DNA of 64,000 nucleotides from an uncultured Leptolinea sp. (GCA_964476915.1 CAYZCO010000001.1:4253-68252); one strand, 5' to 3'; positions 1 through 64,000 are shown, counted from the stretch's first letter. Made by a program: numbers and translations. Notes: generated by a model from the sequence alone, not told the origin.

Positions 1-290
1 ACAACCTGCGAAATATAGTGCCGGGTTTGTTCTGCGATACTGCGGTTGGCCGGATCTGCCAGCATACCTGATGATTCCTCCCCTACCAGGCTTTCACCGG
101 GCAGTTGCTGCGCTAGCAGCATACCGACCAGAGCCTGGGAGCTGAAATCTGCTACTGTGACGGGCGAGCGGTCAGCTTTTTCGGCTGCCTGCGGTGCCAG
201 TTCAGCCTGGATCTGCCTGATCAGCAGGGATGCCTGGCTGACTGCATCAATCGCAAACTGGATGTGGGGGTCGTTGAATTGGATGGTCAT
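1..290 (-). CDS. Inositol monophosphatase / CysQ (3'(2'),5'-bisphosphate nucleotidase) family protein; N-terminal part only, gene runs off the window start
   Basis: Manual minus-strand translation from ATG at 290-288 gives MTIQFNDPHIQFAIDAVSQASLLIRQIQAELAPQAAEKADRSPVTVADFSSQALVGMLLAQQLPGES... with no stop before position 1. 'DRSPVTVAD' resembles the IMPase-family DxSPVTxAD metal-binding motif. GAGG sits 6 nt upstream of the ATG. The listed 46..321 plus-strand ORF is antisense to this gene. Confidence 0.5.
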   Translation of the reverse strand, partial: MTIQFNDPHIQFAIDAVSQASLLIRQIQAELAPQAAEKADRSPVTVADFSSQALVGMLLAQQLPGESLVGEESSGMLADPANRSIAEQTRHYISQV

Positions 291-347
291 AGTGCCTCGT
301 TTCGCTCAGCTGGCATTATAACATTTGCCTTGCAGCGTACTCTCTGG

Positions 348-380
348 TAAAAAACAGACTCCCGGATTTTCCGGGAGTCT
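348..380 (-). terminator. Rho-independent terminator downstream of lpdA (minus strand)
   Basis: Perfect inverted repeat AGACTCCCGG-ATTTT-CCGGGAGTCT at 356-380. On the minus strand it is followed by a U-run (plus-strand A-run 348-353). Confidence 0.75.
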
Positions 381-399
381 GATAATGATTTAATCCGGC

Positions 400-1797
400 T
401 TACATGTGGATGCAGTGCCCTTCAACGTCGTGGGCAGCTTCCAACACCACTTCACTCAGGGTGGGGTGGGAGTGGACATTGCGGGAAATCTCAGCAGCGG
501 TCAGCTCCATGCGCTGTGCCAGGGTGAGCTCCGGCAGCAGTTCTGATGCTTCGGGCCCGATCAGGTGGGCTCCCAAAATTTCTCCATACTTAGCATCTGA
601 GATAATTTTTGCAAAACCGACACCTTCGCCCACGCCAAGTGCTTTACCGTTTGCCATGAAATTGAACCGTCCCACTTTGACTTCGTACCCGGCTTCCTTT
701 GCCTGTGCTTCGGTATAGCCAAAAGAGGCAACCTGCGGGCTGCAGAAGGTGGTGCGCGGCATCATGCGGTAGTCAAGGGTAACCGTTTCAGCGCCGGCAA
801 TGTTCTCTGCGCAGACAATGCCCATATTTTCCGCCACATGCGCCAGGAGGAGCTTGCCGGTCACATCGCCGATTGCCCAAATGCCGGGCACACTGGTTGC
901 CATGCGGTCGTCAATGTCAATATGGCCTCGTTCGGTCAGTTTGACTCCAGCTGCTTCCAGTCCAAGGTCGGCGGTGTTGGGTTTGAACCCGATCGCCACC
1001 AGCGCCTGTTCGGATTCGATCACTTTTTCGCCGTCCGGTGCGCTTACCTTTACCACCACACCTTTTTCATTGGCTTCGACGGATTGCACCCGGGTTCCGG
1101 TCATAATGGTAATACCGCGGCGTTTGTATTGCTTTGCAAGCTCGTTGCTGACCTCTTCATCTTCCAGGGGCAGGATGCGCGGCAACATTTCGACCAGGGT
1201 TACCTTGGTGCCGTAGGATGACCATATAGTGGAAAATTCAACACCGATCGCGCCTGCGCCGATGATCACGGCTGATTCAGGCAGGTTAGTCTGCAAAATG
1301 GCTTCGTGGTATGAGATAACACGCTTGCCGTCAAGGGTGATCCCGGGAACGGAGATGGCATGCGAACCGGTGGCAATCACGATATTCTCTGCAGTGAATT
1401 CGCTGGTCTTGCCCTCGGCATCAGTAACCTGGACACGGTCTTTCGCCAGCAATTTGGCAGCGCCCATATGCACATCGATCTTGTTCTTCTTCATCAGGAA
1501 ACCTACACCCTTGGTGAGCCGTTCAGATACCTGGCGGCTGCGGGTAACCGCCTTGGAATAGTCCAGGGTGAGGTTATCGAACGAAATACCGAATTCAGCT
1601 GCCCTTTCGCGCAGGGTGTGCGCCAGTTCGGCATTCTTCAACAGGGATTTGGAGGGAATGCAGCCCACATTCAGGCAGACCCCGCCCAGCCATTGTTTAT
1701 CAATAATGGCAGTTTTCAATCCCAGCTGAGAAGCGCGGATGGCGCTGACATATCCGCCGGGACCAGCCCCAATAACGATCACATCGTAATCACTCAT
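400..1797 (-). CDS. lpdA: Dihydrolipoyl (lipoamide) dehydrogenase, E3 component
   Basis: 465 aa. N-terminal FAD-binding GxGxxG (VIVIGAGPGGY), redox-active disulfide motif GGVCLNVGCIPSK, second NAD-binding fold (VIIGAGAIGVEF), C-terminal dimerisation region with HAHPTLSE. Confidence 0.92.
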   Translation of the reverse strand: MSDYDVIVIGAGPGGYVSAIRASQLGLKTAIIDKQWLGGVCLNVGCIPSKSLLKNAELAHTLRERAAEFGISFDNLTLDYSKAVTRSRQVSERLTKGVGFLMKKNKIDVHMGAAKLLAKDRVQVTDAEGKTSEFTAENIVIATGSHAISVPGITLDGKRVISYHEAILQTNLPESAVIIGAGAIGVEFSTIWSSYGTKVTLVEMLPRILPLEDEEVSNELAKQYKRRGITIMTGTRVQSVEANEKGVVVKVSAPDGEKVIESEQALVAIGFKPNTADLGLEAAGVKLTERGHIDIDDRMATSVPGIWAIGDVTGKLLLAHVAENMGIVCAENIAGAETVTLDYRMMPRTTFCSPQVASFGYTEAQAKEAGYEVKVGRFNFMANGKALGVGEGVGFAKIISDAKYGEILGAHLIGPEASELLPELTLAQRMELTAAEISRNVHSHPTLSEVVLEAAHDVEGHCIHM

Positions 1798-1929
1798 GGT
1801 AACCTCGATATTGTTAATATTTCGATCTTCTATAAGAAAAACTTTCCCGTATTATACCCATTTCAAGTGCTGTCTGCCACTTTTACCATCTTGTGCTATA
1901 TTAGGTTTATCACTCAAGAAGAGGATCCG

Positions 1930-3927
1930 ATGAAAACTATAACCGCACAAGATCTATACCGTTTTCAGCTTGCCAGTGGAGTGCGCATCTCCCCTGACGG
2001 AAGCAAAGTGGTCTACGTCCAGCACCGCGTGGACCAGAAGACCGAGAAGAAATACTCCAATTTGTGGCTGGCAGATACCGAAGGTGGAACACCGGTTCAG
2101 TTCACCTATGGCGACCATGTCGATACCGCACCTGAATGGTCACCGGATGGTAAGAGCATTGCCTTCCTGTCAAACCGGAAGAACGATGCCCGCCCGCCGC
2201 AGCTTTTCGTCATTTCGTTGATGGGCGGTGAAGCCCGCCCGCTGCAGGAAGTTGCCGGCAGTGTCGGATCGCTGGCCTGGTCTCCGGACGGGAAGCACCT
2301 GGCTTGCACCGTACAAAAAATGGACCCCGAAGCCCTGGAACGCGAAAAAGATGAAAGCAAGAAGAAACTGGGTGTGGTTTACCGCCAGTATGACCGGCTT
2401 TTCTACAAGCTGGACGGTGTGGGTTACCTGCCGCATGAACGCTGGCACCTGTGGAGATTTGACGTAAAGACCGGTAAAGGCACCCAGTTGACCGACCACA
2501 AAGTCTTTGACGAAGAGTACCACTTCTGGTCTCCGGATGGGAAAACGATCGGGTTTGTTTCCAACCGCACTCCGGAACCGGATGCTGATTTCTACGCGTT
2601 GGGACTGTACACCATTCCAGCCAGCGGCGGTGAAATAACGGAAATCCCCACGCCCAAGGGCAGCAAAGCGCACCCTTCGTTCTCACCAGACGGCAAATGG
2701 ATCGCATATTATGGCGTGGAGTGCGAGAAGGAAGAATACCTGAACGACAGCCTTTTTGTTGTGCCGGCAGACGGCAGCGCTGCCCCGCGCAACCTGACAG
2801 ACGCTTACGACCTGCATATTTCCAATTGGACGATCAACGACCTGGGAACCCCCGAAATGATGGCGCCGCTTTGGTCTCTGGACAGTAAAAGGATAACTTT
2901 CCCTGTAACCTACCACGGCAGCAGCATCCTGAAGAGCGTGGCAGTGGATGGCAGGGACTTGCAGACAGTGGTGGATGAGGGCGGCGTTGCCAGCGGCTGG
3001 ACAGTGGACAAGGCGCAGCAGAAGATGGCTTACATGTGGGGGCATATGTACGATCCCTCACAGGTGGCGGTCCAGGACCTGAAGACTGGCAAGCGCAAGG
3101 TACTGACAACACTCAATAAAGACATTTTTGCGAAAGCGGCTCTGAGTAAGGTTGAAGAGGTCTGGTATAAAGGCGGCGCAGGCAATGACCTGCAGGGGTG
3201 GATCATGACCCCGCCCGATTTTGATCCCGCCAAGAAGTACCCTTCGATCCTCTACATTCACGGCGGACCGCTGGTGCAGTATGGCAAGTTCTTTATGCAT
3301 GAATTCAACTACCTGGCTGCCCAGGGATATGTGGTGCATTTCACCAACCCGCGCGGCGGCAGGGGCTACGGGTTTGACCATGCCAAGGTCAACCATGGCA
3401 AGTGGGGCACGGCTGATTATGATGACTTGATGGCCTGGACAGATTACGTGGAGAAACTGCCTTACATCGATAAAGACCGTATGGGAGTTGCTGGCGGTAG
3501 CTACGGAGGATACATGACCCTGTGGATTGTCGGGCATACCCACCGCTTCAAGGCAGGTGTTTCCCAGCGCTGTGTGAGCAACTTCATCAGCGAATGGGGC
3601 TCGAGTGATGTCAATTACTCCTTCGAACAGGAACTGCAGGCAGGTGCCCCATTCCAGGACCTGGAGAAGTACTGGAATATGTCGCCCATGAAGTACATCG
3701 GCAATGCCCGCACGCCTACCCTTATCATCCACAATGAAAATGACATGCGCTGCCCGATCGAGCAAGGTGAACAGGCATACGTGGCGTTGAAGCGGATCGG
3801 GGTGGAGACTGAAATGGTGCGTTTCCCGGATGAGTTCCACGGGCTATCCCGCAACGGCCGCACCGACCGGAGAATTGCCCGGTTAAATCACATCCTGCGG
3901 TGGTTTAATAAGTACTTAAAGAAGTAA
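1930..3927 (+). CDS. S9 family serine peptidase (acylaminoacyl-peptidase / prolyl oligopeptidase-like): N-terminal beta-propeller, C-terminal alpha/beta hydrolase
   Basis: Internal ATG at 1930 (MKTITAQDLYRF...), in frame with the listed ORF 1360..3927 whose upstream part overlaps lpdA on the other strand. Repeated SPDG propeller motifs; catalytic Ser in GGSYGGYMT; Asp/His region (ENDMRCP, FPDEFHG). Confidence 0.8.
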   Translation: MKTITAQDLYRFQLASGVRISPDGSKVVYVQHRVDQKTEKKYSNLWLADTEGGTPVQFTYGDHVDTAPEWSPDGKSIAFLSNRKNDARPPQLFVISLMGGEARPLQEVAGSVGSLAWSPDGKHLACTVQKMDPEALEREKDESKKKLGVVYRQYDRLFYKLDGVGYLPHERWHLWRFDVKTGKGTQLTDHKVFDEEYHFWSPDGKTIGFVSNRTPEPDADFYALGLYTIPASGGEITEIPTPKGSKAHPSFSPDGKWIAYYGVECEKEEYLNDSLFVVPADGSAAPRNLTDAYDLHISNWTINDLGTPEMMAPLWSLDSKRITFPVTYHGSSILKSVAVDGRDLQTVVDEGGVASGWTVDKAQQKMAYMWGHMYDPSQVAVQDLKTGKRKVLTTLNKDIFAKAALSKVEEVWYKGGAGNDLQGWIMTPPDFDPAKKYPSILYIHGGPLVQYGKFFMHEFNYLAAQGYVVHFTNPRGGRGYGFDHAKVNHGKWGTADYDDLMAWTDYVEKLPYIDKDRMGVAGGSYGGYMTLWIVGHTHRFKAGVSQRCVSNFISEWGSSDVNYSFEQELQAGAPFQDLEKYWNMSPMKYIGNARTPTLIIHNENDMRCPIEQGEQAYVALKRIGVETEMVRFPDEFHGLSRNGRTDRRIARLNHILRWFNKYLKK

Positions 3928-3944
3928 GCGGCTAGGGATAATGC

Positions 3945-3982
3945 AAAAAAGAGGCTGCCCTGAAACAGGGCAGCCTCTTTTT
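3945..3982. terminator. Bidirectional intrinsic terminator between convergent S9 peptidase and trpS
   Basis: AAAAAA-GAGGCTGCCCTG-AAAC-AGGGCAGCCTC-TTTTT: perfect 12-bp stem flanked by an A-run and a T-run. Confidence 0.8.
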
Positions 3983-4152
3983 AAGTTCAGGGCGAGATCC
4001 TTCGGTCGCAAGCTCTCTCAGGATGACAGTGGGGTGGGTTTGTCACTCTGAGCAAAGCGAAGAGTCTCGCATTGAATGAGGAGAATAGGGAAGAATAGCA
4101 AAGAGCGCAAAGATGATCCTCGCGCTCTCAATATTCTCGAGCTTCCTGTCTC

Positions 4153-5154
4153 TTACTTCGTGGGAGGCAGACCAATGGCATCACGCACCAGAGCCATTGT
4201 CTCTTCTGCCAAAACACGAGCGTGCTTTGCACCGTCATGCAGCACATCCATGACAGCTTCCGGTTTCTGGTCCAGCTCGGTCCGGCGGGCGCGGAACGGT
4301 TCCAGGTGCTTGTTGATATTCTGTGCCAGCAGTTTCTTGCAATCCACGCAGCCGATCCCAGCCACACGGCACTCACGGTTGACCATTTCCACCTCTTCCG
4401 GGTTGGAAAAGATTTTATGGAAGGAAAACACATTGCAGACATCCGGGTTTCCGGGATCACTGCGGCGCTGGCGGGCAGGGTCAGTGACCATGGTCATCAC
4501 CCGTTTGGTGGTTTCTTCGGGGGTAGCAGCCAACTCTATGTGATTGTTCAGGCTCTTGCTCATCTTTTGCTGCCCGTCGGTGCCCAGTACCTTGGGTACT
4601 TTGGTTGCTTTCATGTGCGGTTCCACCAGCACATTGGTGTTGTAGCGGAAATTAAATGAGCGAACCAGTTCACGTGCAAATTCCAGGTGAGGAGCCTGGT
4701 CAATTCCCACCGGTACGTAGTTGGCCCGGTAAAGCAGGATGTCGGCTGCCATCAGGATTGGATAACCCAGCAGACCGTAGTTAACGTTGTCAGGATGCTG
4801 GCGTACTTTTTCTTTGAATGTAGGCAGGTCGGTCAATTTCCCCAGGGGAGTGACCATCGAAAGATAGGTGTGCAGCTCGGTTACTTCGGGGACATGGCTC
4901 TGGATAAAGATAACCGATTCCTGCGGATCCATCCCGGCTGCCAGCCAGTCCAATGCCATCTCGTATGCATTCTGGCGCAGTTCCAGCGTGGTCTCCATTG
5001 TTGTGAGGGCATGGATATCCACGATGCAGTAAATGCAATGGTAATCTTTCTGCAGGGCAACGTAATTTTGGATTGCTCCCAGGTAATTTCCCAGGTGCTG
5101 CCTGCCGGTCGGCCTGGCGCCTGAGAAAACGGTCCCTTTCTTTTTGCTCATCAT
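4153..5154 (-). CDS. trpS: Tryptophanyl-tRNA synthetase
   Basis: 333 aa class I aaRS. HIGH-type motif (TGRQHLGNY) and KMSKS (KMSKSLNN). The ATGATG start overlaps the stop of the upstream selenoprotein gene (A-TGA-TGA), indicating translational coupling. Confidence 0.9.
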   Translation of the reverse strand: MMSKKKGTVFSGARPTGRQHLGNYLGAIQNYVALQKDYHCIYCIVDIHALTTMETTLELRQNAYEMALDWLAAGMDPQESVIFIQSHVPEVTELHTYLSMVTPLGKLTDLPTFKEKVRQHPDNVNYGLLGYPILMAADILLYRANYVPVGIDQAPHLEFARELVRSFNFRYNTNVLVEPHMKATKVPKVLGTDGQQKMSKSLNNHIELAATPEETTKRVMTMVTDPARQRRSDPGNPDVCNVFSFHKIFSNPEEVEMVNRECRVAGIGCVDCKKLLAQNINKHLEPFRARRTELDQKPEAVMDVLHDGAKHARVLAEETMALVRDAIGLPPTK

Positions 5155-5402
5155 TTGCCTTCTTTCAGGTATTTCTCCACCAGTGCCCTTACCTCGCCGG
5201 GTTCTGCATGCAAACCGGTTTTTAGCTTGGAGTAGAGAAGAGTACCATTAACGGTAACCTCATACCGTCCACCGCTGGAAGGAATGAGGGTAATCTGTTC
5301 GATCTCGGGTTCGTGAAATTCCAATAATTCTGCTGCCAAACTGACAGCCCGGGGGGTGTAGTGTCAAACCGCACAGTATTCGATGGTGATTTTCAGCAAC
5401 AT
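5151..5402 (-). CDS. SelW/Rdx-family selenoprotein (CxxU) with in-frame UGA selenocysteine codon
   Basis: Manual translation from ATG at 5402: MLLKITIEYCAV-[TGA at 5366-5364]-HYTPRAVSLAAELLEFHEPEIEQITLIPSSGGRYEVTVNGTLLYSKLKTGLHAEPGEVRALVEKYLKEGK*. The frame stays open on both sides of the TGA. GGGAG RBS 5 nt upstream. Sequence matches the Rdx/SelW fold pattern (beta1-CxxU-helix, then the GGxFEV-like GGRYEVTV motif). The ORF track only shows the post-UGA half (5151..5339, TTG-initiated). Confidence 0.7.
5332..5348 (-). promoter_or_regulatory. Putative bacterial SECIS hairpin downstream of the UGA
   Basis: On the mRNA: UGA + 15 nt, then GCUGUC-AGUUU-GGCAGC (6-bp stem including one G-U pair, 5-nt loop). 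The position is roughly compatible with bacterial SECIS elements. Only the short stem was found by eye. Confidence 0.3.
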
Positions 5403-5435
5403 GGTGTCTCCCAATTGGTGATGGTTTCTGGCTGA

Positions 5436-5441
5436 ATTATA
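5436..5441 (-). promoter_or_regulatory. Candidate extended -10 (TGATATAAT) for the selW-like/trpS operon
   Basis: Minus-strand reading cTTGATATAATtc lies about 35 nt upstream of the selW-like ATG, in the divergent region shared with the sugar transferase gene. Confidence 0.25.
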
Positions 5442-5510
5442 TCAAGAGTCCATTCATGTTTATGATATGATACAAACCTGATGACGAAAGGTGCAGTGAC
5501 AGTGTAATTT

Positions 5511-6140
5511 ATGGCAAAACTACTACCGGCAGGCATCCCGGTGAGCAAGCGCATCTTCGACCTGGTCCTGACTACCCTTGGCCTGGCAATCCTATCCCCG
5601 TTCCTGCTGATTCTCATCCTGCTGGTCTGGATAAATCATGGTAAACCGGTTTTCTTCCGCCAGGTGCGCCCGGGATACATGGCACAGCCCTTCAGGATCT
5701 TTAAATTCCGAACCATGCGCGACCTGTACGACAGTGATGGGAACCTGCTTCCGGATGCAGAGCGATTAACCCGTTTTGGCCGGTTCATGCGCTCATTCAG
5801 CCTGGATGAAATCCCCGAATTATTCAATGTATTACTGGGCGATATGAGCCTGGTCGGACCCCGCCCGCTGCTTATGAGCTACCTGCCGCGCTATTCGGCC
5901 GAACAGATGCGCCGGCATAATGTAATCCCCGGGATGACCGGCTGGGCGCAGGTGAACGGGCGCAATGCCCTATCCTGGCCGAAGCGCCTGCGGATGGATG
6001 TCTGGTATGTGGACAACTGGTCGTTCTGGCTGGATATTAAGATCCTTGTGATGACCATGATAAAGGTCCTCAAAAGGGAGGGGATCAGCGAGCCGGGGCA
6101 GGCCACTGTATCCGAATTTATGGGGACAAAAGAGGAATAG
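5511..6140 (+). CDS. Polyprenyl-phosphate sugar phosphotransferase (bacterial sugar transferase, WbaP/PglC-like C-terminal domain family)
   Basis: 209 aa. N-terminal TM helix, then conserved RPGYMAQPFRIFKFRTM...DEIPELFNVLLGDMSLVGPRP motif block typical of exopolysaccharide priming sugar transferases. Confidence 0.8.
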   Translation: MAKLLPAGIPVSKRIFDLVLTTLGLAILSPFLLILILLVWINHGKPVFFRQVRPGYMAQPFRIFKFRTMRDLYDSDGNLLPDAERLTRFGRFMRSFSLDEIPELFNVLLGDMSLVGPRPLLMSYLPRYSAEQMRRHNVIPGMTGWAQVNGRNALSWPKRLRMDVWYVDNWSFWLDIKILVMTMIKVLKREGISEPGQATVSEFMGTKEE

Positions 6141-6146
6141 AAAACC

Positions 6147-7172
6147 TCAGGGGGTAAGCGGGGCGATCAAGCCGGCTTCCAGGCTTTTGCGTATTTTTTC
6201 CACATTTTGCAGCTTGCCAGGGGTCAGATGCTGGTCGTTGATATCCCGAATCTGCAAAGGGGCGGTGACAACCGATGATTCTGCGTTACCCAGGATATAC
6301 TCCTGCAATGACAGGAGCGCTGCCGGCAGGTCAAACCCGATCGTGGCGGCGTACATTGATTGGACGGTATCCGGAGGGGAATCACTGCCGAGCAGGATGA
6401 CCCCTTTGCCAGCAAGGTCAGCCTGCAAGACAGGGTCAGAAGCATATTCGTCCAGGTACATCACATACACCACGTTGAGCAGCAATTCATTTGCCAGTCC
6501 CTGCCAGGCAGTAGTATCGGCGCCGGCAGAAAGGTAACCAACCAGCGGGAATTGCACCAGGGGGGAATAATAAGGATAACAGGTTCCGCAAAAATAACCC
6601 CCGCCGTTTTGGAAGGCATACACCTGGGGCGGGCCGTACGGTTCATCCGCAAGGAACAGCCCGGCTGACCGGAAGTCTGGTGCGATGACAGTGCTGGCAT
6701 AACCAGCCAGGAATGCCCTGGCTGCAAGCGGAAGATAGACCACAGCCAGGTTGGCGCTGGAGGTTTGCTGAGAACGGGTGACCGCAACCAGGCGGGCTTC
6801 GGGGTTGCCTGCTGCCAGTTCAACCGGGTTGGATGTTTCAACCAGGTATATGACCACTTCAGCGTTTTCCGGTACGGTACCGGCTGCTTCGGCGCCCAGC
6901 TCAACCACATTCAGGTCTGCCTTTGCGGCGGTATCTTGTATAGCAGTGCGGATGGCTTGTTGCTGCCCGGCATCCCATGTTTCTAACCCAATAACGGCGA
7001 GATTAGCCTGCTGCGGCAAGGCTGGAGTATCCTCTGCCGGAGGGGCTGCAGTTTCAATCACAGGAGGTTCAGTTGGGGACGGGCTTGCGGAAGGTTGGGC
7101 ACAACTGCTAAGCAGCAGAACCAGCAGGAGAATGATTGCCAGGATGGATTGATATTTATGGGGCGGCAGCAT
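6147..7172 (-). CDS. Secreted lipoprotein, possibly BMP/PnrA-like substrate-binding fold
   Basis: Signal peptide with lipobox (LLLSSCAQP). Pro/Ala/Thr-rich linker. Periplasmic-binding-protein-like body with an AFLAGYAS motif reminiscent of the BMP family. Family assignment is tentative. Confidence 0.4.
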   Translation of the reverse strand: MLPPHKYQSILAIILLLVLLLSSCAQPSASPSPTEPPVIETAAPPAEDTPALPQQANLAVIGLETWDAGQQQAIRTAIQDTAAKADLNVVELGAEAAGTVPENAEVVIYLVETSNPVELAAGNPEARLVAVTRSQQTSSANLAVVYLPLAARAFLAGYASTVIAPDFRSAGLFLADEPYGPPQVYAFQNGGGYFCGTCYPYYSPLVQFPLVGYLSAGADTTAWQGLANELLLNVVYVMYLDEYASDPVLQADLAGKGVILLGSDSPPDTVQSMYAATIGFDLPAALLSLQEYILGNAESSVVTAPLQIRDINDQHLTPGKLQNVEKIRKSLEAGLIAPLTP

Positions 7173-7249
7173 GGCTCAATTTTACCTTACTTGTTAAGAA
7201 TCCTCTAACCGCAAAGGGAAATCAGACAAATCTTGTTATAATTGGCGCC

Positions 7250-8566
7250 ATGCCAAAATACCATATTTGGACTGAAGGCTGCCAGATGAATGTTGCTGAT
7301 TCACAGCGGGTGGCATCTGCGCTTGAGCACCTGGGTTACCATGAAACCCGCCAGGCGGCTGAAGCGGATGTGATCGTCCTGAACACCTGCGTTGTGCGCC
7401 AGAGCGCTGAAGATAAAGCCTATGGCAGGCTGCAGTCCTTAAGACCTTTGAAAGAAAGCAACCCATCCCTGGTGATCAACCTGATGGGCTGCATGGTGGG
7501 TACCCGTACGCCGGATATCCTGAAAAAGCGCCTGCCGATGGTTGATGTGTTTTCGCCGCCATCAGATCCGGAGCCATTGATCGCCCATTTAACCCAGCAG
7601 GAAAGCCAGCAGATGGAGTTGAGTGAGACTGCCCGCCGGTTTGCCTGGATGGATGGTGAACTGGAATTACCCGAGAAGGCACGCGGAAGGCAGGTGACTG
7701 CCTTCATCCCGGTGGTATACGGCTGCAGCCATGCCTGTGCCTATTGCATCATCCCTTACCGCAGGGGCAGGGAGCATTCCCGTCCGCCAGAAGATGTGCT
7801 GGCCGAAGCCCGCTCGCTGGCAGCCCAGGGTGTCAAAGAAATCACCCTGCTCGGGCAGATCGTTGACCGCTATGGCAAGGACGAGCCGGGGTATCCCCGC
7901 CTGCCTGGCTTGCTTGAAATGCTTCATGAAGTGGACGGCATAGAGCGCATCCGGTTCCTGACTTCCCACCCCAACTGGCTGAGCGATGAGCTGATCGATT
8001 GTGTGCAGCGGCTGCCCAAGGTTATGCCGCACATTGAAGTGCCAGCCCAGGCTGGTGATGATACCATCCTGGCTGCCATGCGGCGCGGCTACACTGATGC
8101 AGAGTACCGCAGCCTGGTTGAACGTATCCGCGGGCGGATTCAGGGCGTTTCGATCGCCACAGATATTATTGTCGGCTTCCCCGGGGAAACCGAAGCCCAA
8201 TTTGAGAATACCTACCGCCAGCTGCAGGACTTGAAGCTGGATGTTGCACACCTGGCCAGGTATTCACCCCGTTCGGGCACGCTTTCCGAGCGGACCATGC
8301 CGGATGATGTCCCGGAAAAAGAGAAATGGCGCCGTTTCCGTTTGCTGGAAGATCTGCAGGAGGGGATTGCTGCGGAAATTCATGCAAAATACCTGGGACA
8401 GAATGTAGAAGTCCTGTTTGAAGACAAGGTCAAGCAGCGCTGGCGTGGAAGGACCCCGACCAACAAGCTTGTCTTTGTGGAAACCGAGCAAAATCTGTTG
8501 GGGAAGATCTTGCCGGTTAAGATCAACTGGACAGGCCCCTGGTCGATGATTGGGGAGCTTGCTTGA
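7250..8566 (+). CDS. miaB: tRNA-i6A37 methylthiotransferase (radical SAM MTTase)
   Basis: Start chosen at MPKYHIWTEGCQMN (internal ATG of ORF 7136..8566). UPF0004 N-domain Cys residues; radical SAM CxxxCxxC (GCSHACAYC); TRAM-like C-terminus. Confidence 0.85.
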   Translation: MPKYHIWTEGCQMNVADSQRVASALEHLGYHETRQAAEADVIVLNTCVVRQSAEDKAYGRLQSLRPLKESNPSLVINLMGCMVGTRTPDILKKRLPMVDVFSPPSDPEPLIAHLTQQESQQMELSETARRFAWMDGELELPEKARGRQVTAFIPVVYGCSHACAYCIIPYRRGREHSRPPEDVLAEARSLAAQGVKEITLLGQIVDRYGKDEPGYPRLPGLLEMLHEVDGIERIRFLTSHPNWLSDELIDCVQRLPKVMPHIEVPAQAGDDTILAAMRRGYTDAEYRSLVERIRGRIQGVSIATDIIVGFPGETEAQFENTYRQLQDLKLDVAHLARYSPRSGTLSERTMPDDVPEKEKWRRFRLLEDLQEGIAAEIHAKYLGQNVEVLFEDKVKQRWRGRTPTNKLVFVETEQNLLGKILPVKINWTGPWSMIGELA

Positions 8567-8628
8567 TCCCGATGTAAGCGAAACCTTTCCCTTACCTCTG
8601 GTACAATACACAGCGGAGTAACCAGCCC

Positions 8629-9546
8629 TTGTTCGAACTAGTCTTTTTAGGTACATCTGCATCCGCTCCGGCGCCGCGCCGCAACCTGCCGGCTCTGGTG
8701 GTCAAACATGATGAATACCGTTTCCTGGTGGATTGTGGCGAAGGCACCCAGCGCCAGATCCTTCAGGCTGGAATTGGGTTCAAACGCTTGAACAATATCC
8801 TGATTACCCATGGACACCTGGACCATATCCTCGGTCTGGCCGGGCTGCTTTCCACATACATGCGCTGGGAAATGATCGATGAGATGAACATTTACGGGGG
8901 CAAAGCTGCCCTGGAACGGGTGCACGATTTACTGTATGGGGTCGTACTGCGCGGAGCCCAGCCGGATTTGAAGCTGCAGTTCCATAACTTGAACGAAGGA
9001 ATATTCTTTGATGGAGGTTCTTTCACGATTTCAGCTTTCCCGGTACAGCACCGCGGATTTGACAACATTGGCTACCTCTTCGAAGAACGCGGCCGGCGTC
9101 CGTTCCTGAATGAAAAGGCAGAAACGCTGGGCCTCCCGCCCGGTCCAATCCGTAAAAAACTGGTAGATGGAGAGAATGTCACCCTGCCGGATGGAAGAGT
9201 TGTTACACCGGACGATGTCCTGGGTGAATTCAAACCCGGCACCCGCCTGGTGGTGGTCGGTGATACCGGCAATACGGAACCACTGGCGGAAATTTGCCGG
9301 GGGGCGGACGGGCTGGTGATCGAATCAACCTATTTGCAGGAAGAAGCTGACATGGCGAAGCATTTCGGGCACCTGACTGCGAAGGATGCCGCAATCCTGG
9401 CGAATGAAGCCGGTGTCAAGCAGCTTTTCCTGACCCACCTTTCGAGGCGCTACCGTGAAAAAGATGTCCAGGCGGAAGCTGAGCAGATCTTTCCCGGCGT
9501 CCAGGTGGCCCGTGATTTTGATACCTTTACCGTGCGGGCAGAGTAG
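8629..9546 (+). CDS. rnz: Ribonuclease Z (tRNA 3' processing; MBL fold)
   Basis: 305 aa. MFELVFLGT...; metallo-beta-lactamase motif ITHGHLDH; exosite-like insert; C-terminal FLTHLSRRY and short-form RNase Z length. Confidence 0.7.
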   Translation: MFELVFLGTSASAPAPRRNLPALVVKHDEYRFLVDCGEGTQRQILQAGIGFKRLNNILITHGHLDHILGLAGLLSTYMRWEMIDEMNIYGGKAALERVHDLLYGVVLRGAQPDLKLQFHNLNEGIFFDGGSFTISAFPVQHRGFDNIGYLFEERGRRPFLNEKAETLGLPPGPIRKKLVDGENVTLPDGRVVTPDDVLGEFKPGTRLVVVGDTGNTEPLAEICRGADGLVIESTYLQEEADMAKHFGHLTAKDAAILANEAGVKQLFLTHLSRRYREKDVQAEAEQIFPGVQVARDFDTFTVRAE

Positions 9547-9565
9547 CCCGTAAACCAGGTTCCCC

Positions 9566-10240
9566 TTGCCAGAATTTAACGCTTGTGTGCTCATCCCTGC
9601 ATATAACGAAGCAGCCCACATCGGGCAGGTAGCCGCAGCTGCCAGGCAGTACTTGCCTGTCCTGGTGGTCGATGACGGCTCAAGCGATGATACTGCTGCC
9701 CGGGCTGAGATGGCAGGGGCTGAGATTATCCGCCAGGTTCCCAACCAGGGCAAAGGTGCAGCCCTCAGGGCAGGTTTCCAGCGCTGCATCCAGCAGGGCA
9801 TGGAAGCCGTCATCACCCTGGATGCTGACGGGCAGCATGACCCCACAGAGATACCGCTCTTTATACAGGCTTTTCATGAAAACCGGTCCGGGTTGATCAT
9901 CGGTCAGCGGAATTTTTCCAACATGCCGTTCACCCGCAGGCTGGCCAATACCCTGGGTGGGCGGATCATCTCGCTGGCTTTAGGCCAGCCCATCCCGGAC
10001 AACCAGAGCGGGTACCGGTTGATCAGCACCCGCCTAGCTGAGATGCTGCTTGCCTCACAGGAGAGCGGTTTCGAATTTGAGGTTGAAATGCTGGGGTTAT
10101 GCCTGAAGCATAACCTGGGCTTGGGTTGGGTGCCGATCCGCACCATTTACGCTGACGAAAAGAGCCATATCCGGCCGCTGCACCATGTGTTACATTATTT
10201 CCGGATCGTCAGACATGCCCGGCGTATCCTGATCTCGTAA
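9566..10240 (+). CDS. Family 2 glycosyltransferase (Dpm1-like)
   Basis: 224 aa. VLIPAYNEA..., DDGSSDDT, LDADGQHDP DxD-type motifs of GT-A fold GT2 enzymes. Confidence 0.75.
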   Translation: MPEFNACVLIPAYNEAAHIGQVAAAARQYLPVLVVDDGSSDDTAARAEMAGAEIIRQVPNQGKGAALRAGFQRCIQQGMEAVITLDADGQHDPTEIPLFIQAFHENRSGLIIGQRNFSNMPFTRRLANTLGGRIISLALGQPIPDNQSGYRLISTRLAEMLLASQESGFEFEVEMLGLCLKHNLGLGWVPIRTIYADEKSHIRPLHHVLHYFRIVRHARRILIS

Positions 10241-10305
10241 GATTGGGCTATGTGCAGATCCTGTTTTTCGGCTATGATTAAGTATCCAAACCTGAAGGTG
10301 CCGTC

Positions 10306-11121
10306 ATGTTCTTCGAAACTATTTCCACCATCAATCCTGTAATTCAAGCCCTGATTGCCACCCTTTTTACATGGGGTCTAACTGCAGCTGGGGCAGGGAT
10401 GGTTTTCTTCTTCAGCACCATCAAAGAATCTGTAATGAATGCTACCCTCGGTTTTGCTGCCGGGGTGATGATCGCCGCCAGCTTCTGGTCTCTGCTTGCT
10501 CCAGCCATCGAGATGTCTGAAAGCATGTTCTCTAACAGCTGGATGCCTGCGGTGATCGGATTTTTGGGTGGCGGGGCATTCCTGTTTATTGTCGATAAAA
10601 CCCTGCCTCACATGCACCCTGATATGAAAGAAGGTGAGTCTGAGGGGATTTCCACAACCTGGCGGCGGAGTGTGCTGCTGGTGTTAGCCATTACCCTTCA
10701 TAATTTTCCTGAAGGGCTGGCGGTAGGGGTGGCTTTCGGTGCTGCCGCAGTCGGCCTTCCACAGGCTGACCTGGCCGGGGCAGTTGCTCTGGCGGTAGGT
10801 ATTGGCATCCAAAATTTTCCTGAGGGTTTGGCTGTTTCAGCGCCGCTTCGGCGTGAGGGGATGAAAACTGGGAAAGCCTTCTGGTACGGGCAGATGTCCG
10901 GAGTAGTCGAGCCGATCGCCGGTGTACTTGGCGCATCCGCAGCACTTTTCATGCGCCCCATCTTGCCGTTTGTGCTGGCTTTCGCGGCTGGGGCAATGAT
11001 TTATGTAGTCATTGAGGAGCTCATACCTGAGGCGCAAAACGGGCGGCACAGCGACCTGGCAACTGTCGGCACCATGCTTGGTTTTGCCGTGATGATGCTT
11101 CTGGATGTTTCCCTGGGATAA
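10306..11121 (+). CDS. ZIP family divalent metal (zinc) transporter, ZupT-like
   Basis: 271 aa polytopic membrane protein with repeated HNFPEGLAVG / IQNFPEGLAVS metal-binding TM motifs. Confidence 0.8.
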   Translation: MFFETISTINPVIQALIATLFTWGLTAAGAGMVFFFSTIKESVMNATLGFAAGVMIAASFWSLLAPAIEMSESMFSNSWMPAVIGFLGGGAFLFIVDKTLPHMHPDMKEGESEGISTTWRRSVLLVLAITLHNFPEGLAVGVAFGAAAVGLPQADLAGAVALAVGIGIQNFPEGLAVSAPLRREGMKTGKAFWYGQMSGVVEPIAGVLGASAALFMRPILPFVLAFAAGAMIYVVIEELIPEAQNGRHSDLATVGTMLGFAVMMLLDVSLG

Positions 11122-11215
11122 CCGTCATTCAGGTGCAAGGTCAATCCATTACCTATCCGCTACCTTAAAGGTAGGCGTGTTTTTCTTAAAAATTCAGCCG
11201 GTTGAAACCTCCTCA

Positions 11216-11224
11216 TGCTATAAT
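11216..11224 (+). promoter_or_regulatory. Candidate extended -10 element (TGcTATAAT) upstream of dnaE
   Basis: atgctataat at 11215-11224. A GC-rich imperfect hairpin plus T-run (11280-11315) lies between it and the dnaE ATG. Confidence 0.25.
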
Positions 11225-11352
11225 CATTTTCATACAGCAAAGCACGTATATATGGCGCAAAACACAGGTTTGCTGCCACAGGTGCCTGTCTCTCCCCTTC
11301 GGAAGGGCAGGTTTTCAACTTCAGGGGTCTTTTATCTGGTATCCGTTCAGCT

Positions 11353-14300
11353 ATGTCCTTTGCTCACCTTCACGTTCACTCTGAATACTCCCTGCTGGAT
11401 GGTTTCAGCAACCTGAAAAAACTTACCCATAAAGCGGCCGAGATGGGCATGCCCGCTATTGCACTGACTGATCACGGCACCATGTTCGGCATTGTCGAGT
11501 TTTACAATGCTGCTATGAATGCCGGGATTAAGCCGATCTTAGGCCTTGAAACCTACATTGCACCACGCAGCATGGGTGACAGGGACAGCCGGTTGGATAA
11601 ATCTGCCTTTCACCTAGTGCTGCTTGCGGAGAATCAGGTTGGTTACCAGAACCTGTTGCAGATTGCATCGGCTTCACAGCTGGAGGGTTTTTACTACTCC
11701 CCTAGGATCGATCACCAGTACCTGGCTGATCATGCTGAAGGGCTGATCGCGGCCTCTGCCTGTATTTCCGGTGAAGTTCCCCGCACTTTCCTGGATGCAG
11801 GGGAAAACGAAGCCCTGAAAAAACTGGACTGGTACCTGGAGGTATTTGGCAGGGACAGGTTTTTCCTGGAGCTGCAGAGCCATAACATTGCCGAGCTGCC
11901 TGCAGTCAACCAGGGTTTGCTGTCCCTTTCACAAAAACGGAATGCCCGCCTGGTTGCCACGAACGATGTGCACTACATCAACCCTGAGGATGCGCGCCTG
12001 CAGGATGTCATGCTGGCGATCCAGACAGGTTCGGTCCTTTCCGAACAGCGCCGAATGCGCATGACCGATGAAACCTATTACCTGCGCTCTGCGGAAGAAA
12101 TGCGCAACCTTTTTGGGCGCTTTCCGGGTGCCATTGAAAACACGCTGGAAATTGCTGAACGCTGCAATGTGACCTTTGAGTTCAACAATTATCACCTGCC
12201 GGTGTTTGAGGTTCCGGAAGGGCACACCTCTGAGACTTACCTGCGTGAACTATGTGAAGAAGGCTGTAAGAAAAGGTATGGCAGCAGCTGGAATGATACC
12301 GCTGTTCAGGAACGCCTCAATTATGAGCTGGGCGTCATTCACAGCATGGGCTTCGATGCGTACTTCCTGATCGTTTGGGACCTATGCCGGTATGCCCGCG
12401 AAAATAATATCTGGTATGAAGCGCGCGGTTCAGGTGCTGGCTCGCTGGTTGGCTATGTGCTGCAAATCACCATTGTGGAACCGCTCCAGCATAAATTGCT
12501 GTTCGAACGGTTCCTGAATCCCAGCCGTATTTCCATGCCCGATATCGACCTGGATTTCCAGGATGACCGCCGTTCAGAGATGCTGGAGTACTGCTGCAAC
12601 CGGTACGGTACGGACAAGGTCGCCCAGATCATCACATTTGGCACTTTAGGGGCGCGGGCAGCCATCCGGGATGTCGGCCGGGTGATGGACATCGACCGGG
12701 GTGAGATCGACCGGATCGCCAAGCTGATCCCCAACACTCCAGGCAAGCCGGTTGCCATCCAGGAAGTGCTGGAAACCGTCCCTGAATTCAAGGCGGCGTA
12801 TGACGAACAGGAGTACCTGCGGGAGCTGATCGATACTGCCAGCAAGGTAGAAGGGGTAGTACGCAATGCCGGCACCCATGCTGCCGGGGTGGTGATCTCT
12901 GACAAGCCCCTGGTTGAGTATTTGCCGCTGCACCGACCTACCAGCGGCTCGGAAGACTCCCCCATCAAGACCATTACCCAGTTCGAAATGGCAGTGCTTG
13001 ACTCACTGGGAATGCTGAAAGTTGACTTTCTTGGCCTGGCATACCTGACCATCATGCAACGCGCCTGCGAGATGATCGAAAAACGGCATGGAAAAAAGTT
13101 CACCCTTGAAAACATTCCCCTGGATGATCCAAAGGTGTTTGAAATGCTGGGCAAAGGTCAGACAGCCGGAATCTTCCAGTTGGAAGGCACCGGCATGACC
13201 CGTTTCCTGGTGCAAATGAAGCCCCAGAACCTTTCCAATGTGATTGCCATGGTGGCGCTATTCCGCCCTGGCCCGATGGAGTTCATCCCGGATTATATTG
13301 ACCGGTTGCATGGTGCGCCTTTCAAGTACACGCATCCCCTGCTTGAGCCGATTTTCAAGGAGACTTTTGGAATCGGGGTTTACCAGGAACAGATCATGCA
13401 GGCAGCAGTGGATATCGCCGGGTATTCGCTGGCAGAGGCGGATGACCTGCGAAAAGCTATCTCTAAGAAGCAGAGCGATAAGATCGCAGCCCATAAACAA
13501 AAATTCATCAAGGGCGCTGTCGAAAAAGGGCTGGACAAACAAACAGGTGAACTGATCTTTTCCGACTGGGAAGAGTTTGCCCGCTACGGGTTTAATAAGA
13601 GCCACGCTGCAGATTACGGCATCATGGCTGTGGAGACCGCTTACCTTAAAACCTATTACCCGGTGGAATACCTGACCTCGCTGCTGACAGTTTCGATGAG
13701 CGACATCGCCAAGGTTTCGCTGTATGTGACTGAAGCCCGCAACCTGGGCATAGAGGTTTTACCTCCTGATATCCGCTACAGCGAGTGGAATTTCAGCCTG
13801 GAAGACCGCCCAGAAGGCGCACCCGCCATCCGATTTGGGTTGGGCGCAGTTAAAAATGTTGGCAATGCCCCCGTGGACATGATTATCCAGGCACGCGCTG
13901 AAGGCACCTTCAAGGACCTGAACGACCTGGCAAACCGGGTAGACCTGCGCGCAGTCGGGCGCAGGTCGCTGGAATGCCTGATCAAGGTCGGTGCGCTGGA
14001 CGCATTTGGCAGCCGCAATGCCTTGCTCGAAGGGCTGGACAACATCATCGCTATCAGCACGGCTAACCTGAAAGCCCGCAACAGCGGGCAGCTAAGCATC
14101 TTTGAAGACGGCGGTGCTTTTTCAATTTCGATCAGGCTACCCGATATGCCGGATGTTGACCGTAAAACGCAGCTGGGTTGGGAGCGGGAGTTGATTGGAA
14201 TGTACATCTCTGCTCACCCGCTGGCAGCCTACCAGGGTGAACTGGGTAAGAAAGTCACCCATTTCTCCGGGCAGCTCAGCGAAGTGGAAGACGGGGAAAA

Positions 14301-15255
14301 GATCACGGTTGCAGGCATGGTTACTCAATTCCGGCCTTACCAGACCAAAAAAAACCAGATGATGGCTTTTGTCACCATTGAAGATTTCCAGGGCACCATC
14401 GAGCTGGTAATATTTCCCCGTTCCTGGACCCAGTACAGTAAATTTATCCAGCCGGACCAGATCATCCTGGTTGAAGGCAAGCTGGGAAGAAGGAACAATG
14501 AACCGTCGATAGCGGTCGATAAAGTGGTACCCCTCAAGCTTGACAACATGCAGGAAGACCTTGACCAGGACGGTTCTGCAGGTTCATTTTCCAGCCAGGC
14601 CGCATTCCTGGATGAATACATCGGGTTAAGCGGTTTCGACCCTGATGAAGATGCAACATCCGAACCCCAACCGGATGAAACGCCTCCTCCGCCGGAATGG
14701 GATGACTGGGATACCGGTGTATCTCCTGCACCTGCAGCAGCAAAAGCCAGCCAGTCAGCAGCCCTACCAACAGGTGCAGCACAACCCGGGTTTGTCAAGC
14801 CCCTGGATGAGCAGGCAGACCAGGCGCAGGCAGCTGCCCCGGAAACCACATTGGAGAAGTCCGCCGACCCTGCCGTGGTGATAGAAGTAAATCATCCCCC
14901 CGAGACACCCCGTCAAAGCTGGGAAGCATTAACCCGTGTTCGGGAAACCTATACTTACCTGGTACCGCCAAATGGAAACCTCAACAGCCAGGATCCGCCC
15001 AGGATGGTGATTGTTTCACTATCTGCAACCGGCAACCGCATGCGCGACCAGCGGCGGATGGAACATATCTTTGGTGTACTGCGCTCTTCACCAGGCAAAG
15101 ACCGTTTTATCCTGCAAGTTAAAGAGGGCGCCAACGATTACCAAATCGATTTTCCTAACCAGACAATCGGGATCTGCGAAGATCTGCTGGGGAAATTGCG
15201 CAGCCTGGCTGGCCATGACAATGTCTGGATCACGCAGCTGAACACGGGAATGTGA
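11353..15255 (+). CDS. dnaE: DNA polymerase III alpha subunit
   Basis: 1300 aa. N-terminal PHP domain (MSFAHLHVHSEYSLLDG), polymerase core, OB-fold. About 150 aa of C-terminal D/E/P/A-rich low-complexity sequence follows, then a short conserved-looking tail. Confidence 0.92.
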   Translation: MSFAHLHVHSEYSLLDGFSNLKKLTHKAAEMGMPAIALTDHGTMFGIVEFYNAAMNAGIKPILGLETYIAPRSMGDRDSRLDKSAFHLVLLAENQVGYQNLLQIASASQLEGFYYSPRIDHQYLADHAEGLIAASACISGEVPRTFLDAGENEALKKLDWYLEVFGRDRFFLELQSHNIAELPAVNQGLLSLSQKRNARLVATNDVHYINPEDARLQDVMLAIQTGSVLSEQRRMRMTDETYYLRSAEEMRNLFGRFPGAIENTLEIAERCNVTFEFNNYHLPVFEVPEGHTSETYLRELCEEGCKKRYGSSWNDTAVQERLNYELGVIHSMGFDAYFLIVWDLCRYARENNIWYEARGSGAGSLVGYVLQITIVEPLQHKLLFERFLNPSRISMPDIDLDFQDDRRSEMLEYCCNRYGTDKVAQIITFGTLGARAAIRDVGRVMDIDRGEIDRIAKLIPNTPGKPVAIQEVLETVPEFKAAYDEQEYLRELIDTASKVEGVVRNAGTHAAGVVISDKPLVEYLPLHRPTSGSEDSPIKTITQFEMAVLDSLGMLKVDFLGLAYLTIMQRACEMIEKRHGKKFTLENIPLDDPKVFEMLGKGQTAGIFQLEGTGMTRFLVQMKPQNLSNVIAMVALFRPGPMEFIPDYIDRLHGAPFKYTHPLLEPIFKETFGIGVYQEQIMQAAVDIAGYSLAEADDLRKAISKKQSDKIAAHKQKFIKGAVEKGLDKQTGELIFSDWEEFARYGFNKSHAADYGIMAVETAYLKTYYPVEYLTSLLTVSMSDIAKVSLYVTEARNLGIEVLPPDIRYSEWNFSLEDRPEGAPAIRFGLGAVKNVGNAPVDMIIQARAEGTFKDLNDLANRVDLRAVGRRSLECLIKVGALDAFGSRNALLEGLDNIIAISTANLKARNSGQLSIFEDGGAFSISIRLPDMPDVDRKTQLGWERELIGMYISAHPLAAYQGELGKKVTHFSGQLSEVEDGEKITVAGMVTQFRPYQTKKNQMMAFVTIEDFQGTIELVIFPRSWTQYSKFIQPDQIILVEGKLGRRNNEPSIAVDKVVPLKLDNMQEDLDQDGSAGSFSSQAAFLDEYIGLSGFDPDEDATSEPQPDETPPPPEWDDWDTGVSPAPAAAKASQSAALPTGAAQPGFVKPLDEQADQAQAAAPETTLEKSADPAVVIEVNHPPETPRQSWEALTRVRETYTYLVPPNGNLNSQDPPRMVIVSLSATGNRMRDQRRMEHIFGVLRSSPGKDRFILQVKEGANDYQIDFPNQTIGICEDLLGKLRSLAGHDNVWITQLNTGM

Positions 15256-15344
15256 AATTGCTGCCTGTAGCTATCCTCACAACTTAAATTCTTACCTGGG
15301 GTTAAATTTCGTATGCGGTCATATCACGGTGGAATTGCCTGATC

Positions 15345-16325
15345 ATGAAAATTGTTGTCACCGGGTCTGCCGGTCTGGTTGGCTCCAATATTGTGCGCAC
15401 CCTGCTTGAAAACGGGGATAGTGTAACCGCCATGGTCCACCGCGACAGGCGGGCCCTCGAAGGGCTGGATGTCAGGCTCGCTATGGGGGATATCGAGGAT
15501 GAAAACAGTCTGGAGAAAGTCTTTACGGGAGCCGATGCGGTAGTGCATTCAGCCGGATATGTCTCCATCCGCAAGAATGAATGGGAAAAATTGAACCGGT
15601 TAAATGTCCTGGCAACACGCAACACAGCCCGGGCTTGCCAGGTTTGCGGTGTGAAAAAACTGGTGTACATTTCCTCGGTCCATGCCTTACAGCAGGATCC
15701 TCTCGACGTACCCGTCGATGAGAACAGGCAACTGGCGCTGGACGAGCGATTTACTTCCTATGACAGATCAAAAGCGGCGGCTGAACTTGAAATACAGCAG
15801 GCAGCCTGGCAGGGATTGCACACGGTCATTCTGCGCCCGACCGCGGTGATTGGTCCGCATGATCACCATCCCTCTGCGCTGGGGAAGGCGGTTTACTACC
15901 TTGCACGCGGCAAATGGCCAGCTGTGGTGCAAGGCGGTTTTGACTGGGTGGATGCCCGCGATGTGGGACAGGCTGTCCGCCAGGCGCTTCACCAAGCTCC
16001 TCCAGAATCGCATTACCTGGTGACGGGAACCTGGACAAGCGTATTGGAACTGGCAGCACGCATTTCGGCCATAACAGGTTGTTTCTGCCCGAAGGTCGCC
16101 TTTCCTTTGTGGATGGCAAAGCTGGTTGTCCCTGTGGGGGATTTTGTAGCCAGCCGCAGCCGGAAGGAACAGGTATTTACCAGCGCAACCCTCGGTGCGC
16201 TGGACAGCAATACCCGCATTTGCCGCAAGAAGGCCGAAGACGAGCTTGAGTATAAACCGCGCCCTCTGGATGAAACCCTCCGGGATACTATCGCCTGGTT
16301 CAAACAAAATCCACCGGGTGAATAA
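15345..16325 (+). CDS. NAD-dependent epimerase/dehydratase (extended SDR) family protein
   Basis: 326 aa. Rossmann motif VTGSAGLVGSN; 3-beta-HSD / dihydroflavonol-reductase-like layout. Confidence 0.75.
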   Translation: MKIVVTGSAGLVGSNIVRTLLENGDSVTAMVHRDRRALEGLDVRLAMGDIEDENSLEKVFTGADAVVHSAGYVSIRKNEWEKLNRLNVLATRNTARACQVCGVKKLVYISSVHALQQDPLDVPVDENRQLALDERFTSYDRSKAAAELEIQQAAWQGLHTVILRPTAVIGPHDHHPSALGKAVYYLARGKWPAVVQGGFDWVDARDVGQAVRQALHQAPPESHYLVTGTWTSVLELAARISAITGCFCPKVAFPLWMAKLVVPVGDFVASRSRKEQVFTSATLGALDSNTRICRKKAEDELEYKPRPLDETLRDTIAWFKQNPPGE

Positions 16326-16346
16326 ATCCATCTCCCATTCCTTCTT

Positions 16347-17075
16347 TTGCCGGCGTATAATCCACGAATGCGTAATTTCCTAAAAATTGTTCTCGGCATC
16401 GTGGCGATCATTCTCCTTGTAGCGGCATATTTCCTGGTACGTCACCCCGGCAGTATCAGCCGCAGTTCAAGAGTGGTGCAATGGCTGCGGAATCCGGATG
16501 CCTACCCTCAGTGGTCTGTTTCTGCCCGGGAGCGCTGCGGCAATGCCCCTTTCATGCTGCCAACCAGCGGCTTCATCGGATACCTGTGGGATGATTCTTT
16601 CAGGATTGGGCACCGCCACCAGGGGATTGATATTTTCGGTGGTGAACCAGCGGGTATTACACCGGTTTATGCTGCATACAGTGGATACCTGACCCGCCTG
16701 CCCGAATGGAAATCCAGCCTGATCATCCGCATCCCAGATGATCCCTTGCAACCCGGCCGCCAGATCTGGACCTATTACACCCACCTGGCCGATGCTGAAG
16801 GCAATTCATTCATTGCAGCCGGCTTTCCGGCAGGCACTGCTGAGGAGAGGGTTGAAGCTGGAACCCTGCTTGGATACCAGGGCAATTACTCCGGCGACCC
16901 GAATCAGCCAACCGGCATTCACCTGCATTTCTCTATTGTCCTGGACGACGGGCAGGGAAAATTCCGCAATGAACTTGAGATCAGCAATACCCTTGACCCT
17001 TCCCCCTACTTTGTGCTGAAATTAAACGCCAAAGAAAACCCGGATGAGGTTGTTGTCTGCCCTGCAGGCGACTGA
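16347..17075 (+). CDS. M23 family metallopeptidase (LytM domain) with N-terminal membrane anchor
   Basis: HxxxD-type HRHQGIDI and HLHF motifs of the M23/LytM fold. N-terminal TM helix. Exact start uncertain (possibly the internal MRNF). Confidence 0.7.
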   Translation: MPAYNPRMRNFLKIVLGIVAIILLVAAYFLVRHPGSISRSSRVVQWLRNPDAYPQWSVSARERCGNAPFMLPTSGFIGYLWDDSFRIGHRHQGIDIFGGEPAGITPVYAAYSGYLTRLPEWKSSLIIRIPDDPLQPGRQIWTYYTHLADAEGNSFIAAGFPAGTAEERVEAGTLLGYQGNYSGDPNQPTGIHLHFSIVLDDGQGKFRNELEISNTLDPSPYFVLKLNAKENPDEVVVCPAGD

Positions 17076-17145
17076 CCTGTTTGCGCCGGATGTCCGGAAT
17101 CAGTATAATTTTTAAGGGATCATGCCATCCTGCCTGTGAGTTCCA

Positions 17146-17955
17146 ATGGTAACCTACCGCGACCTGGTAATTGCATTTGCCCGCCTCGAAATTCCCCGGG
17201 AGACACCGGTCATCGTCCATTCCTCTTTATCTGCCCTGGGAAGTGTGAATGGGGGCGCCAGGACAGTTGTGGGGGCGATCCTGGCTGCCTGGCAGCAAGT
17301 CTTGATGCCAGCCTTCACTTTTCGCAGCATGTTGATACCCGAACAGGGGCCTGTGAACAACGGATTGCGGTACGGCAGCGGCAAAGAAACCAACCGTTTG
17401 AACACACCATTTCATCCCGGTCTGCCGGTTGACCGGTCGGTTGGTGCTATCCCTGAAACTCTGCGGTCATTACCGGGTGCACTTCGGTCCAGCCATCCCC
17501 TGCTATCGTTTACAGGGATGAATGTCCAGCCTTACCTGGATGCCCAGAATTTGCAGGAGCCGCTTGGTCCGCTGCGTTTGCTGCATGAGCAGGCAGGCTG
17601 GGTGATCTTGCTGGGCGTGGATCACACTGCCAACACCAGTATTCACCTGGCAGAAAGGCTGGCAGGGCGGAAAGAGTTCATCCGCTGGGCTGCGCTTTCC
17701 AGCAAGGTGGTGGAGTGCTACAACATCCCCGGTTGTTCAGACGGTTTTTTTAAGGCTGCATCGCTTCTTGAACCCGTCACCCGGGCAGTGCCTATTGGCA
17801 ATACCCGGCTGCAGGCGCTTCCATTGAAAGAAATGATCCCGCTCCTGGTGGTCAGGATCAAGCGTGACCCGTTTGCGCTTTTGTGCGACAGGACTGATTG
17901 TGAACGCTGTCAATCCGTCCGAATTGTCATCCGCCACCGGGTGGGCAGCCGCTAA
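17146..17955 (+). CDS. AAC(3)-family aminoglycoside N3-acetyltransferase-like protein
   Basis: 269 aa. VHSSLSALG...GGARTVVGAIL...MPAFT...GAIPE...VILLGVDHTANTSIHLAE pattern characteristic of the AAC(3) antibiotic N-acetyltransferase fold. Confidence 0.7.
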   Translation: MVTYRDLVIAFARLEIPRETPVIVHSSLSALGSVNGGARTVVGAILAAWQQVLMPAFTFRSMLIPEQGPVNNGLRYGSGKETNRLNTPFHPGLPVDRSVGAIPETLRSLPGALRSSHPLLSFTGMNVQPYLDAQNLQEPLGPLRLLHEQAGWVILLGVDHTANTSIHLAERLAGRKEFIRWAALSSKVVECYNIPGCSDGFFKAASLLEPVTRAVPIGNTRLQALPLKEMIPLLVVRIKRDPFALLCDRTDCERCQSVRIVIRHRVGSR

Positions 17956-18021
17956 GGGACGACCCTGTAAGAACCCATACCCTTCTTAAAATCCCACCAA
18001 TTACGATAGAATCGCCCTGCT

Positions 18022-19623
18022 ATGCACGAAATAAATGCGTTTCCTAAAACTTCGCTTGAACTGATGATCCGCATCAGCCGCGAGCTGGCTAACTCGCTTG
18101 ACCTGAACCGTACCCTGGAACAGGTGCTGTTTCTTTCCACCAGGGCTGTAGGGGCTGAGAGCGGCAGCCTGGTTGTCTTGGACAGCAGCATGCATCCTGT
18201 TGATTCTGCCATGGTTGTGAACAACCAGCTAATTACCGGAACAACCCTCCAGATGGCTCCCACCTTGATGAAAGGCCTGGCTGGATGGGTTCTTCAGCAT
18301 AACCAGGCAGTTCTGATCAAAGATACCAGGCAGGATGAACGCTGGCTGCAACAGGAAGATGACCTGCAGGTCAATGCTCACGGCAAGGCAGCAATTTGCG
18401 TGCCTCTATTTGCGGCTGACCAGATTGCCGGGATCCTGACAATTGTGCACAACGAGCCCGGTTACTTCGATTCCGGTCATCTGTCATTACTGCAGGCAAT
18501 TGCTGACCAAGCGGGAATTGCGCTGCACAATGCCCAGCTTTACCATCAGCTTGAGGCTGCTCATTCCCGTTACCAGGAATTATTCCAGGACAGCATCGAC
18601 CCAATCTTTATCAGCGCCAAAGACGGGAAAATCCAGGAAGCCAACCGCCAGGCAGTGAGGATTTCAGGATACAACCTCGCTGACCTGAAGGAACAAGTTT
18701 ACATCTTTCCTTCAGCCCAGGCGGGTGAAAAAAACCTGTTAACAACCACACCTCCTGATGACGATGGTACACCGGATCCTTCAAGGGTGATGACTTACGA
18801 AAGCAGCCTTATAAATGAGGCGGGCGAGGTGATCCCGGTACTGGTAAATACGCGCCCGCTGAAGTTCGATGGCGCTACCCAAATCCAATGGATCATCCGG
18901 GATATTGCGGAGATCAAAAAGCTAAGGCAATACCAGGAAGATTCGGTTGCAATGATCTACCACGATCTGCGCAGTCCAATCGCAAATATCATATCGGCAG
19001 TTGACATCTTACACTCAATGCACCTCGAGCAGAAGGATCCCGGGGTTACCTCGCTGATCCATATCCTGTCCCGCTCAACCGACCGAATGCAGCGCCTGAC
19101 TTCCAACCTGCTGGATATCAAGTTCCTCGAAGCAGGTCAGGCGGTTATTAAACGCAGGCAAACCCCCATTTCCGAAATCGTGACTGATGCTGTGCAGACC
19201 ATCCAGCTGGGGGCAGAGAGTAAAGCCCAAAATGTTCAAACAAGTGTTGCACCCGGACTGCCCGAATTATTCATCGACACGGACATGGTCAAGCGGGTGT
19301 TGATTAATTTGCTTGAAAATGCCAGTAAATACACCCCGAGGGAAGGGGTGATCCAGGTAACTGCAAAACAAGTGGATGGAAATATCCTCTTCTCTGTGCA
19401 GGACAGCGGACCGGGCATTTTGCCTGATACCATGCAAAAGATTTTTGAGAAGTTCGTCACCTTCTCCCCCGACAAGCAAAATCGCAGTATGGGGATTGGG
19501 CTGGCATTTTGCCGCCTCGCAGTCGAAGCACACGGGGGGAAGATCTGGGTAGAGAGTGATCCCGGAAATGGCAGTAACTTCCAGTTCATCCTGCCGGTAG
19601 TGTTGAACCAGCAGGAAGCCTGA
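18022..19623 (+). CDS. Sensor histidine kinase with GAF and PAS domains
   Basis: 533 aa. GAF-like N-region, PAS-like middle, HisKA H-box (HDLRSPIANI), HATPase_c (GIGLAFCRLAVEAHGGKIWVES, G-boxes). No TM segments seen, so probably cytoplasmic. Confidence 0.8.
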   Translation: MHEINAFPKTSLELMIRISRELANSLDLNRTLEQVLFLSTRAVGAESGSLVVLDSSMHPVDSAMVVNNQLITGTTLQMAPTLMKGLAGWVLQHNQAVLIKDTRQDERWLQQEDDLQVNAHGKAAICVPLFAADQIAGILTIVHNEPGYFDSGHLSLLQAIADQAGIALHNAQLYHQLEAAHSRYQELFQDSIDPIFISAKDGKIQEANRQAVRISGYNLADLKEQVYIFPSAQAGEKNLLTTTPPDDDGTPDPSRVMTYESSLINEAGEVIPVLVNTRPLKFDGATQIQWIIRDIAEIKKLRQYQEDSVAMIYHDLRSPIANIISAVDILHSMHLEQKDPGVTSLIHILSRSTDRMQRLTSNLLDIKFLEAGQAVIKRRQTPISEIVTDAVQTIQLGAESKAQNVQTSVAPGLPELFIDTDMVKRVLINLLENASKYTPREGVIQVTAKQVDGNILFSVQDSGPGILPDTMQKIFEKFVTFSPDKQNRSMGIGLAFCRLAVEAHGGKIWVESDPGNGSNFQFILPVVLNQQEA

Positions 19624-19643
19624 ATGAATAAAGGATGTAGATA

Positions 19644-20489
19644 ATGATTGAGCTTACGAAGAATGTCTTGATTGAAACAGAATATCCAGGGGTCACATTG
19701 GCGGCGATCAATTGGGATCATGGGGTTGTCCTGATTGACGCGCCCATGCGGATGGAGGATATCCGCTTATGGCGGTCAGCTATTTTCAACCTGGGCGGGA
19801 GCATGGAACGGCTGCTGATCAACCTCGACCCGCATTACGACCGGACGATCGGTTCGCGGTCAATGGATTGCACCATTATTGGTCATGAGAAAATGGCCGG
19901 GGTATTCCGCAACCGCCCGATGACCTTCAAGTCCCAATCCACTGAAATTGGGGCAGTCGCGGAACAGCTGGATACGATTGGCAGCATCCGCTGGGCACCG
20001 CCAGATATCACATTTACCAGTGAAATGCACCTGCACGGCAATGACCAGGAAATTGTGCTCGAATCGCACCCGGGGAACGCTACTGGCAGCATCTGGGTCC
20101 GCCTTCCAGCAGAAAATGTTGTCTTTATCGGTGATGCGGTGGTTGTTAACCAGCCTCCTTTCCTGGCTTTTTCGCACATCCCCACCTGGGTGGAGACCCT
20201 GGAACAGCTGCTGATGCCCGAGTACCGCGAGTACGTGATCGTCAGCGGGCGGGGCGGGGTCATCCGGACTGACCAGGTAAAGAAGCAGATCGAATGGCTT
20301 TCCAGGGTAGAGCAAAAAATGAGTGACCTGGCCGGTGGGGAAGGCACTGCGGAGGATACTGAAAAGATGATCCCCCTGCTGCTGCGCGAGTATAACCAGA
20401 ATATTCCCGAACTTCCTATGTACAAGCGAAGGTTGAAATACGGCCTGGTCCAGTACTTCAACAAGAATTTTGCCCAGGTGAACGGTTAA
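19644..20489 (+). CDS. MBL-fold hydrolase-like protein with degenerate metal motif
   Basis: 281 aa. Layout of the metallo-beta-lactamase fold (HPGNATGS, FIGDAV) but LDPHYD replaces HxHxDH. Confidence 0.4.
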   Translation: MIELTKNVLIETEYPGVTLAAINWDHGVVLIDAPMRMEDIRLWRSAIFNLGGSMERLLINLDPHYDRTIGSRSMDCTIIGHEKMAGVFRNRPMTFKSQSTEIGAVAEQLDTIGSIRWAPPDITFTSEMHLHGNDQEIVLESHPGNATGSIWVRLPAENVVFIGDAVVVNQPPFLAFSHIPTWVETLEQLLMPEYREYVIVSGRGGVIRTDQVKKQIEWLSRVEQKMSDLAGGEGTAEDTEKMIPLLLREYNQNIPELPMYKRRLKYGLVQYFNKNFAQVNG

Positions 20490-20513
20490 GCAAGAAACCA
20501 GGTCAGGAAAATA

Positions 20514-21629
20514 TTGATGCAGCATTTAGATAGTGTTCCATTAGTTGAGATCACGCGGGGAAAGGTTGTTGAATCTTTGCAGTATGGTGTCGTGGTAGTG
20601 GTCGGTGCAGACGGCAGGGTAATGGCCAGCAGCGGCAATCAGGATACGGTGGCATTACTGCGCTCCTCCGCAAAACCTTTCCAGGTACTGCCCTTCCTGG
20701 CAGCGGGCGGCATGCAGCATTTTGGTTTGAACCTTGAAGAGGTCGCCATAATGTGCGCTTCGCATACCGGCACTGACCGGCATGTGGAAGTCGTGAAAGG
20801 AATCCTGAAAAAGATTGGCCTGGGGGAAGAATACCTGCAATGCGGTATCCATCCTCCAGGAGATGGGGCTACCTATGTGCGCATGATGCGGAGCGGGGAA
20901 GCGCCTACGCCTGCACGGCACAATTGTTCTGGGAAACATTCCGGTTTCCTGGCATATTCTGTGATGAAAGGAGCGCCTGTAGACAGCTATCTCGATCCCG
21001 CCCACCCTGTTCAGCAGGCGATCCTGTCAAATTTTGCTGCATTTTGTGACCTTCTAGTAGATGAAGTAGAGCTGGGGGTGGATGGCTGCTCGGCTCCGGT
21101 ATTTGCCGTTCCCATGCGCAAGGCTGCCCTGGCAATGGCACGTTTGGTGGACCCAGCCTACTCTCCTCCGGGTATGCAGTCTGCCTGCCGGACGGTCATC
21201 GAAGCCATGCAGACTTTTCCTGAAATGATAGCCGGGCCAGGACGGTTTGACACCCGATTAACCCGATGCGGCCAAAAGCGCTGGATCTTGAAGGCCGGTG
21301 CGGAAGGTTACCAAATCCTTGGAATCCTGCCCGGTGTGCTATACCCTGGCAGCCCTGGTACTGGCGTTGCAATAAAGGTTTCTGATGGCGACCTGATGCG
21401 CCCGACCCCGGCTACCGATGCTGCCATTGAAGACCTGGAATCTCCCAGAGGTAACCCGGGTGGAAGGAGCATCCCGCTGGTTACCCTGGAAGTGCTGCGG
21501 CAGTTGCATGCTTTGCCGGCTGAATGCCAGGAGGAATTAAAAGGCTTTGACCGGCGCCCGGTCTACAACTGGCAGAAACTTCCGGTTGGCGAAATTCGGC
21601 CGTGTTTCACCCTCGATCAGCATGCCTAA
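20514..21629 (+). CDS. Asparaginase II (PF06089-like) family protein
   Basis: 371 aa. VEITRGKVVES..VVVVGADGRV...LRSSAKPFQVLP...MCASHTG...LQCGIHPP pattern of the asparaginase II family. Overlaps nth by 8 nt. Confidence 0.6.
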   Translation: MMQHLDSVPLVEITRGKVVESLQYGVVVVVGADGRVMASSGNQDTVALLRSSAKPFQVLPFLAAGGMQHFGLNLEEVAIMCASHTGTDRHVEVVKGILKKIGLGEEYLQCGIHPPGDGATYVRMMRSGEAPTPARHNCSGKHSGFLAYSVMKGAPVDSYLDPAHPVQQAILSNFAAFCDLLVDEVELGVDGCSAPVFAVPMRKAALAMARLVDPAYSPPGMQSACRTVIEAMQTFPEMIAGPGRFDTRLTRCGQKRWILKAGAEGYQILGILPGVLYPGSPGTGVAIKVSDGDLMRPTPATDAAIEDLESPRGNPGGRSIPLVTLEVLRQLHALPAECQEELKGFDRRPVYNWQKLPVGEIRPCFTLDQHA

Positions 21630-22305
21630 AATATCCAGTGACCTTATAAGCCTGGCATCCCAAGTTTATACCCTTCTTCTTGCGCAATTTGGTTTGCCGG
21701 AATGGCGCGAACCCCTTCCAGCCCTGGATGAGCTGGTCTCAACCATCCTTTCACAAAACACCAATGACCGCAACCGGGATGTGGCGTTCAACCGCCTGCG
21801 CAGCGCACTGCCAGCCTGGGAAGCAGTGCGTGATGCACCGCTGGAGCAGGTAATTGACGCCATCCGCCCGGCAGGCCTGGCCAACCAGAAAGGCGCCCGC
21901 ATCCAGCAGGTGCTGCGCCAGATCAGCGAGGAGCGAGGCAGCCTGGACCTGGATTTCTTACGGAAGATGTCCACTGAAGATGCGCATGCCTGGTTGATGA
22001 AATTTAAAGGGGTTGGGCCCAAAACAGCTGCCATTGTGCTGCAATTCTCACTGGGTAAACCTGCCTTTCCTGTAGATACCCATATTTACCGGGTTTCCGG
22101 CAGGATCGGCTTGCGTCCGGAGAAAATGACTGTCGAGGAGGCGCATCCACACCTGGCCGGTTTGTTTCTGCCTGAGCAGTACGGTCCTGCCCACCTGAAC
22201 CTGATCCGCCTGGGTAGGGAGATCTGCCATCCCGGAAAACCGGAATGCGTGCGATGCCCTCTCAATGCGATTTGCAGGTATTACCGGGAAAACAGCGGCC
22301 GGTAA
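21622..22305 (+). CDS. nth: Endonuclease III (HhH-GPD base-excision DNA glycosylase with [4Fe-4S] cluster)
   Basis: Start at MPKISS (internal to ORF 21547..22305). HhH-GPD motif (LMKFKGVGPKTAAIVL...VDTHIYRV); C-terminal CxxxxxxCxxCxxxxxC (CHPGKPECVRCPLNAIC). Confidence 0.82.
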   Translation: MPKISSDLISLASQVYTLLLAQFGLPEWREPLPALDELVSTILSQNTNDRNRDVAFNRLRSALPAWEAVRDAPLEQVIDAIRPAGLANQKGARIQQVLRQISEERGSLDLDFLRKMSTEDAHAWLMKFKGVGPKTAAIVLQFSLGKPAFPVDTHIYRVSGRIGLRPEKMTVEEAHPHLAGLFLPEQYGPAHLNLIRLGREICHPGKPECVRCPLNAICRYYRENSGR

Positions 22306-22324
22306 GTACAGCCAGGTCCAGGAA

Positions 22325-22365
22325 TAAAAAAAGTGGTGCGGTGATTAACCACCGCACCACTTTTC
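22325..22365. terminator. Bidirectional intrinsic terminator between convergent nth and metK
   Basis: AAAAAAA-GTGGTGCGGTG-ATTAAC-CACCGCACCAC-TTTT: 11-bp perfect stem. Confidence 0.8.
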
Positions 22366-22380
22366 GATCTCTGAAGAACC

Positions 22381-23589
22381 TTACAGTCCTGCTGCTTTGC
22401 GCAGGGTTTCTGCCTTATTGGTCCTCTCCCAGGTCAGGTCGAGGTCATCGCGGCCGAAATGGCCGTAGGCTGCCACCTTCTGGTAGATCGGGCGGCGCAG
22501 GTCCAGGTCGCGGATGATGGCACCGGGACGCAGGTCAAAGTGCTTAGTAACCAGGTCTGCGATGGCGTCATCTTCGATCTTGCCTGTGCCAAAGGTCTCA
22601 ACATTGACGCTCAAAGGACGGGCAACCCCGATGGCATACGAAACCTGGATTTCACAGCGGTCAGCCAGGCCGGCTGCAACCACATTCTTCGCCACCCAGC
22701 GGGCAGCATAGGCTGCTGAGCGGTCCACCTTGGTCGGGTCTTTGCCGCTGAAGGCGCCGCCGCCATGCCGGCCCATACCGCCGTAGGTATCCACGATGAT
22801 CTTGCGTCCGGTCAGGCCGGCATCGCCCATCGGGCCGCCAATCACAAACCGTCCGGTCGGGTTGACAAAGATCTTCATGTTTTCATCTACAAGGTCGGCA
22901 GGCAGGGTGGGCATGATCACGTTCTCGGTCAGCGCTTCTTCGATCTCATTATGGGAGACATCGGGATCGTGCTGAGTGCTGATCAGTACGGTATCAATAC
23001 GCACGGGTTTACCGTAATGGTATTCAACTGTGACCTGGGTCTTGCCGTCCGGGCGCAGCCAGGGCAGGGTGCCATTCTTGCGCACTTCGGTCAATTTGAG
23101 TGCCAGTTTATGCGCCATATAAATGGGCATGGGCATTAAGGCTGGGGTTTCATTACAGGCAAAACCGAACATCATACCCTGGTCGCCAGCGCCGATGGCT
23201 TCGATCTCGCTTTCGTCCATCTTGCCTTCTTTGGCTTCGAGGGCTTTATTCACGCCCATAGCAATGTCGCCGGACTGGCTGGCAATAGCGGACTGCACCG
23301 CGCAGGTCTCAGCGTCGAAACCCTTGCTGCTGCTGTCATAGCCGATTTCTCGTACAACCTTACGGACCAGGTCATCAAAGTTGACAAACGCCTTGGTGGT
23401 GATCTCCCCCATCACCATTACAAAGCCGGTTTTAGTTGCGGTCTCACAAGCGACGCGTGAATTCGGGTCGACCGCCAGGCAGGCATCCAGTACCGCGTCA
23501 CTGACCTGATCACAAAGTTTATCGGGGTGACCTTCTGTGACAGATTCTGAGGTGAAAAGGTACTTGGATGCTTTCATAAAAGTAGTTGT
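22381..23589 (-). CDS. metK: S-adenosylmethionine synthetase
   Basis: Start set at [25 protein letters not shown] (GGAGG RBS 7 nt upstream). The listed ORF extends to 23637 into the riboswitch terminator. Hallmark GHPDK motif plus [19 protein letters not shown]. Confidence 0.92.
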
Positions 23590-23604
23590 CATAAAGACCT
23601 CCAT

Positions 23605-23639
23605 CAAAAAGATTGCCCCATCTTTGAAGAGGGGCAATC
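23605..23639 (-). terminator. Intrinsic terminator forming the expression platform of the metK SAM riboswitch
   Basis: mRNA: GAUUGCCCC-UCUUCAAAGA-UGGGGCAAUC-UUUUUG, immediately upstream of the metK RBS. Its 5' arm follows the 3' half of aptamer helix P1. Confidence 0.8.
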
Positions 23640-23654
23640 AGTGAAGTTTGCTTA

Positions 23655-23772
23655 CCCTCCTATCTTCCAGATCTTTTTCTGCCGGAATTGGCACCTTGAA
23701 CCAACTTCAGGTTGTATCAGGTTGCCGAGGTTTCAACGGGCCGGTCCCTCCACCTCTCTGGATAGAAGCGCC
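23655..23772 (-). promoter_or_regulatory. SAM-I (S-box) riboswitch aptamer in the metK leader
   Basis: Minus-strand RNA: CUUCUAUCCAGAGAGGUGGAGGGACCGGCCCGUUGAAACCUCGGCAACC...GGUGCCAAUUCCGGCAG...AGAUCUGGAAGAUAGGAG. This matches the conserved SAM-I core (AGAGAGGyGGAGGGAcnGGCCCgaUGAAaCC, GGCAACC, GGUGCcAAUUCCngCAG, closing P1 ...GAUAGGAG pairing with CUUCUAUC). Confidence 0.85.
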
Positions 23773-24093
23773 TTGGGGCGTGTGTATTGCGAGATAATAT
23801 CACAAACAAAAAAGGTTGTCAATCAGCAGAATCTGGATTATTTGGACAAGCATTCTAAACTTATTGCGGGAGAAGTGAAATACAATCTTGATCTTGGAAG
23901 GAAAAAATAGTGGCATCGATGATGCTCTGTATCTATCAGGAAAGTTGATATGAGTGTCAGAGTTTTATCAGCGATTATCCAACTTCCTGATTGAATTCTG
24001 ACCCTGCGTTTGATATAGTTACGGTCGAATTAGGCAGCACATGCAGCACGCCCTGTCTTTTTGCAGGCGGTCTTTGAAAGAAAGGAAACAAAC

Positions 24094-24455
24094 ATGACGG
24101 AAACGGTCCTGGTGGCATATGCCAACCGCTATGGTTCCACCCTCGAGGTAGCAGAGAAAGTCGGGGAGGTCCTACATGACAGCGGGCTGAAGGTTGAAGT
24201 GCGCCCGGCACGGAACGTGAGCTCGCTTGAGCCGTACCGGGCTGTGGTGCTGGGGGCTCCGGTCTTCATCGGTAGCCTGCAAAAGAATATCAAGCGCTTC
24301 CTTTCGAAGCACCAAAAACCCTGGAGGGCATGCCGGTTGCTTTCTTTGCGCTTGGATCCCTCGATGCAACGGCTGAGATGGCGGGGGCGGAGGCCGTGAT
24401 TTATTTACTCAATTATGCTTTTGCAGGTTTTGCAGTAGGAATCCTATCAAACTGA
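24094..24455 (+). pseudogene. Flavodoxin-like gene, frameshifted and 3'-truncated at the island junction
   Basis: Frame 1 (MTETVLVAYANRYGSTLEVAEKVGEVL...) is a good flavodoxin-like N-terminus but decays into Arg-rich junk after KHQK (24316-24399). The shifted frame from the A5 run at 24314-24318 reads KTLEGMPVAFFALGSLDATAEMAGAEAVIYLLNYAFAGFAVGILSN* (credible protein sequence). Its last ~20 codons lie in AT-rich island DNA and the protein is about 30-40 aa shorter than typical flavodoxin-like domains. Confidence 0.5.
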
Positions 24456-24460
24456 GAGTA

Positions 24461-24784
24461 TCAACTGTAATTTCTATTTCTAAACATAGGTTTATCAATT
24501 CCCCTTTTTAATGCAGCCTTTGCTTTTTTGGGTTCTCTAATTATCCAGTCCATAGTTAAAAGAGCTGCAATAGGATCCATACCGTACTCATCAATAAGCT
24601 GCTTTACATGAACATCTTCAAAAGTGATATCTGGTAACGCTGAAACTTCTAAGAAACGAAAAAAAGCATCTTGAATTTCATGTTTTGCACAATGGATTTT
24701 ATCAGCAATAAGCTTGGCATCTTCCCTAGAATATTGGAATTTAGTTGCAAGAACTGTGATTATTTCTTCATTTTCCATTATCAA
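24461..24784 (-). CDS. Hypothetical 107-aa protein, last gene of the island, translationally coupled (ATGA overlap) to the HExxH protein gene
   Basis: MIMENEEIITVLATKFQYSREDAKLIADKIHCAKHEIQDAFFRFLEVSALPDITFEDVHVKQLIDEYGMD... Helical, no recognisable motif. 4-nt start/stop overlap with the upstream gene. Confidence 0.4.
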   Translation of the reverse strand: MIMENEEIITVLATKFQYSREDAKLIADKIHCAKHEIQDAFFRFLEVSALPDITFEDVHVKQLIDEYGMDPIAALLTMDWIIREPKKAKAALKRGIDKPMFRNRNYS

Positions 24785-25371
24785 TTCTCCATGTCCCCGT
24801 ACAATCCAATTTGGATTGCATTCGCATAAGACCAGGCATCAGCTTCTACTGGTTGATTCAAATACATCTCTAAACCGTAAGTTTCTGCATTCTTGTAGTC
24901 TTGCATGTTATCTTTCCATTCCTGGACGATATTTTGGTCAGAAATTATCTCTGGACGCTCAATTGCATAATCTTGATATGCGTGTCGCCCCTCATGGACA
25001 ATAGTATCTACGTTCTCCATTACCGTTTGATCTCCCATGAGGTGATCGTAGTTAACTCGGATAGATTGTCCATTCCATCCGCCAAACACATTATCTTCCA
25101 TTGAGACAGCTTCAACGGGAACCGAAGGTCTACCTTGAATACTTGCCATATTATCTTCCACGTTTTGCAAAGCAGCTAGTCGTTCATTTGCATCCTGAAT
25201 AGTCTCCCAATGTTCCGGTTGAATTTCACTTATTTGTCGCAACGAATCTACTCCATCAGCAATCTGACCCCTAGTCTCTAAGGAATAGCTATCTGTTAGA
25301 TCAGTCATTTGCGGAATATCCGATGGAGTCTCTAAGTTTTCATTTGTGTCTAATGATGTGTTTGAGTCCAT
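24781..25371 (-). CDS. HExxH zincin-like putative metallopeptidase (196 aa)
   Basis: IVHEGRHAYQDY contains HExxH followed by xxQ; a downstream ...LEMYLNQPVEADAWSY could supply a third ligand (Glu). Acidic N-terminal half. Family assignment uncertain (minimal zincin / DUF4157-like). Confidence 0.45.
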   Translation of the reverse strand: MDSNTSLDTNENLETPSDIPQMTDLTDSYSLETRGQIADGVDSLRQISEIQPEHWETIQDANERLAALQNVEDNMASIQGRPSVPVEAVSMEDNVFGGWNGQSIRVNYDHLMGDQTVMENVDTIVHEGRHAYQDYAIERPEIISDQNIVQEWKDNMQDYKNAETYGLEMYLNQPVEADAWSYANAIQIGLYGDMEN

Positions 25372-25384
25372 GTTGGTTGATCAA

Positions 25385-25855
25385 TCAGCCTAATATTTCA
25401 GGATTTGAATTTTCTTCCGTTTCATTTTCGAGGTTATTATAAATTATCCGTTCTGGCGATTCGGGACCTGCTTCAACCAAAACTGCATTACCAAGTTCAG
25501 TTGTGGCATACCGTTCCGATTGTATTGGGGGGGGATTTGAAATAGTATCCGAATCAAGAGGTGATTGGATTAAAGTATCTGAAGGTTGATTTTGGGTAAT
25601 TGATTCTTCGGAATCTCTGGTTGGAGATCCTGGTGGAGGTTGTGTATCACTGCCTGTTTCGGTTGTAAGATTAGAATTCATTTCCATTTCTTCTATACGT
25701 GTGTTTAACCTACTTTCTTGAGCTGCCAATTCTTCGTCTGCACGTCTACCCGCTTCAATAATATCTGGAGATAAGAGGCTATTATCAATAGGTATTAGAC
25801 CTTCATCATTCAATTCACTTCTGTTGTCTACTGGATTGCTATCAATATCATCCAT
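25385..25855 (-). CDS. Acidic Ser/Thr/Pro/Glu/Asp-rich intrinsically disordered protein (156 aa); start abuts the ATPase stop
   Basis: MDDIDSNPVDNRSELNDEGLIPIDN...TGSDTQPPPGSPTRDSEESITQNQPSD... has no hydrophobic core. ATG at 25855 lies adjacent to the stop of the ATPase gene. Confidence 0.4.
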   Translation of the reverse strand: MDDIDSNPVDNRSELNDEGLIPIDNSLLSPDIIEAGRRADEELAAQESRLNTRIEEMEMNSNLTTETGSDTQPPPGSPTRDSEESITQNQPSDTLIQSPLDSDTISNPPPIQSERYATTELGNAVLVEAGPESPERIIYNNLENETEENSNPEILG

Positions 25856-28834
25856 TTATTCCTCCAAAAGTTTGCTCTTGCCATACAGTTCCACAAGTTT
25901 TCGTGCTCGTGATTTTAAAGCATTGTCATTTGACTCTATTGCTAATATTTTATTCATTTCATGTGCAATAAAACAATAAGCCCAACCGATAACATTCTCT
26001 GATGATAATAATTCCTTGTACCTATTTTGAATTAATACTAATACTTCTTTTAAGTGAATTAAAGCGTCTTCTTGATCAACAGAGTTAATTGCTGCTGATA
26101 CTTTTTCGGAGCATTGTTTATAGAATAATGGTTTTTGGAGTATTTGATTGGTGACTGGAACTTTATATTCGCACACATTTCTAGCCTTACACTTACAATA
26201 AATGCACGTTTGCATAGGAGAATACAACGCCCATTTCTCAATCGTCTGATTTGTGTTTGAGGAATCTTTCTTTTGATCTCTATCAATAAAATGTGACCAG
26301 CCTTCTGGTTCAGTAATGTATAAATTAAATTTATGATTCTGCCTTGTCATAAAATGGTTAATTGATATATCATTGGTTACTTGTGCTTTTTTCCTGTCAA
26401 AGGAAGCTTGATCTCCAAATTCAGGAACCTTTAAATGAACGGGTTGTCCAAAAATACTCCTGACAATTGCGAAACCTGGTTTCAAAGTTCGAGCATACTC
26501 TTTTTGGGTCCTATTTAGGTTCGTTATGGTCGAAAATAATTCAAAGCTTGGTGCATCTTCTATCCAGTGCATGATTTTAATAAATGTATTTCCTATAGCA
26601 CCTTTTACTAATATTGTCGGAATCTGTTCGGCTATAACTATTCCTTCTCCATACGCACGTACTTCTGCAAGCATATTGCCGAAGTCCTCGCCGGAACTAT
26701 GCCGAGAATTTCCTTGCATATTGGAGTTTGCGGGGCTTTCTGACATCAAACGATGCGCTTCTTCTATAACTGTAATATGAGGGCTATCTAATGGTCTTGG
26801 ATTAATCTCAACAGTCTCGGTGAAGCAAACTAAAAGGAAACCCATAATTAAAGCGATATCATCTGTCGAACCAATTCTGCCCAATTCCATAATTGTTGGA
26901 TGATCGAGAATTTTTTCAAAAGGCATAGATTTCCGCACATTTACTGTGTACCCGACATTTTCCAAAAGATCTCCAATTCGGATTACTGAGGCTTGTTTTA
27001 CATTATCCCGAACTTCTCCACTATAGTTCAACCGATTAGTAATCTCTTGGATCGCTTCATAAAATTCCGACATTATTGGATAATGATGGGCGTCACTTCC
27101 TCTATCAACAGCAACATTCCACCCGGCATCTCGATAAACTTTTCGTAATGCTTCTCGATAGATCATTGGCAGCGGATCTTGTAAGGAAAAAGCAGATTCG
27201 AAAATTCGCATTAATCGCGAAATGTGGGTTTTTATCAAAATACCATCAGGGACAGCAAAAGGGTTGAACCTGAAAGGAGAAGTAGATTCATCGCCAACTG
27301 TATAGATTAAAAGGTCCTCTTCTAAATCAATAAATCCTTTTAACTCTCTGTAATCTGGTTTGTCAACAGGATATAAAACCATAAATGGGATTTTGTGTTT
27401 TAGCCATAATTGTGAAAGTAAATGTTTTATTGTTGTGCTCTTACCAGAACCAGTCGAACCCGCTATTAAAGCATGACGTGTCAAGTCGCGTACTGGTATT
27501 GTGAATTCCCCATTGGTGGAGCTTCCTCGATGAAAAATCTGGCCAAGACTTATTTTCTTTTCTTTTTGTGCTTCTTTCGATATGACTAATCCATCATTGA
27601 AATTCACTTTTGCTTGTTCGCGTAGCTCTAACTCATCAATTGGGGATATGAAAGGTTCGTTCTTTACCAGGATGCCAGGTAAATATCCAGATTCAGGTGG
27701 AATTGGTAATCTGAACGCCCCATATGCCTCTTGTGCAGTTGCTAAGTATCGCAACCGGATTAAGGGATCGGAGGCAATAGTAAAACCCCAAAAATCATGT
27801 TCAAGAAATCGTATGTTATTTAATTCTGTTCGTAATTGTTGGTCATCAGCTGGTTGAGCAGATACCCATGAGGTTGGGTATTTGTTGGCTGCATTACCCA
27901 TCATTTCAGAACCAAGCGCTTCTACCAAACCGCGTGGACAATCTAATTCACCAACTATATGGACACGTACCATCAGTAATTGTTCACGCTCCACCATTAA
28001 ATTGTCATAAACGAAAACTCCTACCTGTGATCGTTTTCTAATGTATTCTTCTGTAACATCTTCATCTTCTGATGCAGTCTTCTTAAATTGACCGATCATA
28101 AAGCTAACATTGTAGATTTCCTGGTCAAACATTTTGGTGGGTTTGAGACTGATATCAACGAAGCATTTTTGTGGTTGCGCAGATAACACTGCGAAAAATC
28201 GGCTCATCGGATTGGAGTTTTGACTTGGTACAAAAGGATGAGCAATATAATCACCTTTTCTTTCAACTCTAGCAGTTGGTGCAGAGCTTCGAATTGGCAT
28301 ATCTTCGTATTTACGAATTTCTAACACGCTCTCCTTTGATAAATTGTTAAATGGAATTGGCTCATAATATTGCCAGAATTCACGTTCTTGATTAACTGAT
28401 TCCAATGGATAGCCGAAAGGTTCTTCTGTGGGAAAAATGCCAGAAAATTTTTCCCACAGAACCTCTGCAAATTGCTGTGCACTAATTGCATTTTTTGAAA
28501 ATGATTTTCCAAAGAATATGATCTCAACTAAATTTGGTTGGCCAGCGATAGGGTTTGGAGTAGAAATGAACCTGAGAGAAAAAGTTGAATGGTTCTCCCG
28601 AATTCGGGCAAGGTCGTAAATAAACCTGAACTGGCGTTGTTGAATTATTGAAATTCGGTTATTGCCTGGTCTTGTCAAATCATCTGAAATCATTGAGGGT
28701 AAAAATGGTACCCGTGCTGCCCATATTGCATGAACTCCTTCTACTGAACGAAAAGAGAGTCCAATTTGGTTATCAAAACTGAAGGCTTGATTTATTGAAG
28801 TCTTTTCAGATACGTATATATAGGGATAACTCAT
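25856..28834 (-). CDS. HerA/FtsK-superfamily (DUF87/VirB4-like) P-loop ATPase with ~440-aa uncharacterised N-terminal region and C-terminal Cys-rich segment (992 aa)
   Basis: Walker A LIAGSTGSGKST. Walker B HITVIEEAHRLM (hhhhEEAH, the DEAH-like variant typical of HerA/VirB4/TraC-type ATPases). C-terminal CIYCKCKARNVCEYK Cys cluster. N-terminal 440 aa has no recognisable motif. Confidence 0.7.
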   Translation of the reverse strand: MSYPYIYVSEKTSINQAFSFDNQIGLSFRSVEGVHAIWAARVPFLPSMISDDLTRPGNNRISIIQQRQFRFIYDLARIRENHSTFSLRFISTPNPIAGQPNLVEIIFFGKSFSKNAISAQQFAEVLWEKFSGIFPTEEPFGYPLESVNQEREFWQYYEPIPFNNLSKESVLEIRKYEDMPIRSSAPTARVERKGDYIAHPFVPSQNSNPMSRFFAVLSAQPQKCFVDISLKPTKMFDQEIYNVSFMIGQFKKTASEDEDVTEEYIRKRSQVGVFVYDNLMVEREQLLMVRVHIVGELDCPRGLVEALGSEMMGNAANKYPTSWVSAQPADDQQLRTELNNIRFLEHDFWGFTIASDPLIRLRYLATAQEAYGAFRLPIPPESGYLPGILVKNEPFISPIDELELREQAKVNFNDGLVISKEAQKEKKISLGQIFHRGSSTNGEFTIPVRDLTRHALIAGSTGSGKSTTIKHLLSQLWLKHKIPFMVLYPVDKPDYRELKGFIDLEEDLLIYTVGDESTSPFRFNPFAVPDGILIKTHISRLMRIFESAFSLQDPLPMIYREALRKVYRDAGWNVAVDRGSDAHHYPIMSEFYEAIQEITNRLNYSGEVRDNVKQASVIRIGDLLENVGYTVNVRKSMPFEKILDHPTIMELGRIGSTDDIALIMGFLLVCFTETVEINPRPLDSPHITVIEEAHRLMSESPANSNMQGNSRHSSGEDFGNMLAEVRAYGEGIVIAEQIPTILVKGAIGNTFIKIMHWIEDAPSFELFSTITNLNRTQKEYARTLKPGFAIVRSIFGQPVHLKVPEFGDQASFDRKKAQVTNDISINHFMTRQNHKFNLYITEPEGWSHFIDRDQKKDSSNTNQTIEKWALYSPMQTCIYCKCKARNVCEYKVPVTNQILQKPLFYKQCSEKVSAAINSVDQEDALIHLKEVLVLIQNRYKELLSSENVIGWAYCFIAHEMNKILAIESNDNALKSRARKLVELYGKSKLLEE

Positions 28835-28915
28835 TATCTGGCCTTCCTGTGTTTAATAACCAGCAATCATACACGATTACTGAATGAATCAAAAAGTAGA
28901 AAGTCTATATAAATT

Positions 28916-29878
28916 TTAATCACCCCAGGGTTGATTATAATCATCTTGTATCATAGAACTCTCATCACCATATTTTACATTTTGAATTCTACTAATTTCT
29001 TCCTTGGTTGATGCAATTTGGGGGATTAATTGACCATTTATGTACTCACTTACTGACTTTTTCCGATTGGATATCACTTTTATACTAGATAGTAACGAAA
29101 AAACACCAATTAATATAATCAATACAATAAAGAATGCAGCCCAGCTTTCAGTGGAAAAACCAACAATAGCTGATAACATTAAAGCCCCTATTCTAAACAA
29201 ACCACCTATGCAACTTGATCCAGCGGTTTTGTTTAATTCAGGGTGGGCACGAATAATGCTTGTGTAATCCGTTTGACCATCTTGAAGTTCTGTTTGCAAG
29301 GCCAGGAGTCTTTTTTGTTGATCAGTTAATAGTTCACTTTGAAGTTTCTTGAAATTATCTTCTTTATTTACGCCACAATTTGAGCAGAACTTGTTTGAAA
29401 ATTCGACAAGAGAATTACAATTAGGGCATTTGACCCCAATTCTTTTCCCGCATTTAGCGCAGAATTGTGTGCCAGTTGGATTTGCTTTCTTGCACTTTGG
29501 GTCCGTACAGATCCAGGCGTCCGTTCTTTCAACCTCTTTTTGTTCGGAAGCAGGAAAATGAATGTTACTAGGTCGGGGCGGTGCCATTACTCTATTAACA
29601 GGATTTTGCGCAATGAGAACATCAGGATCTGCAAGACCAGCCATGGTGCCTTGAGCTTGAGCAAGAAATCTATCATACTCATTCCGTTTTTCCGAATTCA
29701 TCAACGTATTTCGGATCTCTTCAAGTTGGTTTAAAGCCTGGTTTGCCTGAGACACAATATTTACATCGTGATGTGTAACTAATGACCGCCATTTTGCGTA
29801 TTGATCGTCTAGTCTTTCTTCAATCTCAGCACTACTTGCATTTGAAGCTAATTTAAGTAATTCATAATAATTAATCAT
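28916..29878 (-). CDS. J-like domain protein (HHD variant of HPD) with zinc ribbons and C-terminal TM anchor (320 aa)
   Basis: N-terminus INYYELLKLASNASSAEIEERLDDQYAKWRSLVTHHD...SEKRNEYDRFL aligns with the DnaJ J-domain (YYEILGV..A...EI..AY..LA.K.HPD...AYEVL.D..KR..YD). Followed by CTDPKCK...CAKCGKR...CPNCNS...CSNCG zinc ribbons and a hydrophobic C-terminal segment (IGALMLSAIVGF...FFIVLIILIGVFSLLS). Confidence 0.55.
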   Translation of the reverse strand: MINYYELLKLASNASSAEIEERLDDQYAKWRSLVTHHDVNIVSQANQALNQLEEIRNTLMNSEKRNEYDRFLAQAQGTMAGLADPDVLIAQNPVNRVMAPPRPSNIHFPASEQKEVERTDAWICTDPKCKKANPTGTQFCAKCGKRIGVKCPNCNSLVEFSNKFCSNCGVNKEDNFKKLQSELLTDQQKRLLALQTELQDGQTDYTSIIRAHPELNKTAGSSCIGGLFRIGALMLSAIVGFSTESWAAFFIVLIILIGVFSLLSSIKVISNRKKSVSEYINGQLIPQIASTKEEISRIQNVKYGDESSMIQDDYNQPWGD

Positions 29879-29907
29879 TATTCTCCTCGGTTTAATACTG
29901 TTTTGGT

Positions 29908-30726
29908 CTATTCATCGTTCTCTGGATACCTGGCAAACCATTGATTCTTCACTTTCCTTGCTTCTAACGAGTTGTTTCGGTTTAATGCGTCTTCATGCCA
30001 TCGTTTATAAATGTCCTCCTGCAATGATCTTGCCTTCATAATGTTGGAGCAATTAACAATCACTTCATCTAACAGGTTTATAGATTTCTTCCATGCCGAA
30101 ATGTAAGCATACCTTTCTGCTAAAAGATAGTTTGCATCACATTTGATGTTCTTACACTCAACATTGTGTTGATCTAACGAAAGGCAAATACTTGATTGTT
30201 CAAGTGCAATATCAAGTTGGTCATGCTCAAAGGCATCCTTAGCGTAAAGTATGCTCAATTTTAAGTTTACAGGATTCAAGGTATTCTTATTTACCATAAA
30301 ACGTTTGGCCATTTTTAAATTGCTTTTTGCGCAGGCATAATCACCAGATTGGATGCAATTCTGCGCTACGTGCAATGATTCAACACCTTTTGTTTGCATT
30401 TTCCTTATAAAAACACCAATGATCACTATTCCAATGATTAAAATTATGCCAATAATTATGCTTATAATGATTGTTTGGCGTAATCTTAAAATAAACCAAG
30501 GTTTATCTTCAAGTTTCGGGAACGTTGCTGTGTTATCAGTCAAATTTTCTTGAAAAGCGATAAAATCATCTCTTAGTTTTTCTTTTGTTTCGTTCAGAAA
30601 TTCATCGCTTTTTTTGTAAGCGCGCATGTTTATTCCACATCCAGAGCAGATTTCTATGCCGATTGAATTGAAAAATCCACAACTTGGACAACAAATATGC
30701 AGAGGAGATGGATTATTTACCTTCAT
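29908..30726 (-). CDS. Zinc-ribbon / single-pass membrane / Cys-containing helical-repeat (TPR-like) protein (272 aa)
   Basis: N-terminal CPSCG...CSGCG zinc ribbon; TM helix IIISIIIGIILIIGIVIIGVF; C-terminal helical domain with several Cys. Its start overlaps the stop of the upstream gene at 30726. Confidence 0.45.
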   Translation of the reverse strand: MKVNNPSPLHICCPSCGFFNSIGIEICSGCGINMRAYKKSDEFLNETKEKLRDDFIAFQENLTDNTATFPKLEDKPWFILRLRQTIIISIIIGIILIIGIVIIGVFIRKMQTKGVESLHVAQNCIQSGDYACAKSNLKMAKRFMVNKNTLNPVNLKLSILYAKDAFEHDQLDIALEQSSICLSLDQHNVECKNIKCDANYLLAERYAYISAWKKSINLLDEVIVNCSNIMKARSLQEDIYKRWHEDALNRNNSLEARKVKNQWFARYPENDE

Positions 30727-31382
30727 TACACTTGTGTGAGTTTATTGAATATTATGTATGCTGTTATTAAAAAAATGAAAATCAGCAAAATTACTACAGC
30801 CCACAACAATAACCCTCTTACAATAAATCTTTGATTTGCTGTTTCTACAATTTTTGCATTGCGTTGAATCTCGTCCCTTTCGAGATCCGTACGTTGTTCA
30901 GCTGCTATGGCAGTTATGTATCGATTATTGTCAAACTCACTAATTATCGTTTTACATCTTTCACATACCCTGGTATTCAAGTTAATTATGTGGCCACATG
31001 AAGGACAAGATCGAGATGTTTGTTTACCACAATGTTCACATACGAGTGCTTCAATTAGCTTTAAATTCCCGCAATTTGGGCATTGCGATAAAAGAGGTTC
31101 ACCTTGAATATCTTGATTCCATATCGCATCTCTATGTGAAATCATACTGTGTTTGAACTGTTTTTCAGCTACAAGCAGATCTTTGTTATTGGTCCGACTT
31201 TTGATGATATCTAATAAAAATCTAAACGCTTCCTCTAGCCTTTCTCCTTCAGCATGGGCATCTTTAGAAAAATCGTTATGAAGGATAAGCTCGGTTCTTT
31301 TGTTGTTAAATTGTTCAGCAAGAGAACTTTCGGAATAATTTCCTACAATACCAAGGATTTGTTTTGCTGAAACCTCGTCCAT
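30726..31382 (-). CDS. Second J-like domain protein (HND variant) with double zinc ribbon and C-terminal TM anchor (218 aa)
   Basis: AKQILGIVGNYSESSLAEQFNNKRTELILHNDFSKDAHAEGERLEEAFRFLLD resembles a J-domain (weaker than the 320-aa paralog). CPNCG...CEHCG...CPSCG...CERC zinc ribbons. C-terminal TM (LLLWAVVILLIFIFLITAYIIF). Confidence 0.45.
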   Translation of the reverse strand: MDEVSAKQILGIVGNYSESSLAEQFNNKRTELILHNDFSKDAHAEGERLEEAFRFLLDIIKSRTNNKDLLVAEKQFKHSMISHRDAIWNQDIQGEPLLSQCPNCGNLKLIEALVCEHCGKQTSRSCPSCGHIINLNTRVCERCKTIISEFDNNRYITAIAAEQRTDLERDEIQRNAKIVETANQRFIVRGLLLWAVVILLIFIFLITAYIIFNKLTQV

Positions 31383-31387
31383 AGTAA

Positions 31388-32614
31388 TTACCCGACACTT
31401 GCGATTACTTCTCTTACAACCTCAAATAAATATTGTTTACGCCATCCTCTTACATTTGAAGATTCAAATGGCGTATCTTCACCGTCGACCTCAACTGCAT
31501 ATCTTGGTGGGGTATCGGGGAAGTTTGGACCACAACTAAAAACACACATTATTGTTCCCCCAGAATTTTTTGGCATATCAACTCGAATTATATATGACCC
31601 ATTAAAAAGGCCATTTGCATCCGTGCCTGATTTCACTTCCACGTGTGCGCCAGGCAGGGTTTTTAATAGATTAATTTCTTCATTCATCCTTGTTTGGGTA
31701 TTTTGCCCCGGGTTATCTTGCGTTGAGAGGTTAGTGCTATTTTGAAAGCCATATGTGCTATCAAGTCTTGCTTGCTGAGTTGATGGATTATTACTACCCG
31801 CTAAAAGATTATTAAACAACTGCGAAGGGCTTGCAGTACCATTGGAAGATGGTTGTACTAAGAAGCCGCCGGCAGGATCCATATAGCCTTTATCTATCAG
31901 GTCGCGAATAATTTTGATTCGCTCATCTGGTGATGCTTGCATTAACATTGTCCTAATATCCATTTGCGAATTCTGCAATATTGCACTATCTAGCTGCCAA
32001 TTGCGAAATGTTTGAAATTCATCCATGGATTGTTGACTTAATGCATCTTCACCTGAGTCGAGTGCTTTCAAATTTGTAATTATTACATTTAATACTTCTA
32101 TCCCGATTGTTTTCTGTAATTGCATCCCCTTTAATCCCTGAAGAACTCTTGCAGCGAATTCTTCTCTTCTTAGGTTTACTTCATCATAAGTAGCCACGCT
32201 TACAATGGGATTAATAACCATATTGACTCGATCAAATAACGCGTGTAAGGGTTGATCAATTTCTAAAGCAACCATTCGTGCATCTCGAACTTTGTATTCA
32301 ACAACTAGATCAAGATCCAATTGAACAGGAACGGGAAACTTTATTTGATATTTTCTACTGGTTGTGATTGTTAATTGTTTTACGCGCATGTCAACAACGA
32401 CCGCACGTATGTTCCGAAACATTTTATACCTGTAAAGGTAATAGAATCCTGGAGCTAAGGTTTCTTTGTAAACCCCGCCCTCCGTTATTACTGCACAGAA
32501 TCCTTCTTTCACCTCATATTTTCCGCTAAGCAGGGGTAGTGGTATCCCCTGATCCAGTAATTGTTCTGGTCTTACAAGATCCAAATCATTTATAGAATAT
32601 CGATTATCCGTCAT
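31388..32614 (-). CDS. SPFH/band-7 (stomatin/HflK-like) domain protein with Ser/Thr/Asn/Gln-rich linker and unknown C-terminal domain (408 aa)
   Basis: EGFCAVITEGGVYKETLAPGFYYLYRYKMFRNIRAVVVDMRVKQL...LDLVVEYKVRDARMVA...IEVLNVIITNLKALD follows the SPFH core pattern (G.V...G.Y..T..PG..h.P.h..V..V..R.Q........T.D...V.V...V.YRV.D). No N-terminal TM helix. Confidence 0.5.
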   Translation of the reverse strand: MTDNRYSINDLDLVRPEQLLDQGIPLPLLSGKYEVKEGFCAVITEGGVYKETLAPGFYYLYRYKMFRNIRAVVVDMRVKQLTITTSRKYQIKFPVPVQLDLDLVVEYKVRDARMVALEIDQPLHALFDRVNMVINPIVSVATYDEVNLRREEFAARVLQGLKGMQLQKTIGIEVLNVIITNLKALDSGEDALSQQSMDEFQTFRNWQLDSAILQNSQMDIRTMLMQASPDERIKIIRDLIDKGYMDPAGGFLVQPSSNGTASPSQLFNNLLAGSNNPSTQQARLDSTYGFQNSTNLSTQDNPGQNTQTRMNEEINLLKTLPGAHVEVKSGTDANGLFNGSYIIRVDMPKNSGGTIMCVFSCGPNFPDTPPRYAVEVDGEDTPFESSNVRGWRKQYLFEVVREVIASVG

Positions 32615-32823
32615 GATTGTGATAACCTCTCATAAAAATGTATACACTTCAATAAACCCAACCTTGTGTAACCTTGATTGGGCTCTCTTTGAGGACCAAT
32701 GGTTGTGTAGATATTTGTAAGAATATTGTTTTTGAATTCATAGGAAGCGAAATTTTATTAGAAATAGCTTGGTAAAAGTATATATTACTTTTACTATTTG
32801 TGTTAAATGATCCCAATCTTCCG

Positions 32824-34374
32824 TTATTCGATTATTTGGGTTTGCATCCAGAGCTTCTTTGCAGATACTTGGTTGTCTGATTGCCCAATTGCATAATCCA
32901 CTTTCGTTTGGGTCTCTATACCGGTTTCGATATCACGAGCGGAAATCTCTACAACTCCATTGTTGGTACAAGAAATAGTTACTCGTACTTTCTTTCCTGG
33001 AGGTCTGTTTGGAGGTAGTCCATTCAAGAAAAAATCACCAATTGGGTTGCATAAAGCTGGATTTTGAAATTCCCCTTGAAAAACAGTAATTTTTATCCCA
33101 GTTTGGCCGTGAATTTGTGTAACAAATTCTTTTGAAGTATCGAATGGAATTGGACTGTTCTTCTTAATGATAATAGAATTAATTTTTTGATCAGAACCAG
33201 GTACTGTCGCTTCAATTCCTATTGAGTGGCTAAGTACATCTGTGATTTGAAGAGATCCAATTTTATCTACAACCATTGGTTCTAAATTTTCATCTTTTAA
33301 CTTTGATAATTCTAAAGCTGAAACAATTGCAGCCCCAAGGCTAACAGCCTCATCGGGATTGATTGAAATGTCTGGTTCTTTCATAAAAATGTTTTGTACT
33401 GCCTGTCTAACAGCAGGAATTCTGGTTGATCCCCCAGTCAATAACACTCTATCTACTTCTTCCGCTTGGACTTTTGCTGATTTGAGAAGATTTCGAATAA
33501 GGGCTCCAGTTGTATCAAGCTTTGGCTTAATCGCTTCTTCAAATTGTTCTCTTGTTATTGAAACTTGACTCCTATGCCCTTTTGCCCTGACGAGGATCAT
33601 ACATTTATTCCGAACACTTAATTCTTTTTTTGCCTTTTCTGCGTCCATCCGCAATTGCTGATTCTCAGAGGCATCTTCACTTGGATCAAAACCGTGCTCT
33701 TGGATGAATGTATTAACACATAATCGAATAATCGCATCGTCAAAATCCTTACCGCCTAGTTGGTGATCTCCCTCAGAAGCTATTATCCGGATATCCTGAC
33801 CACTGTTTTCCACCCTCATTAAGGTAACATCAAATGTGCCACCACCCAAATCATAAACTAGCACTGATTCGTTGTTTAACTGTTTTTGTGCACCAAAAGC
33901 TATAGCAGCTGCTGTTGGCTCATTTATCAGTTTTAGGATCTTAAATCCGGCCATTTCACCTGCAAGGATAGTTGCTCGACGTCTAACATCATCAAAATAT
34001 GCAGGAACAGTTATCACTGCATACGGCAGGCTATAAGATAAAAGATCCTCGGCGTCCTTTTTCAGTTTCTTTAAAACAAAGGATGAGACATCTGGTGGTG
34101 TCAATCGTTTATCTTTATACTTATAATACCAATTCGGATTCCCCATTTCCCTTTTTGAAAAAAGGACAACTTTATCCGGGTTAGCAATTGCACTTTCTTT
34201 TGCTATTGTTCCGACCACAACAACATTTTCATCAAAGAAAATTGCAGATGGGGTTAGACGGTCTCCTTCAGCATTAGCAATTATTTCGGGTTCTCCATGA
34301 TCATTAATAATTGCTAGTGAAGAATATGTTGTTCCAAGATCTATTCCTGCAGCGCAGATTTTTTTTGTTGGCAT
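32824..34374 (-). CDS. Hsp70 family ATPase, short form (about 517 aa)
   Basis: Start set at MPTKKICAAGIDLGTTYS (the listed ORF begins 15 codons upstream at a TTG). Hsp70 signatures IDLGTTYS, DLGGGTFDV, LLTGGSTRIPAV. Substrate-binding beta domain present; the usual about-100-aa C-terminal lid extension of DnaK is absent. Confidence 0.8.
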   Translation of the reverse strand: MPTKKICAAGIDLGTTYSSLAIINDHGEPEIIANAEGDRLTPSAIFFDENVVVVGTIAKESAIANPDKVVLFSKREMGNPNWYYKYKDKRLTPPDVSSFVLKKLKKDAEDLLSYSLPYAVITVPAYFDDVRRRATILAGEMAGFKILKLINEPTAAAIAFGAQKQLNNESVLVYDLGGGTFDVTLMRVENSGQDIRIIASEGDHQLGGKDFDDAIIRLCVNTFIQEHGFDPSEDASENQQLRMDAEKAKKELSVRNKCMILVRAKGHRSQVSITREQFEEAIKPKLDTTGALIRNLLKSAKVQAEEVDRVLLTGGSTRIPAVRQAVQNIFMKEPDISINPDEAVSLGAAIVSALELSKLKDENLEPMVVDKIGSLQITDVLSHSIGIEATVPGSDQKINSIIIKKNSPIPFDTSKEFVTQIHGQTGIKITVFQGEFQNPALCNPIGDFFLNGLPPNRPPGKKVRVTISCTNNGVVEISARDIETGIETQTKVDYAIGQSDNQVSAKKLWMQTQIIE

Positions 34375-34536
34375 AGTGAAACCCTTATAATTTTTGCATA
34401 TAGAATTATTAAGAATCAACGATTTTCTGAGAAATTTATCTCATGAAGATGGTCCTTTTAACAATCACTTGTTCTTTTTGAATTAGAGTATTATCCCTAA
34501 AAAGAGATACTGGAAATACCATACCTTAAGTATGGG

Positions 34537-35964
34537 TCATTGTACCAAGTTAATCAATGGATCATCTTTGGGAATTTTTTCGAAGTAGGTCGTAAAATAC
34601 TCTTTTAACGGTTTCCATTCAGATGATGACAATAAAGTTTTCGCGTTGTGATTGGCATGCACAAGACCCGCAAAAACTAAAGCAGGAATCAAACCTTCCG
34701 TTAAAGCCATTGGAAATAATTCTTCCGTTAGGGGTGTGAAATGATTATATAGAATTGAAGCGGAAATTGCTTCTCTAATTATCTGATTCTTATGACGCAT
34801 TAGGTTACGCAAAAAGTTAAGGTACTGACTGTTGGCCAAATTGCTCTTCCCTCGAAGCAATGAATCCATCAGAAAAATTAGTGACAATTGGATATTGTTT
34901 GCGTCTGGATTTTTCGACATAAGCGAATCTAAGATTGCGTTTGTTTTGGGATGTACTGCCCCCATAAACAAATAACAACCTGATAAAAACACATCTACGG
35001 AATTTAGCTTTCGAGCATCATCTTTACTCCACATGTTGTCCAGTTTTCTAACCCCGTATGGACCACACAACTTAAGCACAGCGCCCAATCTATACATTTC
35101 TGTATGATAAGTTTGTAACAAATTAGTTGAATCCTCAATTACGTTATTTATTGAAACATATGGAGTAGTAATCAATCCAGTTAGAGAATTCTTTTTACTT
35201 TTATTTTGGTAATAATTAGTAAAACCTGCTATCCCTGCTGAAATAAGAGAAGAAGTGGTACTTTTTAAAGACTGCTTTTTGCCAAATAGCCTCTCTGAAA
35301 TGAGATTCCTGCCGGTTCCACTCGATTCGGATTCATCCGACTCAATATATTGAAAACTGCTTTGATTTATCAGGATTGAGATAATTTCGGGCAAATTTAT
35401 TTGTTCCAAGTTTTTAATTGCGAGAATATCGAAAGGAAATTGAATAAAATTAGCATATTCTGACAACCAGGGTAATTTTGCATTTGATCGAATCTTGCTT
35501 AACGCAATTAATGAATACTCCATATCTTGGAATATGTTATTGTCAACAATCAAGTGGACAACTTTTTCACCCCCAATATCTCCCAGAAGGGAATATAGAT
35601 CCCCTTTTTTCTCTTCCGGAAACATAAACTTGTCTTTCATCTTCCAGAGGCTATCAATAGCTTCGACTGGTTTCACCTCAAAAAGCATTTCTTTTGCTCT
35701 CTCATATGTCTCTCCATTTCCTTTTTCAAAATCATTCAATAAGTTTTGGAGTATATTCGGGGCCAGATATTTGTTCTTGGAGCTTGCATTTGAAGGCCTG
35801 AAGAAAGAATTTAATTCATAAAATAGAGGTGGAATTATCATATCTGAAGATGTTGACTGATTTGCAGATTGCGGCTCAAATTTAACTTTAGTACCGCATT
35901 TACCACAAAACTTTACAGCAGGATTGAGCGCATTTCCGCAATTGAGACATACGTAGTTCTCCAT
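34537..35964 (-). CDS. N-terminal zinc-ribbon protein with large helical domain of unknown function (475 aa); first gene of the island
   Basis: Start at MENYVCLNCGNALNPAVKFCGKCG (AGGAGG RBS 5 nt upstream; the listed ORF extends 10 codons further). CxxC...CxxC zinc ribbon, then helical body, Ser-rich linker around residues 220-260. Confidence 0.5.
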   Translation of the reverse strand: MENYVCLNCGNALNPAVKFCGKCGTKVKFEPQSANQSTSSDMIIPPLFYELNSFFRPSNASSKNKYLAPNILQNLLNDFEKGNGETYERAKEMLFEVKPVEAIDSLWKMKDKFMFPEEKKGDLYSLLGDIGGEKVVHLIVDNNIFQDMEYSLIALSKIRSNAKLPWLSEYANFIQFPFDILAIKNLEQINLPEIISILINQSSFQYIESDESESSGTGRNLISERLFGKKQSLKSTTSSLISAGIAGFTNYYQNKSKKNSLTGLITTPYVSINNVIEDSTNLLQTYHTEMYRLGAVLKLCGPYGVRKLDNMWSKDDARKLNSVDVFLSGCYLFMGAVHPKTNAILDSLMSKNPDANNIQLSLIFLMDSLLRGKSNLANSQYLNFLRNLMRHKNQIIREAISASILYNHFTPLTEELFPMALTEGLIPALVFAGLVHANHNAKTLLSSSEWKPLKEYFTTYFEKIPKDDPLINLVQ

Positions 35965-36226
35965 GATACCTCCTGTTTGGTTGTGAACTATCACTAAAGA
36001 TCTCTTTCAAAAAAATGTATTTACTTAAGAATTCATAAAATCGTTCTAAATAGGAAAATATTATCTAATAAATTTTAACCTAATTTATTCTTTAAGGAAA
36101 ATTAAAGTCCTGGCTCACGATTAAATAGATTATCCAACTTCGGAGTTTATAAGCGTGTCTTGCTAACTGCCCATTAAGAGACTATAATCAGCTTCTGCAG
36201 TAATTGGAAAGAAGGAAAGCAGTACT

Positions 36227-36547
36227 ATGCCAGTTTATACTTATCGGTGCGAGAACTGTGGAGTGCAGTTCGAAAAAACGCAGAAATTCAGCGACCAGCC
36301 CCTGACACGCTGCCCGGAATGCAACCACAAATCGTTACGCAAGGTCTACATGCCGGTAGGAATCGTATTTAAAGGCAAAGGGTTTTACGCAACCGACAAC
36401 CGGTCGCCATCCGGCCAAAAATGGTCGAGCAGCCATGAAGATAAAACTTCTGCGCATTCGACAGACACCCACACAGAAAAAGCTGCCGAAAGCGCTCCAA
36501 AACCGGAAAGCGCACCGGCAGCGCCAAAAAGTGATAAAGCCGACTGA
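36227..36547 (+). CDS. FmdB-family putative regulatory zinc-ribbon protein
   Basis: MPVYTYRCENCGVQFE...CPECNH: the canonical FmdB N-terminus, plus a low-complexity basic/acidic tail. GC content returns to backbone level here. Confidence 0.7.
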   Translation: MPVYTYRCENCGVQFEKTQKFSDQPLTRCPECNHKSLRKVYMPVGIVFKGKGFYATDNRSPSGQKWSSSHEDKTSAHSTDTHTEKAAESAPKPESAPAAPKSDKAD

Positions 36548-36566
36548 ACTAATCTCCTGAAAAACC

Positions 36567-36598
36567 ACTCCCCTTCTGATACCAGGAGGGGAGTTTTT
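36567..36598 (+). terminator. Intrinsic terminator after the FmdB-family gene
   Basis: ACTCCCCT-(12 nt loop)-AGGGGAGT-TTTTTG. Confidence 0.6.
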
Positions 36599-36663
36599 GA
36601 TAGGTTTTGACAGCTACAATGCCTGCAGATTGACAGGCGAACAAGGAAATGGAGTAACAAAAA

Positions 36664-36792
36664 ATGCCTAAATCTGACCAATCAAAAGGAGTTCGTAGCG
36701 AGCCGCGCAAGATAGACTGGAAACGAATTATCCTTGTTATTATGTCAATCATGATCATCATTTCCTGGATCCTGGCGCTGCTCGTCAAATAA
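36664..36792 (+). CDS. Small (42-aa) single-TM protein immediately upstream of the large membrane protein gene (not in ORF track, below the 60-aa cutoff)
   Basis: GGAG RBS. MPKSDQSKGVRSEPRKIDWKRIILVIMSIMIIISWILALLVK*. Stop lies 4 nt before the next ATG. Confidence 0.35.
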   Translation: MPKSDQSKGVRSEPRKIDWKRIILVIMSIMIIISWILALLVK

Positions 36793-36796
36793 AACT

Positions 36797-38377
36797 ATGA
36801 AAACCAACAAAAGATGGGTGTTGTTCCTGTTCGGAATCATCCTGGCCTGGCTGGTGGATTACCTGTTCTGGTCTAAGACTCCCGGTATCTCTTATCCGAT
36901 CTGGATCACCCTGGCAGCGGCTGCATTAATTGCATCTGCTTTGTATGCCCGGAACTCTGTCAGATGGACCAGCATTGTCCTGCTGTTCATCAGTGCGGGG
37001 CTATCGGTGGTGGTGTTCATCCGGCAGGAACCATTGACGCGATTTGCGGCTGGAGCTACCGCGCTGGCTGCGCTCACCCTGGCGGCGGCTGATTTGCCGG
37101 TTGGAATCTGGATGAAACGTGCCATCCTCGATCAACTGATTGCCTTCTTTAAGCTTGCCTGGAGCGCTGTAACCCGTCCCTTCCAGGCGCTGCATGCGTA
37201 CGCCAGCCCGCAAAATGGTGAAGGCGGTTTTTCAAGGAGCTTACGGAAAGCTGCCCCAATATTGATTGGTTTGGTGATCGCCTTGCCGATCCTGGGTGTA
37301 CTGACCATCCTGCTGGTGTCCGCTGACCTGGTGTTCTCAAACCAGGTGGAATTGTTCTTCAAGTTCCTTGACCTCGACAGGCTGCCTGAGTATATCTTCC
37401 GGACTGTATTTGTGCTTATCCTGGCGGTGCTGTTCTTTGGGGTATTGCTGCATGCCATCCATAAGCCAGAGAAGGCAGAAGAAGCCGGCAAGGAGCTTGT
37501 GCATCCCTTCCTGGGCTGGATCGAAGGCACCATTGTCCTGTCACTGGTCAATGTCTTATTCGGTTTGTTTGTATCAATCCAGGTGCGTTACCTGTTTGGC
37601 GGGCAGGCGAATATTTCAGAAACCGGGTTTACCTATTCGGAATATGCCAGGCGCGGATTTAATGAACTTGTGATGGTGACAGTTTTTACGCTGTTGATCT
37701 ACCTGGTCTTTTCTGCGGTATGCAAATGGAAACAGAAATGGCAGAAAGGGATATTCACCGGGTTGAGCCTGCTGATGTTTGCCCTGGTGATGGTGATCCT
37801 GGCTTCGGCATTCACAAGGCTGCAGTTGTATGAAAATGCCTACGGTTTCACCCGCCTGAGGACCTACACCCATTTCTTTATCTTCTGGCTGGCCGGCCTG
37901 CTGGCAGGCGGCACCCTGCTGGAAGTGCTGAAGAAACGCTCGAGGTTTGCCCTGCTGCTGATCATCTTCGCCGCCGGTTACAGCATGAACCTGGCCATCA
38001 TTAACCTGGACGGGTTCGTTGCGGGCAGGAACATCCAGCGGGCTGGAGCAGGCGAGGAGTTTGACGGCCAGTACCTGGCAACCCTTTCTGACGATGCTTT
38101 GCCGGTAATGCTTCGGGAATACCAGGAAAGCGGTACAGCACCGGAAATCAAAGATGCTCTGGGTGCGAGTGTTGCCTGCAAGGTTTATGATTACACTTTG
38201 CGGAAACACCAACCCTGGCAGTCATTTACCCTGCCAGACAGCTGGCTGAAAAACCTGCAGGCGTCTGAAACCGATTTTCTGTCCGCTTACCCGGTTGAGG
38301 TCAGGCAGGGCACGGCATTTGTCAAGGTCGATGGAGCCTGGCAGGAGTGTTACCCGGTCCAGGATGGTTTCGATTAA
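36797..38377 (+). CDS. Polytopic integral membrane protein of unknown function (526 aa)
   Basis: 10 or more predicted TM helices; no catalytic motif recognised. Confidence 0.5.
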   Translation: MKTNKRWVLFLFGIILAWLVDYLFWSKTPGISYPIWITLAAAALIASALYARNSVRWTSIVLLFISAGLSVVVFIRQEPLTRFAAGATALAALTLAAADLPVGIWMKRAILDQLIAFFKLAWSAVTRPFQALHAYASPQNGEGGFSRSLRKAAPILIGLVIALPILGVLTILLVSADLVFSNQVELFFKFLDLDRLPEYIFRTVFVLILAVLFFGVLLHAIHKPEKAEEAGKELVHPFLGWIEGTIVLSLVNVLFGLFVSIQVRYLFGGQANISETGFTYSEYARRGFNELVMVTVFTLLIYLVFSAVCKWKQKWQKGIFTGLSLLMFALVMVILASAFTRLQLYENAYGFTRLRTYTHFFIFWLAGLLAGGTLLEVLKKRSRFALLLIIFAAGYSMNLAIINLDGFVAGRNIQRAGAGEEFDGQYLATLSDDALPVMLREYQESGTAPEIKDALGASVACKVYDYTLRKHQPWQSFTLPDSWLKNLQASETDFLSAYPVEVRQGTAFVKVDGAWQECYPVQDGFD

Positions 38378-38410
38378 TACTGCTTGATATTGGGTAACCG
38401 CCTGAGTATA

Positions 38411-39490
38411 ATGACCCCTATGAAACGCTGGCAAACCTGGCTGGGGATCGTAATCAGCATTGTTTTTCTTTTCTTTGCGCTGCGGGGGCTACATCTGGGT
38501 GAAGCCTGGCTGGCGGTGAAGAATGCACGCTATATCTGGCTGCTACCCGGAATCGCTGTCTATTTCATGGGTGTATATGTCCGGGCGTGGCGGTGGCATT
38601 ACCTGCTGCGGCCGCTGAAAAAAATCCCGACCCGGTCCATGTTCCCCATTGTGGCAATCGGTTATATGGGCAACAACATCTTTGTTGCCCGCGCTGGAGA
38701 GGTCCTGCGGGCGGTGATATTAAAAGACCGGCATGAAGTGCCGGTCTCTGCATCCCTTGCAACTGTGATCGTGGAGCGCATTTTTGACGGGGTGGTGATG
38801 CTCGGGTTCGTCTTCCTCAACCTGGGAGCAATTTCACACTTGACTGGCAGCTCTGGATTTGTCGGCAGCATCCGTTCCCTGGCGGTTTGGGGTGCGGTGA
38901 TCTTTTTTGCAGTTCTGCTGGTCTTCTTGTTGGCGGCTATGTTCCCCAAACCTGCAGAGCGCCTGATAACAAGCATTATCAATAAGGTGGTTCCTACCCG
39001 CATCCGGGAGAAAACCCTCGGTATTGTTCTCAGGTTTATGAGCGGGCTGGAATCCCTGCGATCGCCGGCGGATGCGTTGATGGTGCTGCTTACAACGGTG
39101 ATCATCTGGCTGTTTGAAACCGGCAAGTACTGGTTCGTGATGCATGCATTTGACTTTGAGGTAAGTTTCTTTGCCCTGATGCTGATGAACGGGATCGTCA
39201 ACCTGGCGACTACCATTCCTTCTGCGCCAGGCTACATTGGTACTTTTGATGCTCCCGGGATAGCCGTGCTGGTTGCCTATGGGGTGCCGCGTGAAATGGC
39301 AACGGCTTATACCCTGGTGCTACATGCAGCATTATGGTTCCCCATTACTATCCTCGGGGCGTATTACTACCTGCGCCAGCCGCTGCGCTGGGGCAAACAG
39401 GTGACCACGGAATCCCGCCAGGAGCCTGGACAAGAAACGGGAACCTCGGGGAGAACTCAAGATTCCACACTGGATACAAACAACCAGTGA
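38411..39490 (+). CDS. UPF0104 / lysylphosphatidylglycerol-synthase-TM-region-like (flippase-like) membrane protein
   Basis: MKRWQTWLGIVISIVFLFFALRGL...RAWRWHYLLRPL...IGYMGNNIFVARAGEVLR pattern of the UPF0104 family. Start uncertain between 38384, 38411 and 38420. Confidence 0.6.
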   Translation: MTPMKRWQTWLGIVISIVFLFFALRGLHLGEAWLAVKNARYIWLLPGIAVYFMGVYVRAWRWHYLLRPLKKIPTRSMFPIVAIGYMGNNIFVARAGEVLRAVILKDRHEVPVSASLATVIVERIFDGVVMLGFVFLNLGAISHLTGSSGFVGSIRSLAVWGAVIFFAVLLVFLLAAMFPKPAERLITSIINKVVPTRIREKTLGIVLRFMSGLESLRSPADALMVLLTTVIIWLFETGKYWFVMHAFDFEVSFFALMLMNGIVNLATTIPSAPGYIGTFDAPGIAVLVAYGVPREMATAYTLVLHAALWFPITILGAYYYLRQPLRWGKQVTTESRQEPGQETGTSGRTQDSTLDTNNQ

Positions 39491-39520
39491 TACCTTTACC
39501 GGCAATAAACAGGAGCTGAA

Positions 39521-40822
39521 ATGAAAGTTGCAGTGATTGGAGCAGGGATCGGCGGAATGGCTGCTGCGTATGACCTCAGCTGGCAGGGGCATGAAGTGAC
39601 TGTATATGAAGGTTCTGACCATGTGGGAGGGCTGGCTTCAGGTTTCAGGGATGAAGGTTGGGAATGGAGCGTGGAGAAGTTCTACCACCACTGGTTTACC
39701 AGCGATGAACACATGTTCGGGTTGATCGACGAGCTGGGATTATCCGATCAGGTTGTCATTCCCAAACCGGTCACGGTAATGTATTTTAAAGGCAAATTCT
39801 ATCCATTTGACTCGATCCCGGCTGCGGTCATGTACCCCGGCCTGGGTTGGGGGATTAATAAGATCCGCTTCGGGCTGGTCGCACTCTTCCTGCGCTTCAC
39901 CAAAAACTGGCAGGCGCTGGAAAAATACACCATCGATGAATGGATGCGTAAATGGGCTGGCAACAAGGTTTACGAAGAGATGTGGGAGCCGATGGTGGTT
40001 GGGAAATTCGGCGAAGCCTATGCAAAGCAGGTGACTATGGCCTGGCTTTGGGCGCGCCTGCATGCCCGCACAACCCGGCTGGCTACTTTCAATGGCGGAT
40101 TCCAGTCTTTTTGTGACCAGTTTGCAGCCAGGCTGCGCGATATGGGAATTAAGGTCTTGCTTTCAACCCAGGTCAACCAAATCTTCAGCCGCGATGACGG
40201 CATGCTGGAGGTTACTTCAGGTGAGACCAGCCAGCTGTTCGATCAGGTCCTGGTAACGACCTCGCCCGCCTTGCTTTCCAGGCTGGCGCCAGAGCTACCT
40301 GAAGATTACCTGAAAGGGCTGCTTTCACTGAAAAGCCTGGGCGCAGTGGTGATGACCGTGGCGTTAAAACACCGCCTGTCTGAAAAAGGGTACTACTGGT
40401 TCAACCTGCCCAAGAATGCCGGATTTCCTTTCCTGGCACTGGTGGAGCACACGAATTACATGAAGCCGGAATACTTTAACGGCGACCATATTGTTTATAT
40501 GGGCGATTACCTGCAGCCTGACCATGAATATTTCTCTTTAGACAAAGAGGAATTGTTGGAACGGTTCCTGCCCGCGCTCCAGCGGATTAATCCGGAGGTT
40601 ACCCAGGATTGGGTGCGCAAGAGCTGGCTTTTCAAGGCAAATTATGCCCAACCTGTTCCCCTGGTCAACCATTCGCGTAATATTCCTGCGATCCAGACAC
40701 CGATTAAAGGACTGTTTTTTGCCAGCATGAGCCAGGTATATCCCTGGGACAGGGGCACCAATTTTGCTGTGGAAATCGCCAGGCGCGCTGTGCGATTAAT
40801 GCTGCAAGAAAGACCTGGATAG
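39521..40822 (+). CDS. FAD-dependent oxidoreductase (amine oxidase / phytoene desaturase-like fold)
   Basis: 433 aa. N-terminal dinucleotide-binding motif VAVIGAGIGGMAAAYDL...VTVYEGSDHVGG. Confidence 0.7.
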   Translation: MKVAVIGAGIGGMAAAYDLSWQGHEVTVYEGSDHVGGLASGFRDEGWEWSVEKFYHHWFTSDEHMFGLIDELGLSDQVVIPKPVTVMYFKGKFYPFDSIPAAVMYPGLGWGINKIRFGLVALFLRFTKNWQALEKYTIDEWMRKWAGNKVYEEMWEPMVVGKFGEAYAKQVTMAWLWARLHARTTRLATFNGGFQSFCDQFAARLRDMGIKVLLSTQVNQIFSRDDGMLEVTSGETSQLFDQVLVTTSPALLSRLAPELPEDYLKGLLSLKSLGAVVMTVALKHRLSEKGYYWFNLPKNAGFPFLALVEHTNYMKPEYFNGDHIVYMGDYLQPDHEYFSLDKEELLERFLPALQRINPEVTQDWVRKSWLFKANYAQPVPLVNHSRNIPAIQTPIKGLFFASMSQVYPWDRGTNFAVEIARRAVRLMLQERPG

Positions 40823-41085
40823 ATTCACAAATATGCATAAGAATCCTTCTCAGGTAAGTTTAACAATCGATGTATTGGTTTAAGAAATCGCCCCCCATAT
40901 ATGGGACAAATTTTCAAATATGCGGTTTACACCCCACATATAGGGGTGTACTGTACCCTGCACCCTACCAATATGCCTGTTTTTGATTGCGTATAACCCA
41001 TTGAACGTCCGTTCTGAGAATCGTTTTGTTAAGATAAGAATCCTTAAAATTCAGATTCTTTTTAGACAGGCGTAGGTGAATCAAC

Positions 41086-41114
41086 TTGTTGATTCAGCAT
41101 CTATCTGCTAGAAT
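41086..41114 (+). promoter_or_regulatory. Candidate sigma70-type promoter for dnaA (TTGTTG-17 bp-TAGAAT)
   Basis: -35 at 41086-41091, 17-bp spacer, -10 at 41109-41114, about 150 nt upstream of the dnaA ATG. Confidence 0.3.
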
Positions 41115-41265
41115 CTTGTTACCCGAATAACGAGCTGTAACAAAGCCCGTTGCCCTAATTCATTACTTCAACCCAGGGATTATGTAGGTGTCACTATCCT
41201 GAGAATGGTGAGATAGTGTAGTTTAGTGCACATATTTGGGGAGCGCTTTTTAGGAGGAGAGGCTC

Positions 41266-42588
41266 ATGAACCCACAGCAAGCCTGGCAGGCCGCACTAGG
41301 TCAACTGCAGATGGACATGTCTAAAGCAGCATACGACACCTGGGTGCGCAACACTGAAATGATCACGTATCAGGATCGTAACTTCAAAATCGGTGTGCAA
41401 AATGCCTATGCCAGGGATTGGCTTGCCAGCCGCCTATCCGATACGGTTATGCGCCTCTTAACCGGGTTAATGGGGGAGCCGCAAACGGTGACATTTGTAG
41501 TCAGTCATCATGAAGAGGAAAATGCTGTCCTAGAAGATGCCGGGCAGTCTGAAAACCAACCTGCCGCCTCCCGTACCAACCCTGTCATCAACCAGCGCTA
41601 CACTTTCCAATCTTTCGTGGTGGGCGCCAGCAATCGCCTTGCCCATGCCGCCTGTATGGCTGTGGCAGAGAATCCTGCCCGGGCATACAATCCCCTCTTC
41701 CTGTATGGCGGAGTCGGCCTGGGGAAAACACACCTCCTGCATGCCATAGGCAATGCCTGTGCGCAGCAGGACCTGGAAGTGGTGTACGCTTCCTCAGAAG
41801 AGTTCACAAACGACCTGATCAATTCGATCCGCTCCCACAACACTTCGGATTTCCGCGACCGATACCGCAATGTGGATGTGCTTCTGATCGATGATATCCA
41901 GTTCATTGCTGGCAAAGAGTCAACGCAGGAAGAATTCTTTCACACTTTCAATACCCTGCATGGGCAGGATAAACAGATCATCATTTCTTCAGACCGCCCC
42001 CCGAAGGCAATGGTCACCCTTGAGGAGAGATTGCGCTCTCGCTTTGAGTGGGGGCTGACAGTGGACCTGCAGCCACCAGATCTGGAGACCCGCATTGCCA
42101 TCCTGCGCTCCAAGGCTGAACGGGCCGGCAAGGATGTCCCACCCGGGATCCTGGAAATGATCGCCCGCCAGATTCAGTCCAATATTCGCGAACTTGAAGG
42201 TGCCCTTACGCGTGTGCTGGCTTATTCCGAATTGAGCGGCCAGGAGATCACCACTGCGCTGGTAAATTCAGCCCTGGCGGACCTGATCCCGCAGCACAGC
42301 CAGGTTGATTCTAACCAGGTGGTTGAAGCAGTAGCTTCGGCTTTTGGGCTTACCATCGATCAGCTCAGGGGCAGGGAACGCACCCGCGAGGTGGCATTGC
42401 CCCGCCAGGTTGCCATGTACCTGCTGCGTGAGGAAGTGAATGCTTCACTTCCGCAGATCGGCGCTACCCTGGGCGGCAGGGACCATACCACGGTGATGTA
42501 TGCCTGTGATAAAGTAGCTGACCTGATGGAGAGGGATGACAGGCTGCGGAAACAGATCTTGAGCATCCGTGAGAATATGTACGTATAG
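41266..42588 (+). CDS. dnaA: Chromosomal replication initiator protein DnaA
   Basis: 440 aa. AAA+ Walker [12 protein letters not shown]; Walker B / sensor (LLIDDIQF); C-terminal DNA-binding domain with the DnaA signature ([14 protein letters not shown]...GGRDHTTV). AGGAGG RBS. Confidence 0.92.
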
Positions 42589-42621
42589 CCAGGTGTCCTT
42601 TTACTCTACCATCCAGCTATT

Positions 42622-42652
42622 AAAAACAAAAAACCCGTAAGGGTTTTTTTGT
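42622..42652. terminator. Bidirectional terminator between dnaA and the convergent HD-GYP gene
   Basis: AAAAAACCC-GTAA-GGGTTTTTT (A/T-rich stem with GC clamp). Confidence 0.6.
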
Positions 42653-42677
42653 TTGATGATGCATATGATTGCAGCAG

Positions 42678-43403
42678 TTAGTTCACATTCTCTTCTTTTA
42701 GAATTTCCAGAAAGGCATCTGTAACATCACCGTCAAATTGCTTCCCGCTGCACCGGATCAGCTCATGGGAGGCTTCTTCCCGGGTCATTTCCTTCTGGTA
42801 AACCCGGCCATTGGTCATGGTGGTGAAGGCATCTACTACTGAGATAATGCGGGCGCCAAAAGGTATTTCTTCTCCGCTCAGTTTGTTAGGATAACCGCTT
42901 CCATCGTAATGTTCATGATGAGACAAAACGATCGGAAGGGTGGGGCTGAGTTTAACAACTGGCCGCAGAATCCGCACGCCCAAAGCCGGGTGCTGCTGCA
43001 TAATCCTCCACTCGGTTGCGGTGAGGATTCCGGGTTTGGTGAGGATTGTTTCGGGGATAAACGCTTTTCCAACATCATGCAGCAGCCCTGCCATTGACAG
43101 GGTTTCAATGTCCTCTGCGCTGCAGCCGAGTTTTTTACCGAGGGTTCTGGCATATGCTGCCGTTTGGGTAATGTGGTTGCCGTTGCTGGTGCCGAATGAA
43201 TCAGCATGCCGTGCCAGGGCGATCACTGTGCTGATATACCCGTCTTCGGCATATGCAGGTACCGTCGCCGGACTGTAAGAGTAGGCAACGATCTCTGAAA
43301 GGCTGAAAGTGATGTCAAGCCGCAAATCGTGGTCTTTTCCGGCAGCAGAGACACTTCCGGGAAGGCCGCGGTTATTCGGCATGAACAAAGGGAGAATATT
43401 CAA
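42678..43403 (-). CDS. HD-GYP domain cyclic-di-GMP phosphodiesterase-like protein
   Basis: 241 aa. HD motif (GLLHDVGK) and HHEHYDGSGYP (the GYP signature). Confidence 0.8.
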   Translation of the reverse strand: MNILPLFMPNNRGLPGSVSAAGKDHDLRLDITFSLSEIVAYSYSPATVPAYAEDGYISTVIALARHADSFGTSNGNHITQTAAYARTLGKKLGCSAEDIETLSMAGLLHDVGKAFIPETILTKPGILTATEWRIMQQHPALGVRILRPVVKLSPTLPIVLSHHEHYDGSGYPNKLSGEEIPFGARIISVVDAFTTMTNGRVYQKEMTREEASHELIRCSGKQFDGDVTDAFLEILKEENVN

Positions 43404-43435
43404 CTACATTCTCCTCCTTGGAAGAGAGAAGTAAA

Positions 43436-43684
43436 TTAAAAATGTGCCAGTTCTGCAGCAAATTCTGAAAGGGAGCTTGCGTGAATGGAGCTTAGCCGTT
43501 CGCGCTCGTCAGCCTTCAGATTGAAGGATTCACCGCCATAGCCTCGGGTGAGCGCCTGGACGGGGTTAGCTAAAAGCATACTGCAGAATCGCTTGTTCAC
43601 AACTGCTGCTGCAAGGATTCGGCTTAATTCATTGCTGGTTGTATTGGAATAAGAATTTGAGAAAACTGCGCTGAAGCTGCTCAT
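43436..43684 (-). CDS. 82-aa protein resembling NHLP/Nif11-type RiPP leader peptides
   Basis: ELSRILAAAVVNKRFCSMLLANPVQALTRGYGGESFNLKADERERL resembles the NHLP leader pattern (IIAKAWTDxAFKQRLLADPxAAL...GIELP). The C-terminal tail is short and has no obvious GG cleavage or core-peptide signature. Overlaps the upstream gene by 4 nt. Confidence 0.35.
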   Translation of the reverse strand: MSSFSAVFSNSYSNTTSNELSRILAAAVVNKRFCSMLLANPVQALTRGYGGESFNLKADERERLSSIHASSLSEFAAELAHF

Positions 43685-44265
43685 GGATTACCTCCAAAAA
43701 AATTAGCTAGTTTTTGGGTTGGTCCGCCAAGTGACCAGAAAAAGCGGACTACCCCGATGGACAAGACTACATCTCCAAGGCTGAAGGCAAACCGGGTGGG
43801 GAGGATATTGGGGGTGATAAAAATATCTGAGAAGAACCAGAACCGGGTTTGCCAGAGCGGCAGAACCACATCCTTGGTGAATCTGTATCTCTCTTCGATT
43901 TGCCAGGCTCCTGGACCGGGATCGCCAAGGATCTCCGGGCGGATGGGCATCAGTCCGCCATTGAGACTGATCACAAGCAGGTTAAGCATGAGACCAATAC
44001 TCATTATGACAAAGCCCGGCTGCCTGATATTGACCAGGCAAAAGAGGAACAGTGCCATCAAGCTGCTGACTAAAATAATTGACGCCCATGTGTCAGGTAC
44101 ATGGGCGCTGGTCGTAGGGATAAAAAAGACAAGAATCTGCGGCAGAATGGCTGCTATGATTAACCATTCAAGTTTCAGCCTGACCGGTTGAAAACTGCGC
44201 TTGCTTAATTTTGCCCTTACGAATCCAGCCAACAGCCCGATGATGACAGCAGCGAGCAGAATCAC
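43681..44265 (-). CDS. Integral membrane protein of unknown function (194 aa; GTG start)
   Basis: 5-6 predicted TM helices. Gene order sORF - this gene - NHLP-like gene, tightly packed. Confidence 0.4.
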   Translation of the reverse strand: MILLAAVIIGLLAGFVRAKLSKRSFQPVRLKLEWLIIAAILPQILVFFIPTTSAHVPDTWASIILVSSLMALFLFCLVNIRQPGFVIMSIGLMLNLLVISLNGGLMPIRPEILGDPGPGAWQIEERYRFTKDVVLPLWQTRFWFFSDIFITPNILPTRFAFSLGDVVLSIGVVRFFWSLGGPTQKLANFFGGNP

Positions 44266-44283
44266 CGGATGTAAAGGTTCTGA

Positions 44284-44442
44284 TTACCAGAGAGGAAGTA
44301 GGCTTACAGAGTTGGCCGAATTACCACCAATACCACCAATGGCGGCAGGGGCGCCGGCGCCGATGATAAACATGGCGACTACGACGATGAGGATGACGAG
44401 CCGGATCTGATCCAGGGTTGGTTTCACAAAGAATTTTTTCAT
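44284..44442 (-). CDS. 52-aa hydrophobic Gly-rich small protein (not in ORF track)
   Basis: GGAGG RBS 6 nt upstream of ATG at 44442. MKKFFVKPTLDQIRLVILIVVVAMFIIGAGAPAAIGGIGGNSANSVSLLPLW*. Confidence 0.35.
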   Translation of the reverse strand: MKKFFVKPTLDQIRLVILIVVVAMFIIGAGAPAAIGGIGGNSANSVSLLPLW

Positions 44443-44650
44443 GTTTGCCTCCGTTTGATAAAAGTCTTTTCTTATTATCTGAAACCTGGTATCAGAACAG
44501 GCATTAAAACGGTCTCAAAATAAACCAATTTCTAATCAAACGGTATCTTATTTATAATCACTTTTAGTAATAAATCAATACCTTAATTCCAGATATCCCT
44601 GCATTTCAAATGGGTATTAAGTATAACTCGATTCTGTGGATTTTAATCGG

Positions 44651-47600
44651 TCATTTAAGCAGTGACTGGTACAGATTCTGGGTTTGCGGTGAAGGCGCTA
44701 CCCCAATCTCATCAGCAAGGTACTGTACACAGCGCTCAAACTGGCGGGCAACCATGGCTGTGTTGCCCATAGCGGCATGCACCCGCATGGAAATACGGTA
44801 AGCCTCTTCAAGACTGGGGTCTTCGTTAAGAATGCGCATACATTCATCCAGGGCAAGCTGGTATTTCTTTTGTTGCATGTATATTTCGGCCAGCTGCAAT
44901 GTGGCATCCTGGTAAACCTGGCGGAGATGCTCCCTTTCAGGGATCACCCAGGTGTCTTCCAGTTCAGGCAGGTAGGGACCTCGGTAGATATTGACCGCAA
45001 GATTCAGGTAATTCACTTTAAATTCCGGGTCATCGGTCAATTCAACCTGTTCGATTGCTTTGTTGAAATTCTCAACATCATATTCATAATCCAGTTTGTC
45101 ATTGAAGCGGTAGTAATCATCCTGCAAAAGGATGGTGTCCTTGCCGGTCGCTTTGCGAACGCGGTAAACCGTATTTTTGAACCTGAAGCGCACATCCTCA
45201 GGCGACGCATCCGGCCAGAAGATCAGCCCGATGTACTCCTTGGTTAACCCTTCGGGGTGGATAAGGAGCAAGAAAAACAGGTCGCGTGCATTCTGGGTTT
45301 GCCAGAGGGCATTGGTGATCACCTTGCCGTTAACCTTTACCTGCATTCTACCCAGGGTGCGGATGGTCAGTTTAGCTGGTGCAAATGGCACTGTGCTGGC
45401 TTTCTCACGAATCCTGCGACGCAAGGTTGGCAGACGGTTCTGGAAGGCTTCCACCAGTACGCGCATCCGTTCCAGCGGGCTGAACAACTCATTCAGTTTA
45501 GGTACTACTTCAAACAATCCCGAAAGCTGGCTTGCTACCCATACCAGAGGAGTGAGGTTCTCTACAGCTCCTATCTGCTTGATCAAGGCCTTGGCTTCAG
45601 CCTTCCGGTTCAGAAAGCATTTGGACGCCATCAGCAAGTACCGGGCACGGTCAGCCTGGACAGCATATCCGTTCTTTTCAAAGGATTCCAGGCAATCTGC
45701 CAGGATCTCCACAGCTTCTGCGTATTGTTTCTGGTGGATCATGATAAACGCTTTTTCATACTGGCAGAGCGAGATCTCATAAGCTGCCTGCATATCGCGG
45801 GCTGCTTGTTCGGCTTCTGCCAGCTGCGCCAGCGCAAGGGTGAAATGGTGGTTGAGCGAGGTGATCACGGCCTGCGCAATATGAATGTAGACAATGAGAT
45901 ACTTTTCTTCGATCCGCTGCGCAATATCCAGTGCTTTGTTGTACACCTCACCCGCCTCATCAATTGCATCCAGGTCGCGGTAGATGTCACCAATGCCAGT
46001 TAGGGCAAAAGCTTCCAGGCGCTGGTAACCGCTCAGGCGGGCATGCTGCATGGCTTTTTCAAGCGTTGATGTTGCCACTTCGTAGTTGCCCATGAGGTGC
46101 TGAAGCACTCCCAGATTATTAAGCACGTTGGCCTGCCAGACGGAGTTATGGGTATCGCGCCAGAAAGCCAGTGCGCCTTCATACAGGTTTTCTGCCTGGC
46201 TGTAATTGCCCAGGGCTTCATGGATGACACCAGCTTCCAGGCTGACGACCGCTTCGTTCTTCTCATCCTTGATCGATTTATAGATCTCGACCGAATTTTG
46301 CAGCCAGGGCAGTGCTTCTGCGGCATTTCCCTGTTGATACAGGCTTACGCCGATCGAGCGCATAGCATCTGCTTCCAAACTGCGCAGGATCAGGTCGCCC
46401 TTTACAAGGGAAAGGGTCTGCTTCCCGTCATCCATAGCAGCAGTGTGATTCCCTACCATCCGGTAGGCGGCAGACCGGCGGCTTAATGTACGCGCCATTG
46501 CCTCACGGTCGTCGGGGAGCTTCATGGCAGAGAGTGCCTGGTTGAACAGGACGATCCCCTGCCTGGTATCGCCTTTCATGACGGCCACGTTACCCTGCAG
46601 CGATACCAGTTCAGGTCTTTTGGCAATGGTTTCGATCGGCATCTCATCCAGCCATTCAGCCAGGGTAGCAAGGCGGCCGCCAACGGTGAGGGACGGCCCC
46701 GCTTTCTCGATCAGGTTTGCAAGATCCTCGGTGTAATTTAATCGCCGGTAAATTGTATAAGCTTGCTCCCATTCCCCTTTTTTCTGGGCGATGAGGGCTA
46801 TCTGCAGCCAGATTTTTTCGCTTTCAAGCGGGCGTTCACGTGCCATGGTCGCCTGCAGGAAATCGCGGAACAAGTGATGGTAGCGCAGCCAGGTTCCGTC
46901 CTCACCGACCGGTAGGACGAACAGGTTATAGCGCAAGGCCAGCGCCATCAGGTTTTCCCATTCCACATCGTAAATGTCAAGTGGCAGACCGATGGCATCC
47001 TGGCACAGGCTAGCGTCAAACTCCTCCAACAGTGAACTGCGCAGCAGGAATTCCTGCACCGGCTTAGGGTTTTGCACCAGCAGCTGCTGGAAATACTCAT
47101 TTAATCCAATTCCGGCAGTCCGGCGGGATAATGAAGCGATATCTACTTCTGCGCTGGGGTTCTGGGCGGTTAACAACAGCCCTGTAATCCAGCCTTCAGT
47201 TTGGGCTGCCAGCTGCTCTGCTTTTATGTCGTCCAGCGATTGCTGGTAAACCAGTTTGTACAGGCCTTTGATCTCAGGCAGGCTGAAGGCAAGCTCTTCG
47301 AAGCTTAAACCGCCTGCCTGCGAGCGGGCAACCATCAACGGCAGGTCCGGCAGGGAAAGCAGGGTGCGGGAGGCGAAAATGACATGGCAGTTCTCATCCA
47401 CATCCTGGACAAAGCGGCTGATAAAATGGTTGACTTGATCGCTCTGGTCCACCAGGTGATAATCATCCAGGACGATCAGGAAATGTTCATTGATGTGGTC
47501 GTAGGCATCATTGACGATGGCTGAAACCAGGTAATCAAGGTCCGGCTTAACCTGGGCGCTGCTGCTCAGGGCTTCGAAAGATGCCTTCCCGAATGCCGGA

Positions 47601-47875
47601 AATTGCTGCTGGATGGTTGTGATCAGGTAGGTGATGAAGCGGAGCGGATCCTGGTCCAGCGGGTCAATCGCATACCAGCAAACCGGGATCTTTAAACGGC
47701 TGGCAAAATCCACCAGCAGTGATGTTTTCCCATACCCGGCCGGGGCAGAGACAAGGATGATCTTTTTCTCCAGCAGGGTGTCGAGTATATCCAGCAGGCG
47801 CGGCCGCGAAAGGAAGTCGTTCCTGACACGGGGAACGATGATGCGGGTGCGGGTAACGGGAATTTCCAGGTTCAT
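44651..47875 (-). CDS. MalT-like STAND NTPase / TPR transcriptional regulator with C-terminal SARP (OmpR-type wHTH + BTAD) domain
   Basis: 1074 aa. N-terminus PVTRTRIIVPRVR...RPRLLDIL...ILVSAPAGYGKTSLL (MalT/AfsR-type P-loop). Central TPR array. C-terminal TIRTLGRMQVKVNGKVI...ARDLFFLLL...YRGPYLPE... matches the SARP DNA-binding/BTAD layout. Confidence 0.7.
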   Translation of the reverse strand: MNLEIPVTRTRIIVPRVRNDFLSRPRLLDILDTLLEKKIILVSAPAGYGKTSLLVDFASRLKIPVCWYAIDPLDQDPLRFITYLITTIQQQFPAFGKASFEALSSSAQVKPDLDYLVSAIVNDAYDHINEHFLIVLDDYHLVDQSDQVNHFISRFVQDVDENCHVIFASRTLLSLPDLPLMVARSQAGGLSFEELAFSLPEIKGLYKLVYQQSLDDIKAEQLAAQTEGWITGLLLTAQNPSAEVDIASLSRRTAGIGLNEYFQQLLVQNPKPVQEFLLRSSLLEEFDASLCQDAIGLPLDIYDVEWENLMALALRYNLFVLPVGEDGTWLRYHHLFRDFLQATMARERPLESEKIWLQIALIAQKKGEWEQAYTIYRRLNYTEDLANLIEKAGPSLTVGGRLATLAEWLDEMPIETIAKRPELVSLQGNVAVMKGDTRQGIVLFNQALSAMKLPDDREAMARTLSRRSAAYRMVGNHTAAMDDGKQTLSLVKGDLILRSLEADAMRSIGVSLYQQGNAAEALPWLQNSVEIYKSIKDEKNEAVVSLEAGVIHEALGNYSQAENLYEGALAFWRDTHNSVWQANVLNNLGVLQHLMGNYEVATSTLEKAMQHARLSGYQRLEAFALTGIGDIYRDLDAIDEAGEVYNKALDIAQRIEEKYLIVYIHIAQAVITSLNHHFTLALAQLAEAEQAARDMQAAYEISLCQYEKAFIMIHQKQYAEAVEILADCLESFEKNGYAVQADRARYLLMASKCFLNRKAEAKALIKQIGAVENLTPLVWVASQLSGLFEVVPKLNELFSPLERMRVLVEAFQNRLPTLRRRIREKASTVPFAPAKLTIRTLGRMQVKVNGKVITNALWQTQNARDLFFLLLIHPEGLTKEYIGLIFWPDASPEDVRFRFKNTVYRVRKATGKDTILLQDDYYRFNDKLDYEYDVENFNKAIEQVELTDDPEFKVNYLNLAVNIYRGPYLPELEDTWVIPEREHLRQVYQDATLQLAEIYMQQKKYQLALDECMRILNEDPSLEEAYRISMRVHAAMGNTAMVARQFERCVQYLADEIGVAPSPQTQNLYQSLLK

Positions 47876-48153
47876 TCTGCCAGGTTTTCCAGGTAATTAC
47901 AGCAGGCAGGTTGTTTCCCTGCATAAAATGCTGTCTTTTCTTTTTCGTTCTGGCCAGGTATGCAAATACAGGGGTCAACCAGGTTTCTTACCCCTGACCA
48001 ACAACGTGCCAGCCTGTCCCCATCACAGCGTAATGGGTTTCTAGTACAATTATTATAGTACAGCCGCCTGCATTAGGGCATGGCTTTTCAGTTAACCAAT
48101 GTGATAGGACATTACCCAGCTACTGGCATCCTTCTTGCCTGAAACCCGAAACA

Positions 48154-50055
48154 ATGAATGACCTGACACGCAGTGCCGCAATTCATCTATACCAGAAGGG
48201 CAGGATCGATGAAGCCCGCCAGGTGCTCTTGGAGTGCATCCGCAAGGATCCGCAGGATGTGCCTTCCTGGATGTGGCTGGTGGCGACGATTGAAGATCCG
48301 GACGAGCGCATCGCGACCCTCCGGCTCTGCTTGAAAGCCAATCCAGATAATGCGGAAGTAAGGCAAGCCCTGGTATTGCTTGCAGCACAGAAGAACGCCC
48401 CTGAAGCAAATACCGATACCCCGCTTTCAAACCAGACGCAGTCTAACGAAATGCTGGATGGTCAATCCACCGAGCCGGATAATACCCTGCCGTATGGCTG
48501 GATCAGGGAGATGCAGAAAGAAGCTGTACAGGAAACTGGCGAAAGTGAAGTTGCAGGAACAGAGCCGGTTTCCATTCCGGAAACTCGCCAGGAGGGAGTG
48601 AAAAGCCAGCCTGTTGAACCCGGTCCGGAAATTTTGCCTGGAGAAACTCATCAGTCAGAAATCCCGTCTGCGCCGGCAGGCAGCCATCCTGTTGAACAGC
48701 TGCCAAAGCCTGGGAAAAAGAAGCCAATCTTTGGTTTTATCTTTAAAGTCATAGCCATCCTGGTTATGCTGGTCATCCTCTTTTCACTGGTATTTGTGGT
48801 CTGGTGGGTGGGCAGCGGGCACACCACCCGCGAGTTGGTGATTAGCCTGGCTCCTGCAGCGGTAGAACTCGATACACCTGTCGTGGAGATTGCATCCACG
48901 CCAGTCCCGACTGTTCAGCCCACATTCCCTGCAACCTACACTCCTGTGCCTACTTCAGCACCCACAGCAACGCCTGCGCCAACCTCTGACCCAGCCCTGG
49001 TAATGATGATACCGGATGGCATGCAGTCAGGTGGCCAGGAAAATTTGCCAGCCGCTGTTTCCTCAGGCAGCCTCCTGGCTTTTCAGACTGCCAGCCAGCA
49101 GCTCCGGGTCATCCGTCTGGATTCGGGTGAAGCGCTTTTCGAGGCTGGCATTTCTGCCAGGATGCTTGCGGTAACCTTCAGCAGCGATGGTAAACGCCTG
49201 GCAGTGGTTGATGAGGCAGGCATCGTAACCATCTGGGGGACGGAAAAATGGCAGGAGGAAGGTGAAGCCCAATTATTATCCGATACCGGTACGGTTACGT
49301 CCGTCCAGCTCGCTTTCACACCGGACGGGTATGGACTGCTGGCAGGGTATTGCCCGGAGCTGGATGGGGTTTGTACAGGAACTTCCGCAGTGGTCATGCT
49401 CAATGTGCCGGGCGGCAAACAGCGTTATTCCCTGGCCGGGGTCAACCGCTTTGCTTCCGGTTCGGGTGACCTGATGGCCGTCTGGCAGGCAGGAAAAGCA
49501 CAGAACCTTCTGAAGCTGGTGTCTCAATTCTCAGGGGGTACCATCCGCTACCTGCAGCTTCCTGCTGCAGCCCAGCAGGAAGGCTTCAGTACTGCAGGAA
49601 TATCTCCGGGTACTTCTGTGGCGGCCGGTGTGACAGAACAGGGCAGCATTGCAGTTTGGGATGGGCTGACGGGAAAACTGCTGGCGGCCTGGCAGGGCGG
49701 GGTCCGAAATGCAGACCAGGTGATCTTTGGACCTGACGGTTCCCAGATCCTGGTCAGTAACTCCCGTTCTGCTGCCCAGGTGTGGGAATACAAAACCCAG
49801 ATGCTGGTAAGCGATTTCAACCTCTACGCAGATTATGGCACCTTCTTCCTGGATTCTGACGGCGCATTCCGTTGTGTACGCGCAGTCACCCCGGTAATTG
49901 AGCTGTGGGATGTCACAGGATTGCAGCCACTCGAGAGTTTTTCGTGGGGCGAACGTAAAGTGATCAGGGCTGTTCCTTTGCTGCTGAACCACCAGATCCT
50001 CACATTCTCCAGTGCGGGGGAGATCTCCCTCTGGAACAGCGGGCAGATCCGCTGA
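48154..50055 (+). CDS. TPR-like / single TM / Pro-Thr-Ala linker / WD40-type beta-propeller protein (633 aa)
   Basis: N-terminal TPR-like helices. TM helix IFGFIFKVIAILVMLVILFSLVFVVWWV. Low-complexity TPVPT linker. C-terminal repeats with ...WD/WE... beta-propeller blades. Confidence 0.5.
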   Translation: MNDLTRSAAIHLYQKGRIDEARQVLLECIRKDPQDVPSWMWLVATIEDPDERIATLRLCLKANPDNAEVRQALVLLAAQKNAPEANTDTPLSNQTQSNEMLDGQSTEPDNTLPYGWIREMQKEAVQETGESEVAGTEPVSIPETRQEGVKSQPVEPGPEILPGETHQSEIPSAPAGSHPVEQLPKPGKKKPIFGFIFKVIAILVMLVILFSLVFVVWWVGSGHTTRELVISLAPAAVELDTPVVEIASTPVPTVQPTFPATYTPVPTSAPTATPAPTSDPALVMMIPDGMQSGGQENLPAAVSSGSLLAFQTASQQLRVIRLDSGEALFEAGISARMLAVTFSSDGKRLAVVDEAGIVTIWGTEKWQEEGEAQLLSDTGTVTSVQLAFTPDGYGLLAGYCPELDGVCTGTSAVVMLNVPGGKQRYSLAGVNRFASGSGDLMAVWQAGKAQNLLKLVSQFSGGTIRYLQLPAAAQQEGFSTAGISPGTSVAAGVTEQGSIAVWDGLTGKLLAAWQGGVRNADQVIFGPDGSQILVSNSRSAAQVWEYKTQMLVSDFNLYADYGTFFLDSDGAFRCVRAVTPVIELWDVTGLQPLESFSWGERKVIRAVPLLLNHQILTFSSAGEISLWNSGQIR

Positions 50056-50235
50056 GACCGGGCGGTTTTTTCATCTTGCATTAACCTAACAGGTATGATA
50101 TGATATTGGCAATCAAAGGGGTAGGAATACCCGTCATCTACCTAAATCGCTCCAATTGGAGTGGTTTTCTTTCTTTTAACACAGTACAAATAATACCTGC
50201 TGTAGAAAAATTATCTTGTCTCAAGGAATAATAAG

Positions 50236-50700
50236 ATGCCAGTTACATTCTTAACCAGTGAAGGACACCGCAAGCTGCAAGAGGAGCTCGAATACCTGCG
50301 CACAACCAAGCGGCAGGAAATCGCTGAGCGGCTGCATGAAGCCATGGAAGGCGGAGAGCTGATCGAGAATGCAGAGTATGAGGCAGCGAAAAATGAGCAG
50401 GCATTCGTCGAAGGCCGCATAAAAGAGCTCGAGATTATCTTGGCGACAGCACGGGTGATTGATGAGTCCCATGTAGCCCGCGATGTCATCCAGGTTGGTT
50501 CGAAAGTTACCATCCAGGAAGAGGGCATGGAGCCTGAATCTTATACGATCGTGGGCGCGGCTGAAGCAGATCCCCAGTCTGGTTTGATCTCCAATGAATC
50601 GCCAATCGGGCGTGCGCTTTTGAACCACAAAGTCGGGGATACCGTCCAGGTGGATGCCCCTGCTGGTTCGTTCGTGGTACAGGTGTTGAAGGTAGACTAA
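50236..50700 (+). CDS. greA: Transcription elongation factor GreA
   Basis: 154 aa. N-terminal coiled coil with the LTxEGxxKLxxELxxL signature; C-terminal FKBP-like domain. Confidence 0.9.
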   Translation: MPVTFLTSEGHRKLQEELEYLRTTKRQEIAERLHEAMEGGELIENAEYEAAKNEQAFVEGRIKELEIILATARVIDESHVARDVIQVGSKVTIQEEGMEPESYTIVGAAEADPQSGLISNESPIGRALLNHKVGDTVQVDAPAGSFVVQVLKVD

Positions 50701-50703
50701 TTT

Positions 50704-50756
50704 CGGGGCAAAAATCTCAGCCCCGCCCGATCCATTCTGGGCGGGGCAGTTTTTTA
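50704..50756 (+). terminator. greA intrinsic terminator with an overlapping alternative upstream hairpin
   Basis: CGGGGC(50704-09)...GCCCCG(50720-25) hairpin shares its 3' arm with the terminator GCCCCGCCC(50720-28)...GGGCGGGGC(50739-47) followed by TTTTTT. Confidence 0.6.
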
Positions 50757-50769
50757 AAAAAGGAAGCTT

Positions 50770-52287
50770 ATGGAACTAACCGATCTAGAAAAAATCCGGG
50801 TGGAAAAAGTAAACCGGCTGCGTGAAAGGGGAATCGAACCTTACCCGACCCGTGCAAACCCGACCCACACCATGCAGGAGGCGCTTGACCTGCTCGAAGC
50901 GGCAGAGAAGGCGGACGAAGCCCTGCCTGAAGGTATCACCCTGGCAGGCCGCATCCGGGCAATGCGCCCGATGGGCAAGCTGACCTTTGCCCAGGTGGAA
51001 GACGGGACCGGGCGGCTGCAGTTCTTCTTCCGCATCAATGAGGTTGGTGAAGAGAACCTTGCGCAGTTGAGCAGCGAGTATGACCTGGGTGATTTCATCG
51101 AAGGCACGGGCAACCTGATGCGCACGCGCACCGGCGAGCCGACCCTGCAGGTACTTTCCTTCCGCATGCTGGCGAAGGCCATTTCGCCACTGCCGGCAGC
51201 CAAAGATGAGGTGGTAGACGGAAAAATTATCCACCATGCCGGCCTGACTGACCCGGAGACCCGCTACCGCCAGCGGTATGCTGACCTGGTTGTTAACCCG
51301 GAGGTGCGCAAAGTATTCACCACCCGGGCGGCGGTGGTCAAAACGCTGCGCAATTTCCTGGATGACCACGGCTTCGTCGAGGTGGAAACACCCATCCTGC
51401 AGCCTATCTACGGCGGAGCGGCTGCACGGCCTTTCACCACTTTCCATAACCAGCTCAAACAGAACCTGTACCTGCGTATCTCGTTTGAGCTTTACCTCAA
51501 ACGCCTGCTGGTGGGTATGGTGGACCGGGTGTACGAGATCGGGCGCGATTTCCGCAACGAGGGCGTATCTTTCAAGCACAATCCCGAATTTACCCAGCTG
51601 GAATTCTACTGGGCGTATGCCGATTACTTTAAAGTAATGGAATTGACTGAACAAATGGTGGTAGAGGTATGCGATAAGGTGCTGGGCACCCGCAAGGTCA
51701 TGTACAACGGTGAGGAGCTTGACTTCAACCCGCCCTGGAGGCGGATCGAAATGCGCCAGGGGATTCTTGAAATCACAGGCGTGGATATTTACGAGCATCC
51801 GACAGCAGAAAGCCTTTCCGCAGCGCTCTTTAAGAAGGGGATCGAGCATAACCCCAACCTGACGCGCGGCAAGATGATTGAGGGGCTGACGAGCGATTAC
51901 CTCGAGCCGACCTTTATCCAGCCTACCTTCATGTACGATTACCCGCGCGATATCTCCCCGCTGGCAAAGAGCAAACCGGGCGACCCCAATACGGTGGAAC
52001 GGTTTGAGGGGTTTGTGGGCGGGATGGAACTGTGCAATGCCTTCACTGAATTGAACGACCCCTTCGACCAGGAAAGCCGATTCCTGGAAATGGGGCGGGC
52101 TTATGAGAAGGAAGATGAAGAGCGCCACCCGATGGATGAGGATTACCTGCGGGCAATGGCGTACGGCATGCCGCCAAACGGCGGTTTCGGGATGGGGGTG
52201 GACCGGCTGATGATGGTGCTGACCGATAACCGCACCATCCGCGAGGTCATCCTGTTCCCTCACCTGCGGGAACGTGAAGAAGAATAA
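50770..52287 (+). CDS. lysS: Lysyl-tRNA synthetase (class II)
   Basis: 505 aa. N-terminal OB anticodon-binding domain; class II motifs 1-3 (...FRNEG..., ...GGMELCNAFTELNDP..., ...GMGVDRLMMVL...). Confidence 0.92.
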   Translation: MELTDLEKIRVEKVNRLRERGIEPYPTRANPTHTMQEALDLLEAAEKADEALPEGITLAGRIRAMRPMGKLTFAQVEDGTGRLQFFFRINEVGEENLAQLSSEYDLGDFIEGTGNLMRTRTGEPTLQVLSFRMLAKAISPLPAAKDEVVDGKIIHHAGLTDPETRYRQRYADLVVNPEVRKVFTTRAAVVKTLRNFLDDHGFVEVETPILQPIYGGAAARPFTTFHNQLKQNLYLRISFELYLKRLLVGMVDRVYEIGRDFRNEGVSFKHNPEFTQLEFYWAYADYFKVMELTEQMVVEVCDKVLGTRKVMYNGEELDFNPPWRRIEMRQGILEITGVDIYEHPTAESLSAALFKKGIEHNPNLTRGKMIEGLTSDYLEPTFIQPTFMYDYPRDISPLAKSKPGDPNTVERFEGFVGGMELCNAFTELNDPFDQESRFLEMGRAYEKEDEERHPMDEDYLRAMAYGMPPNGGFGMGVDRLMMVLTDNRTIREVILFPHLREREEE

Positions 52288-52292
52288 TTAAA

Positions 52293-52320
52293 CAGGCACC
52301 CGCAAGGGTGCCTGTCCTTT
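52293..52320. terminator. Intrinsic terminator after lysS, abutting the 3' end of tRNA-Arg on the other strand
   Basis: CAGGCACCC-GCAA-GGGTGCCTG + TCCTTTTG. Confidence 0.7.
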
Positions 52321-52322
52321 TG

Positions 52323-52395
52323 TGCCCCAGGAGGGAATCGAACCCCCAACCTAAGCGTTAGGAGTGCTTCGCTCTGTCCATTGAGCTACTGGGGC
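52323..52395 (-). tRNA. tRNA-Arg (anticodon CCU)
   Basis: Manual fold of the reverse complement: GCCCCAG-TA-GCTC-AATGGACA-GAGC-G-AAGCA-CTCCTAA-CGCTT-AGGTT-GGGGG-TTCGATT-CCCTC-CTGGGGC-A. 7-bp acceptor, G18G19, T-loop TTCGATT, anticodon loop C-U-CCU-A-A. One A31-C39 mismatch in the anticodon stem. CCA not encoded. Confidence 0.75.
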
Positions 52396-52775
52396 ATGCC
52401 CTGATTATAACCAAGCATAGGGGTGGGGGCAAGAGGGTGAGAGAATTAAATAAAACATGAGCCGTCTCCCGTTTCGGAAAATGTGCCTTAAATCTAATCC
52501 TGCCAGAGTGCAGGCACCGCCTGGAATTGCGGTTACTCAAAGGCAAGAGGTTGTGTGAACCTCTATCCGTACGTGCCTTGTGCACGTCGTCCGATCTCAA
52601 ATCTTGTAACCAATTTTCGATCTGGAAAGGACGAGACAACGGCTCATGCTAAATCAATAGTAGCAAATTTGCGGGCTGATTACAATAGAACATTTCCTTA
52701 AATCGGGGGAGCGGGATGGGTTACGGGCATCGTGCTTGACACCGTTTTTAGTACAGAATATAATACTTTTCGCTT

Positions 52776-52847
52776 GCGGGAGTCGCCAAGTGGTAAGGCA
52801 TCAGCCTTCCAAGCTGACATTCGCGGGTCCGAATCCCGTCTCCCGCT
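52776..52847 (+). tRNA. tRNA-Gly (anticodon UCC)
   Basis: GCGGGAG-TC-GCC-AAGTGGTAA-GGC-A-TCAGC-CTTCCAA-GCTGA-CATTC-GCGGG-TCCGAAT-CCCGT-CTCCCGC-T. Perfect acceptor and anticodon stems, anticodon loop CU-UCC-AA, discriminator U typical of tRNA-Gly. CCA not encoded. Confidence 0.8.
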
Positions 52848-52986
52848 CTATTATCAAGAACCTCCAGTGGAAACCTGGAGGTTCTTTGTATAACCTTCTA
52901 CAAACCCTGTACCACTTGACAGCCTGTGCTATAATTTTATAAGATAAATATGATAAATAATATCTTGAAAATACAAGGAGGAAATA

Positions 52987-53412
52987 ATGACTGAACGGGT
53001 TTCAGAAGCAGTTTGGAAAGGTTCATTGAAAGACGGCAAGGGTTCTGTTAAGCTGGGCAGCGGGGCTTATGAAGGTCCGTATACCTTCGCGTCCCGGTTC
53101 GAGAGCGGAGCGGGCACCAACCCTGAGGAACTGATCGGGGCAGCTCATGCCGGGTGTTACTCGATGGCGATGAGCGCAAGCCTGGATAAAGAAGGGTTTA
53201 AGGCAGAGCACATTCACACAATCGCTAAAGTGAAGCTGGAAGTGATCGACGGCAAGGCTGCCATTACCCACATCCACCTGGATACTGAAGCCAGTATCCC
53301 TGGTATTTCGGCCGAGAAGTTTGCCCAGATCGCAGAGGATGTCAAGCTGAACTGCCCGGTATCGGTTGCGCTCTCTCGCGTGCCGATGTCCTTGACTGCC
53401 AGGCTGCTGTAA
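52987..53412 (+). CDS. osmC: OsmC/Ohr family peroxiredoxin-like protein
   Basis: 141 aa. Two conserved Cys (GCYSM..., ...LNCPVS) in the OsmC arrangement. Confidence 0.8.
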   Translation: MTERVSEAVWKGSLKDGKGSVKLGSGAYEGPYTFASRFESGAGTNPEELIGAAHAGCYSMAMSASLDKEGFKAEHIHTIAKVKLEVIDGKAAITHIHLDTEASIPGISAEKFAQIAEDVKLNCPVSVALSRVPMSLTARLL

Positions 53413-53587
53413 CTGTCCCGCACTAATTCCCACTTATTCTGCCATGCTGGTATACTCGGCATGGCAATTTTTAAGCTTATCCTTTTTCCTCGCACGGCTT
53501 GACGGAAACCCCTTTTAGCATTAATCTTGTGCTGTTCTCATGCAAGATTGAGAAATATTAAATGAATAGGGTGCAGCGGAGGCGGTA

Positions 53588-54787
53588 ATGGAGCAGGTTT
53601 CACTGGGAAAAGGCATCTACTGGGCTGGGGTTCACGATCATCAAACAGACTTGTTTGAAGGCTTATGGCCGGTCCGGGAAGAAGGGGTTTCCTATAATTC
53701 TTATCTTATCAGCAGCCAGAAGACCGCCCTGATCGACCTGGTAAAGCAGCCTTTCGCCGGCAGTTACCTGGATGCACTGAAAGGCAAGCTGGACTTCTCC
53801 CGCCTGGATTATGTGGTACTCAACCACATGGAACCCGACCATACTTCAGCCTTGCGCGACCTTATCCAGGCTGCACCGCAGGTAAAGATCCTGGTGAGCG
53901 AAAAAGCCAGGTCGATGGTTGAGTCGTACTATGGTTTGCAGGATTCGGTGCAGGTGGTCAAAGACGGCGAAGAGATCTCCCTGGGAGAACAAACCGTGCG
54001 CTTTGTTTACACGCCGTTTGTGCACTGGCCGGAAACGATGATGACCTATGTGCCCGAGAGTGAAATCTTGTTCTCGTGCGATGCCTTTGGCGGATTTGGC
54101 GCCCAGGATGGCATTATTTTTGATGACCAACCAGGGGATCTGGGCTGGTACCTTGATGAAGCGCTGCGCTACTTCGCCAATATTGTTTCGGGCGTGAGCA
54201 AGCCGGTCCTGAATGCGATCAACAAACTGGCTGGAGTACCGGTCGAGATTGTTGCGCCCTCCCACGGGCTGGTCTGGCGCAAGGACCCTGCCAGGATCAT
54301 AAACCTTTATGCAAAATGGGCGGGCTTTAGCAGCCAACCGGCAGAGAAGGGGATAACCATCCTGTGCGGTTCGATGTATGGCAGTACAGCGCAATTGGTT
54401 AAGGCTGTAGAAGATGGGATCGCTTCAACCAGCGTGGCTTTCAAGACCTTTGATGCCGCCCGTACCCATGCCAGCTACATTCTGCCCTGGCTGTGGAAGA
54501 ACCGCGGTGTTGTGGTAGCGTCACCTACTTATGAGGGATACCTGGTTCCACCCATCCGCAACCTGCTGGAGATCGCCTCGCACAAGCGGATGTTCAATAA
54601 ATCCGCGGTGTATACCGGCAGCTTCACCTGGGGTGGGGGCGCCCGCAGGGATATCGAGGCTTATGTGGAGCAATTAAAGTGGACCCTGGCTGCCAGCTAT
54701 GATTACCCGGGTTATCCTGGCGAAGCTGACATGGAGATCGGCCGCCGGTTGGGGACAGAACTGGCCAACCAGGTTCTTCAGGATTGA
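53588..54787 (+). CDS. Flavodiiron protein (FprA-type; MBL-like diiron domain + flavodoxin domain)
   Basis: 399 aa. N-terminal MBL-like domain with LNHMEPDHTSA diiron ligand motif; C-terminal flavodoxin-like domain (ITILCGSMYGST...). Confidence 0.8.
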   Translation: MEQVSLGKGIYWAGVHDHQTDLFEGLWPVREEGVSYNSYLISSQKTALIDLVKQPFAGSYLDALKGKLDFSRLDYVVLNHMEPDHTSALRDLIQAAPQVKILVSEKARSMVESYYGLQDSVQVVKDGEEISLGEQTVRFVYTPFVHWPETMMTYVPESEILFSCDAFGGFGAQDGIIFDDQPGDLGWYLDEALRYFANIVSGVSKPVLNAINKLAGVPVEIVAPSHGLVWRKDPARIINLYAKWAGFSSQPAEKGITILCGSMYGSTAQLVKAVEDGIASTSVAFKTFDAARTHASYILPWLWKNRGVVVASPTYEGYLVPPIRNLLEIASHKRMFNKSAVYTGSFTWGGGARRDIEAYVEQLKWTLAASYDYPGYPGEADMEIGRRLGTELANQVLQD

Positions 54788-55740
54788 GGTTGTTCTCTCC
54801 CGGCATCTGCCGGTGAGCTGTCTTTCATTTCAGCTTCAACCAGCTCCGCAGATCCTGGTTTTACCTCAACGGGGATTTCCGCATTCACCGGTTCGGCATC
54901 TATTCCAGCTTTTTCCTCTACCCTGGCAAATTGGATCGGTTTCCCGGTCCACATAGCCCTGGCTTGCAGCATGATTCCCACCTGGGCTGCAGCCATCCAC
55001 AAGAAAAAGGCAATTACCAGTATGGCTAAAATGGTGAGCCAGGTTTTGTAATGTTTTTGGGTATATTCCACTTTCTCAATCAGCTGGTCAACCGTCTTCC
55101 GGTATTCATCAGTTGCTGTTTGGGCATCATCAATAGAATCTGAGATCTTTTCGAGGCTGTCGGCAAGCCCGGATAGGCTGGTGCGGATGCCGCCCAGGTC
55201 TCCAGCTGTCCTGTCCAGGTCCTCCTGGATGTTTCCAAGGGCAGATTCCATCGGATCAAGGCTGGTGGAGATTCCTGTGATGGTGCTTTCCAGCGAGTTT
55301 TCGGGTGCATACCTGGTCCTGAAGAGAGGTACCGCGGTAATAATCGTCAGGGCATCATCAATCAGCCTGGCTGTCTTTGATGCTGCTTCGAGGGATTCCT
55401 GTGTCTCACCGATCACTTTAGACAAACTGCTGCCGACCAATCCGGCAATCGAGGTGGTTAATTCAGAAGTACCTTTAAGGCTTTCGGATGTACTGCGGGT
55501 GGATTCAACAAGAAGGCTGAAGCTGGAATCCACTTCTCCCAGGGTATCATCCACCACTTCCAGGATGTCTGAGGTTGTGGTCAGGGCGCTGTGGGTCAGG
55601 TCGAGGGTATCACCAATAGCCACCACAGCCTTAGCCCTGACCGGGAAAACCAGGACGATCATCGCCAGGCTGAGCAGCAAACCGATAACGGCTCCAAAAA
55701 AAAGAAACACGGCTGTAATCCGGGCAAAAAGTTTACTCAT
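54778..55740 (-). CDS. Membrane protein with two TM helices flanking a long Ser/Thr-rich coiled-coil/helical ectodomain
   Basis: Start set at MSKLFARITAVFLFF (AAAGGGG RBS). The listed ORF extends 8 codons upstream. Unknown function. Confidence 0.45.
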   Translation of the reverse strand: MSKLFARITAVFLFFGAVIGLLLSLAMIVLVFPVRAKAVVAIGDTLDLTHSALTTTSDILEVVDDTLGEVDSSFSLLVESTRSTSESLKGTSELTTSIAGLVGSSLSKVIGETQESLEAASKTARLIDDALTIITAVPLFRTRYAPENSLESTITGISTSLDPMESALGNIQEDLDRTAGDLGGIRTSLSGLADSLEKISDSIDDAQTATDEYRKTVDQLIEKVEYTQKHYKTWLTILAILVIAFFLWMAAAQVGIMLQARAMWTGKPIQFARVEEKAGIDAEPVNAEIPVEVKPGSAELVEAEMKDSSPADAGREQPQS

Positions 55741-55846
55741 GGTTACCCCTTTCGGTTGAGGCATTCATCCTTTATTATTATATGACAGGCGGGTTCAATT
55801 CAGGATAGGGTAAAATACCTCTAATTGTCACATCCAGGAGCTTTTA

Positions 55847-57826
55847 ATGAAAAAGATCATCATCAGTGCCTTGCTCATCAGCGCAGTCATAATGAGTTGC
55901 AGCCTTACCGGTAGTAAGGCAACCCCAACCAGTGAGCCGGTAATTCCGCAGAACACAGGCCCTGCCCGGATCTCGGGCGAGTTTTCCTATACCAACGATA
56001 TCATTGAAGTTTATTATGTGGAGCAGGCAGTAGCCCTTCTGGATATGACCGGATTCATCTTGCGGGATGAGGAGTGGGAACTGCCGGTTGATTCCCAGGT
56101 GCTGGGTTATTTAGACCTGGATACAGAAAACAACACCGGCACTTACTCCCTCTCCCTTCCGGTTTACCCGGCTGGAGAGTTGAATGATGTCGACCAGGAT
56201 GCAGTAGCAGAAAAAGGTGTCCAGGTGTTTGTGGTTGGCTACAACCCGAACCTGACAGGAGGACCATTTTCTGAAGGCGATGACCGATCACGCGGTTGGC
56301 CATCTTACCTGACATCCGTGGTGACCGATTCGGAAAATGATGATGAGGTTATCGGTGGCATGCTGGTGGTGTGGTCGCCGGATGAAACACAATCCTTCCC
56401 CTCCGGTTTCGGGAATGACGGGTTGTTGTTCACTGATGATGATCCGGTAATGGACCTGACTGCCGGGTATACCATCGTCAACCTGGATGAATCGCCTTTT
56501 GAGGTGATCCGGGATTCCGAAATTTCGATGACCCTGCATGAGCCGGATGATATTGCCGTCAAAGATTTCTCATCGCTGTCTTACACAAAGGCTTTTGACC
56601 AGATGTTTGAGATCGTGCGCAAGGAATATGCGTTCAATGGCGTGGAAGGCAAGCAACCGGATTGGGATGCATTGTATGCAAAAGTTGCTCCGCTGGTAAA
56701 GGATGCAGAAAAACAGCGGGATGACGTTGCCTTTTACATGGCACTGCAGGAATTTGTGAATGCTTTTAAGGACGGCCATGTAGGTTTAAGCGGTGATATC
56801 GGGCAGATGCTTTTCTACCAGCAGGCAATTGGAAGCATCGGGGCGGCTGTACGCGAACTCGATGACGGCCGTGTCCTGGTGGTTTATGTTTTGGAAGGCA
56901 GTCCGGCAGACCAGGCAGGGATCCAGGTGGGGGATGAGATCACTGAAGTGGATGGGAAACCGGTGACCAGGGCACTTGATGAGGTGAAACCATTATTCGG
57001 CCCTTACTCCACGGACTTCGGTTACCGCTATGACCAAGCTATCTTCCTGCTGCGCGGACCAAGCGGAACCAGCGTTACCGTAACATACAAAAGTGGCGGC
57101 AGTGCCGGTAAAACTGCCACTTTGACCCGGATCGAAGAATATGATTCCTTGTTCGCTACTTACATCTACAGCGGGCTGGAAACACCGGTACTTCCAGTCG
57201 AGTCAGAAGTGATCAACGGGACGGTTGGGTACATCAAGATCAATTCCAATTATGATGACCTGAGCCTGATCATCCGGCTGTTCGAGCGCGCCTTGCAGAA
57301 ATTCGAAGAGTACGAAGTGGCCGGCATTATCATCGACCTGCGCCAGAATTCGGGCGGAGCCCCGCTAGGCCTGGCGGGTTTCCTGTATGATGAGGAGATC
57401 CCGATGGGGCAGCTTGAGTATTACAGCGATTCCACCGGTCAGTTCGAACCGGACGGACCGCGGGAGAAGGTCATTCCAAATGAAGAGCAGTATTCCTTCA
57501 ACAAGATGGTGCTGCTGGTGGGCAATGCCTGTTTCAGCGCCTGCGAAATCGAGGCTTATGGTTTCAGCCAGGTACCCGGGATGACCGTGATGGGGCAGTT
57601 CCCTACCGGCGGTGTGGAAGCTGAAGTTGCCCGCGGACAGTTTGAGCTTCCAGGCGGTATTTCACTTCAGATCCCGACCGGCAGGTTCACCCTGGAGGAT
57701 GGCAGCATTTTCCTCGAAGGTGTTGGTGTGGTACCGGATATTCTTCTGCCTGTGGATGAAGCAAGTGTGTTGTCAGAAGAGGACACTGTGCTGCAGGATG
57801 CCATTGCAGTGATTGTTGGAGAGTAG
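55847..57826 (+). CDS. S41 family C-terminal processing peptidase (lipoprotein) with PDZ domain
   Basis: Lipobox (VIMSCS). PDZ (GIQVGDEITEVDGKPV). S41 catalytic region (GIIIDLRQNSGG; LVGNACFSACE). Confidence 0.75.
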   Translation: MKKIIISALLISAVIMSCSLTGSKATPTSEPVIPQNTGPARISGEFSYTNDIIEVYYVEQAVALLDMTGFILRDEEWELPVDSQVLGYLDLDTENNTGTYSLSLPVYPAGELNDVDQDAVAEKGVQVFVVGYNPNLTGGPFSEGDDRSRGWPSYLTSVVTDSENDDEVIGGMLVVWSPDETQSFPSGFGNDGLLFTDDDPVMDLTAGYTIVNLDESPFEVIRDSEISMTLHEPDDIAVKDFSSLSYTKAFDQMFEIVRKEYAFNGVEGKQPDWDALYAKVAPLVKDAEKQRDDVAFYMALQEFVNAFKDGHVGLSGDIGQMLFYQQAIGSIGAAVRELDDGRVLVVYVLEGSPADQAGIQVGDEITEVDGKPVTRALDEVKPLFGPYSTDFGYRYDQAIFLLRGPSGTSVTVTYKSGGSAGKTATLTRIEEYDSLFATYIYSGLETPVLPVESEVINGTVGYIKINSNYDDLSLIIRLFERALQKFEEYEVAGIIIDLRQNSGGAPLGLAGFLYDEEIPMGQLEYYSDSTGQFEPDGPREKVIPNEEQYSFNKMVLLVGNACFSACEIEAYGFSQVPGMTVMGQFPTGGVEAEVARGQFELPGGISLQIPTGRFTLEDGSIFLEGVGVVPDILLPVDEASVLSEEDTVLQDAIAVIVGE

Positions 57827-58039
57827 GACACGGACATCTGGAATTTCTTAACTTTGTGAAATTTAAGATCCGGGTATACGGGTACTATCCTGTAGTTAAG
57901 GCGTAAGGAATTTCAGCTTACTGGTGTTGCAAGGAATTGGAGTATAAGTACCGGCCTGATTTATTGGTCGGTACCTATCAAATTTATGGATTGACCCCGA
58001 CTTGTAATCACTCTGGGGGCGTGATACACTTTTTAAACG

Positions 58040-59554
58040 ATGCAAGTCTACCTGGCTGCCACTCCCGACCTCTCATTTGGCGATCTGCTGCGCCTGTCAC
58101 TGGAGCAGGAGAACACGGTCAGTGTGCGCCTGGCTAACACTATGACACAGATGATGGATGCAGTCGCCAACGATCCGTTGCAGCTGGTTATCCTGGATGC
58201 AGTTCTGTGCGGCACAGCTCCAGACGCGGTAATACGCGAGGTTCTGTCCCGCAGGCCAGGTGTGAAATTCATCGTAGTATTACCGGAGAATGCCCCGGAA
58301 TGGCAGCCTGATTTCTCCACCCCGGCCGAGGTTTTACACCAGCCCTGTTTCATCTCGGATGTGGTTGAAAAGGTCGAGCAATTAATGGGCATTCAGCAGG
58401 CTCCGCAGCCTGAAACGCCAGCAGGGGACGAGGCTGATTTTTCTCAGCATAATAACCGTGCACTGGCAGGGTTTATCCTGTCATCATTCTTGCGGGAATC
58501 CGCTGCCCATGCAGCCATGATCATTGTCAACGGAGAGTTACAGCTTTCACGGGGATACTTGGAACCGGCGGAAGTGCGGGAGATCGCCCGGATATTCAAA
58601 CAAGGCTGGCCTGTACAGGCTGGTTATGAGATAGTCCGCTATATCCAGCTGGAATCCAGCCGGTTGGATTACCTGGTTTATGGCAAAGAGTATCTCCAGG
58701 ATATATTCCTGGTCCTTGTGGGAGATGCACGGGACCCAATCAGCGAGATGCGCAGCCAGGCCGAAATTCTGTCCCAGATGTTGAAGGAAACGGTTGAGCG
58801 TTTCAGCGAGAACCTGCCTGATCTTCCATCCAGCTGGGAGGTGGAATTCCCGGGCTCAAATTCTGCGCTCGATGTTGAAGTTAGCGGGGATGAACTCAGC
58901 CGGGAGGAAGCCTTACAGCGTGAGAAACTGCTTGGAATTCTTACCGATATGCCTTCTCCTGAACCGAATGATATCCGCGAGCTTGATGCGGATGATCAGG
59001 ATGGCGAACCGGATATACTGACAACCATCCTGGCGGGTATATCTAGTGAACAGGAAAGTGGGGCAACCCCTAAAAGCGTGGACCCGGGATTTGGGAATTT
59101 AAACAACCAGGCAACGGGGGAGAAGGCTTCAACTAAACCCTCCGATCCTGAGGAAGGGCGTCTGGTTTACAGCCTGGTGCTGTTGCCGCGCAATCCAGCC
59201 CATACTCTCGATGAAACCTTGCAGAAAAAACTGGCTGATTGGCTGCCGAACCTCTGCCGGGAAAATGGTTGGGAGCTGTTGGGCTTGCAGGTTCTGCCGG
59301 ATCATCTGCTGGTTACTGCCAGGCTGGCACCGGGCATGCTGCCCGCAGATATGGTGGATATCCTGCGCCGGAACACATCCGCAAGGATTTTTGAATACAA
59401 AAAGGCTTACCTGGAAGACAATCCCTCCGGTGACTTTTGGGCGCCGGGTTACCTGGCCTTGAACGGGAAACAGGCTCCAAATCCGGGGTTGCTTGCCCGT
59501 TTTACCAACCAGACGAGACTGAAGCAAGGCGCAAAAAGCTTGCCCGCTGACTGA
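58040..59554 (+). CDS. Multidomain protein: REC-like + roadblock/LC7-like + acidic linker + C-terminal IS200-like (Y1/HuH) TnpA-like domain with degenerate HuH
   Basis: C-terminus YSLVLLPRNPAH...WELLGLQVLPDHLLVTARLAPGM...ILRRNTSARI...DFWAPGYLALNG parallels IS200/IS608 TnpA (YHIVWCPKYRR...DHIHIL...SRIL...LWTNSxF.STVG), but the HxH is DHL (single His). Domain calls for the N-terminal half are tentative. Confidence 0.5.
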   Translation: MQVYLAATPDLSFGDLLRLSLEQENTVSVRLANTMTQMMDAVANDPLQLVILDAVLCGTAPDAVIREVLSRRPGVKFIVVLPENAPEWQPDFSTPAEVLHQPCFISDVVEKVEQLMGIQQAPQPETPAGDEADFSQHNNRALAGFILSSFLRESAAHAAMIIVNGELQLSRGYLEPAEVREIARIFKQGWPVQAGYEIVRYIQLESSRLDYLVYGKEYLQDIFLVLVGDARDPISEMRSQAEILSQMLKETVERFSENLPDLPSSWEVEFPGSNSALDVEVSGDELSREEALQREKLLGILTDMPSPEPNDIRELDADDQDGEPDILTTILAGISSEQESGATPKSVDPGFGNLNNQATGEKASTKPSDPEEGRLVYSLVLLPRNPAHTLDETLQKKLADWLPNLCRENGWELLGLQVLPDHLLVTARLAPGMLPADMVDILRRNTSARIFEYKKAYLEDNPSGDFWAPGYLALNGKQAPNPGLLARFTNQTRLKQGAKSLPAD

Positions 59555-59569
59555 AAGAAGAATATTCTT

Positions 59570-62356
59570 ATGCCACCTGTAATCTACTTGATTGATGGAC
59601 ATGCCCTGGCCTACCGCACATATTTTGCGTTAACTTCCGGCGGGACCGGCCGGTTTCAAACACAATCCGGGGAACCCACAGCCGGAATCTTTGGGTTTGT
59701 TAGCGTAATCCTCAAGATTCTGGACACCGACAAGCCGGATTACCTGGCAGTAGCATTTGATACCGGAAAGACATTCCGCAATGACCTCTTTCCAGAATAC
59801 AAGGCAACCCGGGCGAAGATGCCGGATGACCTTAAGCCTCAGATCGAGCGTATCCGCCAATTGATTGACGCATTTCCTTTCCCCCGCCTTGAGGTGGAAG
59901 GGTATGAAGCGGATGATGTCCTGGGCAGTGTTGCCCAACATGCGGTGGAAAAAGGATTGGGGGTTAAGATCATTACCGGCGACCGCGACCTGCTGCAACT
60001 GGTGACCGATAGTATCGTTGTCAACCTGGCCGGCGCAAAACTTTCTGAAGCAAAGGATTATTTCCCGAAGGATGTGAAAGAGTACCTGGGGGTCTTGCCC
60101 GAACAGGTGGTGGATTACAAAGCCCTGGTAGGGGACCAATCGGACAACATCCCTGGAGTGCAAGGGGTTGGCGAAAAAACGGCAGTTTCCCTGTTGAGCC
60201 AGTACCCGACCCTTGAAGGCATCTACAACCACCTGGATGAGCTGCCCACCAGGGTGAAAACCCGCCTGGAAGCCGGCAGGGCTTCAGCGGAAATGAGCCG
60301 GACGCTGGCTGCTATCCGCACTGACCTGCCTGTGACTCTCGATCTGGAAAAAGCCCGGATCGACCAGTTTGACAAGGAAGCCGTTTTGAAAATATTTCGG
60401 GAGCTGGAATTCCGAACCCTGACCACCCGTTTCCTCACGATTTGCAACCAGGCTGTGACCGCTGAACCAGCCAGCCAGTTAAGCCTTTTCGGCGAACCGG
60501 TGACCTCGATCGGGCAGCCGGCCGCAGCAGATATTTCTACGGTTGTGGTTGATAATCCGGCTGCTCTTGAAAAGCTGGTTGAAAAACTGGAGCAGGCGGA
60601 GATGATCGCCCTGGATACCGAAACCACATCGACCGACCCCATGCGGGCAGAACTGGTTGGGATCTCGCTGGCTGTCGATCCGAGCGAAGGGTATTACATC
60701 CCGGTGGGTCATACGGGGGGTGAAGCACAATTACCCATAGTTACAGTAGCCGAAGCACTGAAACCTGTTCTGGAGAGCAATACCCGCAAGATCGCCGGGC
60801 ATAACCTCAAGTATGACTGGCTGGTGCTGGCGCAGCATGGCATTATTATTCCACAGGTCCACTTTGATACCATGATCGCAGAATGGCTTACCAACCCTGC
60901 CAGCCATAACCTCGGGCTGAAAGATATGGCAGAAGTGTACCTGCACAAACAGATGACTCATATCGAAGAATTGATCGGCAAAGGGAAAAACCAGGTCAGC
61001 ATGGCTGAAGTGCCTGTAGAAAAGGCAGCGCCCTACGCGGCAGCAGACGCTGCCATCACCTTTGCCCTTGTGCCTGCCCTGACAGAGAAACTGCAGCGGC
61101 AAAATGCCTCCGAATTATTCCATACCCTCGAAATGCCCCTGGTGACAGTGCTTGGCAGGATGGAACAGAATGGGATCGCCCTGGATATTCCATTCTTTGG
61201 AAAAATGGCAGATGAATTGAACACCCGGCTGGCTGAGATCGAAGACGAGATCACCCGGGCTATTGGCTACAAGCTGAATATTAATTCCACCCAGCAGCTT
61301 TCGAAAGCATTGTTTGAGACCCTCAAGCTGGAACCGCCCGACAGGCGGCAAAAGACAGCCAGCGGGATGTATTCCACCGCTGCTGAAGTCCTGGAACTGA
61401 TACGCAGCCAGCATCCTGTTGTCGGGTTGATCCTCGAATACCGCGAGCTGGCAAAACTTAAATCCACCTATGTCGATACCCTGCCACTGCAGGTGAATCC
61501 GAAAACAGGCAGGGTGCATACATCCTTTAATCAGACCGGCTCGGTAACCGGCCGCCTGGCATCTTCAGAACCGAATTTGCAGAACATCCCGGTGCGGACA
61601 GACCTCGGCCGCAAGGTACGGAATGGTTTTATCGCCGGGGAGGGGCAGGTTTTCCTCTCCGTGGACTACTCGCAGATCGAATTACGGATCGTAGCTCATA
61701 TGGCACAGGATGAAGCCATGCTGAATGCTTTCCGAAATGGGCAGGATATCCATGCCGCTACTGCTTCTGCCATTAATAATATCCCGCTGGAATCGGTTAC
61801 CAGGAGCCAGCGAAACAGGGCAAAAGCCATCAACTTTGGATTGATCTACGGGATGAGCTCTTTTGGCTTAAGCCGCTCAGCAGAGATCACCCTGGCAGAA
61901 GCTGAGGACTTCGTTAGGGCTTACTTCAACCAGTTCCCGGGGGTAAAACGCTACCTGGATTCGGTAAAGATGCAGGCTGCCCGCCAGGGGTATGTGGAAA
62001 CCTTGCTGGGACGCAGGCGTTATTTCCCAAACCTGCAAAACCAGTCAAATGTTAACATCCGCAACCGTGAAGAGAGGGAAGCGATCAATGCCCCGGTGCA
62101 GGGAACTGCTGCTGACATTATGAAGCTGGCTATGCTAAAATTACCTGGTGCGCTGCTGGAATCTGGACTGCATGCCAGGATTGTGCTGCAGGTGCATGAT
62201 GAGCTGCTGCTGGAATGCCCGGTTGAAGAGCTTAGAAAAACGGCACAGGTCGTGCAACAGGTAATGGAACATGCTTACACCCTTTCTATCCCGCTGGAAA
62301 CGGATGCGCGTTCCGGGAAAAATTGGGGAGAACTTGAAGCTTTGACCAATGCTTAA
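59570..62356 (+). CDS. polA: DNA polymerase I
   Basis: 928 aa. 5'-3' exonuclease domain (MPPVIYLIDGHALAYRTYFAL); 3'-5' exo domain; polymerase motifs A (DYSQIELR), B (RRxAKxxNFGxxYG), C (QVHDELL). Confidence 0.92.
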   Translation: MPPVIYLIDGHALAYRTYFALTSGGTGRFQTQSGEPTAGIFGFVSVILKILDTDKPDYLAVAFDTGKTFRNDLFPEYKATRAKMPDDLKPQIERIRQLIDAFPFPRLEVEGYEADDVLGSVAQHAVEKGLGVKIITGDRDLLQLVTDSIVVNLAGAKLSEAKDYFPKDVKEYLGVLPEQVVDYKALVGDQSDNIPGVQGVGEKTAVSLLSQYPTLEGIYNHLDELPTRVKTRLEAGRASAEMSRTLAAIRTDLPVTLDLEKARIDQFDKEAVLKIFRELEFRTLTTRFLTICNQAVTAEPASQLSLFGEPVTSIGQPAAADISTVVVDNPAALEKLVEKLEQAEMIALDTETTSTDPMRAELVGISLAVDPSEGYYIPVGHTGGEAQLPIVTVAEALKPVLESNTRKIAGHNLKYDWLVLAQHGIIIPQVHFDTMIAEWLTNPASHNLGLKDMAEVYLHKQMTHIEELIGKGKNQVSMAEVPVEKAAPYAAADAAITFALVPALTEKLQRQNASELFHTLEMPLVTVLGRMEQNGIALDIPFFGKMADELNTRLAEIEDEITRAIGYKLNINSTQQLSKALFETLKLEPPDRRQKTASGMYSTAAEVLELIRSQHPVVGLILEYRELAKLKSTYVDTLPLQVNPKTGRVHTSFNQTGSVTGRLASSEPNLQNIPVRTDLGRKVRNGFIAGEGQVFLSVDYSQIELRIVAHMAQDEAMLNAFRNGQDIHAATASAINNIPLESVTRSQRNRAKAINFGLIYGMSSFGLSRSAEITLAEAEDFVRAYFNQFPGVKRYLDSVKMQAARQGYVETLLGRRRYFPNLQNQSNVNIRNREEREAINAPVQGTAADIMKLAMLKLPGALLESGLHARIVLQVHDELLLECPVEELRKTAQVVQQVMEHAYTLSIPLETDARSGKNWGELEALTNA

Positions 62357-62377
62357 CAAAATGAAAATAACTACCAA

Positions 62378-64000
62378 ATGAACGCAGAGAATCCCGTTTT
62401 CAACACCGCCATGAAATCAGGCCACTCAGCAGCATGGGACCGGCAGTGGGAGCAGGCTGCCGAGTATTACCGAGCAGCGTTGAAAGAAATACCTGACCAT
62501 CCAGCTGCACTGGCGAACCTGGGATTGGTGTTGTACGAGACCCGGCAATTTGATGAAGCGTTGCAGTACTACCAGCGCCTGGCACAAATTTCTCCGCAGG
62601 ACGGCTTGGCGCAGGAAAGGATCGGTCGGATCAAAGAAAAGCAGGGTTTGAGGGTAGAAGCCCTCAGGGCTTACAGCCTGGCTGCTGATTTATACCTGCG
62701 ATTGCGTGATGTAGATAAAGCCATCGAAAACCTGCTGCGTTTTATTTCGCTTGAGCCTGAACATCTGCTTGCCCGGTCGAGGCTGGCAATGATCTATGAA
62801 AAGGTTGATAAGAAACCAGAGGCTGTCGGTGAATACCTGGCAGTGGCCAGTATTTATCAGCGCCTGGGGGATATTTCGCGTGCCATGAAATCCATAGAAC
62901 ACGCCCTGCAGATCCTGCCTGACCATCCTGCACCAAAACAGGCATTGCTGCAGCTCAGGAACAACCAGCTTCTGCCCAAGCCGCTTGCTCCACGCATTGG
63001 AAGCGGCCCGGTCAAACTCCAGGAATTCCGCAAGGGCGAAGACAGCGAGGATGCAGACAAAAAACAGGCAGACCCGATTACTGAAGCCATGGAAAAAGCC
63101 CTTTCGGAGCTTGCTTCGCTGATGCTGGACCAGGGTGAAGGGAACAGCAAGGAGGAGCGTAAGGGAATTTCTGCCTTCACCCGCGGTACAGGCGGCCTTT
63201 CACTGGCTGAAAATGAACGCCGGCTGGTACTCCTGCACCTGGGGCAGGCAATTGATTACCAAACCCAGGGCAATGAGGAAAGGGCGATCGAAGAATTGAA
63301 TAAAGCCCACACGATTGGGTTGCACAGCGCCGCTGCACATTACACCATCGGCAACCTGCTTGCACGGAGAGCAGATAAAAATTGCCTGCTGCACCTGCAG
63401 AAGGTGACCGGTTCGCAAGACTATTCACTGGCTTCCTACCTGCTGATGGGTCAATTCCATGAGAAACTGCACCAGTATCCCCTGGCAGCCCAAAACTTTC
63501 TGAGGGCGCTTCGTACTGCCGACCTGACCACAGTCAGCAGTGACATGGTTGAAATGCTCTACCAGGCATATGAACCGATGGTAGACAGCATTACCAGCAG
63601 CCAGGACAATGAAAGACTGGTGGGTCTTTGTACTGCCATTTCTGACCTGTTGATCCGGCCGGACTGGAAACGGCACATCCTTGCTGCGCGCCAGGGGCTG
63701 CCCACCATCGAAGAAAGCGGATTCCCGGTGCCCCTGGCGGAAATGATCCTGGACACGGGCACAAGCAGCATGCTGGATTCGATGGCGCGTATCAACGCCC
63801 TCGGAAACCAGGACCGGATGTATTCCGCCTTCGAAGAAGCTTACCAGTTGATCGTTCAGGCGCCTAGCTACCTTCCCCTGCATGCCCAGATCGCAGAATT
63901 GCTGTTGAAAGACGGAAAGACCCAGGAATCAGTTTATAAATTCCTGTTGACAGCCCGGCTTTATGTCCTGCGGGGGGAACCTGCCCAGGCAATCAGGATT
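62378..64000 (+). CDS. TPR-repeat protein, 3' end outside the window
   Basis: Manual translation from ATG at 62378 stays open to the window end (541 codons): MNAENPVFNTAMKSGHSAAWDRQWEQAAEYYRAALKEIPDHPAALANLGLVLYE... Multiple 34-aa TPR-like units. Not listed in the ORF track because it has no stop inside the window. Confidence 0.6.
   Translation, partial: MNAENPVFNTAMKSGHSAAWDRQWEQAAEYYRAALKEIPDHPAALANLGLVLYETRQFDEALQYYQRLAQISPQDGLAQERIGRIKEKQGLRVEALRAYSLAADLYLRLRDVDKAIENLLRFISLEPEHLLARSRLAMIYEKVDKKPEAVGEYLAVASIYQRLGDISRAMKSIEHALQILPDHPAPKQALLQLRNNQLLPKPLAPRIGSGPVKLQEFRKGEDSEDADKKQADPITEAMEKALSELASLMLDQGEGNSKEERKGISAFTRGTGGLSLAENERRLVLLHLGQAIDYQTQGNEERAIEELNKAHTIGLHSAAAHYTIGNLLARRADKNCLLHLQKVTGSQDYSLASYLLMGQFHEKLHQYPLAAQNFLRALRTADLTTVSSDMVEMLYQAYEPMVDSITSSQDNERLVGLCTAISDLLIRPDWKRHILAARQGLPTIEESGFPVPLAEMILDTGTSSMLDSMARINALGNQDRMYSAFEEAYQLIVQAPSYLPLHAQIAELLLKDGKTQESVYKFLLTARLYVLRGEPAQAIRI

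Follow-up and report, generated by a model that had tools for sequence, protein, structure and literature searches.

A horizontally acquired island of an Anaerolineae bacterium encodes a non-canonical Hsp70 machine with two classes of membrane-anchored J proteins

Introduction

The locus analyzed here raises the question of whether a truncated Hsp70, encoded alongside two membrane-anchored proteins whose J-like domains carry HHD or HND at the place of the canonical HPD tripeptide, represents another instance of the HscC-DjlB/DjlC arrangement of Escherichia coli (Kluck et al. 2002, reviewed in PMC8215388), a cassette in decay, or a machine of a different kind. The locus is located in a 64-kb stretch of DNA from an uncultured Leptolinea sp., which was analyzed at its full length and is referred to below as the window. 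A preliminary description of this DNA had covered only part of the operon concerned.

An 11.6-kb operon on a horizontally acquired island

The whole operon lies within a low-GC island on the minus strand (24389..36015), the GC content of which is 0.36-0.38 as compared to ~0.53 in its flanks. The island exhibits 87.8% DNA identity over 11.6 kb to locus L005 in the MAG of Leptolinea sp. UBA4782, with homology stopping sharply at positions 24389 and 36015 and with unrelated flanks in the latter genome. This 11.6-kb operon of an Anaerolineae bacterium is a horizontally acquired island, as had been proposed previously, and the genes located between or beside those of the Hsp70 and the two J-type proteins (here designated J1 and J2), i.e., those for an SPFH protein, a Zn-ribbon/TM protein, a HerA-like ATPase and a metallopeptidase, are likewise members of this conserved operon. 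No dnaK, dnaJ or further Hsp70 gene was found elsewhere in the 64-kb window, in agreement with the earlier claim that the Hsp70 is a dedicated paralog served by membrane-anchored J-type partners of its own, while the neighbourhood of the island within the window consists of ordinary genes and does not constitute a defence island.

In no fewer than 30 genomic and metagenomic loci, mostly of Anaerolineae, the genes were found in the same order, i.e., [Zn-ribbon protein]-Hsp70-(J2)n-SPFH-J1-Zn-ribbon/TM-(J2)n-HerA/FtsK-like ATPase (~1000 aa)-acidic protein-DUF6782 metallopeptidase-small protein, and the named family members likewise derive mostly from Anaerolineae/Chloroflexota assemblies. When compared to the Leptolinea ortholog, all ten of the ten operon genes are under purifying selection (dN/dS 0.08-0.43); none of the reading frames is disrupted, and the operon is retained down to ~55% identity. 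The analysis shows that an operon of approximately ten genes on the island specifies a self-contained, membrane-tethered, non-canonical Hsp70 machine whose membrane-anchored J proteins fall into two classes.

A lid-less Hsp70 distinct from HscC

The Hsp70 (32824..34374, minus strand) is composed of an NBD, an LQITD linker and an SBD-beta, matches PF00012 with an E-value of 1.3e-125 and contains three of the three PROSITE Hsp70 signatures, as had been noted. Its length is 516 residues (the previously reported 517 includes the stop codon), and its truncation is more extensive than the missing lid extension originally described: the protein ends ~14 residues past SBD-beta, so that the entire SBD-alpha lid is missing, and the PF00012 profile is matched up to position 508 of 599 only. 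Its close relatives, at 511-524 aa, are all lid-less as well. The catalytic and relay residues D8, K70, E171, D194, T199, D201 and P143 (DnaK numbering) are invariant in 119 Hsp70 family members, position 148 is Asp in 110 of these, and the gene displays a dN/dS of 0.09. With its catalytic residues intact, as the family alignment shows, the Hsp70 is predicted to be ATPase-competent.

In a neighbour-joining tree, the sole phylogeny obtained and one of limited sampling, the Hsp70 and ~120 close relatives form a clade of their own, apart from HscC, HscA and DnaK, and thus do not cluster with ordinary DnaK. It shares 36% identity with HscC, albeit only across the NBD and into the beginning of SBD-beta, the BLAST match ending at HscC residue 413. 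An ortholog or family member of E. coli HscC-DjlB/DjlC, in which a truncated Hsp70 and membrane-tethered J-proteins would serve the same stress function, is therefore very unlikely, notwithstanding several common features. Alignment indicates that both proteins possess the deletion of DnaK residues 76-101, lack the loop that has been described for DnaK as its GrpE signature and carry an insertion in SBD-beta L1,2 (PMC8215388), although DnaKs from outside the Proteobacteria often have the 76-101 deletion as well (PMC8215388). Both systems comprise a specialized, GrpE-independent-looking Hsp70 paralog adjoining its own class-C J proteins, with an N-terminal non-HPD J-domain and a C-terminal TM anchor. 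However, HscC measures 550-580 aa and retains a shortened lid (PMC8215388), and it keeps R167 and Q378, which are lost here. Furthermore, its cognate J proteins are ~480-aa proteins with an HPE triad and a C-terminal TM segment but no zinc ribbons, whereas those described here combine a J-domain with HHD or no triad, a double zinc ribbon and a TM region; HscC loci do not contain SPFH or HerA-like genes, while the present operon, which is island-borne in Anaerolineae, encodes an SPFH protein, a HerA-like ATPase and a metallopeptidase. Homology to HscC, as a candidate explanation, is contradicted by the separate clade, the absent lid and the loss of R167 and Q378. The parallel drawn in the preliminary description accordingly stands for architecture (a variant-triad N-terminal J-domain and a C-terminal TM region) and fails for descent, and the operon has the appearance of a self-contained membrane machine that has not been described before, not of a second E. 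coli system.

J2 contains a J-domain with a conserved HHD loop

J2 (28916..29878, minus strand; 320 aa) is composed of a J-domain (residues 1-80), a disordered linker with a GLADPD motif, a double zinc ribbon (121-170; PF12773 DZR, E 1e-9), a coiled coil, a two-helix TM hairpin at 223-266 as judged from hydropathy, and ~55 further residues with a C-terminal helix. The J-domain covers the full PF00226 profile (1-63 of 63) at 26.7 bits, just below the gathering score of 27.8, while paralogs elsewhere score 28.0-37.9 bits and most J2 homologs have a precomputed PF00226 match. In the AF2 model (pLDDT 85.7, and >90 over residues 1-70), T35-H36-H37-D38 forms the loop between helices II and III (residues 16-34 and 39-59). 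Among the 27 best matches of this model in a Foldseek search of the PDB, all but one are J-domain structures, the top match being 5nro_B (TM 0.85, rmsd 1.9 A). The predicted structure thus confirms that J2 adopts a true four-helix J-domain fold.

The loop (29765..29776, minus strand, with the HHD codons at 29765-29773) occupies the HPD position, the register of HHD against HPD being uncertain by one to two residues. Across 78 distinct J2 J-domains the triad is HHD in 63, NHD in six, NFD and HHN in two each and one of five others, each seen once, in the remainder, while HPD was never encountered; H37 is invariant in alignment A4. Based on the prevalence of HHD and the dN/dS of the J-domain (0.23), the THHD(P) loop is under purifying selection, and HHD in J2 is, judging from this conservation, not a lesion. 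A scenario in which HHD and HND are loss-of-function lesions of a degenerating acquired cassette would accord with the general finding that HPD substitutions normally abolish function (PMC8215388, PMC13254874), and with the scores of the window proteins, J2 being just under the Pfam cut-off and J1 without a score. It is nevertheless hardly tenable in view of the conserved triad, the dN/dS values of J2 and J1 (0.19-0.25) and of the Hsp70, and the intact frames of an operon that persists at considerable divergence; the conservation data contradict it.

J2 is present in one to eight copies per locus, and some of the paralogs possess PD40 beta-propeller or BACON-like C-terminal domains. Proteins with a corrupted HPD have been termed ‘Type IV’ J proteins (PMC13254874; for example DNAJB13, PMC10410713), and these similarly retain the J fold while their HPD is replaced and their Hsp70-related function is unknown or regulatory. 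The proteins of this operon differ in that THHDP is an alternative conserved throughout the family, with genetic linkage to an Hsp70 of its own in which the contact residues have changed in step.

J1 is a J-like protein without a conserved triad

J1 (30726..31382, minus strand; 218 aa) consists of a J-like domain (~1-66), a double zinc ribbon (PF12773 DZR, E 1e-7), a coiled coil and a C-terminal TM anchor, predicted by hydropathy as a single tail anchor at 193-211. The gene is single-copy and is always located directly after the SPFH gene. While the J1 of the window does not by itself match PF00226, and its AF2 model is of low confidence (pLDDT 53.8), a profile built from 18 positional orthologs matches J-domains in the PDB (E 3e-12), and ten of these 18 match PF00226 individually. 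Homology of J1 to J-domains is thus partly confirmed by profile comparison, and it belongs to a family of J-like proteins from which the motif has disappeared entirely. Its HND tripeptide (31272..31280, minus strand) is positioned at the expected loop, yet a 72%-identical ortholog has RND, and SKE, SID, ADG and others occur elsewhere; since the triad is not conserved among orthologs, HND resembles HPD by chance. Of the features initially assigned to the two proteins, the J-like domains, the Cys4 zinc ribbons and the C-terminal TM helices were borne out, the J-like domain of J1 at the profile level, whereas ‘HND instead of HPD’ does not hold as a motif.

A probably rewired Hsp70-J2 interface

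Interface residues were compared using the DnaK contact list of PMC8215388; R167 and Q378 are the DnaK residues that read Asp35 of DnaJ. In the 119 Hsp70 family members, the R167 position is occupied by D, G, K or E in 100, with R never among the commonest residues, and the Q378 position by M, V, I or L in 111. The acidic J-docking patch has turned basic, with E206 replaced by R or K in 94 members and E217 in 88; D211 is deleted and D477 replaced by S or A in 95 each. Conversely, helix II of J2 carries a net charge of -2 in 24 of 31 sequences, as compared to +3 in DnaJ. The loss of R167 and Q378, the basic patch of the Hsp70 and the acidic helix II of J2 point to a co-evolved, rewired interface, an argument built on alignment to DnaK and secondary-structure positions. 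Covariation between the residue at DnaK position 167 and the J2 triad was looked for and not seen. These sequence comparisons suggest that J2 engages in a specific, rewired interaction with its Hsp70, and not in a weakened canonical one. The earlier proposal that the J proteins are tethering or regulatory elements rather than classical co-chaperones fits J1, whereas for J2 the comparisons point in another direction. As a general rule, HPE alone is tolerated in place of HPD (PMC13254874); stimulation of ATPase activity by an HHD J-domain would run against this rule.

A membrane-anchored J protein working with an HPD-less J-like protein is also known from the mitochondrial import motor, where Pam18/Tim14 and Pam16/Tim16 jointly place mtHsp70 at a membrane complex and regulate it (PMC13254874, refs 37-39 therein). 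Homology to these is limited to the J fold. In the present operon, the ‘active’ partner is also without HPD, no translocon component is recognizable, and a J1-J2 heterodimer is hypothetical.

The remaining operon proteins

The SPFH/Band-7 protein (31388..32614, minus strand; 408 aa) scores 39.4 bits against PF01145 (cut-off 23.6; E 8e-10), and its profile has HflK as best PDB match (E 5e-4). It is predicted to be soluble, hydropathy indicating no TM helix, and contains a linker rich in Q/N/S as well as a conserved alpha/beta domain at its C-terminus with a YPxxPP motif (alignment A7), for which a profile search returned only an insignificant E2/UEV match (E 0.9). The metallopeptidase gene (24781..25371, minus strand) encodes an acidic N-terminus and a putative zincin domain (HEGRH...E), an assignment that rests on a DUF family (DUF6782): PF20573 is matched by ten of 14 orthologs (best E 2.3e-8), in which the HExxH and a downstream E are invariant. 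The N-terminus is enlarged in some loci, resulting in proteins of 516-775 aa, and no TM segment was detected by hydropathy.

The pairing of an SPFH protein with a zinc metallopeptidase recalls HflK/C-FtsH and other SPFH-protease assemblies, and membrane-protein quality control or an envelope stress response, in which the Hsp70 and the ATPase would extract damaged proteins from an SPFH patch or pass them to the peptidase, represents a minor but real possibility. The HflK match and the zincin-type peptidase are in line with it, as is an Hsp70 held at the membrane by J proteins, the lid-less SBD of which could accommodate clients that are bulky or close to the membrane; a link to Cd2+ and UV stress has moreover been drawn for HscC of E. 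coli (PMC8215388). However, the peptidase here is a small DUF6782 domain rather than an AAA+ protease, and neither it nor the SPFH protein possesses a TM segment, unlike HflK/C and FtsH. The patchy, island-borne distribution with foreign GC content, the variable J2 copy number, the receptor-like C-terminal domains of some paralogs and the presence of E1, JAB and CHAT in relatives also argue against such a role.

The best-conserved gene of the operon encodes a HerA/FtsK-superfamily P-loop ATPase (25856..28834, minus strand; 992 aa), which matches PF01935 (31.9 bits, cut-off 23.2) and PF01580 and whose Walker A (GSTGSGKST) and EEAHRL motifs are invariant. Its 420-aa N-terminal domain, for which no PDB relative was found, is highly conserved and unique, and its C-terminal region contains Cys residues. 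Directly downstream are encoded a 156-aa acidic, probably disordered protein (25385..25855, minus strand), which is present in a subset of loci and for which no family was matched, followed by the metallopeptidase and then, always next to it, a conserved 105-aa helical protein (24461..24778, minus strand) that returned neither a family nor a PDB relative. The host lineage is generally regarded as monoderm, and this arrangement could be read as protein export or toxin delivery, the ATPase pumping acidic proteins and a metallopeptidase toxin while the small protein serves as immunity factor or chaperone and the Hsp70/J proteins keep substrates unfolded. ESX/type VII export is indeed driven by FtsK-like ATPases (PMC1779556), and in one locus (L115) without Hsp70, J or SPFH matches an HExxH gene and a small gene adjoin a distant relative of the ATPase. 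Such a role is unlikely, given that the ATPase has neither a TM segment nor an FHA domain, that no WXG/LXG-type substrates, signal peptides or polytopic channel component were found, and that the three TM proteins of the operon possess one or two helices each. One of these, the 272-aa Zn-ribbon, coiled-coil and single-TM protein (29908..30726, minus strand), follows J1 in all complete loci, has its TM helix at 86-104 and a ~165-aa domain beyond it, and matches no Pfam family.

The final component, a Zn-ribbon protein of ~475 aa from the ATG common to orthologs (34537..35964, minus strand; dN/dS 0.25), has N-terminal Zn_Ribbon_1/DZR matches and is a variable member of the operon, orthologs being located 5' or 3' of it in five loci (L005, L006, L093, L094 and L112).

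A possible role in biological conflict

The reading that best explains these data, to which we assign a probability of roughly one half, is that of a membrane-tethered, non-canonical Hsp70 machine with charge-reversed J2 docking that acts as a membrane-associated conflict system. It is suggested by the mobile low-GC island and its different flanks in the related genome, by the neighbours of the L002 locus, which adjoins a BsoBI restriction-modification system, a resolvase and transposases, by the variable J2 copy number and the propeller and BACON-like domains, and by distant relatives in which the SPFH and ATPase core is kept while the Hsp70/J genes are swapped for Prok-JAB, ThiF/E1 and CHAT. 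Weak matches of the ATPase to the PADLOC HerA and mad8 models (best E 2e-11, confined to the P-loop region) are also consistent with it. HerA-based defence systems share this HerA/FtsK-superfamily domain, but no SIR2, DUF4297 or nuclease partner occurs here and the N-terminal domain is unique. Divergent Hsp70 paralogs in NTPase-centred mobile multi-gene systems are known from GAP1-N2 GTPase systems with HSP70/GrpE/DnaJ-fused proteins, which are preponderantly found in multicellular prokaryotes (PMC7159879), and from CoCoNuT CnuD, the ATPase motifs of which are degenerate (PMC11090510), whereas those of the present Hsp70 are intact and neither GrpE nor a GTPase, McrBC, tubulin or HEPN partner is encoded.

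Searches of phage and plasmid collections returned no match for the operon. Counted against the conflict reading are the lack of a nuclease, pore-former or other classic effector in the operon, the DUF-based assignment of the metallopeptidase, the lack of a description in the literature searched, the ordinary genes surrounding the island, the HPE-only rule and the PADLOC v2 result, in which no component convincingly matched a defence model beyond weak, partial HerA/mad8 matches and a PDC-M61B match.

We infer that membrane-associated conflict (defence) is the most likely function of this operon. J2 would dock on its own Hsp70 via the charge-reversed interface, which may insulate the module from the DnaK/DnaJ of the host, while J1 would act as a non-stimulating tether or regulator, comparable to Pam16. 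More speculatively, the J2 paralogs may represent membrane sensors or adaptors that bring in the Hsp70, which could then remodel a complex of the SPFH scaffold and the HerA/FtsK-type ATPase and thereby exert control over the acidic proteins or the DUF6782 metallopeptidase, which would serve as effector or substrate; taken together, these components would constitute a membrane-associated biological-conflict system directed against phages or competitors.

A conserved operon on a mobile island

A conserved multi-gene operon, under purifying selection, lies on a mobile island (window 24389-36015) with a GC content of 0.36-0.38 versus ~0.53 in the flanks and with sharp borders. All ten genes are on the minus strand and encode, from 5' to 3', a Zn-ribbon protein (34537-35964; ~475 aa), an Hsp70 (32824-34374; 516 aa; HSP70 Pfam E 1.3e-125), an SPFH/Band-7 protein (31388-32614; 408 aa; Band_7 Pfam match), a J-like protein designated J1 (30726-31382; 218 aa; DZR Pfam match), a Zn-ribbon/single-TM protein (29908-30726; 272 aa), a J-domain protein designated J2 (28916-29878; 320 aa; Pfam DZR and DnaJ), a HerA/FtsK-type ATPase (25856-28834; 992 aa; DUF87/FtsK Pfam match), an acidic protein (25385-25855; 156 aa), an acidic HExxH protein (24781-25371; 196 aa) and a small protein (24461-24778; 105 aa). 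The gaps between these genes are mostly 0-81 nt, or the genes overlap, with gaps of 162 and 209 nt on either side of the Hsp70 gene.

The island DNA is 87.8% identical to a block in a Leptolinea sp. MAG, where it likewise forms a 0.37-GC block in a genome of 0.55-0.6 GC, with flanks that differ from those of the window. Relative to the Leptolinea orthologs, dN/dS ranged from 0.08 to 0.43 across all ten genes (Hsp70, 0.09; SPFH protein, 0.08; ATPase, 0.09; J2, 0.19; J1, 0.25). In one other genome the operon adjoins a BsoBI-type restriction-modification system, a resolvase and transposases. A tRNA-linked integration of the island seems unlikely, the sole tRNAs being 16 kb distant. A flavodoxin-like ORF (24046-24399), the 3' end of which seems frame-shifted or truncated, touches the island border; in the Leptolinea MAG a homologous piece (76% identity) is situated at the other side of the island, 2 kb away from its end, which points to insertion close to the same gene but in a differing arrangement.

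Operon loci were collected from the neighbourhoods of divergent Hsp70s, from genome loci and from 33 metagenome loci retrieved with the ATPase. At least 30 loci share the gene order [Zn-ribbon protein] - Hsp70 - (J2)0-2 - SPFH - J1 - Zn-ribbon/TM protein - (J2)0-5 - ATPase - [acidic protein] - HExxH protein - small protein. The ATPase is the best conserved component, with 53-58% identity where the Hsp70 shows 54-56%, and its conservation takes in a unique 420-aa N-terminal domain; profile searches returned no PDB relative for this domain or for the 105-aa small protein. The HExxH protein was assigned to DUF6782, a putative metallopeptidase family, through 10 of 14 orthologs (best E 2.3e-8), with the H, E, H and a downstream E invariant. 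Its acidic N-terminus is greatly expanded at certain loci, becoming long, Pro/Glu-rich, repetitive and of low complexity in proteins of 775 aa (L109:11850-14177) and 516 aa (L094:8299-9849).

Between one and eight J2 copies are present per locus, and long J2 paralogs carry additional C-terminal domains, e.g., a six-blade PD40 propeller (E 1e-62) or a BACON-like domain. At one locus (L105:1-9829) eight J2-type genes stand in tandem 5' of the ATPase gene, a striking expansion in which one paralog has a six-blade PD40 beta-propeller and another a BACON-like domain. In one genome the operon is interrupted by an IS (rve integrase; L001:14294-18131), followed by three tandem J2 genes whose N-terminal sequences are identical, indicating recent duplication.

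Membrane topology

According to hydropathy, J1 is tail-anchored (TM 193-211), J2 possesses a TM hairpin (223-241 and 248-266) that would place both of its ends in the cytoplasm, and the 272-aa Zn-ribbon protein has a single TM (86-104) with ~165 residues past it, while the Hsp70, the SPFH protein, the ATPase and the last three operon proteins are predicted to be soluble. Both J proteins are thus predicted to be membrane-anchored, as had been claimed in the preliminary description. The architectural parallel to E. coli DjlB and DjlC drawn there is a fair one, since these proteins combine HPE at residues 31-33 with a C-terminal TM.

A lid-less Hsp70 clade

For the Hsp70, 119 family members were aligned with DnaK, HscA and HscC of E. 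coli, and DnaK numbering is used below. All three previously reported Hsp70 signatures were recovered with PROSITE, and the reported length of 517 aa was corrected to 516 aa, the stop codon having been counted. Sequence comparison indicates a lid-less protein with its catalytic residues intact: D8, K70, E171, D194, T199, D201 and the relay residue P143 are invariant among the 119 members and D148 is D in 110 of them, and the protein ends ~14 residues past SBD-beta, so that the whole alpha-helical lid is missing and the truncation first described as loss of a lid extension proves to be larger in extent. In the same alignment, the DnaK 76-101 segment is deleted, as is the 290-295 loop, termed the GrpE signature motif in PMC8215388, and an insertion of ~15 residues lies ahead of the family-specific linker LQITD (VLLLD in DnaK).

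Identity amounts to 34% with DnaK, 34% with HscA and 36% with HscC, the last value applying to the NBD and the beginning of SBD-beta alone. In an NJ tree the Hsp70 and its relatives form their own clade, with DnaK, HscA and HscC placed elsewhere and with Verrucomicrobial 520-525-aa and Firmicute ~705-aa atypical Hsp70s as loose neighbours. Read as homology, the HscC-type arrangement proposed initially is contradicted by this separate placement, and orthology with HscC is highly improbable. No dnaK or dnaJ was found elsewhere within the window, which agrees with the earlier view of a dedicated Hsp70. Protein database searches returned more than 120 clusters of relatives (90% identity) of 511-524 aa and at least 51% identity, those named being nearly all from Anaerolineae/Chloroflexota MAGs.

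Two atypical Hsp70 operons were also observed. One, from a Verrucomicrobial genome (L009:9173-13281), encodes a lid-less 520-aa Hsp70 and, after it, a 570-aa protein whose J-like N-terminus lacks HPD; the other, from Alkalihalobacterium (L010:8277-18886), encodes two Hsp70 paralogs of 565 and 702 aa in tandem and then a protein of 995 aa that begins with a J-like region (NHPG). No PADLOC match was obtained for either operon.

J2 carries a conserved HHD loop in a predicted J fold

An AF2 model of J2, built from a 31-sequence alignment (mean pLDDT 85.7), contains helices at 4-7, 16-34, 39-59 and 62-80, followed by a disordered linker (81-120), a zinc-ribbon region (121-170), a coiled coil and two hydrophobic helices. 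In a Foldseek search of the PDB, 26 of the 27 best matches were J-domain structures, the top one being 5nro_B, the DnaJ J-domain from the DnaK complex (TM 0.85, rmsd 1.9 A, 66 columns), which bears out the J fold suspected for this protein. The helix II-III loop consists of exactly T35-H36-H37-D38 in the model, so that HHD does indeed occupy the place of HPD, as originally noted. Window J2 scores 26.7 bits against the Pfam DnaJ gathering score of 27.8, with several paralogs over the threshold (28.0-37.9 bits). In HMMER the J2 profile puts HHDP opposite DKNP of DNAJB8 rather than opposite HPD, and the HHD/HPD register was instead taken from the predicted loop position, which is clear, the register itself being uncertain by one to two residues. 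On this model, J2 has a true J fold whose II-III loop carries the conserved HHD.

Among 78 distinct J2-type J-domains from the loci and database hits, the triad is HHD in 63, NHD in six, NFD in two, HHN in two, and HYD, HND, HHK, HHQ or SKN in one each, with HPD in none. The loop consensus is LVTHHDP, and in the J-domain alignment H37 is invariant and E18, E20, D24, D25, K29, W30 and R31 are nearly so. The HHD deviation is clearly selected; plain decay of the J-domains is contradicted and can be given very little credence.

Directly after the J-domain, within the otherwise disordered linker, lies a nearly invariant GLADPD motif (G81, L82, D84, P85; window 29590-29640, J2 residues ~80-96), which could be a candidate short linear interaction motif, e.g., for the Hsp70 SBD.

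A proposed rewired Hsp70-J2 interface

In the DnaK-DnaJ complex (5NRO), DnaJ H33 contacts the backbone of linker residue L391, P34 contacts P419, D35 hydrogen-bonds R167 and Q378 of DnaK, and the basic DnaJ residues R22, K26, R27, K48 and K51 dock on the acidic DnaK residues E206, D211, E217 and D477 (PMC8215388). Across the 119 family members, P419 is invariant and L391 is I or V. R167, which is R in DnaK, HscA and HscC, is replaced by D (53 members), G (24), K (14) or E (9), and Q378, Q in the same three proteins, by M (58), V (33), I (12) or L (8). E206 has become R (81) or K (13), E217 R (56) or K (32), and D477 S (66) or A (29), and D211 is deleted in 95 members. The alignment thus indicates that the canonical J-contact residues of this Hsp70 are lost or reversed.

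On the J2 side, helix II has a net charge of -2 in 24 of 31 sequences versus +3 in DnaJ, and no lysines matching DnaJ K48 and K51 were found in the alignment. In the alignments, the two sides of the canonical electrostatic and HPD-reading interface have changed in complementary directions, and this points to a co-evolved, charge-reversed docking mode, by which J2 would dock specifically on its own Hsp70 and which would insulate the mobile module from host DnaK/DnaJ. The HHD(P) loop would work in this setting because the private Hsp70 is rewired, having lost R167 and Q378 and gained a basic patch in place of the acidic one. No covariation of the residue at position 167 with the J2 triad was detected across 20 loci, in which this position is simply unconstrained.

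J1 is a motif-less J-like protein

By position, J1 is orthologous to a single-copy gene found in every case after the SPFH gene. Window J1 alone matches no J-domain profile, whereas a profile from 18 J1-ortholog N-termini matched PDB J-domains over the whole domain (E 3e-12), and 10 of the 18 orthologs individually matched PF00226. Certain orthologs resemble textbook J-domains bar the loop, e.g., '...YELLNLPSTATVDEILAAYTRERARCIADGGDD...LDEAYAILSDPGQRVAYDRSL'. The J-like domain first attributed to J1 therefore stands through its orthologs and not through the window protein by itself. No residue of the loop is conserved: HND in the window is RND in a 72%-identical Leptolinea ortholog and SKE, SID, ADG and other triplets elsewhere, so that HND, initially regarded as an HPD replacement, is coincidental. 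A low-confidence structure prediction from two sequences (pLDDT 53.8) showed no more than a compatible helix pattern. J1 contains a genuine, motif-less J-like domain and may, like Pam16, act as a tether or regulator.

Exchangeable modules and a possible conflict function

At loci with distant ATPase relatives (39-46% identity) the SPFH gene is still adjacent, and Prok-JAB and ThiF/E1 are encoded instead of Hsp70/J. Two such loci (L113:3052-12886 and L116:3092-9695; ATPase 41-46% identity) carry, 5' of ATPase/SPFH, Prok-JAB and ThiF/E1 genes, in L113 also CHAT, and a gene for a ~155-aa protein resembling prokaryotic E2; here a ubiquitin-like conjugation module is in the place of the Hsp70/J module. 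A further variant, L114, retains an Hsp70 alongside a 1002-aa J protein whose loop likewise lacks HPD. The C-terminal ~100 aa of the window SPFH protein (31388-31700) form a conserved alpha/beta domain, in which a YPxxPP-type motif is invariant. This domain reads like a UBC/RWD (E2-like) fold, the sole E2/UEV match being insignificant (E 0.9), and it may be connected with the E1/JAB variants.

The ATPase belongs to a large superfamily, with 2120 clusters (50% identity) scoring E<=1e-30; among the top 150 clusters, about 40 extend over the N-terminal domain. No system-level match for the ten island proteins was obtained in PADLOC, NCBIfam or PHROGs, with nothing convincing for the system in PADLOC, and viral contigs gave no hits with the ATPase alignment. 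The phage collection and the plasmid records did not yield the system either, the former giving generic DnaK-level similarity only (35-37%) and the latter only ATPase-domain relatives in uncharacterised 2-3-gene cassettes. Such cassettes, on Priestia (L124:6352-13277) and Streptomyces (L125:6543-11924) plasmids, comprise hypothetical proteins, i.e., a ~130-140-aa protein, the ~1000-aa ATPase and one more protein.

A more far-reaching reading, tentatively assigned a probability of about 0.35, is that a natural orthogonal Hsp70-JDP pair, composed of a conserved HHD(-Pro) loop and a rewired lid-less Hsp70, is the engine of a hitherto undescribed membrane machine that serves filamentous Anaerolineae in biological conflict. 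Its parts would be an SPFH scaffold, the HerA/FtsK-type ATPase, several receptor-like J proteins and the metallopeptidase. Speculatively, the multi-copy J2 proteins, some with receptor-like domains, would bring the Hsp70 to an assembly of SPFH protein and ATPase, and this assembly would in turn control the metallopeptidase or the acidic proteins, all within a conflict (defence) system. The same genes might instead constitute a housekeeping quality-control module, which we consider unlikely; the modular swap with E1/JAB/CHAT, the mobility and the paralog expansion favour the conflict role over it, as does the predominance of Anaerolineae/Chloroflexota among the named sources. That these membrane-associated parts would make up an export apparatus is doubtful.

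Significance

HPD is regarded as a near-inviolable signature of functional J-domains. According to a 2026 review (PMC13254874), HPE seems to be its sole tolerated replacement; the review also raises the question of whether chance or selection lies behind other deviations. Dedicated Hsp70-JDP pairs, HPD-less 'type IV'/J-like proteins and conflict-system Hsp70 paralogs are already known (PMC8215388, PMC13254874, PMC7159879, PMC11090510). In the literature searched, on HscC, J-domains and conflict systems, no description was found of a family-wide HHD triad coupled to an Hsp70 devoid of R167 and Q378, of a completely lid-less bacterial Hsp70 clade, or of the operon. An earlier mention of the operon is possible in Barriot et al. 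2020, reportedly the census of JDPs and Hsp70s in bacteria with the closest bearing on this subject.

The HHD deviation is family-wide and tied to a private Hsp70, with matching changes at precisely those Hsp70 positions touched by HPD and helix II in the DnaK-DnaJ crystal structure, which makes the question of HPD deviations directly testable with few proteins. If functional, the pair would be a ready-made orthogonal chaperone pair. Few organisms of the Anaerolineae/Chloroflexota have been cultured or studied, and it is mostly from metagenome-assembled members of this lineage that the SPFH and HerA-like ATPase core is represented; with its exchangeable Hsp70/J or E1/JAB/CHAT modules, this core appears to constitute an uncharacterised type of system.
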